Below, one piece after another: positions 1-47,146 of a stretch of DNA of 47,146 nucleotides. Made by a program: the position numbers and the translations under genes. Every line of letters begins with the position of its first letter. Within the stretch, counting starts at the first letter, position 1. This DNA is from Candidatus Uhrbacteria bacterium GW2011_GWC2_41_11 (lineage in GTDB: Bacteria; Patescibacteriota; Patescibacteriia; UBA9934; GWF2-40-263), in contig LCAH01000005.1 in NCBI GenBank assembly GCA_000996355.1, positions 1 through 47,146 on the forward strand, in the 5' to 3' direction. The notes beneath the pieces are model-generated. The model was given only the letters and a program-made list of their open reading frames with translations, was not told the origin of the DNA and made no database searches.

Positions 1-3000
1 CTTCTTTGAAACTCGTTGATTGTTGACCATCAACGGAAGCATACGTTCGCACAAGTCCGAGCCGATTATCAACGGGAGCTTTTGGATCCACCAAAGGCGT
101 TTCATAACGACTCACAGCCAATACCATTCCCTGTTCAGCAGACGGACGCAAATCTCGTAATTCTTCCGGCGTCACAGGAATAGTCACAGATTGACCTTTA
201 TCAAGCGTCACATGTTTTCGCTCACCTTCAATCATATATCCAACAATCACAGGACCGCTCTGTAATGTTGGAAGTGTTTCTTTGATATACAAAGCCTGTT
301 CAAGCGCGATGAGTGTATTTCCAGCTTGTTGATTCATGACATAATCAAATAATTGATTGCGTTCCGGTTCTCCAAGCGCTCCGGCCAACACCGCAAGAAG
401 AGCTGTTTGTTCAGCCACTGTTTCAACATGTTCGCTTGGTAAATAGGCATACCCGACATCTTTTTTTAAACCTTTGGCAAGCTCACGATACATCATACGT
501 GCTTCTTCATCAGAACCAAGAAAATGCAACGCAAGCGCAAGATAAAGTTGTGTATCAGTATCAAGATCTTTTTCCGCAGCAAAACGTTGAACTTCCGCAA
601 GCACTGGCTCACCCATCGCAGCGATAGCTGCGTACGCTTCCGCTGCTTGTCGCGCATCAATGGATGTGGACGTGCCTTTTTGATCCTCTGTATATAATGC
701 ATTCTCAAAAAACAGTTTCATCTGATTTTCATCAAATGGTGTTTGTCTGAAAAGAGCAATCTTTGCTGTTAAATCATAATCTTCACTTCCATAGGGCAAA
801 AGACGAATGCCTTGTCCTTGATAACTTGAAGCCATGATATCTGGAACCGATTGCGTTTCTCCGAATTCCGCATGTAACATTTCCGTTGCGACAACACGCA
901 CAGTTGCCTCATCTGCTCGGTCTCCAAACGTTTCAGAAAGTCCGAGAAGATTTCCATAATATTGACCACGATTACCATCCAAAAATGTCACATACGTCAG
1001 CCGATCACTTGCTCCAGTCACAGATGTATTTCCATTTAATTGAGCGGTTGCAATCACGGGCTTTACCAATCGTGACGGAACAATATGAACGGTTCGTGTG
1101 ATTGTATCTTTCAAATTTCCAGCCGTAGCCACGATCGTGACTTCATGCGGTCCGATATTCAAATCTGGAAGAGGAAATCGAGCCGAAGAACCAGCATTCG
1201 TATTAAATATTTGATCAACTCCTGCATCAGAAATCTTTACTTGATAAGTCACAGGTGTGTCAGATGAGACTTGCGTTCCACCCGCACGCAACAAAAGCAC
1301 CGGCTCATCCGCATCAAGATATGAATCTCGCATAACAGGGATCGCAAAAAATGGGAGACTGGCATTGATATTTATTTTTGTGTTTCCAGCAAGTTTTTGA
1401 TCTGTCTGAAATGCCTGTGCGGTCACACGCCAAGACGTAATATTATCCGGTAAAGTAAAACGATATGTTCCTTTTCCTTCTTTATCCGTCACAAGTGTTG
1501 TAAAACTTGCAGTATCTTTGAAAATAAATCGTCCACGATCTCCACCCCCACCACCTTCTGCCATACTTTGCATCGTAGCAGTTTCACGACTCACCTGAGT
1601 GGACAAAACACCACTATCAACAGAACGGAAAAGTTCGCTTAATGGATTCACATTCTCTCCTGCAAGGGTGTAGAAGGATTCATCTACCATATTCAAATTC
1701 ACTTCCCCGACAATAGGTTGTGCTTCTTTATTTTTCACTTCCACATTCAACGTCACATCTTCCCCAGGACGATATGTTTCTTTATCTGATGTTACTTTCA
1801 TCTGTAGTTCATTCAAAGAAACATCATAAAAAATATTCAGACTGGTTGGTCCGCCCCATACAAAATTATTTCCGATTTCAGCATACGCCTCTCCATCAAA
1901 ATAAACTCCATACACAGCAACGTTTGGAATATCTTCACGTTTAAATGTGAATTCGTATTGAGAAGATGTGCGTACATCTGTTTCCTGAACCCCTTGCTGT
2001 GCTTGAAAATAAAGGAATGACCCGTTTTGACCTGGAATAAATGGGACTTCGTTTTGTTCGATAGAAAGATGAACTTTTTCATCTACTCCATATCCTTTAA
2101 ATGCGTCTGGATTTGCTTTTTCGTCCATGTTCACGAATCGCAAAGACATGTCTTGTCCATATTCATACGATTGTTTTTGCCACACATAAACATCTGTTTT
2201 ATCCGTACGTCCAAATTCATCTTTTGCAGATAATTTCACAAAATAATTTGCATCTGGATTTGGAGCCGGAAACTCATATACTGCCTTTCCATCCGGTCCT
2301 GTACTCACAGAAAAATCATCAATGGTTTTTTCATTGCGGTTGTATTGATATTGTTTAATCACTTCTTTACGAACAAAATCATAAGAAGAACCAACTTCCA
2401 TTCGTGTATATGTAATCTCAATAAGTTGACCTGTTATCACTTGTCCACCACGTGGTTTTGGTGCAAACACTTTTGGATCCCAAGAATTTATTGCCTGCGT
2501 TTCACGCGCCGTGAGGTTTACACGACCAACATGATCTTGAATAGATGTATCTTCCCATGAAACATCCAAATAGACCTTTGGTCCAAAAATCATGATATTT
2601 GTTGAACCTGTAATATCTCCTTCTTCCGGACGCGCTGGAGAAACGGACAAATATGCTGGACGAGGATATCGCCAACCTTCAAGTACCTCTTCATAAGGAA
2701 TAAAACTTCCACGAGCATTTCCTCCTTCATCCAATATTAATGTCTGCTGACCAAAAGAAGTATCTGTAAGAACCTGCAGACCTTTCACCGGAGTTCCTTC
2801 AAAAAATTCTCCATGAACTGTGTATCCGACCGTGTCACCAACGAATGCAGCTTCAACATCTGGAGTGATGGTTAACGTGTACGCCGGTTTTTCATATTCA
2901 CTTACACTGATTCCGCGCGATATGACACGTTGTCCATTTACTTCTACTACAACGTCATAATATCCAGGAGTCACTCCAATGAGATCTAACACACCTTCAA

Positions 3001-4837
3001 ATGTTCCACGCTCAGTTACTTTAACTGTTGATTCATCAAAGATGAGCGGTTCTGGTTCTTTACAAGATAAATCTGACCACGAACACCATCCACTTTGCCC
3101 AATCCATACACGAACATTCTCTGGACGATCGCCTGTTTTACGATCTTCAGCATATCCCCAAAAACGAAGCGTATCCGTTGGTTTATACATGGGACGATCT
3201 GTATAAAAATACGACCAATAGGAAGATTGTGAATCACGAACAGGACCCATCATGCGTTCGAACGATCCTTTTCCATATATGACACTTTGTTGCCCATCAA
3301 CGGAAAGAATAATGGCATCTGTTCCACTCTTAATTTCAATATGAGAGGCATCTAAATAGGCTTGTGTATTTCGATTTTCCGCAGAAAGAGAACTCAGTCC
3401 ATTTTGATCTGTTGGAGAAAACGTTTCATCACCGACAAATCGAACATTCGCACTTTTCACAGGTTTGTGCGTATCTGCGCTATTCACCCAAACCAATGTC
3501 TCATTTGTTGCTTTTGCAATATAAGCGGTGAGCGGACTGGATTCGATAAGAGCCCAGGATTGTTTTCCTCCAACCTCAAATTCTGCAAGATAATATCCAT
3601 TCTCAAGAGAAGAAGGAAACACAAGATATTTTTGCCATTGAAACTCCATTCCTGTTACATCAAATTCCGCTGTGATAGGCATGGTTGAGAGATCTACAAT
3701 CTGATTCACAGATCCGTATGATGTCCACATGAGATCATCTGCTTTTTGTACGGCCTCTGCATACTGATCGTATGCGCTTGGTTGTTTGTCTGTTGGAACA
3801 AAACGATGCACTTTTATATGAACAGCTGCTCCATCAACTTCTCCATACACATAATATGGAATCGCAACTGTAGAAGATGGAGACACAGAATAAAAATGGT
3901 CTTGCAAAGAAAATTCAGAAGAACGCATTTCATCAGCTGGAGCTGTTTCAAACTGAAATGTATAGGACTGACCAAGGGTTTCGTCACTTCCTGTGAGACC
4001 AAGTGAACCATCAATCGTCACGGTATAAATCGTTTGTGGAGTTAATTTCTCTGGGACAAAAACAAATGTTCGACGTGAAGATTCTATATGTCCACTCAAT
4101 GCTGGTGTAATCGTAAGAGCGCGTTCAAATGCTTTCGGGTCAATATTTTCATGACTAAAATTCACCTCAATCGCTGCATCAAGAGGTGTTTGAGATTGGT
4201 GCGTACCCGGCAAGGTTCCCAAAACACGAAACGGACTTTTTACTTGGAACGCCCAGGAGTATGGACGCGAAATGATTTGACCAGAAGAATCCGTTGCTTG
4301 GGTTTGAAGTTTAAAAGAAACAACTTGAGCTGCATCAAGGGGTTTTTCAAATGCAATACGAACTTTTTTATCGGAAAGCTGATTCATTTTATATGAAACA
4401 TCTGTATTGACAGATAAATCATTTTTAATAGCAGACGCGTTAATTTTTTGTTTACTCTCTAAAAGAAACGAAGAATTGTTTGCGATTCCGAGTGTATCTG
4501 ACTGTTCAGCTGTCAGCGTAAAATTATCAAATGCATACACCGTCTTCACTCCAAAAAAAGGTTGAAGAACAATCGTTGCAACCACAACAAGAATCAAAGC
4601 TGTAAATCCAATTGTGGCAAAACGGCGCCCTGGTGCACCTCCAAAGAGGGCAGAAAAAGAAAAACGTGACATACGTCGAACCTGCCAGGCTTCAAACAGG
4701 CGCGTATACAACGCCTCTTTGTATCCAGGACGAGGTGTAGGATCAATGGAATTAGCATGGCGGACAAAAAGACCGCCGACACCTTTTTCCAACGATGACG
4801 ATTCCTCTCTATTACGTTTTGAGTTCTTGAAAAACAT
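1..4837 (-). CDS. Alpha-2-macroglobulin family protein with N-terminal cytoplasmic segment and TM anchor (3' end runs off the window)
   Basis: Not in the ORF track because no stop lies in the window. Segments translated by hand from ATG 4837 (MFFKNSKRNREES...RRFATIGFTALILVVVATIVLQPFF) and near base 2 share one frame. A2M motifs include YTDRPMYKP, EYEKP and GGGGDRGRFIFKDTA...LPDNITSWRVTA. Confidence 0.9.
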   Translation of the reverse strand, partial: MFFKNSKRNREESSSLEKGVGGLFVRHANSIDPTPRPGYKEALYTRLFEAWQVRRMSRFSFSALFGGAPGRRFATIGFTALILVVVATIVLQPFFGVKTVYAFDNFTLTAEQSDTLGIANNSSFLLESKQKINASAIKNDLSVNTDVSYKMNQLSDKKVRIAFEKPLDAAQVVSFKLQTQATDSSGQIISRPYSWAFQVKSPFRVLGTLPGTHQSQTPLDAAIEVNFSHENIDPKAFERALTITPALSGHIESSRRTFVFVPEKLTPQTIYTVTIDGSLGLTGSDETLGQSYTFQFETAPADEMRSSEFSLQDHFYSVSPSSTVAIPYYVYGEVDGAAVHIKVHRFVPTDKQPSAYDQYAEAVQKADDLMWTSYGSVNQIVDLSTMPITAEFDVTGMEFQWQKYLVFPSSLENGYYLAEFEVGGKQSWALIESSPLTAYIAKATNETLVWVNSADTHKPVKSANVRFVGDETFSPTDQNGLSSLSAENRNTQAYLDASHIEIKSGTDAIILSVDGQQSVIYGKGSFERMMGPVRDSQSSYWSYFYTDRPMYKPTDTLRFWGYAEDRKTGDRPENVRVWIGQSGWCSWSDLSCKEPEPLIFDESTVKVTERGTFEGVLDLIGVTPGYYDVVVEVNGQRVISRGISVSEYEKPAYTLTITPDVEAAFVGDTVGYTVHGEFFEGTPVKGLQVLTDTSFGQQTLILDEGGNARGSFIPYEEVLEGWRYPRPAYLSVSPARPEEGDITGSTNIMIFGPKVYLDVSWEDTSIQDHVGRVNLTARETQAINSWDPKVFAPKPRGGQVITGQLIEITYTRMEVGSSYDFVRKEVIKQYQYNRNEKTIDDFSVSTGPDGKAVYEFPAPNPDANYFVKLSAKDEFGRTDKTDVYVWQKQSYEYGQDMSLRFVNMDEKANPDAFKGYGVDEKVHLSIEQNEVPFIPGQNGSFLYFQAQQGVQETDVRTSSQYEFTFKREDIPNVAVYGVYFDGEAYAEIGNNFVWGGPTSLNIFYDVSLNELQMKVTSDKETYRPGEDVTLNVEVKNKEAQPIVGEVNLNMVDESFYTLAGENVNPLSELFRSVDSGVLSTQVSRETATMQSMAEGGGGGDRGRFIFKDTASFTTLVTDKEGKGTYRFTLPDNITSWRVTAQAFQTDQKLAGNTKININASLPFFAIPVMRDSYLDADEPVLLLRAGGTQVSSDTPVTYQVKISDAGVDQIFNTNAGSSARFPLPDLNIGPHEVTIVATAGNLKDTITRTVHIVPSRLVKPVIATAQLNGNTSVTGASDRLTYVTFLDGNRGQYYGNLLGLSETFGDRADEATVRVVATEMLHAEFGETQSVPDIMASSYQGQGIRLLPYGSEDYDLTAKIALFRQTPFDENQMKLFFENALYTEDQKGTSTSIDARQAAEAYAAIAAMGEPVLAEVQRFAAEKDLDTDTQLYLALALHFLGSDEEARMMYRELAKGLKKDVGYAYLPSEHVETVAEQTALLAVLAGALGEPERNQLFDYVMNQQAGNTLIALEQALYIKETLPTLQSGPVIVGYMIEGERKHVTLDKGQSVTIPVTPEELRDLRPSAEQGMVLAVSRYETPLVDPKAPVDNRLGLVRTYASVDGQQSTSFKE

Positions 4838-4849
4838 ACGTACAAATAG

Positions 4850-5488
4850 CTAAACGCTTTTCTCGTTTTCTTCTGTAAAAAAAGTCTCCATCATCGCTTT
4901 CAAAGAATCATCTGCAAGCGATTCACATTTCTTTAATGCTCGATACAAGATGACTCCTGCATTGTTTGGAGTACATTCGAGTGCTTCTGCAATTTCTTGA
5001 TGCGAACACTCTGCGTAAAACTTCATACTCACCGCCAAACGCTCGCGTACATTTAATTGTTCCAACACACGTTCAAGACCCTGACCTAATAATTGATGAT
5101 CTACATGTTTTTCCAATCCAGCATCATGAGATGAACCTTCTCCAAATTCTTCATGTAATTCTTCTGTTGGTTTTCTTGTGCGATAATGATCTGTCACCGT
5201 ATTTGCTGCAATCCGATACACCCAAGCAGAAAAAGAAGTTTTCCAAATAAATGATGCACGATGGGCAAATGCTTTCAAAAAAATTTCAGAAACAAGATCT
5301 TCTGCTACTTCCCGACGACTAACACGCCGAATCACGAATGTATAAATTTTTTGAAAATATCGCTCGTATAATTGTTCGAACGCAGAAGCATCCCCATCTC
5401 GCATGCGATTCGTAAGCACTTCATCGGAAACCTCATAGTTTTTTTCAAATTCTGTTCGAGATGTCCCAAGCCATTCAGCTGTAAACAT
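4850..5488 (-). CDS. ECF-type RNA polymerase sigma-70 factor
   Basis: Region 2 (AFEQLYERY...AEDLVSEIFLKAF...FSAWVYRIAAN) and region 4 (SHQEIAEAL...LYRALKK). Start is 5488 or 5530. Confidence 0.93.
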   Translation of the reverse strand: MFTAEWLGTSRTEFEKNYEVSDEVLTNRMRDGDASAFEQLYERYFQKIYTFVIRRVSRREVAEDLVSEIFLKAFAHRASFIWKTSFSAWVYRIAANTVTDHYRTRKPTEELHEEFGEGSSHDAGLEKHVDHQLLGQGLERVLEQLNVRERLAVSMKFYAECSHQEIAEALECTPNNAGVILYRALKKCESLADDSLKAMMETFFTEENEKSV

Positions 5489-5620
5489 CAAAACACGGAA
5501 AAATCCTCTCAAAATAGGAAACGAAATCATATCAATCCTCTTACACGAATACGCAAATAATTAAGCGAAGTTTAGCATATCTTTCACAAAGAACGAAATA
5601 AAATATTTTGAAAATAAAAA

Positions 5621-5651
5621 CCGACCTACACACAGCATGTATGTAGGTCGG
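5621..5651 (-). terminator. Intrinsic terminator of the 8283-5658 operon
   Basis: ccgacctaca/tgtaggtcgg 10-bp stem, followed by a U-run on the - strand. Confidence 0.75.
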
Positions 5652-5657
5652 ATAAGA

Positions 5658-6176
5658 TTACATTCGCTTGAACGCCTCCCACTTACGGTGGAAGACCTCA
5701 CTCACCATCTGCTGGATGGTCGGATTCAGCAACCCGTCGAGATTCCGTTTCTGGAGCAGAGCATCCCGAACCTCGGTTGCCGAGATCTTGGGAGTACTTC
5801 CATCAAAACGGTTGACGATCGAGACTTTCCGACCAGCCTCAAGGAAAAACTCCACATCCTCCTCGCATCCGCCAAAAAATCTGACTTCCTTGGGATCAAA
5901 TCCCCCAAGAGTCAAGATGTCGTCGAGAGCCGTGAACCACTGATTGTTGTCCTCCTTGAAATCTGGAAGACCAACAACCTTGATTCCAGGAAATACTGCT
6001 CGGAGGAATTGTCTTCTCTCTGCATATGAAAAGAAATATCGCAGGGAGAGAGTGGCGTTTGATCCACCGATGATCACGAGACAATTCTCGATCCCACAGG
6101 TCTCGATCATCTTCTCGATAATCGCCTCATGTCCCAAATGCAAGGGACAGATTCTTCCCAAGAAGACACCCTTCAT
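5658..6176 (-). CDS. HxGH cytidylyltransferase-family nucleotidyltransferase (NMN adenylyltransferase-like)
   Basis: GRICPLHLGH, FSYAERR and ISATEVR motifs. Confidence 0.85.
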   Translation of the reverse strand: MKGVFLGRICPLHLGHEAIIEKMIETCGIENCLVIIGGSNATLSLRYFFSYAERRQFLRAVFPGIKVVGLPDFKEDNNQWFTALDDILTLGGFDPKEVRFFGGCEEDVEFFLEAGRKVSIVNRFDGSTPKISATEVRDALLQKRNLDGLLNPTIQQMVSEVFHRKWEAFKRM

Positions 6177-6194
6177 CTTTACCTCTAAAAAACG

Positions 6195-7484
6195 TTATGC
6201 TGCCAAGGCATCCGAATTACGGATACCAACAATATTCAATCGGAATGACGGTGCTTGGACAACTGGAATCTTCGTTCCGTCCAGACAATCCTCGAACATC
6301 CGCAAATCCACGTCATTCAGACAAAAGACGTTAAAAGAACCGATCCGCTTCTCGAGAAGCAAGGCGCCAATTTCCTCTGGCGTCGTTTCTTCTTCCCGAC
6401 CACGAAAAATCGTGCTGTCCCGACGATCGCAGATAAGAACACGCATCAGGTCAGACACAGTTCCACCCACAATCTCGCGGCCGTTTCGTTCGGAAATGAG
6501 ATAAGCCACGCGATCTTCGTGAAACGGCTGTTCCTCGAATCGGACACGAACGCGGTATTCCTTGTGTCCTCTTTCTTCGAGAAATGTTCCAATCTGTTCG
6601 GTTAGGGCCTGACGCACGTCCTTGAGTCCCTCTGTCAGACGTGGACGAATTGCCTTGATTTCAACGACCATACAGGTCGCGATCCAGTATGACTGGACAG
6701 TGAACCCGAGAATACCAGGATGGCGATTGACAATGCCAGAAATAAATTCAGTCGTTTCTGCATCCAATGCAGCATGATTGATCTTTTTCCAAGCATCCGT
6801 CACGATCCCCTTGGCAGTCCCAAGCATAAGCCAAGCCATCCCAAGACCGCAGAGGTATTCAATCCATCCAAAAGATGGAATGAAAACCTGAAGAAGGATA
6901 CCAGCAAATGCCAGTGCATCTAATCGTCCATCACTTGCTGTTTCTTCTCCATCATCCTCGATAAGCCGACGAGCGTATTTCTTTCCAACTCCAATCTGGA
7001 AGCGACTCATCCGAAAAAGAACAAGTGCACTCACTCCCATGACCAAAGCTGAAATGAGACGCGGAGTTGTTTCCATAACCACCAATTCAGGAATCGGTAG
7101 AAATGGAATAACCTTGATTTGCTCGAGTGAACCAGGAGAGACAACCAATATAATCCCGAACACGGATTTGAGTCCGATCTCATACAAGGCGAGAAATCCA
7201 AGTGAAAGACCAATACCAAGAGAAATAAACGGCTCAATACCACTTTTTCCCCAGATATGTTCTTTTGTCTTTCCAGAATTCCCTACCTGCACTCCCAACA
7301 ATATCAATATTGCTGTCAAAATATCGCTCGTCTGATGCCAGGCATCTGCCTCGAGCAACGGCGAGTGGAACATGAGTCCAGGAATCATTTTTCCAGGCAC
7401 CATGATCAAATACATGATCAGGATGGCAGTCATGGCTCCGGTTGGAGTCTGAAACCAGGACACTTTCTGTTTCATTCGGTCCAT
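6195..7484 (-). CDS. Cation diffusion facilitator family transporter with extra C-terminal domain
   Basis: ADAWHQTSD (TM2), HIWGKSGIE (HPxGxxRxE-like), ETASD (TM5), about 6 TM helices. Confidence 0.75.
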   Translation of the reverse strand: MDRMKQKVSWFQTPTGAMTAILIMYLIMVPGKMIPGLMFHSPLLEADAWHQTSDILTAILILLGVQVGNSGKTKEHIWGKSGIEPFISLGIGLSLGFLALYEIGLKSVFGIILVVSPGSLEQIKVIPFLPIPELVVMETTPRLISALVMGVSALVLFRMSRFQIGVGKKYARRLIEDDGEETASDGRLDALAFAGILLQVFIPSFGWIEYLCGLGMAWLMLGTAKGIVTDAWKKINHAALDAETTEFISGIVNRHPGILGFTVQSYWIATCMVVEIKAIRPRLTEGLKDVRQALTEQIGTFLEERGHKEYRVRVRFEEQPFHEDRVAYLISERNGREIVGGTVSDLMRVLICDRRDSTIFRGREEETTPEEIGALLLEKRIGSFNVFCLNDVDLRMFEDCLDGTKIPVVQAPSFRLNIVGIRNSDALAA

Positions 7485-7503
7485 TCTTTCTATCTCCTTC
7501 CGG

Positions 7504-8283
7504 TTAATAACGGCCGATCGTCATGACCGGCACCAAGGTGATTTTGCGCAACGCATCCGGGTACCATCCGAACCAGATCTTGTCCCCGTATCCCATGAGA
7601 ATGAGGGGCGAGGAAATGCGCTGTGCCGCAAGATTTATCCCACGTGCCACATCAGTGTCCATGGCTGGAATTGACCGATGGAAAAGACCAAGCTGATCAG
7701 CCGCTTCCTCCGCAGATTCGAGAATCTCTCTGGCAGATTCGTTCATATGATCCGACGGATCATCGGACATTACGCTCTTATCCCGGAAAGTAGTGTGGTA
7801 AAATACCACTTTCTCAAACCCCATGGCAGCGATAAGTGGCAGACCGATTTCCACGGTCCGCAAGGCTGAATCCCGAGTTCCGAGTGGAATCAAAACCTCA
7901 CCTTCTCCACGCGCGCAGAGCGTTCCCTCGTACGCCGGAGACAGAACATTTGCTTCCTTGCGCATGTTCCCAAATTCATTACTGATGACCAGCATGTTTT
8001 TTGGAATAGCGTAGGTTTTGAGGTCGATACGAAGGATCGTAAACCTCATGAGACCATAGGATTTCGTCCCAATCCATTGCTGGATCGTTCGTATAATCCC
8101 CTGTTCTTCCTCGACAAGAAGATCTTGATCTTCCATTGGATCCGAACCGACGTCGATAAAAACATACAGAACGGACTGCCCGAAATGTCGGACAAGTTCA
8201 GCCGCGAAAAACGCTTCTGAACGCGATTCCGGCGTGTCTCGAAAGATAAAGCCGATATTCGGACCGTTTCCGGTTTTCTTCAT
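7504..8283 (-). CDS. Hypothetical protein with C-terminal universal-stress-protein-like fold
   Basis: VLIPLG...DVARGINLAAQRISSPLILMG...LRKITLVPVMTI resembles the USP pattern. SD GGAGG upstream. Confidence 0.55.
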   Translation of the reverse strand: MKKTGNGPNIGFIFRDTPESRSEAFFAAELVRHFGQSVLYVFIDVGSDPMEDQDLLVEEEQGIIRTIQQWIGTKSYGLMRFTILRIDLKTYAIPKNMLVISNEFGNMRKEANVLSPAYEGTLCARGEGEVLIPLGTRDSALRTVEIGLPLIAAMGFEKVVFYHTTFRDKSVMSDDPSDHMNESAREILESAEEAADQLGLFHRSIPAMDTDVARGINLAAQRISSPLILMGYGDKIWFGWYPDALRKITLVPVMTIGRY

Positions 8284-8353
8284 TTATCCCTCCAAATTAA
8301 AAAAGACCTTGTTTAACGCAAAAACAAAAAATAACCAAGACATTAAACAGTCC

Positions 8354-8382
8354 ATAATACCAAAAAAATCATGTTTTGTCAA
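8354..8382 (-). promoter_or_regulatory. sigma70 promoter TTGACA-17-TATTAT, overlapping the uvrC stop codon
   Basis: Consensus hexamers with 17-bp spacer and TG extension. Confidence 0.75.
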
Positions 8383-9704
8383 TTTTTCTTAACAAAACTT
8401 TTTCCCCGTAATTCTCGATGATATTTGATAGCAAAACGATGGGCTTCATCACGAGCTTGTTGGAACATCTGTTTTCCTCGCTCAACAACCTGAGCTAATG
8501 CTAAATTTCTCGAATCAAAAACGAGACGATCTTGTTTGCGATCAAATCCTTTAGCCAAACCAACAAGAGGAATCTGAACATCAAATTGATTCAATACATC
8601 TTGCACTTTACCCACCTGTCCTTCCCCGCCATCAATAACCATAAGCACAGGAAGTGGCCATGTATCAGGAAACTGTTTTACTCGCGCAAGACGTCGACGC
8701 AAAACTTCTTCCATCATTGCCACATCATTTGAACCTTGAACGGTTTTAATTTTGAATTTTCGATATTCTTTTTTTGCAGGTTTTCCATCTAAAAACACAA
8801 CCATGGATCCTACCGCAGATGTGCCGGAAATATTACTAATGTCATAACACTCAATACGACCATTCAGATCAATTCCTTCTTTTTGTTCAATTTTCGCAAA
8901 AGGAAGATCAGCATCTTCTTTCATCACAAGCGCAACATCTTGAATATGTTCAAGGGCAAAAAGATTGTTGCGTAGTTTTGCTGCTTGTTCGAAACGATGA
9001 AGACGTGCTTCATGCTCCATTTCTTTTTTGATTTCTCGCATGAGTTCTGTTTTCCTTCCTTCAAAAAATAAAATGAGTTGTCGAATGATTCGATGATATT
9101 CTTTTGCCGTAATCGCTCCCGTGCATACACCTGGACATTTTTTAATATGCACATTGAAACAGGCTTTTCGTTTTCCTGTTACTTCGGGCGGCTGACAGAT
9201 ACTCCACGGAATCATTTTTCGAATGAGATCAAGCGCACGACGCAAAGCCTGAGCACTTGTATAAGGACCAAATACAGCCAAAAAATGCTTTTTTGCCACA
9301 GGAGAAAGTTTGCGTTCAAATGGATTGATATGAAGACGCTCGAGTTCAAGACCACGCATCAAAAGCGGACGCGGATACGCTTCGTTTGTGATCACAAGAT
9401 ACAAAAATGTTTTATCGTCACGTTGCAGAATATTATATTTTGGACGTTTGGCTTTAATTTGATTTGCCTCAAGCACAAGCGCTTCAATCACGGTTCCTGT
9501 TTGCACATAATCAATACGAGCAATATTTGAAACCATATCTGCAATCCGATTATCATGTGCCTTTGTAAAATACGAACCAACTCGCTTTTTGAGTGAGGTT
9601 GCTTTTCCAACATACAGAAGTTCTCCGGACATGTCGTAATAAAAATAGACACCGGGGCTGTCTGGAAGTTCTTTATTTTTTATTGTGATGTGTGAAGGGA
9701 TCAT
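8379..9704 (-). CDS. uvrC: Excinuclease ABC subunit C (short form lacking the C-terminal HhH)
   Basis: GIY-YIG (PGVY...LLYVGKA...LKKRVGSYF), UVR domain and RNase H-like domain (IECYDISN, IDGG, RDEAHRFA). Confidence 0.95.
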   Translation of the reverse strand: MIPSHITIKNKELPDSPGVYFYYDMSGELLYVGKATSLKKRVGSYFTKAHDNRIADMVSNIARIDYVQTGTVIEALVLEANQIKAKRPKYNILQRDDKTFLYLVITNEAYPRPLLMRGLELERLHINPFERKLSPVAKKHFLAVFGPYTSAQALRRALDLIRKMIPWSICQPPEVTGKRKACFNVHIKKCPGVCTGAITAKEYHRIIRQLILFFEGRKTELMREIKKEMEHEARLHRFEQAAKLRNNLFALEHIQDVALVMKEDADLPFAKIEQKEGIDLNGRIECYDISNISGTSAVGSMVVFLDGKPAKKEYRKFKIKTVQGSNDVAMMEEVLRRRLARVKQFPDTWPLPVLMVIDGGEGQVGKVQDVLNQFDVQIPLVGLAKGFDRKQDRLVFDSRNLALAQVVERGKQMFQQARDEAHRFAIKYHRELRGKSFVKKN

Positions 9705-9721
9705 GGTGTGTTTGGTTGGTT

Positions 9722-9774
9722 TGTAGAAAATGTAGAAGGCGTTGAAAGTGTAAAATATATTAAATTGGTTTTAG
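9722..9774 (+). repeat. Tandem 9-mer tract, left member of an imperfect inverted repeat with 10776-10836
   Basis: tgtagaaaa tgtagaagg cgttgaaag tgtaaaata. 31/37 identity to the reverse complement of 10791-10827. Confidence 0.7.
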
Positions 9775-9924
9775 CATTTTTTTAACAAAGTGAAAATGTT
9801 GTTGATTCAAAATATGGGGCTCTGCCCCAACATCCCCGACCAATTTTCTTGTGCTTGCCCAAAAAAAATGGGTGAAAAGAAAGGGCATCCCCGAAGGATT
9901 TGGAGGAAATAGATCGAATTCAAA

Positions 9925-9953
9925 ACGGACGGAAGTAGAACACTTCCGTCCGT
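9925..9953 (-). terminator. Intrinsic terminator
   Basis: Perfect 12-bp stem acggacggaagt/acttccgtccgt just past the 9971 stop. Confidence 0.75.
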
Positions 9954-9970
9954 CTGAGACCCGCCAGCTG

Positions 9971-10696
9971 TTACCCAAACAGCGGAGCGGGGATGTCGGT
10001 CTGGGTGCCTGTTTCGGTCGGTGTCGCGGTCGTGACCTCCTCCTCTTCCGGTTCTTCCGGTCTGGTCAGATCTTCGACCTTGTAGGTCATCCGACCTTTT
10101 TCCTGGACCACGACCAAACTGCGCCTCCAGGGGTTCTTTTTCCCTGGCTTAGCTCCGACGAAGAGGACAATCGAGTCCAGACGGCGAACCTTGCCATCTT
10201 GTCCGGTCGTCTCATTGAGATAGACCGATCCATTGTTGAATCGGTAACCCATGAGAACTTCCTGGACAGCAGAAGGCATTGCCTCCGTAACAGGTGTCTC
10301 AGCTTCAGCAACCTCCGCAACAGGTCGCCGGCTGAACACCAGCACATTGACCGGCTTGCCTTGCCAATCATAGTACCAATGTCCGTCAGTATAAACATAA
10401 CTGGCCTCGAGAATGGCCAATATTGTCGGAGCCGGGAAAAGTTTCTCTTCGCGCTTGATGATCTCCACCCCGCGTTTCTGAGACACCTTTTCACCTTCCG
10501 ACGATTCGATCTGTCGGAGACCAGGGATGCTTCCGGTCAGATAAATCTGAACCAGAATCACTTCGGGCTCGGAGTATCGGCCCAAGAGCCCCTTCTTCTT
10601 CAGAGAGGTAGCTTCCTGTTTCTGAGGTGTGGCCTGACCGCTCTGGCCAGAAAACTTCTCTTGCAGACCCTTTACAAACTGAGAAAGCTCAGTCAT
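9971..10696 (-). CDS. Hypothetical protein
   Basis: 241-aa ORF with SD GAGG, its own promoter and terminator, and an acidic Thr/Pro-rich tail. Confidence 0.75.
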   Translation of the reverse strand: MTELSQFVKGLQEKFSGQSGQATPQKQEATSLKKKGLLGRYSEPEVILVQIYLTGSIPGLRQIESSEGEKVSQKRGVEIIKREEKLFPAPTILAILEASYVYTDGHWYYDWQGKPVNVLVFSRRPVAEVAEAETPVTEAMPSAVQEVLMGYRFNNGSVYLNETTGQDGKVRRLDSIVLFVGAKPGKKNPWRRSLVVVQEKGRMTYKVEDLTRPEEPEEEEVTTATPTETGTQTDIPAPLFG

Positions 10697-10760
10697 GAAA
10701 CCTCCTATTGCATTGTTTTTGGAGCCACATTCGACTCCCTGTGAACCAAAAAGAACCTAC

Positions 10761-10861
10761 CAGACAAAATCGTATCTAAACTGAATTTTTATATCTTTCA
10801 CTTTCTACGACTTCTACGTTTTGTACATCTTTTACATTCAATTCAAACACGATTCTGTCTG
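10761..10861 (-). other. 5' leader hairpin (26-bp stem) enclosing tandem 9-mer repeats
   Basis: 10836-10861 pairs with 10761-10786 without interruption on the - strand (5 G-U pairs). Confidence 0.7.
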
Positions 10862-10874
10862 TTTTACACTTATA

Positions 10875-10903
10875 AATATACCAGAAAATTAAACCTTTGT
10901 CAA
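10875..10903 (-). promoter_or_regulatory. sigma70 promoter TTGACA-17-TATATT
   Basis: Consensus hexamers with TG extension. Confidence 0.8.
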
Positions 10904-10918
10904 GAGTTTATAACAAAA

Positions 10919-10939
10919 ATCCACCTTTTTCAGGTGGAT
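10919..10939 (-). terminator. Intrinsic terminator
   Basis: atccacct/aggtggat stem, then a U-run on the - strand. Confidence 0.6.
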
Positions 10940-10949
10940 ACGTTGAATT

Positions 10950-11597
10950 TCAGTTCAAGAGTGTACCAGGTGAAATAGGTGGAAGCGGCTCCGTTTCTTG
11001 TTCAAAAAACAAATAACTCATGGCAATGGTTTGTGCAGGCATTCCACTTACACGAACCAATGGATGATCATTTTGTTTCGGAACAAACAGGCGATTTTCA
11101 ATGATTTCTTCATACAAAATCCTTTCACGAGGATCAAAAAGATTTTGACACTCTTCAAACACTTCCAGACCCTGATCTTTATTATGAAACACATAAAGAC
11201 CAAAATCTTCCTTTTTTCGCTTCACAACAAATAATGCATGAGAATCCGTTCCATCCTCAAAGATAAGGAACGATACAACCCCTGACGCAACAAAGTTTTG
11301 AATAGGCACGGGTTGTTTCTCTGCAATAGCAAAAAAATACTTTTGAAGCCAAAGACAGCATATTTGAGCTGCTGCCTGTTTTATTTCTATAACCTTTTGT
11401 TCAGAAGTCTTTGGAATGTTCTTTTCAACAAAAACATCGTAGATGAACTCAAGAGACGAAAATGATATTCCAAATTTCTTGAAAATATCCTCGGCTTGTT
11501 CAAAGGAATACAGAATAAAAAGAGAGATCTGTGTCTCATTTCTTATTCCAAGAATGACTTGACTTCCTTGAACCAGCATCACTTCGATTTTAACCAT
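10950..11597 (-). CDS. Hypothetical protein, possibly internally duplicated
   Basis: Start reset to MVKIEV (SD GGAGG). The halves resemble each other (LFILYSFEQAEDIF / LYVFHNKDQGLEVF). Confidence 0.7.
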   Translation of the reverse strand: MVKIEVMLVQGSQVILGIRNETQISLFILYSFEQAEDIFKKFGISFSSLEFIYDVFVEKNIPKTSEQKVIEIKQAAAQICCLWLQKYFFAIAEKQPVPIQNFVASGVVSFLIFEDGTDSHALFVVKRKKEDFGLYVFHNKDQGLEVFEECQNLFDPRERILYEEIIENRLFVPKQNDHPLVRVSGMPAQTIAMSYLFFEQETEPLPPISPGTLLN

Positions 11598-11662
11598 GAT
11601 ATGCCTCCAAAAAAGAGGTTGAAAAAGACCTGAATAGGTTTTATCCTTTTCTCTAAAAAAGG

Positions 11663-12166
11663 TCAACGGCGGTATAAGAACAGGTCGCATTTCCCTTCTT
11701 TGTGATCCACTATGGTTGGTTCCCATTCAGGAATGGGCCAAACATAGGAAATAACTCGAGCTCCAGGCTTTAATTCAGCTTCAAATTTTGCCCGAATTCT
11801 TTGATAGGCTTCAGGCATGAGAAACAAATAGACAATATCTGCATCGCGCAAATGAACATGAAATAAATTCGCGAGCTTGATTTGTGTATTTGTTTTGCTT
11901 AATTTTGCACGTAAAAAAGCAACTCCTGCTTGAAGCAAAGACAATTCAACTCCAATCCCTTTTACTCCATATCGCTTTGCTGCAGCGACAACCACACGAC
12001 CATCTCCACACCCAAGCTCATATAATTTTTCTCCAGGTTTTGGTTGAGCGAGCTGAAGCAAACGATCAATGTCCCATCGACGCGTTGGCACCCACGGAGC
12101 TGCAGACAGTGCCGCATAGGCGGCAGAAAAAGTGAGAATCAAAAAAAGAAAAAAAATCCATGACAT
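11663..12166 (-). CDS. Membrane-anchored class I SAM-dependent methyltransferase (FAM173-like)
   Basis: N-terminal TM, APWVPT, ELGCGDGR, LKPGARVIS. Confidence 0.88.
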   Translation of the reverse strand: MSWIFFLFLILTFSAAYAALSAAPWVPTRRWDIDRLLQLAQPKPGEKLYELGCGDGRVVVAAAKRYGVKGIGVELSLLQAGVAFLRAKLSKTNTQIKLANLFHVHLRDADIVYLFLMPEAYQRIRAKFEAELKPGARVISYVWPIPEWEPTIVDHKEGKCDLFLYRR

Positions 12167-12236
12167 ATCTCGGACATCATACCTGTCTCAACAATGGTTG
12201 TACATTGAGTAAATATCTTTTATACTCTCAATGCTT

Positions 12237-12312
<76 letters not shown>

Positions 12313-12388
12313 TTCGACTCGGTTTGTCTTATTACAAAACAAACCTCGCTCATGGTCTGTGACCAACACATCGAATCAAAATAGATTA

Positions 12389-12433
12389 AAAATCGCTTTA
12401 TGAGATTTGAAAATCGTAAAGCGATTTTTGTTT
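12389..12433 (+). terminator. Probable terminator after the tRNA
   Basis: aaaatcgcttta/taaagcgatttt stem followed by T-runs. Confidence 0.6.
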
Positions 12434-12456
12434 TTAAAACAAAATGTTACAAATAT

Positions 12457-12485
12457 TTGACAAATTATAAAAAAAATAATACTAT
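12457..12485 (+). promoter_or_regulatory. sigma70 promoter TTGACA-17-TACTAT
   Basis: Consensus spacing upstream of ATG 12532. Confidence 0.7.
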
Positions 12486-12531
12486 TTTACCCAGTTCGTT
12501 GAAATTTCTGACCACTGAACTAGGAGAAGAA

Positions 12532-13374
12532 ATGTTTGTATTATCAGTAAAAAAATTGAGTGGTAAGGTCGTTGTATCCGGCAACGCGACAATCTCTGTC
12601 AAAGAAACAAAAGATGGAAAGGTATACTTCTGCGAAGAACCTTTTGCCATCATTGATTTCGATCAAACGACCGGAGATGCAATGATCCTTGCCCAAGGGG
12701 TCCGTCAAGGACCGGACGTGATTGACCAGGCGATAGGTCTTCTACGCCAACACGGCATTAAGGTCAACTTTGAAAAGCCGACCGAAATTGCACGTGTCTA
12801 TCGTCACGGCATCCGAGAAGGAAACCGACCTTGGGATATCCTCAACTGGCTTGTCCAGATCGGGTGTATTCTCCACGACGTCCGACTCTCTCCCGGATTT
12901 GGAGTCCCAAGAAAATTCGGAGACGGGCAATACACCTTCGATTTCTGCCTCGATCTTGCCGGAGGGAATTCGGAAGAGTATGGGATGCTCGACCTGAGCG
13001 ATTGGGGAAATGTATATCTCACTCCCGATGGTCCTTTCGTCTGGGAAGGAAGGAACCAAAGAGTGGGATATAATGATAGTTGGGACGATAATTGGGAGCG
13101 AGGAATGTTCGTTTCGACTTCCGCTCTTTTCCATTACCAAACGGAAGATGACAAGTTCGGGGCTAATCCGAGAAACGAGGAGGAACGGGTGATCCGTTAT
13201 CTCCATGGATTTCTCCTTCAACCGTCCTATCAGGATGATTCCGTCCAGACCGAATCGAACGAACAGGATGACCGGTTCGAGACGGACGGAGGTGAATGGA
13301 AGGAAAATGAAAAAGTCGAGGGGTCATATGACGAGTCTGATGACCTTCCTCGATTTACTCCGATGGGACGATGA
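12532..13374 (+). CDS. Hypothetical acidic protein
   Basis: Start reset to MFVLSV (SD AGGAG, downstream of the promoter). Terminator hairpin at about 13382-13413. Confidence 0.75.
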   Translation: MFVLSVKKLSGKVVVSGNATISVKETKDGKVYFCEEPFAIIDFDQTTGDAMILAQGVRQGPDVIDQAIGLLRQHGIKVNFEKPTEIARVYRHGIREGNRPWDILNWLVQIGCILHDVRLSPGFGVPRKFGDGQYTFDFCLDLAGGNSEEYGMLDLSDWGNVYLTPDGPFVWEGRNQRVGYNDSWDDNWERGMFVSTSALFHYQTEDDKFGANPRNEEERVIRYLHGFLLQPSYQDDSVQTESNEQDDRFETDGGEWKENEKVEGSYDESDDLPRFTPMGR

Positions 13375-13423
13375 AATTATCCGGATCCTTGTGCAACGCA
13401 TGCACAGGATCCGATTTTTGTTT

Positions 13424-14002
13424 TTACCAATCCAACCCTTCGCGGGCATTTATTCCCGCGTAAAAATAATGCTTGACCATACGCACATCTGTAATGAGAT
13501 GAGCACGATCAAGAAACGCTTCGGGCGCATGGCGACCTGTAAGAATAATTTCAATGTGTTCTGGTTTGTGATCCAAAAGTGCGCACACATCTTCTATGGA
13601 AATCATGCCAAGATGTGCGGTTGAATTTATTTCATCCAGAATCACAAGATCATGCAGACCATCATGCAAAAAACTTTGAGTCTGCTCTAACCCCTTTTTT
13701 GCCTCGTCTTGATCTTCTTGTGTAAGAGAAAAATCAAAACGACCTGTATGGGGATCAATACGATCGCGACCAGTGGCAACAAAATCAATAGATCCACTGA
13801 AACACTCCTTCAACGTCTTGCGCTCTGAATAATGGGAACCGCCTTTATCAAAATAAACAATAGCGACACGTTTCCCTGCCCCAACAGCACGAACAGCTTC
13901 TCCAAGCGCAGCCGTTGTTTTTCCTTTTCCATCACCGGTGAAAATTTGGATGAGACCGTTTGTGGGAGGTATAGGATTAACTACACCCAGAGGTTGAACC
14001 AC
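13424..14002 (-). CDS. btuR: Cob(I)alamin adenosyltransferase (CobA/CobO/BtuR family)
   Basis: GLIQIFTGDGKGKTTAALG, DLVILDEI, ILTGR, KHYFYAGINAREGLDW. Confidence 0.93.
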   Translation of the reverse strand: MVQPLGVVNPIPPTNGLIQIFTGDGKGKTTAALGEAVRAVGAGKRVAIVYFDKGGSHYSERKTLKECFSGSIDFVATGRDRIDPHTGRFDFSLTQEDQDEAKKGLEQTQSFLHDGLHDLVILDEINSTAHLGMISIEDVCALLDHKPEHIEIILTGRHAPEAFLDRAHLITDVRMVKHYFYAGINAREGLDW

Positions 14003-17000
14003 AATTCAAACACTTATAACACGCCGCATTGCGAACCATAATGGATCCGCAAAGGGTGCAAGCCGGAGCATCGGCTTGGTTATCAAATGTCGCTGTATGT
14101 GTTGCGGCAGCTGGAGCGGGTTGATTTGACGCAAATAAACTGGTTTGTGAAACAGATGTTGTTGACGGCGCTTCAGCCGCGGATTCGCTTTCAACTGTTG
14201 GAGTCGAAACAATCAATACTTCTTGTGTTTCATCTAATCCGTTTACTCCAACAATTCGTTGCTCTTCCGGAGTCAAAAACTTTAATGCAATCCATCGGAA
14301 AATATAGTCCACGATGGATTTCGCAATACGAATATGCGGATTGTTTGTATATCCGGAAGGTTCAAAACGGACATGCACGAATTTATTCACCAATACTCGA
14401 AGAGGAACACCATATTGAAGTCCAATCGAAACAGCCGTTGAAAAACTATCCATGAGACCACTCATCACAGTTCCACTCTTTGCCATGCGTACAAATAGTT
14501 CTCCGGGAGTCCCGTCATCATATAAACCAACCGTCAAATATCCTTCATGTCCTCCAACCGCAAACTTATGCGTAATAGATCGGCGTTCATCTGCTAATCG
14601 ACGACGTAATGGTTTGGTTGTTGTTTCCCTGCCATCTCCAACAATTTCCACTTTTTCTTTTTTTCCTTCTTCTTTTTTGGATTGGTCTTTTTCACGAGAA
14701 GTTGTAAGAGCTTGTTGACGTTTCGAGCCATCACGATACACAGCAATAGCTTTGAGACCTAATTTCCAGCCTTCCATAAACACATTGGCAATATCCGCCG
14801 GGGTTGCTTCATTTGGCATGTTGACTGTTTTGGAAATCGCTCCAGAAATAAACGGCTGAACCGCTGCCATCATACGCAAATGACCCATGTAATGAATTGA
14901 GCGTGTCCCATTTGTTGCTTTAAATGCACAATCAAAAATTCCAAGATGTTCTTCACGAATATATGGAGCTCCTTCAATGGTGTCTTTTTCATCAATAAAA
15001 TGAAGGATATCTTTTTGTTCCTGATCAGAATATCCGAGGCGCTGCAATGCCTCTGGAATCGTCTGATTCACTATTTTCATCATGCCACCACCCACAAGCC
15101 ACTTGTATTTTACCAGAGCAATATCAGGCTCGATACCGGTCGTATCGCAATCCATAAAAAAGGCAATGGTTCCGGTCGGAGCCAAAACCGAAATTTGCGC
15201 ATTACGCAATCCGGAACGCATAGTGGCATCTACGACATTATTCCATGCAGTGCGCGCTTCGGATAAAAGATCTGTAGGCACACCTTTTGCTGGAATTTGA
15301 AATGTGGCCTGACGATGCATGCGCATCACATTTGTACATGGTTCGACATTTTGTCTGAACCCTACAAATGGTTCCATTTTTTCAGCAATCCGTGCAGACT
15401 GTTCATAACAAATACCACTTTGTAAGGAGCTCATCGCAGCTGCAAGATTTCGACCTTCATCAGAATCATATGCAAGTCCACGACTCATAAGGAGTGCTCC
15501 AAGATTTGCATATCCAATACCGAGTGGTCGATAATCAAGACTATTTTGTTCAATGGCTGGGGTTGGATAACTCGAATGGCCCACGATAATATCCATGGCT
15601 GTGATAATGATCTGGTTGGCTTTTTTGAATGCTTCTGTATCAAATTCCATAACACCATTCACTTCTTTTCTAAATTTCATCAGGTTCAAGGAAGCAAGAT
15701 TACAAGCACTGTCATCTAAAAACATGTATTCACTGCATGGATTTGATGCATTGATACGATCCGTATTTTTACAAGTGTGCCATCGATTGATGGTTGTATC
15801 GTACTGGATCCCAGGATCTCCACACTGCCAGGTCGCTTGAGCCATCTTATTTATAAGATCACGAGCTGAATAAGAAACACTCGCATTTCCTGTTTTTACT
15901 TCTCGTGTCACCCATTCTTTTCCATCCACGACCGCTTGCATGAAATCATCTGTTACACGAACAGAATTGTTTGCATTTTGAAAATAAATTGAAGCATATG
16001 CCGGACCATCAATCGACCCATCATATCCTTGATCCATAAGCGCCCAGGCCTTTTTTTCTTCCTCAGCTTTACAGGTAATAAAATCTTCAATATCAGGATG
16101 ATCAACATTCAAAATCACCATTTTTGCCGCACGTCGAGTTTTTCCTCCGCTTTTGATCACACCCGCAAACGCATCCAACCCTTTCATAAACGAAACAGGT
16201 CCGGATGCCCGACCGTTGGAACCGGCAAGGTATTCTCTCGATGAACGCAAATTCGAAAGATTAGATCCTGTTCCTGATCCGCCTTTAAACAACATGCCTT
16301 CTGTCACCGCAAGATTCAAAATAGAACGCATGTCATCCTGAACAGAATTAATAAAACAGGCAGAACATTGCGGCTCAAGATTCACTCCGACATTAAACCA
16401 AACAGGCGAATTAAAAGCTGCCATTTGGTTTACAAGAATATAAGTCAATTCCGCTTCAAAAATATCCGCATCTTCAACTGTTTGAAAATAGCCACTCAGA
16501 CGCCCCCAATTCGCCATGGTAAGAGCCACGCGATCAATTAACTGCTTAATGGAATTTTCTCGATCCGGTTTTCCAATCTGACCGCGAAAATATTTAGATA
16601 CGACAATATTTGTGGCTGTCTGTGACCACGAAATTGGAACTTCAACGCCAAGTTGTTCAAAAACAACTTTCCCTTTTTCATTTGTAATACGTGCATCACG
16701 ACGCTCCCAGGCCATCAGTTCATATGGATGAACACCTCGTTTGGTAAAAAATCGTTCAACAGTAATTCCTTGTCCATATTGGGGCTCTGAATTCCGTTCA
16801 GTAGAAATCTGTGTGCGATATGCCATGTATTTTTTTGCTACGTGCACTAAATTATGATCAATGAGTGTAAGATTCACTATTTCTCGAATATCATTAGTGG
16901 ACGGAACTGTGTGACCATCAAACGATTTTTGAATACGCGATACAACCTGAGTCAACACTTTTTGAAGAAGACGTTCATTATCCAAACCTGCAGCAGAAAA

Positions 17001-17168
17001 AATCTTGGCAAGAGATCGACGTAATTTTTCCGGCTGAAACGTTTCAGAAATTCCATCACGTTTTTCAACGGCTCTTACGGATGTCATATAATTCCAGACA
17101 GAATCCCCGATTCCAACCGTAGAAACAGGACGAATTTTTTCTTCAAAACGAGAAACGGAATCCGACAT
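13977..17168 (-). CDS. nrdJ: Class II (adenosylcobalamin-dependent) ribonucleotide reductase with ATP cone, TSCPD-like domain and C-terminal Zn ribbon
   Basis: VEKRDG ATP cone, FNSPVWFN, QCSACFI, GGKTRRAA, NPCSE, APTGT, ISKTVN, CxxC...CxxC...GCS. Confidence 0.96.
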   Translation of the reverse strand: MSDSVSRFEEKIRPVSTVGIGDSVWNYMTSVRAVEKRDGISETFQPEKLRRSLAKIFSAAGLDNERLLQKVLTQVVSRIQKSFDGHTVPSTNDIREIVNLTLIDHNLVHVAKKYMAYRTQISTERNSEPQYGQGITVERFFTKRGVHPYELMAWERRDARITNEKGKVVFEQLGVEVPISWSQTATNIVVSKYFRGQIGKPDRENSIKQLIDRVALTMANWGRLSGYFQTVEDADIFEAELTYILVNQMAAFNSPVWFNVGVNLEPQCSACFINSVQDDMRSILNLAVTEGMLFKGGSGTGSNLSNLRSSREYLAGSNGRASGPVSFMKGLDAFAGVIKSGGKTRRAAKMVILNVDHPDIEDFITCKAEEEKKAWALMDQGYDGSIDGPAYASIYFQNANNSVRVTDDFMQAVVDGKEWVTREVKTGNASVSYSARDLINKMAQATWQCGDPGIQYDTTINRWHTCKNTDRINASNPCSEYMFLDDSACNLASLNLMKFRKEVNGVMEFDTEAFKKANQIIITAMDIIVGHSSYPTPAIEQNSLDYRPLGIGYANLGALLMSRGLAYDSDEGRNLAAAMSSLQSGICYEQSARIAEKMEPFVGFRQNVEPCTNVMRMHRQATFQIPAKGVPTDLLSEARTAWNNVVDATMRSGLRNAQISVLAPTGTIAFFMDCDTTGIEPDIALVKYKWLVGGGMMKIVNQTIPEALQRLGYSDQEQKDILHFIDEKDTIEGAPYIREEHLGIFDCAFKATNGTRSIHYMGHLRMMAAVQPFISGAISKTVNMPNEATPADIANVFMEGWKLGLKAIAVYRDGSKRQQALTTSREKDQSKKEEGKKEKVEIVGDGRETTTKPLRRRLADERRSITHKFAVGGHEGYLTVGLYDDGTPGELFVRMAKSGTVMSGLMDSFSTAVSIGLQYGVPLRVLVNKFVHVRFEPSGYTNNPHIRIAKSIVDYIFRWIALKFLTPEEQRIVGVNGLDETQEVLIVSTPTVESESAAEAPSTTSVSQTSLFASNQPAPAAATHTATFDNQADAPACTLCGSIMVRNAACYKCLNCGSTSGCS

Positions 17169-17209
17169 AAAAAATCACAAAATGAGAATGAAACGTCTTT
17201 TTCACAACA

Positions 17210-17263
17210 ACACAAGATGTTGTGGTACTTTATTAGTTTACGCCCCAATATCTTGTGCGTCAA
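17210..17263 (-). promoter_or_regulatory. nrdJ promoter (TTGACG-17-TAAACT) with two NrdR boxes
   Basis: acacaagatgttgtgg (17210-17225) and ccccaatatcttgtgc (17243-17258) fit the acaCwAtATaTwGtg consensus. Confidence 0.8.
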
Positions 17264-17371
17264 AGATTTCGTTATCCACAAAAACGTTCAAATTCCGACG
17301 CTCATTTTTTGCTGGTTCAAGGCTGTTTTTCCCTCCATGTCCATTGTTAAAAATGTCCCATGTTCTTTTCC

Positions 17372-17947
17372 TTAAAATGGCATGGTGAAATTGATTGATT
17401 GTGTTTGGACCATTGGCTCAAAATGAACCGGAATTGCCTTGCGTTCCCCAAATCGATCTTTATATGCAAGGGCTTCATATTTTAGACCGTATTCATACAC
17501 CGCTTTTGTCACTCGTACATCATCAAGACAGTAATTTTTAATTTTTTCCACTTCTCCTTGCTTCCACCATTCAACTGCCTGAAGTCCATGACCGGATTTC
17601 CCATATCCAATGGTTGCCGCTGCCACATCATCCAATTTCAGACGAAACCCGAGAACTTGATGAATCACTTCCAAAATATCCAAACAAGGAAATTTCAAAA
17701 AATCACCGGCATAATAATGATTCATGACTGGAAAATCAAACCCCTTGATGTTGTATCCTATAATACGACCCGAACGTTCCAATCGTTGCCAAAGAAGAGG
17801 AAGTTCTTTCTCTTCATACGCCACAAATTCATCTGTTTCATAAAAATAGACCCCAACAACAGAAATACGCAGTTTGTCATGATCATATCCACCAACCTCT
17901 TCAAACGTATTTTGAGTTTCAATGTCGAGAACAACTTCATTGGACAT
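17372..17947 (-). CDS. YprB-like RNase H / DEDD 3'-5' exonuclease-fold protein
   Basis: LDIET, GYNIKGFD, YCLDDV. Confidence 0.85.
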   Translation of the reverse strand: MSNEVVLDIETQNTFEEVGGYDHDKLRISVVGVYFYETDEFVAYEEKELPLLWQRLERSGRIIGYNIKGFDFPVMNHYYAGDFLKFPCLDILEVIHQVLGFRLKLDDVAAATIGYGKSGHGLQAVEWWKQGEVEKIKNYCLDDVRVTKAVYEYGLKYEALAYKDRFGERKAIPVHFEPMVQTQSINFTMPF

Positions 17948-18102
17948 AAAGAAAACAAAAAAATCAAAATAAAAACGGTTCTAGAGTAGCAAATATTCGT
18001 GTATTTGAACAATAAGAAAATCATTGACAAAAATACTCAAACACATACAGTACAGAGCACAATCTTGCTCTTCACAATTTCCCCATTTTAGGAGATTTTC
18101 TC

Positions 18103-18774
18103 ATGTCAAGACACCTCATTTTTGCCAGAGATCTTGTCAGTATCACTCCACTTCTTATTGCGATCAAACAGCAAGATGTTCAAACAGTAGACGAATTGAT
18201 CCGGGTCATGAACGCGGCAGCCAATGCATATCCTGTTCAAAAAAGAGAAGCATGGAAAACACTGCTTCATTGGGAACAGACATCAAATGGACAGCTCGAC
18301 TATTCATTTGACACACGTCCTCTTGCACAGGATCCGGACGGAATTGTTTTTCATTTAGTTGTCACGAGTGATCGAACGATCGTTGAACTCATTTCCAACA
18401 TTCTTGGAAAAGACCGGGTTCATTTCACTCTCCTTATGAATCGCAATGGAGATATCCGGACCGATATGAAAAAAAACATTCAACAAAGCCTTACGCCTGA
18501 AATCTTGTTTCATTATCTGGCTTTTGTTGATGGTTTCATTGCAGAAAAAATCAATGGAGGGATGAGAACGATTTGTGAACATGCAGCAAATGCAACCGTT
18601 GCTGCTGTTCTTGCAAGCGCCGCGCATAAACATGCGCAGGAAAACCTCGCAACTCTACAGAAATTTAAACATGGTCAAAAATCTTCTTCCAAGTTTACAG
18701 CAGCGCTTGAACAAGCTACAGAGAACCTGAAACAAGCTCATGCCTTGATAGAACGTTTTCCATTTCCTCTCTAA
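18103..18774 (+). CDS. Hypothetical protein
   Basis: SD AGGAG, TTGACA-16-TACAGT at 18024-18051, terminator 18784-18806. Confidence 0.75.
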   Translation: MSRHLIFARDLVSITPLLIAIKQQDVQTVDELIRVMNAAANAYPVQKREAWKTLLHWEQTSNGQLDYSFDTRPLAQDPDGIVFHLVVTSDRTIVELISNILGKDRVHFTLLMNRNGDIRTDMKKNIQQSLTPEILFHYLAFVDGFIAEKINGGMRTICEHAANATVAAVLASAAHKHAQENLATLQKFKHGQKSSSKFTAALEQATENLKQAHALIERFPFPL

Positions 18775-18783
18775 TGTCACTTA

Positions 18784-18810
18784 CGTTCAGTATTTTACTG
18801 AACGTTTTTT
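18784..18810 (+). terminator. Intrinsic terminator
   Basis: acgttcagta/tactgaacgt stem plus T-run. Confidence 0.7.
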
Positions 18811-18823
18811 ATATTTTTTAAAT

Positions 18824-19378
18824 CTATTTTGCTTCAGGAATACGATAAAAATAAATCATTTCTGAACCAACATGTTCAGAATGTACTAAGGGCAAATGTG
18901 GATAACGAAATGTTCGACTCACAATGCGCGTTCCTGGAGGATACATGGCAATAAATTTTGGTTCGAGCTTTGCTTGCACTTGTGGAAACAAATAACACGC
19001 AATGACATCCACATGAGGAGGCAATGGTTTTTTGAAAAAATCTCCGCAATGAATTTCCATACGCGAGGACACCCCTGCCAAACGAGCACGCAATCGAGCC
19101 ATCCAACAAAGAACAGGGTGCATCTCATATCCAATGCCTTTTGCTCCAAATTCTTTTACAGCCGTCAGCAAAAGCGATCCGTCTCCGCATCCCAAATCCA
19201 TGACAATTTCCCCTGGCTTCAAGGCAACCATTTCATACATTCGACGACCAATTTTTGATCGTGTGGGAACCCAAGGAACACCAATCAAAGCAAAAATCAA
19301 AAAACTTAAAACAAGAAGAATAACAGCCAAAAAAATGAGTTGAACAAAAATAAGAAGTGCAAGAAAAAGTGTTGTCAT
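18824..19378 (-). CDS. Membrane-anchored SAM-dependent methyltransferase (paralog of 11663-12166)
   Basis: TM, VPWVPT, DLGCGDG, PGTRIVS. Start reset to MTTLF. Confidence 0.85.
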   Translation of the reverse strand: MTTLFLALLIFVQLIFLAVILLVLSFLIFALIGVPWVPTRSKIGRRMYEMVALKPGEIVMDLGCGDGSLLLTAVKEFGAKGIGYEMHPVLCWMARLRARLAGVSSRMEIHCGDFFKKPLPPHVDVIACYLFPQVQAKLEPKFIAMYPPGTRIVSRTFRYPHLPLVHSEHVGSEMIYFYRIPEAK

Positions 19379-19403
19379 AAAATAGATGCTGCGTATCAGA
19401 TGT

Positions 19404-20828
19404 TTAAGAAACGGGATGTGCGTCTGCAGCAGCCATAGCCACCGCTTCAGAAAATGTCGGAAATGCATGAATCATATTGGCAAGATTATCAACAGATGCT
19501 TCCACGTGCATAGCTAAAGCAATCTCATGAATCACTTCACCTGCAGCTTCCCCAACCACGTGACCTCCCAAAATTTTTCGCGTTTTTCCATGAACAATTA
19601 TTTTTACAAAACCTGAACGGACTGATTCTGGAATAGAGTGATCCGATCCACTTGTATTGGCTTTTCCAACGAATACATGTTTGTAATTTTTTTGAGCTTC
19701 TTTTTCTGTAAACCCAACCGAAGCAACTTCCGGATGAGTAAATGTCACGCGCGGAATGACATCAGTGTCCATTTCCAAAAATCCGCTGCGTTTACGCAAC
19801 ACATTTCTGGCAGCATTTGTTCCCGCAATAAATCCTTCACGGGAAGCAACATGGGTAAACAAATAGGAACTTGAAACATCTCCTGCAGCAAAAATATTTT
19901 TTATTGATGTATGTTGTTCTGCATCAACAGAAAAATGTCCATGTACATCAAGAGACAAACCTATATTTTCAACATGAAGTGATTCAAGAGCTGGCTGTTT
20001 TCCAGCTGCAAGAAAAATTTGTTTGACCGCAACGGTTTGTGTTTCTGTTCCGTGACAAACCTCTAACCCATACACCCCTCCACGTGCAGCCCATACACGA
20101 TTTATCGTTGCATGAGTCAATACTTCCACATCACGTGATTCCAGAGTCTCTTGAACTATTTGTGAAATTTCTTCATCTTCACGATGAAGAAGAACAGGGG
20201 CAGATTGAATAAGAACCACGCGACTGCCAAGCGAAGAAAAAAACGTCGCAAACTCACACCCGACCGGACCTCCGCCAATAATCGCAATCGCACTGGGAAG
20301 TTCCGACAAAGAAAGAACATCTTTGTATGTCAGATAAGGAATATCTATAAGACCAGGAATTAGTGGAACAAATGGGACACTTCCCGAGGCAATAACAAAT
20401 GCTTTTGCTTTGATAACTCGCACTCCTTGAGACGTTTTTATCTCAATAGTTTGTGCATCCACAAAAGAAGCAGAACCAAATTCCAAATGGATATGTAATC
20501 GGTTTGCCATTTCAAGATATCGATCTCCTATTTTTCCTCCTCCTGTGATTGATTCGACCACTTTTTTTTGATAGGCAAGAATCTGCGGAAAAGAAAAACT
20601 TGAACCGGAAACCTGTAGTCCAAAATCACGTACATTTCGTACGTTTCTCCAAACGTCTGCCACTTTCAACAATGCTTTACTTGGAACACATGCGGAGTTT
20701 GGACATTCCCCGCCTAATTTTCCGGATTCAACAAGACACACAGATACACCTTGTTTTCGTGCTGCCTCTGCTGCCGCAAAACCAGCAGAACCGGCTCCAA
20801 TCACGATTACATCGTACGAAGAAGACAT
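19404..20828 (-). CDS. Pyridine nucleotide-disulfide oxidoreductase (dihydrolipoamide dehydrogenase/MerA-like)
   Basis: GAGSAG, GGECPNSACVPSK, GGGPVG, AAGD, HAFPTFSE. Confidence 0.92.
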   Translation of the reverse strand: MSSSYDVIVIGAGSAGFAAAEAARKQGVSVCLVESGKLGGECPNSACVPSKALLKVADVWRNVRNVRDFGLQVSGSSFSFPQILAYQKKVVESITGGGKIGDRYLEMANRLHIHLEFGSASFVDAQTIEIKTSQGVRVIKAKAFVIASGSVPFVPLIPGLIDIPYLTYKDVLSLSELPSAIAIIGGGPVGCEFATFFSSLGSRVVLIQSAPVLLHREDEEISQIVQETLESRDVEVLTHATINRVWAARGGVYGLEVCHGTETQTVAVKQIFLAAGKQPALESLHVENIGLSLDVHGHFSVDAEQHTSIKNIFAAGDVSSSYLFTHVASREGFIAGTNAARNVLRKRSGFLEMDTDVIPRVTFTHPEVASVGFTEKEAQKNYKHVFVGKANTSGSDHSIPESVRSGFVKIIVHGKTRKILGGHVVGEAAGEVIHEIALAMHVEASVDNLANMIHAFPTFSEAVAMAAADAHPVS

Positions 20829-20844
20829 ACGCTACTCTATTTAG

Positions 20845-21861
20845 CTATTGACCAAAATTGGATTCGATTTCTTTTTTTCCCGCTTCCCAAAGTTCTGAAT
20901 TTCCCTGTTGTTTTTCTGCAAACCACCATTCCACTCCCCAAAGATAGACTTCCGAAAATTCGGCACGAGATGCAAAACGCATATTTTGTTCCAATTGATG
21001 CGAATCAAATGCTTGTCTTTTTTCCTCTCGACTCATTTCACTCAACGGTTTGCGAAGCCATGGTTCAACCTGAAGCTCAGAAATAAATGTCTGACGTCCA
21101 AATAAATGAAGAATCATTGCTCGAATACGATAAAAGTCTGTCACAGCTGCATACAACCCATATCCATACCAGGAATTCCATGTGACTCGATACATGGAAA
21201 TACCCAACATGTTTACCGAAATTGCAGGCGGAATCCACGGTTCCAATTCTCCACTCACGGTCACAACCAACGGACGATAATCCAAATTTTCTACAAGACG
21301 CACTTCTTTTTGAAAAAGAGCGAAATCCGGTTCCGGACAAATACCAAAGGGAAAAAAAGGTTCATTTTCCACTTGCCAACGTTCAACAACAGATCGTTTC
21401 TGATATCGTTTTACCGTGGTCTCAATCGTATTCAATAATGCGTGCTGCGCTTGAGATGATTCCATGCGTTCCGCCCAATCTGGAATAAAACATTCGGGCC
21501 AACGCGGAACTTTGCGCCCAGTCACCAAAGTCACTTTGACTCCCCGTTTTTCCGCTTCATCCAACATCCAATCAATGGATTTCCAATCATAGACTCCTTG
21601 TTTTATTTCAACTTCGGACCAATAAACGGGAATACGTAATTTTTGAATATGTAATTCATCTAAAACAGCAATGTAAGTTTCCCGCCAATCAAGACCAAGT
21701 TGCTCTGCATACAAAGAACTGAATGTCGCTCCCCAAATAGGACGTATCGAAACACTTGAAAACCAAAAAATTCTTGCGGCAGCAAAGAAAAAAACAATCA
21801 ACGCCGTAAAAAAAAGAAAAAAACGTATTCCATGATCCAGAGAGCGTTTGGGAAGAACCAT
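20845..21861 (-). CDS. Membrane-anchored clan GH-A glycoside hydrolase (GH42/GH5-like)
   Basis: N-terminal TM, RIPVYWSEVE, WQVENEP, ISELQ. Confidence 0.8.
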   Translation of the reverse strand: MVLPKRSLDHGIRFFLFFTALIVFFFAAARIFWFSSVSIRPIWGATFSSLYAEQLGLDWRETYIAVLDELHIQKLRIPVYWSEVEIKQGVYDWKSIDWMLDEAEKRGVKVTLVTGRKVPRWPECFIPDWAERMESSQAQHALLNTIETTVKRYQKRSVVERWQVENEPFFPFGICPEPDFALFQKEVRLVENLDYRPLVVTVSGELEPWIPPAISVNMLGISMYRVTWNSWYGYGLYAAVTDFYRIRAMILHLFGRQTFISELQVEPWLRKPLSEMSREEKRQAFDSHQLEQNMRFASRAEFSEVYLWGVEWWFAEKQQGNSELWEAGKKEIESNFGQ

Positions 21862-21868
21862 AGAGATA

Positions 21869-23437
21869 TCAGATTTCTTCCCGTTTTTCTCGCAAAAAAG
21901 CAAACCACCCTTCAATCAGACGAATCGCAGATTTAAACGGCGCTTCAATAATAAAATCAAAAAAGAAAAGAAAAATATTAATGCGCGGAGCACGCATACT
22001 CACCCATCGTCCGAGACGTACGATCGGAAGAAGAAAAAGATCAAATAAAATACTCCATATATTTGTTCCTGTCTCAAACATCACGAGTTCACGGCGACTT
22101 CCGCGAATTTTCAATCCAAAAAATGTGACAAGACTCAAGAAAAAAAGAAAAAAGGTAATCGAAAGCGCATTAAAATGAAATTCTTTTAACACACGAATAA
22201 TGACACTCACCGAGACAATAAACATGACCCCGTATAACACATCAAAAATGGTACGAGGTACTCCTTTTGCCCATCGTCGAACAGGAGAAAAACGCAGTTT
22301 TACAGGCTCATCCATTCCGACGATTGATCGAAGAGCCGCATAAACGACAACGGTATTTTTTTGTTCCGGAATACGAACAGTCAATCCGATCATTCCGAGC
22401 AAAAGAGGATGAAAAATAATATTCGTAGCTAACGGATAAAAATTCGTTGTTTTGGCTACCGCAAAATCGTATGGAAGTTCAATGATGAGCGCCAAAACGG
22501 TCTTGGTAAAAAAAAGAAATGCAACTGCACGCAAAACACTTCGACGGATTTTTGTCTGAAAACGATCATAACGAGCGGTACAAGCAATCGTTATTTCTTT
22601 TTGAAAATGCTTGGAATCTGCAAGAAGATCTTCAAACTGAAAGGCATGTTTTGTCACCAAATCTCCCAAAATATGATAAGCGACCGCTTGACGCTGAATC
22701 AGTCGAAATAATCGATGTGCGGCTGGATGATGAATCTGACGTTCCACTGCTTCCATGATATCTGACAAATGACCAGCGACTGTTTCTCTCACTTTCTCAT
22801 CTGGAGATTTAACCCATTCTGGGTAATACAATGTAAACAATCGAAAACGAAGCGTGGCTACATTGGATTTCATGATTGCTCGATGAACAGCCAAATACAG
22901 CTGCAAATCATGATCTTCTGATTTTACAGAATGGGCTGCCCATTCCAAACGAAATTTCAAATCTTGATAACAAAAACTTGCCAACGACTCTTCAACAAGA
23001 GGCGGGCATAATTGATATTCCAATTCAGCAGACAAAAGGTCAAATAACCAAGCTATTGTTCGCGCTCGACCACGTCCCAGGTCTTCTGCACGCAAAAAAA
23101 GCGGCTGATATTTATGGAGGGTGCAAGAAATATCTCCAATAGCCGTCACAGGAATACCTTTATTCGGCAAATAACGAGCCCAAATCAATTCGTGCAACAA
23201 ATCCGCTCCAAGACGTTCCCATGATTCCTCCCCCCAGCGACGTTTCAAAATGCGACGAATGGCATTGCGACGCAACAAATGTTCTTCATCGTACTCTAAC
23301 GAATTGCGAATCGTTTCATAAAACGCCGCGGCCGCAGAAACCGTTTCACTCAAGGTGATCATTTCTCCCTCTGATGGCTTGGATTGTTGTGTACGCTGAA
23401 CTGTTGAAATAAGCGCTTGAAGAAATCGATCATTCAT
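21869..23437 (-). CDS. Conserved-looking hypothetical multi-pass membrane protein
   Basis: 522 aa, soluble helical N-terminus (EEHLLRRNAIRRIL) and several C-terminal TMs. Confidence 0.8.
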   Translation of the reverse strand: MNDRFLQALISTVQRTQQSKPSEGEMITLSETVSAAAAFYETIRNSLEYDEEHLLRRNAIRRILKRRWGEESWERLGADLLHELIWARYLPNKGIPVTAIGDISCTLHKYQPLFLRAEDLGRGRARTIAWLFDLLSAELEYQLCPPLVEESLASFCYQDLKFRLEWAAHSVKSEDHDLQLYLAVHRAIMKSNVATLRFRLFTLYYPEWVKSPDEKVRETVAGHLSDIMEAVERQIHHPAAHRLFRLIQRQAVAYHILGDLVTKHAFQFEDLLADSKHFQKEITIACTARYDRFQTKIRRSVLRAVAFLFFTKTVLALIIELPYDFAVAKTTNFYPLATNIIFHPLLLGMIGLTVRIPEQKNTVVVYAALRSIVGMDEPVKLRFSPVRRWAKGVPRTIFDVLYGVMFIVSVSVIIRVLKEFHFNALSITFFLFFLSLVTFFGLKIRGSRRELVMFETGTNIWSILFDLFLLPIVRLGRWVSMRAPRINIFLFFFDFIIEAPFKSAIRLIEGWFAFLREKREEI

Positions 23438-23504
23438 ATCACTTGAATATTCTACGAAAAAAATCAGGAAAATACCAGGAAAACCTTTCGATATCCTGAT
23501 GATT

Positions 23505-25103
23505 TTAATCCCCTGATTCTAAACAACGTAAAAAAAATCGAACTTTATCAGATTGAGTGTTGATAAAAAGATCATCCGGATTCTTGTGATACATACGACG
23601 AATAGCTCCTCGTATTCGATTTCGAATATCTGCAAAATTTATATCAGAAAAAATTGTCTTCACCATTTCTTCAAAAAAAATCTTTTTTTGAATTCCTAAT
23701 AAACCAGGAGCAAATAAACTAATCATAAACTCCTCTGCAAAAGCCTCAGAAAGATACGTCTTATATTCCTTTGGATTTTCCATTGAAAAAAAACGATGAG
23801 CTTCAGCATATGCGGAAAGATCAGACTTCTCACATGAAATTAAAACAAGATAACGATCAAGCCATTCAAAATTCTTTAAATCTGCCCGCAAAAATGATTC
23901 AAACGCATGACCAACTTCGTGTAAAAGAGTTGTGAGAATGTCCTTGTCTGGATTCAAACCTGAGACAATCCACACATCTGCAGATCCAGTAAAAAATCCA
24001 CGACCCAAAATATCTTGTTTCTTTTTCAAACATATGGAATGAACAAGTCTTTTTAATAAAGGTTCAAGACCTGTTGTTTGAACGAGGTGTTTTGTTTCTT
24101 CGAGACGTCGATCAAGGATTTCTTCGTCCGCAAGAATGGGCACAAATTCACGTTTTTCAAGAGTGGAAAAAAATTCAGGTCCTTTCACAGAAACACGATC
24201 CCAACTTCCACTCAATTCAATGATGGATTTCAATTGATTCTCATCTTTTATAAAAGATGAGAGTTGTTTCTCAGAAAAATTTTGTTCCAAAGCATGAAGA
24301 AAAGAAGGACGCTTAAAAAACAATTTCATAATAGAGTCCGCTACCTTTTCCGATATTTCTTCGGATGGGTAAAAACGTTTTACCCAAGATAAACGAGTTT
24401 GAAGATCAGAATCATTCTCTTTTATTTCGTAAGAATCAATAAGAAACGAATAAACAATTCGTTGTTGTATTGGAGAAAAATGAAAAGAATCTACCAATGT
24501 ATGTATCTCATCTGAACTGAAAAAAAATGTATTTATTCCCTTATCTCCATAAGGAATAACAAGCCAATCTGGATTATAAGAATCTTTTCTCTGTTCAAAC
24601 CATTGTTTAAAATCATTTTCTTGAAATTTTTTAATCAATCTGTCCGAAAAAATGGCTTCAAAAAGTTTAAAATTACATTCTTTTACAAAATCTAACCATT
24701 CTGCTGATTTTATAACTTTTTCATTTCCCTCGAGAACAAAATCATATTTATACATGGGAATAATCTTTTTCAAACCAACGGTCTTAGCCAGACTCAAAAA
24801 AAATAAAAAAGTATATTCTTGTTCACAAAAAAAGGAAATAAGATAAGAAACATTTTCCTGGGATAAATCAAGATATGTTTCTTTTGAACTTATTTCCTCG
24901 ATTTTTTTTATTCTCTGCTTCACTAATTGCCATTTTTCACCACGAACTTCTTGATGAAAAAGTTGTATGCATTCTGTTTTTGAACCTGAAGAAAAGAGAG
25001 AACAAAAAGATGCTGCCACCTGATCTTTTTCTGCTGTACTTTCATTTTTTCCCTCATATTGATTTGGAACATTCCCTCCATATTCCCCTTTTTCTTCAAT
25101 CAT
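23505..25103 (-). CDS. Hypothetical protein with C-terminal HEXXH zinc-peptidase-like domain
   Basis: LLHEVGHAF followed by YA...SEAFAEEF. Confidence 0.65.
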   Translation of the reverse strand: MIEEKGEYGGNVPNQYEGKNESTAEKDQVAASFCSLFSSGSKTECIQLFHQEVRGEKWQLVKQRIKKIEEISSKETYLDLSQENVSYLISFFCEQEYTFLFFLSLAKTVGLKKIIPMYKYDFVLEGNEKVIKSAEWLDFVKECNFKLFEAIFSDRLIKKFQENDFKQWFEQRKDSYNPDWLVIPYGDKGINTFFFSSDEIHTLVDSFHFSPIQQRIVYSFLIDSYEIKENDSDLQTRLSWVKRFYPSEEISEKVADSIMKLFFKRPSFLHALEQNFSEKQLSSFIKDENQLKSIIELSGSWDRVSVKGPEFFSTLEKREFVPILADEEILDRRLEETKHLVQTTGLEPLLKRLVHSICLKKKQDILGRGFFTGSADVWIVSGLNPDKDILTTLLHEVGHAFESFLRADLKNFEWLDRYLVLISCEKSDLSAYAEAHRFFSMENPKEYKTYLSEAFAEEFMISLFAPGLLGIQKKIFFEEMVKTIFSDINFADIRNRIRGAIRRMYHKNPDDLFINTQSDKVRFFLRCLESGD

Positions 25104-25114
25104 ATCTTCTTTAC

Positions 25115-26428
25115 TTAAACAATCAACGGTAGAGTTGGTAACTCACTCTTCACTCCTAACATAATGTCCTCAATACGATACGTTCCATGAGTGGGCGCTT
25201 CAATATACCCACTCCAAGCCATGCGTGCCATTCCCCCAGATCGAATCCAGTCAAAGAGCCACTCATTTGTATATTTTGGATCATTCTGCGGAATACCTCC
25301 CCCCACATATTGCAACCAAAGACGATTAAAATCTTCTTGTGAACCAATAGGAGGAGCAATCACAATCGGAAGACCAAGGCCAGTATAAAAAGAAAGCTCA
25401 CTTGGTTTTGTCCAAAGAATGTCCGTTGTTTTGAGAATTTCTGAGAAACCAGAAAAGTATTCATACCGGGATGTAAATTTTGGAATCTGAACCCAGGTTC
25501 CAAGCTGTTCTCTTAAACCCATCTGTATGGCCGACTCCTTAAAATAGGCAACAATGTCCGGTCTTGGACCAGCAACAAGAATCAAACGCATTTCCTGACG
25601 AATAATATTTCCGTGCAGACTTTCGAGAATTTGTGTTGCTAAATGACGTTGAGCCCCTGCTCCTCCAACCGTATATGTGAGAGTGATAGGTTCGTGAGAA
25701 GGCGGTTCGCACCGATATTGTCCAAGCCCAGCTTGCAGGGTACGTCGATAACGTTCCGCAAAAATCCCTTTCGGATCTAATCGACAGATACGAGCAGCTA
25801 AATCTCTTTTCAATACCTGAGCTTTTGGTCCGCCAATCAATTCTTTTGGCAAGGGAAATCCGGTAAGAAAAATATTTTCTTCTCGGACGCCGTATAATTT
25901 TAACCGTTCCACGACTCGACCATTACTGGCAAAATATTTAATACGTGAACGCTTTGGATCCAGAGGAGCCCAGGTACGACTCACATCTGCATCCGTAGTC
26001 ACACAATAAATTTCTCCGGGATAATCGTAATATTCTGCGGCAAATGCTGGGAGAAAAAAAGTGGTAACAAGTGGAACAGGATGTGTGGCTAAACGTGCAA
26101 CAAGATGACGTCCGAGACCTTGTTTGATGTGATGATAAATCTGCCGCAGTTGAAGATTGGGTTTTGAAAGATCGCGGCGCGGATAAAACTTTGGAATTTC
26201 CTGCCAATGATCAAGGGCCTCAAACAAAAAAGAACCAACAATCGGAACAGGTTTGATGCGGGAAATGGTTTCATACACTTCCCGACTTTGTTTCCAAAGT
26301 TTCCGATCACCTGCAGGAATTCCAGAATAATCATTCGCGGAAAGGACTTGCCCGCCAGACAGATCACGCAACGCATAGGCAGCACGACTGTGACCATATC
26401 CCATGTTTACATCAACCACCCATGCCAA
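25115..26428 (-). CDS. GT-B fold glycosyltransferase-like protein (MGDG synthase/UgtP-like)
   Basis: MGYGHSRAA, VTTD, TGFP, GGAG, TKPSEL...GLP...PIGSQE. Start codon uncertain. Confidence 0.65.
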   Translation of the reverse strand: MAWVVDVNMGYGHSRAAYALRDLSGGQVLSANDYSGIPAGDRKLWKQSREVYETISRIKPVPIVGSFLFEALDHWQEIPKFYPRRDLSKPNLQLRQIYHHIKQGLGRHLVARLATHPVPLVTTFFLPAFAAEYYDYPGEIYCVTTDADVSRTWAPLDPKRSRIKYFASNGRVVERLKLYGVREENIFLTGFPLPKELIGGPKAQVLKRDLAARICRLDPKGIFAERYRRTLQAGLGQYRCEPPSHEPITLTYTVGGAGAQRHLATQILESLHGNIIRQEMRLILVAGPRPDIVAYFKESAIQMGLREQLGTWVQIPKFTSRYEYFSGFSEILKTTDILWTKPSELSFYTGLGLPIVIAPPIGSQEDFNRLWLQYVGGGIPQNDPKYTNEWLFDWIRSGGMARMAWSGYIEAPTHGTYRIEDIMLGVKSELPTLPLIV

Positions 26429-26477
26429 AACATCTTTGGTTGAAAAAATATGATGATTCGTATGAAAAAAATTACGA

Positions 26478-27227
26478 TTAAAAAAAGGTTCGTTCTTTTG
26501 AGTTTTTTAAAAGGCTAAATGTTTCCTCGGCTGTATCAACCACTGAATACAGTTCCAAATCTTTGGATGCAATTGTTTTATATGTTTCCAACATATACTT
26601 TCGCACCCAAACAAATAACGGATCCCAAAAATCCTTTCCAACACAAATCACTGGAATTCGCTGCGCTTTTCCTGTTTGAATAAGCGTGATCATTTCAAAA
26701 AATTCATCCATGGTTCCAAATCCTCCAGGGAAAAAAACATAGGCCTGTGCGGAAGCAGCAAGCATGACTTTACGCGTGAAAAAATAATGGAATCCCCGAC
26801 CTCGATGCACATACGGATTAATACGCTGTTCTGTTGGAAGCTGAATATTCAGACCGATTGATTCTCCACCTGCCTCAACCGCTCCTTTATTTGCTCCTTC
26901 CATGACACCGGGACCACCTCCTGTAATCACGGTAAATCCGCCTTTTGCAAGTAAACGACCAAGCTTCTCCGCTTCTTTATACCATTTTGTCTCACTCGGA
27001 AATCTTGCAGAACCAAAGATAGTCACCTCACGGGAAGATTCTGAAAGAAACTGAAATCCTTCCACAAATTCGGCCATAATCCGAAAAATACGCCAAGTAA
27101 TATCAGCCATTTTTGGCGGTTCTTTCGGAGAAGAAGTGATCACTTCTGTGTGCGACAAAGGAATACGGCACAAACCTTCCATGTGGTTGGATTTTTTTTT
27201 GGATGAAAATGAAATTTGTTTAGACAT
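26478..27227 (-). CDS. LOG family protein (TIGR00730 Rossmann fold)
   Basis: VTIFGSAR, TGGGPGVMEGANKGA, FFTRKVM, FPGGFGTMDE. Start reset to MSKQ. Confidence 0.92.
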   Translation of the reverse strand: MSKQISFSSKKKSNHMEGLCRIPLSHTEVITSSPKEPPKMADITWRIFRIMAEFVEGFQFLSESSREVTIFGSARFPSETKWYKEAEKLGRLLAKGGFTVITGGGPGVMEGANKGAVEAGGESIGLNIQLPTEQRINPYVHRGRGFHYFFTRKVMLAASAQAYVFFPGGFGTMDEFFEMITLIQTGKAQRIPVICVGKDFWDPLFVWVRKYMLETYKTIASKDLELYSVVDTAEETFSLLKNSKERTFF

Positions 27228-27261
27228 AATCATGAGTATCTTAACATAAACACCACAAGAC

Positions 27262-27296
27262 AAAAAGTCGACCAGCATCATGCGGTCGACTTTTTT
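27262..27296. terminator. Bidirectional-type terminator after the ECF operon
   Basis: aaaaagtcgacc/ggtcgacttttt stem. Confidence 0.65.
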
Positions 27297-27330
27297 CTTT
27301 TCAAAAAAGGACGTGTAATAATCCCCTCTT

Positions 27331-27810
27331 TCAAAACGAAACAAAGTCTTCTTGTGGATGAGACGTAAAAAATCCGGCAGGAACGATAACAGGAGCTTCA
27401 AATTTTCCTGTATGATCCAAAAATAAACCATTCATATCTTCAAGCGGTCTCATTGAGTCAGTTTCTTCTGCAAGAGAAACCAAAGAAGATTTTTCTAAAA
27501 ATTGGATAGATATTTCTTCAGGAACTGTTCCTTCTCCTCCAAAAGAAAGTGTGGTAACCATCACAACAGCAACAACCATTCCTCCCATCAGAAAAGGAAT
27601 ACTTGTCTGAATAACCCTCACCCACACCAATGAAAAAAAAGTTGAATGAGCCGCAAATGGACTATTTAGAAGCGCACGCCGCAATGCATACCGATGTTGC
27701 ACATCCTCTTGGAGTGCCTCTTGTGTCTGAATGCATTCGAGGAGATGTTCAAGATTTGGAGGATGTTGGTATAGCATAAAAATGAGACGTGGGGTGTTTT
27801 TTTTCTTCAT
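27331..27810 (-). CDS. Putative anti-sigma factor (single TM)
   Basis: Overlaps the sigma 3' end. HRYALRRALL helix, then a TM. Confidence 0.6.
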   Translation of the reverse strand: MKKKNTPRLIFMLYQHPPNLEHLLECIQTQEALQEDVQHRYALRRALLNSPFAAHSTFFSLVWVRVIQTSIPFLMGGMVVAVVMVTTLSFGGEGTVPEEISIQFLEKSSLVSLAEETDSMRPLEDMNGLFLDHTGKFEAPVIVPAGFFTSHPQEDFVSF

Positions 27811-28387
27811 CCAAAGACTCTATCTCGGTCATAAGGACATAAAGTTTTTTCACGGCACGATGGATGTGTGATTTTACTGTCGATTCCTTCATGTTCATTG
27901 TTTGAGCAATTTCTGCAAGAGACAATTTGGAAAAATAACGTAAACCCAAAATATTTTGCTGTTTTTGATTGAGTTTTGTTATGTGATATCGTAATTTTTG
28001 CATTTGTTGATTTTCTTCTTCCTGATCTTCTGTTTGTTGATAGGCAACATCTGGACGATACGATTCTTCCGCAGCAATCTCAGGTGATGATTCTAAAAGA
28101 AGGGGAAAAATCTGCACACGATATCGATAATAATTTCCCATTTGAGCAACCGCGATCGCAAAAAGCCAACACACAAACGGTTTCCCCGGACGAGGTTTAT
28201 ATCGGCGAATGTTTTTCAATGCATGAAAAAAAGTTTCACTTGTCAAATCTTTTGCTGTTTCGACATTTCCCGTCCGCCGCAAGAGAAACCCAAAGATCGG
28301 CTGGTAGTATATGTCATACAACCGACCGAATGCCTCTGGGTCATATTGGGCATGAGCTACCACCTCACTTTCTTCTTTATGTTCCAT
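27749..28387 (-). CDS. ECF sigma factor
   Basis: AFGRLYDIY, AKDLTSETFF, WLFAIA, SLAEIAQTM...TVKSHIHRA. Confidence 0.93.
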   Translation of the reverse strand: MEHKEESEVVAHAQYDPEAFGRLYDIYYQPIFGFLLRRTGNVETAKDLTSETFFHALKNIRRYKPRPGKPFVCWLFAIAVAQMGNYYRYRVQIFPLLLESSPEIAAEESYRPDVAYQQTEDQEEENQQMQKLRYHITKLNQKQQNILGLRYFSKLSLAEIAQTMNMKESTVKSHIHRAVKKLYVLMTEIESLDEEKKHPTSHFYAIPTSSKS

Positions 28388-28519
28388 AAAAAATGGAAGA
28401 CCTCAGAAAATCTTCGTGCATTTTTCAGAGGTCTTCCAAAAATAAAACTTGGCGACCTTTTCTATGAAGTTTATCGTTCAAAGTCAAAAAAAGTTGCACC
28501 TCTTTTTTTTATAGAAAAA

Positions 28520-28960
28520 TCACTTGCGTCGATATTTCCCTATAAGTTCCGCTTTTGCAATCACATTCGGTTCAATCAAAGCAAAAAAATGTTCCGCATT
28601 CACTCCTTCCACTCGCTCCATATTCAATCCGTAAAGAGTAAAAACATATCGATGTGTCCCTTTTGACGGACACGGTCCCCCATACCCACGTTTTCCAAAA
28701 TCATTTGCAAGTTCCTCTCCACCTGTCCGACCTCCTTGTGCCACCTCTCGAACAGACACCGGAATATTCACCACAAACCAATGGATAAACTGACCGGATG
28801 GAGAATCCGGATCCATACAAGACAATGCAAAACTTTTTACTCCTTCGGGGACATCTCCCCATTCTAAATGAGGCGCCACATCTGCCCCATCACAGGTATG
28901 AAGCACGGGAATAGAACCGTTTGGTTTGAAATCAACACTTTGAAGAAACATAACAATCAA
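28520..28960 (-). CDS. YbhB/YbcL PEBP (Raf kinase inhibitor-like) protein
   Basis: DPDSP, FIHW, YGGPCP, HRYVFTLY. Confidence 0.93.
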   Translation of the reverse strand: MIVMFLQSVDFKPNGSIPVLHTCDGADVAPHLEWGDVPEGVKSFALSCMDPDSPSGQFIHWFVVNIPVSVREVAQGGRTGGEELANDFGKRGYGGPCPSKGTHRYVFTLYGLNMERVEGVNAEHFFALIEPNVIAKAELIGKYRRK

Positions 28961-29604
28961 TGCATTTTTGCTTTTTTCTCTTCATGACGTGTTTTTAACT
29001 GAGAGAGAAATATCTCATCTTCCTCCAAAAATGATTGAATCTTTTTCACACAAAATTTAGATTCTTCTGATTTTTCAAGCCAATCAAAACAATGAGTACG
29101 AACATCTGCATTTCCCCGTAAAAAATCCGTCAATTTCTTTCCATATTTTTCTTCCCATTCATCAACAAATTCCTTTGTGGGAGGTTCCGATACCCACCCA
29201 TATCTTGCAGAGACATAGGCAAATATGACTTTTTTTTCCTTAAGGAATTCTGCAATTTTTTCAACAGAATCTTGTAATTCTTCGTGCATGGCATCCAAAA
29301 ATGGCTTAAGAATTTTTCGATCAAATGTTGATTTTAATATTTCGGAAGGATTCAAGGCAAAACGATCTGCATTCTTCTGATAAAATTCACGAGCGCGGGA
29401 ACCATAATTTTCTGCCCAAATCTGCAAAACAATATTCAGATCATCCATAAAATTTGCAACAAGACGCCCTGCATCTATTGCTTGAATCTTCCCAAACACA
29501 ACAAGACGATCCGCTTCTCTTTTCTCTCCGGGTGTAAGAATCAATGGTTCTTGTTTCGCTCTAATAAAATCATCAATTCCTTCGTGAGGCATGTCATTCA
29601 TCAT
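28957..29604 (-). CDS. Hypothetical protein
   Basis: 215-aa helical ORF coupled to the PEBP gene. Confidence 0.7.
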   Translation of the reverse strand: MMNDMPHEGIDDFIRAKQEPLILTPGEKREADRLVVFGKIQAIDAGRLVANFMDDLNIVLQIWAENYGSRAREFYQKNADRFALNPSEILKSTFDRKILKPFLDAMHEELQDSVEKIAEFLKEKKVIFAYVSARYGWVSEPPTKEFVDEWEEKYGKKLTDFLRGNADVRTHCFDWLEKSEESKFCVKKIQSFLEEDEIFLSQLKTRHEEKKAKMH

Positions 29605-29744
29605 ATAAATAAAACTTTTTTCTTATTGTAATGAAAAACATATTCCTTGTCCAAAATGTCTTTTTCTCTTGACAAAAACCAAAAATGTTCTAGGATTTAA
29701 AAAGATCTTTTTTGTTCTTTTTCTTTCGACGAAAGGAGAGATAC

Positions 29745-30152
29745 ATGCACGAAGACAATTACCATCTCATCACCAGTTGGGGTGGACTAAATCGGTCTCT
29801 AAAAGAAGGTCGGCTCAGTCTAAAAGAACTGGAGGAAGCTCTCTGTTTCTTCCGGTTCCGAACCGGACTGCATGAGCTGAAAATAAATGATTCATTCGCC
29901 TTTTTCGGAGCAGAAACAGCCGAAAAAAAATATAGGGAGATTATCCGTGTTCTCTCCAATAAAAATGGAGGAATTCGTTGGAGACAAGATCCGAATCATC
30001 TCCCTACATTAACTGATCTGGATGATTTCCTGGTCGAGAACGGATTTCCCTCATTCGCGAAATTTGTCCTGGATGGGGAGGAACGATATCAATGGTTCTC
30101 AATTATGCCAACCATTGTTTCTCGAGCAGGACTTATACTCATGGTTCATTGA
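29745..30152 (+). CDS. Hypothetical protein
   Basis: SD AAGGAG, TTGACA-16-TAGGAT at 29669-29696, terminator agcgtcc/ggacgct plus T-run at about 30159-30187. Confidence 0.7.
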   Translation: MHEDNYHLITSWGGLNRSLKEGRLSLKELEEALCFFRFRTGLHELKINDSFAFFGAETAEKKYREIIRVLSNKNGGIRWRQDPNHLPTLTDLDDFLVENGFPSFAKFVLDGEERYQWFSIMPTIVSRAGLILMVH

Positions 30153-30241
30153 CCCTCTAGCGTCCATCGTCGGACGCTTTTTTTTTTCAAATCTGTTATA
30201 CTTTTTTCAAGACATGAATATTTTTTCTTCATGCATACTCT

Positions 30242-31153
30242 ATGTTTTCTGGATCCCGATTTGAGAATTCTTTCCCAGGAGGTGGTTTTCATAGCGAAAC
30301 CGAACGAATACGAAAAGAACAAGAAATACCAGGCGAGGAATACATCCCGAGCACAGAGGATGAAATGCCTCTTGAAATGAAAAAAGAAGTCACTCGCATC
30401 GGACTCAACATCATGCGCAAAGTGTTTGCAAACATTCCGGATTATGTCGTGTTTGCAAGCACAGCCATGTCTTTATATGGATTAGAAGACGCCCCTGGAG
30501 ATTTTGATGCGACGGTTTCTTCAGAACAAACACTCAATCGAGTACGTGATCATTTGGCACGTGTACCTGGCGTTCAATTCAAGCATAACGGTTCATATAT
30601 CACCTCTCCATTGGATGGAACAAAAATTTTAAAAGGAAGTATTGTGATGGAATTTCCATCAACCAAACCAGGCGATAAATCGTCAAAGTACGCTTATCCA
30701 TTTGAAATTTTCTGCAAATCCACCCTCGTCCCGACGGAAACATTTCAAAAACAACATCGTGTTGAAGGTTTTAATGTTCTTACCCAGGAAGGCTTACAAC
30801 AGCAATACGCGAACAATACAAAAATGGAAGAACGTATTCAAAAATATATCGACCCAATTATTGACTATCTCACACATTCAGAAAGAGAACACCGCATTCT
30901 TGCAGAATTAGAACGCTGGCGAGCACATCAAGATTCTTCCTTTTTCTTTAAACCAATTGTTGGGGATATTCTTGATCAATTTGAAATACTTCCTGAAGAT
31001 TTGGAAAAATTCTATCAAATCAAACAAAAAAAATACGGAAAAATCTCTTCCGCAGATGTTGCGGAAATTCTCACAGGAGGTTTGAAAATTAAATTAAAAA
31101 AACGGCGAGAAAACATTCGAAAACTTATTGATTTTCAACGATTAGAGGTGTGA
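30242..31153 (+). CDS. Hypothetical protein, possible Pol-beta-like nucleotidyltransferase fold
   Basis: YVVFASTAMSLYG...PGDFDATV resembles the hG[GS]...DhD signature. Confidence 0.55.
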   Translation: MFSGSRFENSFPGGGFHSETERIRKEQEIPGEEYIPSTEDEMPLEMKKEVTRIGLNIMRKVFANIPDYVVFASTAMSLYGLEDAPGDFDATVSSEQTLNRVRDHLARVPGVQFKHNGSYITSPLDGTKILKGSIVMEFPSTKPGDKSSKYAYPFEIFCKSTLVPTETFQKQHRVEGFNVLTQEGLQQQYANNTKMEERIQKYIDPIIDYLTHSEREHRILAELERWRAHQDSSFFFKPIVGDILDQFEILPEDLEKFYQIKQKKYGKISSADVAEILTGGLKIKLKKRRENIRKLIDFQRLEV

Positions 31154-32199
31154 ACAGTTTTTGAAAAATCTTTTTGAAGAACCCCCGCTTTGTAAAGTTC
31201 CACAAGAACCAACACGGCAGAAAGAACCGTGGGACCCACAATCAAACCAATAGAACCAAACGTTTCAATGCCGCCAAGCATGAATACAAGAAGAAGAAGA
31301 GCGTGCATATGAGTGGTTCCTTTCATAAGGTACGGAGCCAAAAGATTATCAACGAGTCCAACAACCAAAATAGACCAAAGTGTCAACCCAACAGTTGCAA
31401 CCATATCTCCTGTAAAAAAGAGATAAACGATCGCCGGAACCATTACAAGACCAACTCCAACCAATGGAACTTGTGCAGCAACGACTGCAGCCGCTCCCCA
31501 AAGAAACGAGCCTGGCACCCCGAAAAAAGACATGCCGATCGTTGCAAAAATTCCCTGTGTTACGGCAACCATAAGTGCTCCGAATACAACGGAACGCACA
31601 GTTTCCACAATACGCTGCATAATCGCCTCATCCACCGTGTCTCGAAACGGACTCAATATCAAAATTTCTCGGCGCAGTTTATTCCGATCTGCGAGAAGAT
31701 AATACAAGGCAATAAAAAAGAGGATGGTGTTTATAGCAAATTTTGTGGAACTGGAAAAAAGATCATCCACATGTCCAAAAATCCATTCAGCAACACTTTT
31801 TGCAACTGCATTCAAATCCAACGCCAGCACCCGTTCACGTAAAAAAGAAGGAAGACTTTCTAACATGGCTGCAACCTGAACACGCGAAATCCACCCTCCG
31901 TCTCCCAGAGAACTTTGTAATAATTCCGTTGCTTGTCGAACCATGAGTAAAAGAACAAAAAAGATAGGAACGGCAATTAAGAGAAAAACAGCAAAAACCA
32001 AAAGAGCTGCGGCAAGTTTTTTTCGCTTGATCAATTGTTCAAGACGTTCATGAATTGGTGCACAAACAATGGCCGCAATTCCAGCTGTCAAAAGAGTAAG
32101 AACAAATGACTGAATCGTTGTCCAAGCAAGAAAAAGCACGATGACAGAAATCAAAAGAAAAAACCATCGTTCCAAAGACATTGAATGTTCCATGCGCAT
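31135..32199 (-). CDS. AI-2E family transporter
   Basis: Multiple TMs, VPLVG, DNLLAP, FGSIGLIVGP. Confidence 0.9.
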   Translation of the reverse strand: MRMEHSMSLERWFFLLISVIVLFLAWTTIQSFVLTLLTAGIAAIVCAPIHERLEQLIKRKKLAAALLVFAVFLLIAVPIFFVLLLMVRQATELLQSSLGDGGWISRVQVAAMLESLPSFLRERVLALDLNAVAKSVAEWIFGHVDDLFSSSTKFAINTILFFIALYYLLADRNKLRREILILSPFRDTVDEAIMQRIVETVRSVVFGALMVAVTQGIFATIGMSFFGVPGSFLWGAAAVVAAQVPLVGVGLVMVPAIVYLFFTGDMVATVGLTLWSILVVGLVDNLLAPYLMKGTTHMHALLLLVFMLGGIETFGSIGLIVGPTVLSAVLVLVELYKAGVLQKDFSKTVHTSNR

Positions 32200-32298
32200 A
32201 TAAATCTATTATAGATGAAAGTTCTTTCTTTCTCCAGACAAAAAAATCTATTCCTCATTCCTAACACCCAACATATATCACCTATTTGTCACGATCTC

Positions 32299-32327
32299 TT
32301 GACAAATATTTTTATTTATGGTAAACT
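32299..32327 (+). promoter_or_regulatory. sigma70 promoter P1 TTGACA-17-TAAACT
   Basis: Consensus hexamers, TG-extended -10. Confidence 0.8.
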
Positions 32328-32377
32328 TATTTTTGTAAGGTTGAAATAAATAATAAACCAACATTTGTTACAAGCTA

Positions 32378-32406
32378 TTGACAAAAATTTTCAACCGTGG
32401 TATGCT
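32378..32406 (+). promoter_or_regulatory. sigma70 promoter P2 TTGACA-17-TATGCT
   Basis: Consensus hexamers, TG-extended -10, AT-rich upstream. Confidence 0.8.
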
Positions 32407-32412
32407 AGAAGA

Positions 32413-33435
32413 GTTATAAAATTCAAATTAGTTCCCTTTCAGCATTTTTGGAAAAAACAGTTTGAGAATCGAAACTGTTTTTTCTAAGAATCGTGAGCGG
32501 GAGCGTTGTTATTCCGAAATCTCCCCCACGGCGTTGGCTGGATCATGGCATCAAAAGGATGGCTTATCCCCTGATGTATTGTTACATCAGACCCATCCCC
32601 CAACAATAGCCACCCGGCCGCGCATCGATGGCAGATTCGGGGACTGCCTGCCAATCACTTGTTCCCCGATTTTACCACCCGCGGGCGTCCCATCCCTACC
32701 AGGCATTCATCATCAGGCAGGGACCCTCGCGAATTTTTTGAAAGCCACCCCACCACTCTATCGAAAATACAGAGTCGGAGGGGCTGGCGATAACCAAGGG
32801 TCATTTTTCAGACCCATGAGAGTCCCTTTGGACTCATGAAAGAGAGAACAGAAATGTTCCTAAGACAATTTTGTAGACGATAGGAGACTAAGAGAGGGTC
32901 TCCGTTAACAAAAAAACTCTCTGAAGAAGGTGTACCCAGGTCTACCTTTAAAACCTGGCTTAGTCGCTTGTTGGTACCAACCCCCTATCGGCGCTGCTTC
33001 GCAACCGGGGGTCTGGTCGCACCGGAAAAACAGGTGACAAAAAACCAAAAACTTCTTCGAGAATCCCTCGACACGGCCCCACAACCATCGGGCGCCTACG
33101 GGATTAAAAATCTCGGAGAAAAACCAAGAAAGGAGGGTGAGACATGGCTTATTGTCATGAATCACCATTCTACTGAACCAAGGGGAGTCGACGACACCGA
33201 CCAGGCATTTTTGCCGGAGTTGCTCGTCGTGCGCGAAAAGCCAATCGACTCCCCCCACGCGAGACATCTTTTGGGGAGTTGATACGGGCTACCGCGGGCG
33301 CCTTTCGCCTGCGTCGGAGCCTTGCTGTCGGCTCCCCTTGTCTTTTGAGGACTTGAAGAAAATGCTTCGAGAATTCAAAAGAGGAAGAGACGACTCTGAA
33401 AATCCGCCCTTAACCCGGGCGGATTTTCGTTTTTT
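32413..33435 (+). ncRNA. Candidate large (~1 kb) highly structured non-coding RNA of unrecognised class
   Basis: Bounded by promoters and a terminator, GC-rich, no credible long ORF, more than a dozen helices with G-U pairs favouring the + strand. Confidence 0.7.
33398..33435 (+). terminator. Strong intrinsic terminator
   Basis: gaaaatccgccc/gggcggattttc 12-bp stem followed by gtttttt. Confidence 0.85.
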
Positions 33436-33462
33436 CTGATTTCACGTTATGATCTTTTTGTT

Positions 33463-34167
33463 ATGAAACAAGAAATACGCCTCAATAAATTCCTTGTCAG
33501 TGTTGGTGCATGCTCCCGCCGAGAAGCAGATCGTCTGATTGAGGACGAAAGAGTGAGTGTGAATAGAACTCCAGCTCTTCTTGGACAAAAAGTCACAGGA
33601 AAAGAAATCATCACGATTGATGGAGAACCTGTTGGCAAACCACCCACAAAACGTATCTACATGGCATATCACAAACCTATTGGCATTATTTGTACAAGCG
33701 ATCCGAATGCAGAAGACAATATTATTGAAGCGATCAATTTTCCCGAACGTATTTTTCACATTGGACGACTGGACGTTGCTTCTTCTGGACTCATTCTTCT
33801 CACAAACGACGGAGATATCGTGAACCATATTTTACGTGCAGAAGAACAACATGAAAAAGAATATGTGATCCAAACAGATCGACCTCTCACAGATATTTTT
33901 CTCCATCGCATGGAAACAGGTGTGGTCATAGACGACCGCCACACCCTTCCGGCAACAGTTAAAAGACTGGGACCTGATCGTTTTACTCTGACCCTTATCG
34001 AAGGACGCAATCGTCAAATTCGCAAAATGTGCGAAGCACTTGGTTATGAAGTCAAACAACTCAAACGTATTCGTGTCATGAATATTCAACTCGGAGATCT
34101 TCCGCCCGGTCGTTGGCGATTTCTCACTCCACAAGAAGAAAAAGAATTGTTGGAAAACAAAAAATAA
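33463..34167 (+). CDS. RsuA/RluB/RluF family rRNA pseudouridine synthase with S4 domain
   Basis: RLNKFL...SRREAD, GRLD, LLTNDG, EGRNRQIRKM. Confidence 0.95.
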   Translation: MKQEIRLNKFLVSVGACSRREADRLIEDERVSVNRTPALLGQKVTGKEIITIDGEPVGKPPTKRIYMAYHKPIGIICTSDPNAEDNIIEAINFPERIFHIGRLDVASSGLILLTNDGDIVNHILRAEEQHEKEYVIQTDRPLTDIFLHRMETGVVIDDRHTLPATVKRLGPDRFTLTLIEGRNRQIRKMCEALGYEVKQLKRIRVMNIQLGDLPPGRWRFLTPQEEKELLENKK

Positions 34168-34200
34168 AAACCGTTCCTGATAGGAGGAACGGAGTTTGTT

Positions 34201-34632
34201 TCAAAGAACGTCACGATGACGCACAACGGTCATAACCTCTAGACCACTTGGTTTGGAATATATCTCATACGCAATCATGGCGTTGGCGAAAACTCCAAAC
34301 CGATCTGTACCGGTTCGTGCGGCCAGAATGTCCAACTGTTCAAGCATATCGTGTGTGAGATCGATACATAGATCCCACTCACCCTCTTCCATCCCAGGAC
34401 TCGCTTGTTGAGCCTCGGAAAAAAATGGATTTATTGGTCGACCAACGGGGAATCCTGGATCATTCGATCTTTCTTCATAAAGATTGTGAACATATTCAGC
34501 CATGACCTGACAGAGAAATTCGCTCGGATCTTTAATTCCGCTGCCGCCGCCGCTCATGAGCCGAAAGAAAAAAATTGCCTGCTCTGGATCCCTCACCTGA
34601 AAACAAAAACGAATCTCTCCTGTTCCTGACAT
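34201..34632 (-). CDS. Hypothetical protein, possible ribbon-helix-helix regulator
   Basis: SD GAGGA. CIDLTHDMLEQLDILAARTGTDRFGVFANAM fits a CopG-like pattern. Confidence 0.55.
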   Translation of the reverse strand: MSGTGEIRFCFQVRDPEQAIFFFRLMSGGGSGIKDPSEFLCQVMAEYVHNLYEERSNDPGFPVGRPINPFFSEAQQASPGMEEGEWDLCIDLTHDMLEQLDILAARTGTDRFGVFANAMIAYEIYSKPSGLEVMTVVRHRDVL

Positions 34633-34711
34633 GGGAGTCCTCCTCTGTCAGACGTTTGTGGTTTATCACATATTGTATAAGGACTTCTTTTGTTATACCT
34701 TTTTTGAAATT

Positions 34712-36646
34712 TTAGTCAATGCCACCTGTTTCTTCTTGAAAAAATGGCACAGACGGAAGTGTTGTTAACTTTGATAATATATCTCGTTCTCGATTCAGGG
34801 TTGCATCACCTATTTCTTGTGCTTCTTGTTCAAAATAATTTTTAAAACGGATAAATATCTGGTCATAAGGAGAAGAAACCTGCAAAGGAAGAGATGTTTG
34901 TTCCCAAGACGATGTTGTTTCATTTTTTTCTCTTTCATCGGCAATCCATTGTCGAATCAATTCCCCATATCGCACTAAAAGAACACCTTTACGTACTCCA
35001 TTATCATCGGACATATCTGCTTGAAGACCATCAAATGAGATATCTCCCGTGCGTGACCATGTACGACCATCACGATCCTCATAATTCACCCGCAATGACA
35101 AATGCGGATCTCCTCCTGTTTTTCGCACTTTCAAAAGAATGATTCCTCCGCGTGTTTGTCCATCTTTTGTTGCGGAAGGAAAAAGCGTTCCGATGCGCAT
35201 GATATTTCCTGTAGATTTATTCGCTTCCGGAGAACCATACACCTGCTCAATTTCAAACCCATTTGATTCAGTCGTCATTTCCAAATTAAACACCAAAGGA
35301 GATACCATATAATCGAATCCTTCATCTAGACGTTCTTGTAATTCACTTTGTGTATGCGTGGAAAAATAATTTGCTCCACGTATTTTTGTTATTGCCTCAA
35401 CCAATGCACTCTGGAAATCAACACCTATGCCGATACATGTAGTATAGACCTTGTGTTGTGCATTTTTTTCTAATCGGCTTACGAGTCCATCTTTACTTAT
35501 ATCTCCAGTATTAGGCATGGCATCTGTCAAAATAATCATGCGATTCTCATACGTATAATCTTTTTCATCACTTACTTCCATAAATAATGTCTCTGCCGAA
35601 TCCAATCCTGCAGAAAAATCCGTCCCTCCATCCGCGGACAAAGATAACAAATGTGTTTTTATTTGTTCCATTTCTGTTTCTTTCACAAGACGAAGCGGTT
35701 TGGCTATAGACGCATGATCATTGAATAAAACGATTCCTAATCGATCATCCGGTTGTAGGTGATCTAAAAGACTTGATACGGACGCAAGAGCGGTTTGTAT
35801 TTTTGTTTTTTTTGCTTCCTGTTCTTTTTGTCTATTTTGATCGTAATAATAGGTATCAAAAGAAGATGACATCGAGCCTGAAATATCCAAAACAATAACA
35901 AGATTCAATTTTTTACGCGCAAAATCGCTTTGCTTCATTCCTGAATTCAATCCAACAGCCACATACATTTCTTCTTCACCTGTCAACGGATTTTTTGTCA
36001 CTGCCCGACGATAGGATGGACAAAAAAGTATGTCACACGTTTCCTTTTTTCCTGTTTCAAAAAAATAATCTCCAAACAACCCTTCGTACGTTAAACTTGA
36101 AAGCAATGGTAAAAATCCGTTTTCAATATTGGTGCGAAATGATCCAATATCTTTGGCTCCACCAACGGAAAATCCAAGAGATTCATCAGATGAAACAGAC
36201 ATCGATAATCCGGCACTACTCCCAAACGATTCACTTTGCACAAGACCACCAAACAAATCCCAACCAGCATCTCCCATTCCGAGACCTGCACTCGACCCAC
36301 TTCCAGACATTCCAGAAATAAATGCACCAGATGTCTTATCTACTTCAGAAGAAGACCTATATTGCCAATCATCTATTTTTTTAGGTGCTATAAAAGAAAG
36401 AAGAGAACGGCGAGGATGTTGATAAGACATCTGAACACTCACAACCATAAGAACAAGAACTGCGAATACACATACGGGCCACAGGCGTTTCCATCGCTGC
36501 AAAAATTGGATCATCAGAGACAGGGAAAAATGTTTAGATGTTTTCGAAAAACCTAATCGTGCTGCCACCATTTGTTCCAATGGAACGTTCACAGAGATTT
36601 GTTCTATTTCTTTCTGATACATTTTCGAAAAAATATTTTTCAACAT
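34712..36646 (-). CDS. Membrane-anchored von Willebrand factor A domain protein (YfbK-like)
   Basis: TM near the N-terminus, MIDAS DISGS, GGT, LTD. Start reset to ATG 36646, overlapping the sigma stop. Confidence 0.88.
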   Translation of the reverse strand: MLKNIFSKMYQKEIEQISVNVPLEQMVAARLGFSKTSKHFSLSLMIQFLQRWKRLWPVCVFAVLVLMVVSVQMSYQHPRRSLLSFIAPKKIDDWQYRSSSEVDKTSGAFISGMSGSGSSAGLGMGDAGWDLFGGLVQSESFGSSAGLSMSVSSDESLGFSVGGAKDIGSFRTNIENGFLPLLSSLTYEGLFGDYFFETGKKETCDILFCPSYRRAVTKNPLTGEEEMYVAVGLNSGMKQSDFARKKLNLVIVLDISGSMSSSFDTYYYDQNRQKEQEAKKTKIQTALASVSSLLDHLQPDDRLGIVLFNDHASIAKPLRLVKETEMEQIKTHLLSLSADGGTDFSAGLDSAETLFMEVSDEKDYTYENRMIILTDAMPNTGDISKDGLVSRLEKNAQHKVYTTCIGIGVDFQSALVEAITKIRGANYFSTHTQSELQERLDEGFDYMVSPLVFNLEMTTESNGFEIEQVYGSPEANKSTGNIMRIGTLFPSATKDGQTRGGIILLKVRKTGGDPHLSLRVNYEDRDGRTWSRTGDISFDGLQADMSDDNGVRKGVLLVRYGELIRQWIADEREKNETTSSWEQTSLPLQVSSPYDQIFIRFKNYFEQEAQEIGDATLNRERDILSKLTTLPSVPFFQEETGGID

Positions 36647-37158
36647 AAAATATCTTCCCCATTTTTTTCTTCTAAACGTAGCCTTCGATGAAGTCGAGAA
36701 AACCACTGACGAACAGCGGATACTTCTTTTCCAAGGATATATGCAAGTTCCTCATACGTCATTTCATCCTCATACCGCATGGCAAGAAGAGCTTTTTCTT
36801 CACCTGTAAGACGTTCAAGAATTCGTTCAATAGCCATTTTATGATCAAGATGTTCGTGAAATAAATCATCTATCTCTGAATAAGAATTCGCTCCCCGTTC
36901 CTCAAATGAAATAGACATTTTTTTCGTACGCCAATACATCAACAAACGATATCGCACTATTCCACACATCCACTGCCGAAGTGTTCCTAAATGTTCATCG
37001 TATTCCTCGATCTTTGCGTATCCTTGCACACACACATCTGCCACAATATCCTCCGCTTCCTGACGATCAGAAACGCGATACCGCACATATCGATACAGAA
37101 ATTCAAATAAAACATGGTATTCGCGGGCAAAGAGGTCGCGTTTTTCAAAAACATCCAT
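36640..37158 (-). CDS. ECF sigma factor
   Basis: AEDIVAD, LRQWMCGI, MTYEELAYIL...AVRQWFSR. Confidence 0.9.
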   Translation of the reverse strand: MDVFEKRDLFAREYHVLFEFLYRYVRYRVSDRQEAEDIVADVCVQGYAKIEEYDEHLGTLRQWMCGIVRYRLLMYWRTKKMSISFEERGANSYSEIDDLFHEHLDHKMAIERILERLTGEEKALLAMRYEDEMTYEELAYILGKEVSAVRQWFSRLHRRLRLEEKNGEDILC

Positions 37159-37343
37159 ACGAAAAAATCTTGTACATATATCCTATGCATCTTTCCCACT
37201 TTTTGTGACAAAAGAAAAGACCGCCCAACGAGACGAAAGTTGACGAAAAAGAAAAAATATCTATACTGATCTATCAACCTCCTTTGTGGGTTGATAGATT
37301 CTTTCAAAAAACATGCCATTTATCATCATTCAGAAAGGCATTA

Positions 37344-38555
37344 ATGAACAAATACTTCATTCTTTCTCTTTTCTCTCTCTTCTGTTTTGGACATAAACCT
37401 GTGTTAGCACAGGAAGGAATATCAACAGCAGAACAAAATAAAACCGTGAAAATTCTCGTCTTTTGTTCTGATGCATTTGGTATTTGTCACCTCATAGATC
37501 AGGAATTACTCGGATATCGATACCGGACAGATGTTTCTTCTTTTCCCTTCCAACGTATCGACACCATGCAAGTTGAAGTCTGTCCGGATATCGCCCGATA
37601 CCAAATCCATGTCATTCCAACGTTTGTAGCAGTCAATGCAGATGGAATAGCACTCCACCGCCGGGAAGGATACGCAAATAAAGAAGATACGATTGACTGG
37701 TTTCGTTCTATTTCCTTCCCTGTCTTAAACACGTCGGGAAAAAATGCCGCCCGTACGGCAAGAATGCTTGTCGAAGGGGGACAAGAAGAACGCGCGGCTG
37801 TTTATATAAAGACCGCGGAGGATGGAGAAGATTTTCGTATTGCGAGATTATTTGAAGAAAAACGACGAGAAGACGCGGAATGGCTTTTTGAAAAAACTCT
37901 TCCGGGTCTCTGGACAGAACAAGCATTAACCCTTTTTCCAGATCTTTGGTCTCGAGTAGATGCAGCATTCATCAGTCGAACGTCGGATCCATTCTCTCAG
38001 GCATCAACACTTCTTCTTTCTGGAATGGCCGCTGCGCAAGAACAAAAAAAAGAAGATGCCACGCATCAGTGGCAAACAGCAGTCAAAATTATCCTCGACA
38101 CCTGTTGGCTTGAAATTCCAAAAAATGATCGGGCGTATGCCTGGCTGCTCGCAAACCTCTACGAACGGCTTGGACAATGGGACGAAGCGGAACGGATCTG
38201 GCAGACTATGACTCGAGCATTTCCGAACGATATCATGTTTTCGATCGGAAGAATACGACTCATGTTGGCACAGGGCGGACGAGGAACCGAGGCCATGGAA
38301 CTTGCCCATTCCCTCCACGAAACCACAAAAAAACGCGGTATTCTCTATCGACTCTGGACTGCGCGCACGCTTGCAGAAACCTGTTTCGCAGAAGGACAAA
38401 AGGATGAAGCACTTCTTGTTCTCCGCGAAACGTTGAATGCCGCATCCGTGGTCTCGTTTCCGCACACGGACACGATCCAAATATGGAGTGAACGACAGGA
38501 AAAGACACGTCATCTACTGAGTCGACTCCAAGCCGGATCAATAACTTCGCCGTAA
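37344..38555 (+). CDS. Secreted thioredoxin-like plus TPR-repeat protein
   Basis: Signal peptide, Trx-like (FCSDAFGIC...YQIHVIPTF...RREGY), TPR (LANLYERLGQWDEAERIW). Promoter TTGACG-16-TATACT at 37240. Confidence 0.7.
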   Translation: MNKYFILSLFSLFCFGHKPVLAQEGISTAEQNKTVKILVFCSDAFGICHLIDQELLGYRYRTDVSSFPFQRIDTMQVEVCPDIARYQIHVIPTFVAVNADGIALHRREGYANKEDTIDWFRSISFPVLNTSGKNAARTARMLVEGGQEERAAVYIKTAEDGEDFRIARLFEEKRREDAEWLFEKTLPGLWTEQALTLFPDLWSRVDAAFISRTSDPFSQASTLLLSGMAAAQEQKKEDATHQWQTAVKIILDTCWLEIPKNDRAYAWLLANLYERLGQWDEAERIWQTMTRAFPNDIMFSIGRIRLMLAQGGRGTEAMELAHSLHETTKKRGILYRLWTARTLAETCFAEGQKDEALLVLRETLNAASVVSFPHTDTIQIWSERQEKTRHLLSRLQAGSITSP

Positions 38556-38631
38556 TCTTGTTGAACGGTCCCATATATGGATCGTTTTTTTGATACAAAA
38601 AAAGATCTGATATGTTGATCAGATCTCTGAT

Positions 38632-39558
38632 TTATTCACCGAATTTTTTCATGAGGTTCGTCCCGATCTCAAGGAGATACGGCGTGCCTGTCCGCGGATT
38701 TCCGCCTTCGAGATCGCGTTCCAAAAACGACGGAAGACCTTTATTCGAGAAGCGAGGAGATGCAATCCCCCAAACAATCGCGGCCACACTGTCTGTGTCG
38801 CCTCCCCACCGAATCACCTGCTCAAGCATTTGCATCAAGGAGGTGCCGTGCATAAGCAGATCAACCGCTGCATGGACGGTTGTGATTGCCACGGATGCAT
38901 GCGGTTTCCTTGTCACTGGCACTCCAGACCAACGGTGACGAAACACATAACCAAACCGATCTAGATCCTCTTTTGGAAGGTGCTGGAAACAATACTTAGA
39001 CAATGCGGAAAAAGATCCACTTTCGTACAGAGCAAAATGACTCATGAGTGCCACAGCTCTGGCGCTGAATCGACCCTCGGGTGTGTCATGTGTGATACGT
39101 GCTTGAAGAGTAGAAACTTCGAGTACTTCAGCAACTGTTCGCAAAACTCCGAACGGGACTGCGCGCATACACGCGCCATTTTTATCCGAATTCGGATGGA
39201 TTGCTTCAAGAAGCTCTGTACCGGACGTAACCTTTTCCAACAAAACCTGAAAACCACGGGAGTATCCTTTCCGCCTCCCTCCGCGTTGAAACTCCCGAAC
39301 CCAAGCATTCGCGAACATGAGGGGTGTGTACGGCGGATGTTCCTCAATCAACACCCGCGCGTTTGCGACACTCATCTCGGTGTCATCCGAATAGACACCC
39401 GGTTTGTGCTGATGTGTCGGATGAATCTCGTATCCCAGAAATAGAAGACTTCGATCGAACACCACACGATCACGCGGAAGTCGAATATATTCGACTGCAA
39501 GTGCATCAGCATCGGCTGTTGCCAAACGAACAAACATCTCCGGATCAGGATAACGCAT
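38632..39558 (-). CDS. ADP-ribosylglycohydrolase (DraG/ARH) family protein
   Basis: YSDDTEMS, NGACMRA, ITH, GGDTDSVAAI. Confidence 0.9.
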   Translation of the reverse strand: MRYPDPEMFVRLATADADALAVEYIRLPRDRVVFDRSLLFLGYEIHPTHQHKPGVYSDDTEMSVANARVLIEEHPPYTPLMFANAWVREFQRGGRRKGYSRGFQVLLEKVTSGTELLEAIHPNSDKNGACMRAVPFGVLRTVAEVLEVSTLQARITHDTPEGRFSARAVALMSHFALYESGSFSALSKYCFQHLPKEDLDRFGYVFRHRWSGVPVTRKPHASVAITTVHAAVDLLMHGTSLMQMLEQVIRWGGDTDSVAAIVWGIASPRFSNKGLPSFLERDLEGGNPRTGTPYLLEIGTNLMKKFGE

Positions 39559-39710
39559 GAATTTTCTCCTCTTATGAAAGCCTGCATGATAAAAGAACTA
39601 AAATATTCTTATCACAAAAGATCTTTTTGGACAATTCATAGCATAAATAATTTGGTTCTTTTTGAAAAAAAGCATAGAATGAAATCAATTTCCTCTTTTA
39701 TTTTCGTTTT

Positions 39711-40514
39711 ATGAACGTACAACCATCCGAACGTGGGACAGTCCAACCACATCCATCTTTTTCCGAACGTCCTTCTCCAAAAAAGAAACCAGATACACTG
39801 GAAACACGAGCCCTGCGATGGGATCAATTTTTCGATGATATTATGAGGGAAGGAAAAGATGCTGTCATTGCTCGATGTGAAAAAAGTCCTGCCACCCTTC
39901 CTTATATCAAACAAACCCTTGAAGCAGAACGACGGAAATTACCTCAAGTTCAGCGCAAAGAATTTATCCGATTTTATACAGATATTCTTCGACAATTTGA
40001 AACACCTAAACGAAGAGAAACAAAAAAAGCTCCTCAAAGAGAACAGAAAGAAGGAGATGTGGCACCAGCGGTTCTTCGGGCTGTCAAAAAAGCATCTGCC
40101 CTTGCAAAAGAATCCGAAACAAAAGAAATGGAATCTTTCAAAAAAAATCAAACAGACCTTGCAAAGTATATACAAGAACGTGATTCTCTTCCCACGTGGA
40201 AATTTTGGAACAAAGAGGTTCAAAGAAGGAATAAAGAACTTGAACAAGAGATCATGATTCTTGAAGTCAAAATCCAATCAAAAAAAGACCGCATCGTTCG
40301 AGAAAAAATTCTTCCAATCATTGAGGCAACTTCACAGCTTCCGTCAAAATCATCTGAAGCTCGTCTCCGAGATCTTTCCCATCGCCTGAAACAAATTCCT
40401 CGGTGGCAAATTTGGAAAATGAGTGAACGCACACAACTAAAAACTGAAATGCAAGAAATCAAAAATCAACTCGTGAGACAAACAGTCATCGAAGCCATCA
40501 GAGGACTCAAATAA
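39711..40514 (+). CDS. Hypothetical basic coiled-coil protein
   Basis: K/E/R-rich helices, repeated PxW(K/Q)xW motif. Confidence 0.7.
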   Translation: MNVQPSERGTVQPHPSFSERPSPKKKPDTLETRALRWDQFFDDIMREGKDAVIARCEKSPATLPYIKQTLEAERRKLPQVQRKEFIRFYTDILRQFETPKRRETKKAPQREQKEGDVAPAVLRAVKKASALAKESETKEMESFKKNQTDLAKYIQERDSLPTWKFWNKEVQRRNKELEQEIMILEVKIQSKKDRIVREKILPIIEATSQLPSKSSEARLRDLSHRLKQIPRWQIWKMSERTQLKTEMQEIKNQLVRQTVIEAIRGLK

Positions 40515-40588
40515 AAATCGCCTGTGTCATATTAGGCGGTCACAATCTCATCCACGAAAAAATGGACGGATGATATTTTTATATTTTT

Positions 40589-41056
40589 TTATTCTCGATT
40601 TAGTCGATGATTTACTTTTCGATCCGAAAAAAGCAAAAAAAGTGAAGCAATAAAAATACTCAAAATCGTTGCTTGGGAAACAAGACAAAGAAGGCACCAC
40701 GCATGAATTACCCATGCCTCAAGTCCGGTCAAATATCCACTGAATCCAAGACCTCCGGTTGAAGCGAGAACCAAAAAAGCAGAAGATCCGATATCTTCCG
40801 ATTGTCGCAGATGAAGAATGGCTCCTGCTCCCAATAAAAGATACCCAAAAATTCCAATCAAAGCGACTGGAATGCCAGCTATTTCTGAATACGGTCCACG
40901 ACTGACAATGCCACAATCAAACGTTGCATTCAGGGTACAAAATGATCCAGAAACAATATTATTGTGATATGCCAAAGAATATCCCGCGATTCCAAGACCA
41001 AAAAGAGATAAAACAAGAATCAAGAAAGAAATCTTTTTTGAATGTTTGGTAACCAT
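40589..41056 (-). CDS. Vitamin K epoxide reductase (VKOR) family protein
   Basis: CTLNATFDC, SRGPYS, GIPVA, CLLC, 4 TMs. Confidence 0.92.
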   Translation of the reverse strand: MVTKHSKKISFLILVLSLFGLGIAGYSLAYHNNIVSGSFCTLNATFDCGIVSRGPYSEIAGIPVALIGIFGYLLLGAGAILHLRQSEDIGSSAFLVLASTGGLGFSGYLTGLEAWVIHAWCLLCLVSQATILSIFIASLFLLFSDRKVNHRLNRE

Positions 41057-41173
41057 ATTTATTTCAAAATGTTTATCCCATCATACAACAAAAAAAGATT
41101 TTTGCAAGTTATAAACCAAATATAACAAAAAAATAGATTTTGTCGCACATTTCAGTTATAGTAACCATGTTAT

Positions 41174-42517
41174 ATGCATACTCGCGTTCGAAGAATTGTT
41201 TTTCTCGCGTTTTTTATTGCCTTTTTCATTTCCGCTCCGATTGTCGTCCTTTACACAGCCGGTTATCGGTTCAGTTGGCAGTATCAAACTCTCGTTCGGA
41301 CAGGGTTGCTTTCGCTTGCCACTATTCCAAAAGGAGCAACGGTTATTCTAGACGGAAAATATCAAAAACAAACAACACCTGTCCTTTTAAATACTTTACT
41401 TCCAGGTCTGCATGAGGTTCGTCTAGAAAAAGAAGGATATTATCCCTGGAAAAAAATTCTGGAAATTCAAGAAAATACAACCACATTCATGCATACCGCT
41501 GTCCTTTTTCTTCAAAACAACCCTCTACTGACCATTCCTGAAAATTTCCCTGCAATCGCGGTTGATCCACAAGGAAAACATATCGCGTATGCACGCGAAG
41601 AAAATGAGTGGACAGAAATTTGGTCACAAGATATGACAGGGGCAAAAACACTGCTTTTACGTCTCCCTGACTCTGAATTTGATGATTTGACAATTAACTG
41701 GTCTCCAAAAGGAGCATACATCCTTATCAAGGAAGAACAAGAGGCTGTTTGCCAATGGCGAGTCATGAGTCCGGATGGTCAAATTCGTTTAGATGTGAAT
41801 ACTCTTTTTTCCTTTCCTCTTTCCCAAGTTTCCTTTGATCCGACATGGGATCATTTGCTCTATGCAACAGATACGCAAGGAGTCCACTTGCTTGATTTAT
41901 TAAAACAAACAACCAAACTCATTGCCCCAGACTCTTTCGCTGCTCTTCAAACAGAAAAAGGAATGATAACCCTTGAAACAACAGGGGATCGAATAACCGT
42001 TCGCAAACATACGACAGAACCAGAGAACCAAATTCTTGCTTATATTCCCAAAGAAATCTATCGATTTCTTCCAGCTCCGGAAGGATATTATCTTCTTGAG
42101 ACTGCATCAAAAAAAATTCTCCTCTTGGATGCAAGCGGTGCAGATCGTCCTATTCTTCTTCATACAGATGCAAACCACGTGTCATGGAGTCCTGAAAATG
42201 GACGACAACTTCTCTATGCAAACGATTTTGAAATTCACATCTATGATGCAGATAATCATACAGATGAACTTCTCACACGCTTGAGCCGACCTATTGGAAC
42301 GGTCCGGTGGTACCCGACTGCTGCGACGGTTCTCTATACAGACACCACAGGTTTATTTGCCATTGAATTGGATCGTCGTGATCGGCGTAATGTTTTCACA
42401 CTCGGTTCGTGGAAATCCATTGAACAGATGTGGATCGATCCAAAAGGAAAAAAAGTGTTTGTAGTTGGTTCTACAGAAACGGAAAGCGGATTATTTGAGG
42501 TAAAGTTGGAAAAGTAA
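41174..42517 (+). CDS. PEGA domain plus beta-propeller membrane-anchored protein
   Basis: TM, YTAGYR, PKGATVILDG...LLPGLHEVRLEKEGYYPW, WSP blade motifs. Confidence 0.85.
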   Translation: MHTRVRRIVFLAFFIAFFISAPIVVLYTAGYRFSWQYQTLVRTGLLSLATIPKGATVILDGKYQKQTTPVLLNTLLPGLHEVRLEKEGYYPWKKILEIQENTTTFMHTAVLFLQNNPLLTIPENFPAIAVDPQGKHIAYAREENEWTEIWSQDMTGAKTLLLRLPDSEFDDLTINWSPKGAYILIKEEQEAVCQWRVMSPDGQIRLDVNTLFSFPLSQVSFDPTWDHLLYATDTQGVHLLDLLKQTTKLIAPDSFAALQTEKGMITLETTGDRITVRKHTTEPENQILAYIPKEIYRFLPAPEGYYLLETASKKILLLDASGADRPILLHTDANHVSWSPENGRQLLYANDFEIHIYDADNHTDELLTRLSRPIGTVRWYPTAATVLYTDTTGLFAIELDRRDRRNVFTLGSWKSIEQMWIDPKGKKVFVVGSTETESGLFEVKLEK

Positions 42518-42533
42518 TCTTTTGGAACATCTT

Positions 42534-43619
42534 TTATAGTTCTACAATAGAATGATCACCAACAATAAGACGATGACCGCTCATGGGTAATGTCTTTTGT
42601 CGCGAAACAATCGTCACGTGACGACCAATCATTGAACCGTCAATACGACCAATATCTTTTAAGGTGACATTATCCAAGAGGACAGAATGTTCGATTTCCG
42701 CTCCATCAATCACACATCCGGAACCAATCGTCGTAAACGGACCAATAAACGTGTTCCGAATCTCACACTCTTCTCCAATAATGACCGGTCCGCGAATGAG
42801 AACATTCGGACCGATTTTTGTTCCTTTTTCCACTTTTACCAATCCCTGAATTTGCACAGACGGATCCATCTGACCTTCGATAACATAGCTTTCATGCGGA
42901 AGGGTGTTCATGGCCAAAATATTTCCATCTAATAATTGATCCGGACGACCTGGATCCTTCCACCACCCATCAACGATGTCATATCCAACACGAAACCCAT
43001 TTTGAATCAGCCAGGTATGAATGTCAGAAATTTCATATTCTCCCCGAGCAGAAGGACGCATGTGTTTAAACGCTTCAAAAAAATGTTTGTCGTAAATATA
43101 CACGCCTGTGACTGCCAAATCACTCGGAGGAATTTGCGGTTTTTCCACCACACGAACAAGCCTGCCATCAGAACCAAATTCAGCCACGCCAAGTTCTTTT
43201 AAGTTTGGAGCGCGCGAAAGGGTCAGAGCACAATGCAATCCGGTATTCAAAAAACGATCGACAATGTTTTTGATCCCTGCACGAAAAATATTGTCTCCAA
43301 GATGAAAAATAAATGGTTCATCTTCTCCAAGAAATTCTCGGGCATTATATACCGCATGCGCAATTCCAAGCGGACCTCCCTGCTGTTCAATATAAGTTAT
43401 TTTTACCCTCCAACGTGAACCATCCCCGACAACAGATCGCACTTCCGTATCGCCCGGATTGATATTGATTGCGATCTCTTTAACTCCGGCGTTCACAACG
43501 TTTTCAATCGGATAAAAAATCATGGGTTTACCAGCAAGCGGAAGCAAATGTTTGTTCATGGACCACGTCAACGGCCGAAAACGCGTGGCTCGACCTCCTG
43601 CGGCAATGAGAGCTTTCAT
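42534..43619 (-). CDS. rfbA: Glucose-1-phosphate thymidylyltransferase (long form)
   Basis: AGGRATRFRP, KHLLP, LGDN, EKP, SARGEYEI, C-terminal hexapeptide repeats. Confidence 0.93.
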   Translation of the reverse strand: MKALIAAGGRATRFRPLTWSMNKHLLPLAGKPMIFYPIENVVNAGVKEIAININPGDTEVRSVVGDGSRWRVKITYIEQQGGPLGIAHAVYNAREFLGEDEPFIFHLGDNIFRAGIKNIVDRFLNTGLHCALTLSRAPNLKELGVAEFGSDGRLVRVVEKPQIPPSDLAVTGVYIYDKHFFEAFKHMRPSARGEYEISDIHTWLIQNGFRVGYDIVDGWWKDPGRPDQLLDGNILAMNTLPHESYVIEGQMDPSVQIQGLVKVEKGTKIGPNVLIRGPVIIGEECEIRNTFIGPFTTIGSGCVIDGAEIEHSVLLDNVTLKDIGRIDGSMIGRHVTIVSRQKTLPMSGHRLIVGDHSIVEL

Positions 43620-43698
43620 ACCTTTCAAGACTATCTAATTTAAGCGAAGGTTGCAAGAAAAAAACTTCTTTGTTTAAGAAGTTTTTGAAATGAAAAAA

Positions 43699-44565
43699 TT
43701 ATGAACAAAACTCGCAAAAAATCATTTCTCCGCGACGAGCGCGAGCATATTTTTCCATCGTATCTCTCAACGCTTCAGACACAGGACGCATCACAATCCC
43801 CGCTTCGATCAAACGATCCGATGTAAGAATATTATTTGACCGTGTCTTAGACACAATTCCTTGTGCAACCAAATCATTGTTGGAAATCCATTCGCATGTA
43901 TGTGAAGGATTCACGAGATCGCGATACAATTCGATAAGATCGCGATGTTTCATAATTCCCGGATTGGTCGCATGAAAGAGACCAGGCAATTGACGTTCAA
44001 GAAGTTGGTGGCAAACACTCATCAAATCGTCGATGATTGTCACACTATTTTCAACATCAATGACTTTTGAAAACGATGATACTTTGTCAATCAAATTTCC
44101 AGAAGACGGAATATGATCGATCGGCATGCGTAAACGAGCAATACCCACATTTGGCATAGTCGAAAGAACAAGATCTGCTGCCCATTTACTTCGGCTGTAT
44201 ACAGGAAGTGGGTTCCCAAAATCATTTTCACGCCAAGCATGATCCGGATGCGGCGAATCCCCATAAAAAATACAACCGGATCCAAGATGCAAAAGATACA
44301 CTCCTGCTTTCGCACATGCCTGTGCAAGCAACAGAGGAACAAGAACATTTCCTTGTACCGTCTCATACGGGTGTGCATCGCACCAGTCAACATTTGGTTT
44401 TCCTTTTACACCAACGGCACTAAATACAACATCTGGTTGATGACGCTGAATTTCTGCAAGAGCTGATTCCTCACTTGTGACATGAACATCCGTGAGCACA
44501 GAATCCTTCCATGCTCCATGACACCGTTGTCCAAGATAACCATGACCGAAAATAAGAATCTTCAT
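43699..44565 (-). CDS. NRS/ER-like NDP-4-keto-6-deoxyglucose 3,5-epimerase/4-reductase (RmlD substrate-binding family)
   Basis: GHGYLG, GKPNVDWC, GSGCIF, YSRSK, RLRMPI, RSNNIL. Confidence 0.85.
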   Translation of the reverse strand: MKILIFGHGYLGQRCHGAWKDSVLTDVHVTSEESALAEIQRHQPDVVFSAVGVKGKPNVDWCDAHPYETVQGNVLVPLLLAQACAKAGVYLLHLGSGCIFYGDSPHPDHAWRENDFGNPLPVYSRSKWAADLVLSTMPNVGIARLRMPIDHIPSSGNLIDKVSSFSKVIDVENSVTIIDDLMSVCHQLLERQLPGLFHATNPGIMKHRDLIELYRDLVNPSHTCEWISNNDLVAQGIVSKTRSNNILTSDRLIEAGIVMRPVSEALRDTMEKYARARRGEMIFCEFCS

Positions 44566-45599
44566 ACTTTTTTTTCCTCCAATAAAGCACCTATTTTTGG
44601 TGCGTAATTTTGCTCATAATACGCTTGATACGTACCGCTTTTACAACGAGCGACCCAATCTTGATGGGCTGCGTACCAATCTGTCGTACGACGAAGCCCT
44701 TCATCAAGGGAAACAAGTGGTTTCCAACCAAGTTCTTGCTGTGCTTTGGAAAAATCCATGGCATACCGACGATCATGACCTGGACGATCTTTCACAAATT
44801 CAATAGAACTTTCCTTTTTTCCAAGAATAGCCAAAAGACGGCGAATAAGTTCCAAGTTTGTTGTTTCTGCCTCGCCTCCAAACAAATAGGTTTCTCCCAT
44901 GCGACCATGTCGAAGAACGGTATCAATGGCTCGACAATGATCTTCCACGAAAATCCAGTCGCGTACTTGTCCGCCATCACCGTATACAGGAATTTTTTGT
45001 CCTTCAAATAAATGGGAGATACTAAGCGGGATCAGTTTTTCCGGAAACATATACGGTCCGTAGTTGTTGGAACAATTGGAAAGAGTGACGGGAAGTTTGT
45101 GTGTGTGAAAGTACGAACGAACAAGATGATCTGATGCTGCTTTGGTTGCCGAATACGGATTACGCGGAGCATAGGGAGTTTGTTCATTAAATGGAGGATC
45201 ATACGGACCAAGCGCTCCAAATACTTCATCCGTCGATACATGATGAAAACGTTTTCCGCCTGCAGCAACCGCTGCATCAAGTAACGTCTGGGTTCCAGCC
45301 ACATTTGTTCGCACAAAAGAAGAAGCATCCAGAATGGAACGATCTACATGTGTTTCCGCAGCAATATGGACAATCGCATCAACCATTTTTACCATTTCAA
45401 AAACAAATGGACGATGACAAATATCCACTTTTACAAACGTATAACGAGGATCATGCTCAACATCCGCCAAATTTTCCAAATTGCCAGCATACGTAAGCGC
45501 ATCCATGTTTATCACCTGATCTTCCGGATGTTCACGCAACATATATCGGATAAAATTGGAACCGATGAATCCGGCTCCGCCTGTCACAAGAATTTTCAT
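44562..45599 (-). CDS. rfbB: dTDP-glucose 4,6-dehydratase
   Basis: GGAGFIG, AAETHVDRS, STDEV, YSATK, RPGHDRRY. Confidence 0.96.
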   Translation of the reverse strand: MKILVTGGAGFIGSNFIRYMLREHPEDQVINMDALTYAGNLENLADVEHDPRYTFVKVDICHRPFVFEMVKMVDAIVHIAAETHVDRSILDASSFVRTNVAGTQTLLDAAVAAGGKRFHHVSTDEVFGALGPYDPPFNEQTPYAPRNPYSATKAASDHLVRSYFHTHKLPVTLSNCSNNYGPYMFPEKLIPLSISHLFEGQKIPVYGDGGQVRDWIFVEDHCRAIDTVLRHGRMGETYLFGGEAETTNLELIRRLLAILGKKESSIEFVKDRPGHDRRYAMDFSKAQQELGWKPLVSLDEGLRRTTDWYAAHQDWVARCKSGTYQAYYEQNYAPKIGALLEEKKV

Positions 45600-45640
45600 A
45601 GTGTCATGAGCTTACACGCGGGAAGATTTTGGGTCAATTT

Positions 45641-46312
45641 TCAAAAAATTTGAACCCGATACCCTTTTCTCTTTGCATCAGTGATAAGAGCGGTTTGATG
45701 TTCATGTATATAAATAACTCCCACAATTTCGATTCCTGCAGGAATTTCTGTTGCAGGAATATTCAAAAGTTCTAAATTATTCCTTATTTTTGTGTCTCTT
45801 AAAGCTTCAAGTGAAATAAGTTTGTCATTATCATTAACACCTAAATTCCCGGAAATTTCTTTTGAAATTCCATCAAGATTTTCCAATTGATTATGAGATA
45901 AAAAAAGACCACCTGTCACTTTTCTTGGCAATCCAATAAGAGAAGAAAGATTACTTTTATCAAAACCGATAAACCCCCTAACCTCCTCCGGCATTCCTTG
46001 AGGAGATGAAAGATTATTATAACTACAATCAAAACCTCCACTAACTTTTTTCGGATATCCATTGAGTTTTAAAGAGGGATTATGAGAAATACTTAAACCT
46101 CCTTTCACTTCCATCAGACCAATAGGAAGACAAAAGATTTCTGTCTTTTCTAAAATCAAATTTCCCCACACAACCGTTGTTCCGTCTTTTTGAAACTCAA
46201 ACGTGCCATCCACCCAATTTTCATCTTTCCCAAAACTTTCTGCCCATTTGATATAGTCTTCTTTTATCCAGAGAGGATCTTTTTTCACTTCCTTTTGTTC
46301 TTTTCCACTCAT
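45641..46312 (-). CDS. LRR-like beta-solenoid repeat protein (copy 1, 5' extension apparently frameshifted)
   Basis: About 22-aa repeats such as VxGxLxLSHNxLxSLxGLP. Confidence 0.8.
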   Translation of the reverse strand: MSGKEQKEVKKDPLWIKEDYIKWAESFGKDENWVDGTFEFQKDGTTVVWGNLILEKTEIFCLPIGLMEVKGGLSISHNPSLKLNGYPKKVSGGFDCSYNNLSSPQGMPEEVRGFIGFDKSNLSSLIGLPRKVTGGLFLSHNQLENLDGISKEISGNLGVNDNDKLISLEALRDTKIRNNLELLNIPATEIPAGIEIVGVIYIHEHQTALITDAKRKGYRVQIF

Positions 46313-46466
46313 GGAAATATCTGCAGGAGGAAGGTCTTGTTGTGGTTCTGATTTGGAAGGTTCATCTTCTCCTAAGGCTTCTGTCAGGAGATTCTTGGTT
46401 TAATTGAGAAGTATGAAAGGGATTATCAAGAGAGTTGGGAGACATAGAAAGAAAATAACTAGGACT

Positions 46467-47146
46467 TTAAACAATTTCGACTTGATACCCTTTTTTCTTT
46501 GCATCAGCGATAAGGTCTGTTTGGGATGATTTTATAAAGATATTTCCTCCAATTTGAATTCCTACAGGAATCGTTGTTGCGGGAATATCTCTCACCTTTC
46601 AAAGCTTCGAGTGAAGTAAGTTGGTTATTCCCTCCAAGATTTAAATTCCCGGAAATTTCTTTTGAAATTCCATTAAGGTTTTCTAATTGATTATGATATA
46701 AAGAAAGATTACCCATCACTTCATTTGGTAATCCGCCAAGAAAAGAGATCTTATTAGATTCCAGATATATATCTCCATCAAACTCCTCCGGCATTCCTTG
46801 AAGAGATGAAAGATTGTTATGACTACACCCAAAATATCCATCAACCCTCTTTGGATATCCATTGAGTTTAAAAGAGGGATTTTCAGAAATATAAAGAATT
46901 CCTTTTACTTCCATGAGACCGATGGGAAGTTGTTTGATTCCTTTACCTTCTAAAACCAAATTTGCGTTTACAATCGTCGTTCCATCCGGTTGAAACTCAA
47001 ATGTTTCATTCACCCATGCTTCATCTTTTCCAAAACTTTCTGCCCATTCAATGTATTGATCTTTTGTCCAATATGGTTCTTTTTCTACCTCTCTTTGTTC
47101 TTCTGTACTCATGGAGATATCTGAAGTGGGAGGAAGGTTTGGTTGT
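46467..47146 (-). pseudogene. LRR-like repeat protein (copy 2), frameshifted near the 3' end, 5' end probably beyond the window
   Basis: Paralog of copy 1. The homologous C-terminus DIPATTIPVGIQIGG...ADAKKKGYQVEIV* is in another frame after about 46592. Confidence 0.8.

Follow-up and report, generated by a model that had tools for sequence, protein, structure and literature searches.

A GC-rich gene-free gap in a Candidatus Uhrbacteria genome as a plausible species-restricted gene for a large non-coding RNA

The 1.07-Mb genome of Candidatus Uhrbacteria bacterium GW2011_GWC2_41_11 has a gene-free gap of 1.26 kb at positions 32200-33462 of the window, i.e. of the whole stretch of 47,146 nucleotides from contig LCAH01000005.1 that was analysed. 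We propose, with a confidence slightly short of even, that this gap is a separate transcription unit for a plausible species-restricted large non-coding RNA (ncRNA) gene. The proposal is based on the outcome of the coding tests, on the expression signals that bracket the gap, on its composition and on its predicted structure, and further on contigs that bridge the locus and on a body free of single-nucleotide polymorphisms (SNPs) in one strain. It is weakened by the lack of any homologue in the collections searched, by folding z-scores that are unspecific, by SNPs that break predicted pairs and by a SNP density in the body not significantly different from that of the coding flanks. The transcription, strand, ends and fold of the candidate RNA, as we infer them, would be the following. 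RNA polymerase would start at two tandem housekeeping-type promoters, near 32335 and 32413, and stop at an intrinsic terminator at about 33430-33435, which would yield a primary transcript of ~1.02-1.10 kb. An AU-rich 5' hairpin would precede the GC-rich body (32505-33394), whose two ends are predicted to pair – like the processing stalks of rRNA precursors – and which would fold into ~20 mostly local hairpins with A-rich linkers between them. Most likely, such an RNA would be stable and act in trans, as a scaffold or binding platform for one or more proteins.

Locus, composition and expression signals

The gap is flanked by the genes of an AI-2E transporter and of a pseudouridine synthase (PsiS gene; Table 1). 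Open reading frames (ORFs) within it reach at most 125 aa from start to stop and at most 135 aa from stop to stop, and nowhere else does the window have so long a stretch free of ORFs of at least 130 aa. Among the 137 ORF-free gaps of the genome it ranks eighth in length and also eighth in GC; only two rRNA gaps exceed it in GC among those of at least 1 kb. The GC content is 0.27 at 32200-32499 and 0.52 at 32490-33400, compared with 0.414 for the genome, a median of 0.388 for the ORF-free gaps and 0.49-0.50 for the rRNA of the same genome. CCCC runs are enriched in the candidate RNA (14 observed vs 5.1 expected, P about 0.006), and the frequency of GGA, counted by eye only, is about as expected.

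Both promoters fit the genome's own strict pattern, TTGACA-N14-TGNTANNNT, which occurs at 35 sites on the two strands of the 1.07 Mb; P1 and P2 account for two of the 35. They lie 79 nt apart in a duplicated 40-nt module (direct repeat, 75% identity), and a TTTGTCA element upstream of P1 is also found at many of the strict sites. A loose promoter scan stayed at about chance level (6 sites vs 5.8 expected). The GC-rich body follows immediately on the promoters and leader and extends just to the terminator, and by sequence match the candidate ncRNA gene has a promoter and a terminator of its own on one strand. An earlier note on this DNA had described the gap as the largest gene-free one, with two tandem promoters, a strong terminator and a sequence richer in GC than its flanks (body 52%, genome 41.4%), and all four descriptions hold. 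Its further suggestion, that tandem promoters are a mark of stable RNAs, does not hold in this genome, as two are also found at a GC-rich gene for a small protein on contig C12.

A weaker terminator-like hairpin is seen at 33316-33335. The PsiS gene starts 28 nt past the T run of the terminator and has neither a strict promoter match nor a Shine-Dalgarno sequence of its own; a -10-like TATGAT stands just before it, at 33448-33453. Contigs from independent DNA runs bridge both junctions of the gap, those of run X6 with 32169-32641 and 33137-33699 and those of run X5 in overlapping pieces, and the word depth of the gap in the two runs is about that of the flanks. The locus is genuine, and it is not a multi-copy sequence.

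Table 1. Features of the gap and of its two neighbours, in positions of the window; folds are predicted.
Feature	Position	Strand	Basis
AI-2E family transporter gene, divergent upstream neighbour	31135-32199	-	PF01594 (AI-2E_transport), E 1.1e-45
Promoter module copy 1, P1: TTGACA-17-TAAACT (32299-32327), -35 at 32299-32304, TG-extended -10 ending 32327	32284-32327	+	strict genome pattern
Promoter module copy 2, P2: TTGACA-17-TATGCT (32378-32406), -35 at 32378-32383, TG-extended -10 ending 32406	32363-32406	+	strict pattern, direct repeat
AU-rich 5' hairpin: helices of 6, 4 and 20 bp, A-run/U-run core	32431-32504	+	pair probabilities 0.97-1.0
End-to-end closing stem, 5' arm (partner 33383-33394)	32505-32515	+	prediction only
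GC-rich 5' domain: nested helices 32531-32623, hairpins 32637-32669 and 32680-32731	32531-32731	+	probabilities 0.81-1.0
Row of short hairpins 32744-88, 32798-815, 32820-35, 32883-903, 32926-49, with A-rich linkers	32744-32949	+	most probabilities 0.98-1.0
Two long hairpins 32963-33038 and 33053-33120; most strain-variable stretch	32963-33120	+	probabilities 0.90-0.97
Shine-Dalgarno-like AAGGAGG, then 10-codon ORF (ATG 33144, stop 33174-33176)	33131-33176	+	sequence reading
3' domain: four mutually complementary 10-15-nt segments, two alternative folds	33179-33340	+	predicted pairing
Hairpin (9 + 7 bp), 5' arm repeating a motif of the two preceding modules	33341-33382	+	probabilities 0.98-1.0
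End-to-end closing stem, 3' arm	33383-33394	+	prediction only
Intrinsic terminator: 13-bp stem (33397-33429), 7 G-C pairs, 7-nt loop, T run	33397-33435	+	pair probability 0.96
RsuA/RluB-like pseudouridine synthase with S4 domain (PsiS gene), downstream neighbour	33463-34167	+	PF00849 (PseudoU_synth_2), E 1.3e-18; PF01479, E 2.9e-08

Coding potential and known RNA families

The gap is non-coding by every test that was run, i.e. period-3, Pfam, phmmer, tblastx and strain deletions. Its period-3 signal-to-noise ratio is 0.95 (0.67 and 0.95 in the halves), compared with 3.6-16.5 in all of seven window genes used for comparison. The genome has 39 other GC-rich islands, of which only the two rRNA stretches have values below 2 (1.4 and 1.7). 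The 37 non-rRNA islands, all with at least 2.6, were rejected as sister RNAs; the two that were inspected, on contigs C12 and C14, carry Ala/Arg/Glu-rich ORFs without Pfam matches. None of seven stop-to-stop frames of the gap matches Pfam at E up to 10, and three of its ORFs likewise gave no Pfam match. For one frame, the 132-aa one that is the longest on the + strand of the 3' half, phmmer returned three matches among 1.84 billion representatives: the same ORF of the same organism, and two tandem-repeat proteins that BLASTP did not confirm (E 0.15). With tblastx, the single non-self match in the organism's own genome is not significant (E 0.074). On the results from Pfam, from phmmer with this one 132-aa frame and from tblastx, a pseudogene of a recognisable protein was rejected; for the other two long frames the argument is the period-3 signal and the strain deletions. 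A helix-turn-helix likeness near 32910-32960 is without Pfam support.

According to the 4227 covariance models of Rfam 15, none of which reaches its gathering threshold in the gap, the only match of the window at gathering score is a tRNA at 12237-12309, 20 kb away. When E is relaxed to 10, the rnk leader comes first with 39.2 bits (gathering score 55), a match that covers the terminator hairpin only and is a terminator likeness; further matches are chance-level microRNA and sRNA models. In agreement with the earlier claim that hallmarks of known RNAs are missing, cmscan gives no match to rRNA, RNase P, tmRNA, SRP or group I/II introns. The genome has its RNase P RNA (C22:13066-13530, 122.6 bits) and its tmRNA (C2:115416-115815, 126.3 bits) elsewhere. 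An SRP RNA was found by the small and large bacterial models neither in the gap nor genome-wide, and the genome likewise lacks the SRP_SPB and SRP54 domains of the SRP RNA partner Ffh.

GOLLD, ROOL and OLE are large bacterial structured ncRNAs whose function is unknown or has only recently been glimpsed; together with HEARO and raiA, we take them to be among the Rfam 15 families tested. The candidate resembles them in its size class (0.6-1 kb), its many helices and a GC content above that of an AT-rich genome, and also in being, as predicted here, a unit that stands by itself between a promoter and a terminator of its own. It differs from them in that it matches no Rfam 15 model even at E up to 10, in that many covarying members define those classes and no relative of the candidate was found in the collections searched, and in that the window offers no phage or tRNA neighbourhood, its sole tRNA being 20 kb off.

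Homologue searches, predicted fold and strain variants

BLAST of the body or of the whole unit revealed no homologue in 61 genomes of relatives, 73 of the family, 162 of the order, 401 of the class and 401 of the phylum, sets that overlap and each include the organism's own genome; only isolated matches of 25-36 nt were obtained, none of which extended on re-examination. Equally without a match was nhmmer against 119 loci, 80 of them metagenome loci around PsiS relatives. Single-sequence covariance models were built for two parts of the candidate RNA on either side of its middle. Model R1 (5' domain, 32531-32680) retrieved only itself from 151 genomes, searched with Infernal's stricter filters, and model R2 (3' domain, 33176-33340) only itself from 40 genomes. 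Phage and plasmid searches and scans with exact and degenerate patterns detected no relative of the gap sequence. The one further genome of the genus, G001 (89% complete), is without the unit and does not keep the synteny, and an ORF starts 5 nt upstream of its PsiS orthologue. The PsiS gene is present in 23 of 31 genomes; it is all that the locus has in common with the four closest loci, and neither at the loci of PsiS relatives nor at the 80 metagenome loci does the upstream sequence resemble the gap. Homologues, which the earlier note had named as a check, were found neither by BLAST nor by nhmmer nor in the related genomes, and as a consequence neither conservation nor covariation supports the predicted fold.

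The candidate RNA is called structured here in the thermodynamically predicted sense only. A pair probability of at least 0.9 is predicted for 25 of 41 helices of at least 4 bp, including the end-to-end stem (32505-10/33389-94, 0.95; 32512-15/33383-86, 0.91). The complementary segments of the 3' domain are 33179-93, 33244-54, 33273-83 and 33326-40. As for the helices proposed in the earlier note, all eight that it located by position are fully complementary, and five of them reach a mean probability of at least 0.93. The other three (32923-29/33052-58, 33182-91/33245-54 and 33273-84/33326-37) stay at 0.19 or below, because alternative pairings compete with them in the ensemble. Its argument from an excess of G-U pairs on the + strand fails: they make up 22 of 273 pairs in the + fold and 31 of 283 in the - fold.

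The minimum free energy z-score of 32505-33395 is -8.1 on the + strand and -3.9 on the - strand. This strand bias is found only in the 3' half (-7.2 vs -2.6), the 5' half being without it (-3.0 vs -3.2). Averaged over 150-nt windows, z is -2.61 in the candidate; 23S rRNA has -2.35, RNase P RNA -2.13 and a set of 44 random windows -0.79. GC-rich protein-coding islands of the same genome obtain -9.3, -5.2 and -5.8, with a fourth at +0.3. When local-composition (block) shuffles are used, the gap obtains -6.7 (+) and -5.2 (-), a small difference between the strands, two coding islands -7.0 and -6.2, and 23S rRNA -4.4. In the z-score check that had been proposed, values are thus strongly negative on both strands, but GC-rich coding genes score similarly, and in this genome RNA genes cannot be told from GC-rich protein genes by their folding z-scores.

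In the strain of run X6, all six SNPs lie in 32354-32496, a stretch of 143 nt with promoter and leader, whereas the body has none over the 739 bases covered (Fisher P 1.7e-5). Compared with the coding flanks, the SNP density of the body shows no significant difference (P 0.06). Within the 5' hairpin 32431-32504, the SNP at 32478 breaks a pair and that at 32496 turns A-U into G-U. Five strain SNPs fall on predicted pairs; three of them disrupt the pairing and two give G-U, and no compensatory change is seen among the five. One strain carries eight deletions: a loss of 4 nt at 32644, which removes one copy of a CTGC duplet, and losses of 1, 1, 1, 2, 1, 1 and 4 nt from 33017 to 33109. The latter, together with three SNPs, are seen in one contig of run X11 over 33001-33109. 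None of these deletions is a multiple of three, and the frame shifts cut ORFs of 125, 120 and 104 aa. One X6 contig skips 32861-32969 (109 nt), a weak case with a shorter side of 33 nt. A 5-nt loss at 33412 in X6 was set aside; the contig has a different depth, diverges after 33432 and may come from another organism.

The abundance suggested in the earlier note finds no support, as no sequencing run in which this DNA occurs is on record as RNA. Run X7, from the same sample as X8, is labelled METATRANSCRIPTOMIC yet rated 'probably DNA'; its contigs, all from one study, cover 32538-32931 and 32941-33313 and do not allow strand or ends to be read. Over 29000-37000 it has just two records, both inside the gap, and the absent cover of the flanks is no evidence.

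Alternative readings and implications

The main rival of the ncRNA reading is that the gap is non-functional GC-rich DNA – a horizontally acquired remnant or a long-dead gene – placed between the promoter pair and the terminator by chance or history, whether or not it is transcribed. We consider this somewhat unlikely. It agrees with the orphan status of the sequence in every collection searched, with the 39 other islands, given which GC-rich DNA is not unusual in this genome, and with coding islands that match the gap in z-score. The central part, indel-rich in one strain and shortened by 109 nt in one contig, and the pairing broken by three of five SNPs point the same way. A dead gene, however, would have to be old, since neither half has a residual period-3 signal and no frame tested has a protein relative. 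Neutral DNA of great age would be expected to have approached the other gaps, at 0.39 GC, given the AT-rich spacers of this genome. Two further observations speak against DNA without function: the limits of the GC-rich body coincide with the promoters and leader on one side and with the terminator on the other, and the X6 SNPs spare the body and not the leader.

What is quite improbable is that the unit acts in cis as a very long leader of the PsiS gene, which would be reached by read-through from P1 and P2 when the terminator or the hairpin at 33316-33335 is bypassed. The 3' domain with its alternative pairings would then act as the switch, which the enzyme's own S4 RNA-binding domain might control. 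The short distance from the terminator to the start codon, the missing strict promoter and Shine-Dalgarno sequence of the gene, the two mutually exclusive pairings of the four segments in 33179-33340 and the S4 domain itself argue for such a leader. Yet known cis-acting leaders are several-fold shorter than this unit, and two consensus promoters would be odd for an rRNA-modifying enzyme; the TATGAT could yield a leaderless mRNA. In G001, the ORF just upstream of the orthologue precludes a long leader, and the 119 loci, those of PsiS relatives included, have no homologous upstream sequence. Attenuating leaders alternate between 1:2/3:4 and 2:3 pairing before a terminator. In common with them, the gap has four segments able to pair with one another, closely preceded by a short ORF that has a Shine-Dalgarno sequence, and its terminator stands 28 nt ahead of the gene. 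The gap differs in its length of ~1 kb, in a short ORF without a run of regulatory codons, in two more hairpins between segments and gene, and in pairings that are the automatic result of a duplicated hairpin module; a conserved association of leader and PsiS gene is seen neither in the 23 of 31 genomes that have the gene nor at the 80 metagenome loci.

That the gap encodes small proteins, e.g. by the 10-codon ORF at 33144-33176 or a 33-codon ORF at 33338-33439, is very improbable in spite of ORFs of 30-125 aa in several frames and an AAGGAGG 7 nt ahead of ATG 33144, given the lack of a period-3 signal and of any family or relative, the frame-shifting strain deletions and the burial of this ATG in a hairpin (33136-33166, pair probability 1.0); the motif and ORF are probably chance, a GGAGG followed by ATG being expected in 1 kb with an estimated probability of about 0.1.

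Returning to the ncRNA reading, the unit resembles an rRNA operon in its two tandem strong promoters, in a GC content above the genome mean and in the predicted stem that joins the ends of the body. It differs in lacking any rRNA similarity and in a stalk of just 10 bp that is predicted and not conserved, and promoters in tandem also drive the small protein gene on C12. In AT-rich genomes, long intergenic regions of high GC serve as a criterion in the search for ncRNAs. The gap agrees with this criterion as an outlier in length and GC among the ORF-free gaps of its genome; candidates from such searches were confirmed by covariation of homologues, whereas no homologue of the gap was found. Searches of GC-rich intergenic regions for ncRNAs are the subject of three papers (PMC6429828, PMC8632094, PMC11109978).

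The portions of the literature available to us describe no large ncRNA from ultra-small, host-dependent groundwater bacteria, and offer nothing relevant on SRP in them either. Few bacterial RNAs of more than 500 nt are, to our knowledge, known besides rRNA. Should the gap be junk, it would mean that a GC-rich, promoter-flanked and strongly folding gap is insufficient to call an RNA gene. If the RNA is real, 1 kb of it in a tightly packed genome of 1.07 Mb would be a costly feature and therefore probably an important one, and its occurrence in a single species would be relevant to the origin of large structured RNAs. A bolder version, which we think unlikely, is a new class of giant bacterial ncRNA confined, within the present sampling, to one species: an abundant RNA with rRNA-style tandem promoters, trimmed at the stalk to a body of ~0.8-0.9 kb, whose duplicated hairpin modules would recruit protein. 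If this were true, a large structured RNA would here be of recent rather than ancient origin.

Promoters, composition and setting of the gap

We tentatively read the gene-free gap at 32200-33462 as a free-standing non-coding RNA gene, whose transcription, strand, ends, fold and function we infer, because the gap is non-coding, is exactly bracketed by the genome's own strong signals, keeps its GC amid AT-rich spacers, and has stable predicted helices. The window is contig C5 of a genome of 1,066,372 bases in 27 contigs (99.4% complete, GC 0.414), whose small size and bacterial tmRNA and RNase P RNA would fit an ultra-small bacterium. At least five studies have runs that carry the stretch, with groundwater and soil metagenome labels. 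Both gap junctions are spanned by contigs from DNA runs, and word depth is even over the gap and its flanks; hence, the locus is not chimeric and does not occur in several copies.

A scan recovered the two tandem promoters (P1, P2) and the closing terminator described in the earlier note. Sites of a loose promoter pattern are no commoner than expected from shuffles (6 vs 5.8). The promoter consensus of the genome is sharp, often TTTGTYA-N7-TTGACAAA-N12-TGNTANNNT; TTTGTYA, which sits about 7 nt 5' of the -35 element in many sites, forms an imperfect palindrome together with TTGACAAA. P1 and P2 are two of the 35 matches to the strict core TTGACA-N14-TGNTANNNT in the 1.07 Mb genome, and they lie inside a duplicated 40-nt module (75% identity, spacing 79 nt). 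Tandem strict promoters do not mark RNA genes alone: on contig C12, such a pair precedes a GC-rich 132-aa ORF, whose Ala/Arg/Glu-rich product looks like a genuine protein.

Features of the gap, its neighbours and genome-consensus promoters of the window
Feature	Position	Strand	Remark
AI-2E family transporter gene	31135-32199	-	left neighbour of gap
P1, TTGACA-17-TAAACT	32299-32327	+	upstream TG; promoter scan
P2, TTGACA-17-TATGCT	32378-32406	+	upstream TG; promoter scan
AU-rich 5' hairpin, 30 bp	32431-32504	+	MFE fold
10-bp end-to-end stem	32505-32515 / 33383-33394	+	predicted, probability 0.91-0.95; encloses entire GC-rich body
Local hairpins, about 20, then terminator	between stem arms, 3' end	+	MFE fold
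Terminator, 13-bp stem then T run	33397-33429	+	scan
Pseudouridine synthase gene with S4 domain	33463-34167	+	right neighbour of gap
Genome-consensus promoter, example	8354-8396	-	
Genome-consensus promoter, example	10875-10917	-	
Genome-consensus promoter, example	32285-32327	+	
Genome-consensus promoter, example	32364-32406	+	

The body is indeed richer in GC than its flanks, as had been claimed (0.52 over 32490-33400 vs 0.27 in the promoter zone). The genome has 137 gaps of at least 300 nt that lack a 130-aa ORF, and the present gap ranks eighth among them by GC and eighth by length; of those of at least 1 kb, only two rRNA gaps exceed it in GC. The genome contains 39 further GC-rich islands (about 500 nt or more), several of them behind strict promoters; all have a period-3 signal of at least 2.6 and long ORFs, except the two rRNA stretches (1.4 and 1.7). 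The islands C12:7387-8003 (L134 1880-2510) and C14:22397-23711 (L139 900-2210) have a GC of 0.58-0.59 vs 0.41 in the genome and are preceded by strict promoters, which on C12 form a tandem pair. Their Ala/Arg/Glu-rich ORFs (113-256 aa) have no Pfam match, and the presence of two protein-like frames side by side points to a frameshift or to a pair of genes. Elsewhere in the window, a GC-rich 241-aa ORF (9971-10696, minus strand) behind a strict promoter (10875-10903, minus strand) matches the pilin PilJ C-terminal domain weakly (E 0.0021, below cut-off); a pilin-like protein with high expression may be encoded here.

Relatives and strain variants

The earlier note had proposed a collection of homologs, but no relative of the unit was found in any set searched by BLAST, nhmmer, covariance models or patterns, phage and plasmid sets included. 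BLAST with the unit or its body yielded only isolated matches of 25-36 nt, at scattered positions and without extension, in 61 relatives and in 73 family, 162 order, 401 class and 401 phylum genomes (each count takes in the own genome). With nhmmer, nothing was found in 80 metagenome loci of the synthase or in the remaining loci searched. Single-sequence covariance models of 32531-32680 (151 genomes) and 33176-33340 (40 genomes) returned self-matches only; a phage collection, a plasmid collection and three pattern scans were blank for the unit. The sole other genome of the genus, G001 (89% complete), encodes a synthase with 66% protein identity and no neighbours in common. Around this gene (L039, G001:C18:7000-17000), GC is about 0.6 vs 0.41 in the present genome; so wide a compositional difference is unusual for members of one genus. 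In the metagenome collection, the nearest relative of the synthase has an identity of 54%.

In the strain of sequencing run X6, all six SNPs of the unit fall within 32354-32496 and none in 739 covered body bases (Fisher P 1.7e-5); between the body and the coding flanks, the SNP difference is not significant (P 0.06; expected-zero probability 0.17 when one SNP-dense record is left out). The centre of the unit (32861-32969, 33001-33109) differs between strains: one contig omits the 109 nt of the former segment, and one contig of run X11 is far more divergent over the latter, with 3 SNPs as well as eight short deletions in a span of 110 nt. The parts flanking this variable centre are 99-100% identical. 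None of the runs found to carry the stretch is on record as RNA; a small run labelled METATRANSCRIPTOMIC, rated 'probably DNA', has two contigs on the 8-kb stretch (32538-32931 and 32941-33313). Orphan status and a variable centre would fit non-functional GC-rich DNA, which we consider unlikely.

Predicted fold and folding energy

All eight helices that the earlier note located by coordinates are perfectly complementary; the ensemble probability of three is only 0.05-0.19, because pairings compete. For 32413-33435, the MFE fold has an energy of -399 kcal/mol and contains 41 helices of at least 4 bp, 25 of them with a probability of at least 0.9. Of the strain SNPs placed on this fold, two are at unpaired sites, three disrupt a predicted pair and two change Watson-Crick to G-U; strain deletions affect paired and unpaired sites alike. 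The 3' domain comprises three hairpin modules with alike 5' arms (GGGGAGTCGA, GGGGAGTTGA, GAGGACTTGA) and four segments with two alternative pairings. Such pairings, and a terminator 28 nt ahead of a gene that itself lacks signals, would also suit a leader of great length for the synthase gene, a reading we hold to be quite improbable.

Against dinucleotide shuffles, 32505-33395 has a z of -8.1 on the plus and -3.9 on the minus strand (3' half -7.2 vs -2.6; 5' half -3.0 vs -3.2); the strand bias is thus modest and limited to the 3' half. Mean z of 150-nt windows is -2.61 on the plus and -1.43 on the minus strand of the gap, -2.35 for 23S rRNA, -2.13 for RNase P RNA, -0.58 for 16S rRNA and -0.79 (sd 1.41) for 44 random windows. 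GC-rich coding islands of equal length reach -9.3 (C14), -5.2 (C17), -5.8 (C6) and +0.3 (C19), and the AI-2E gene +1.3. With shuffles within 50-nt blocks, the values are -6.7 (plus) and -5.2 (minus) for the gap, -7.0 for C14, -6.2 for C6 and -4.4 for 23S rRNA. The C14 island folds, by z-score, as strongly as rRNA on both strands. Hence, the sequence folds much more stably than its shuffles, but coding islands score alike, so that in this genome folding z cannot tell RNA genes from protein genes rich in GC. The supposed excess of G-U pairs on the plus strand disappears on counting (22 of 273 pairs vs 31 of 283 in the minus fold).

Coding potential, known RNA families and comparable systems

In period-3 signal-to-noise, the gap scores 0.95 (0.67 and 0.95 for its halves) vs 3.6-16.5 in seven window genes. 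None of its ORFs exceeds 125 aa when a start codon is required, or 135 aa stop-to-stop. Pfam was not matched by any of seven stop-to-stop frames at E up to 10, and tblastx against the own genome gave no significant match. The 132-aa plus-strand frame 32884-33282, searched by phmmer against 1.84 billion representatives, matched an 82-aa ORF from this very organism (99% identity) as well as two proteins with tandem repeats; the latter were rejected as relatives, since their summed weak scores fail pairwise (best BLASTP E 0.15). Frame-breaking strain deletions on contigs from other runs (4 nt at 32644; 1, 1, 1, 2, 1, 1 and 4 nt within 33017-33109) cut every long ORF. We conclude that the gap encodes no protein at present and shows no remains of an earlier gene that could be recognised. 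Small peptides, to which short ORFs and one Shine-Dalgarno-like site might point, are highly improbable. An AAGGAGG lies 7 nt 5' of the ATG opening a 10-codon ORF (33131-33176, plus strand), with the start codon within a predicted hairpin (probability 1.0).

In agreement with the earlier view that hallmarks of several known RNA classes are missing, covariance-model search of the gap with Rfam 15 found no family at gathering score; at E up to 10, the best match is to a leader model and covers the terminator hairpin alone (39.2 bits vs a gathering score of 55). RNase P RNA and tmRNA are encoded on other contigs; 6S RNA (RF00013) has no match in the genome, which says little, as the model matched only 5 of 14 control genomes. 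The signal recognition particle (SRP) pathway was not found in this genome or its relatives. Neither small nor large SRP RNA matched; the Ffh M domain (PF02978) and the SRP54-type GTPase domain (PF00448) are absent from the genome's matches, and the FtsY model TIGR00064 reaches at best 18.4 bits (cut-off 260.7). SecY was recovered at 343 bits, so the profile search works on this genome. None of its ORFs carries the motifs typical of SRP GTPases; DTAGR occurs in a single ORF, which by sequence looks like a UvrD-type helicase. RF00169 is found in 0 of 31 genomes of relatives, and PF00448 above cut-off in 0 of 26 of the order; the 81-genome class sample yielded only partial P-loop matches (at most 29.4 bits), and the 101-genome phylum sample none at E up to 1e-10. 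A literature text search found no paper on a missing SRP in these bacteria. The absence is either a lineage-wide loss or a systematic search miss.

With rRNA operons the unit has tandem promoters and the predicted end-to-end stem in common, but no rRNA similarity. GOLLD, ROOL and OLE are large orphan non-coding RNAs; the unit, run against their models, belongs to none. If the gap is a free-standing RNA gene, its product would act as a stable trans-acting scaffold RNA, and the likeness to GOLLD, ROOL and OLE would lie in its way of working, if it works at all.
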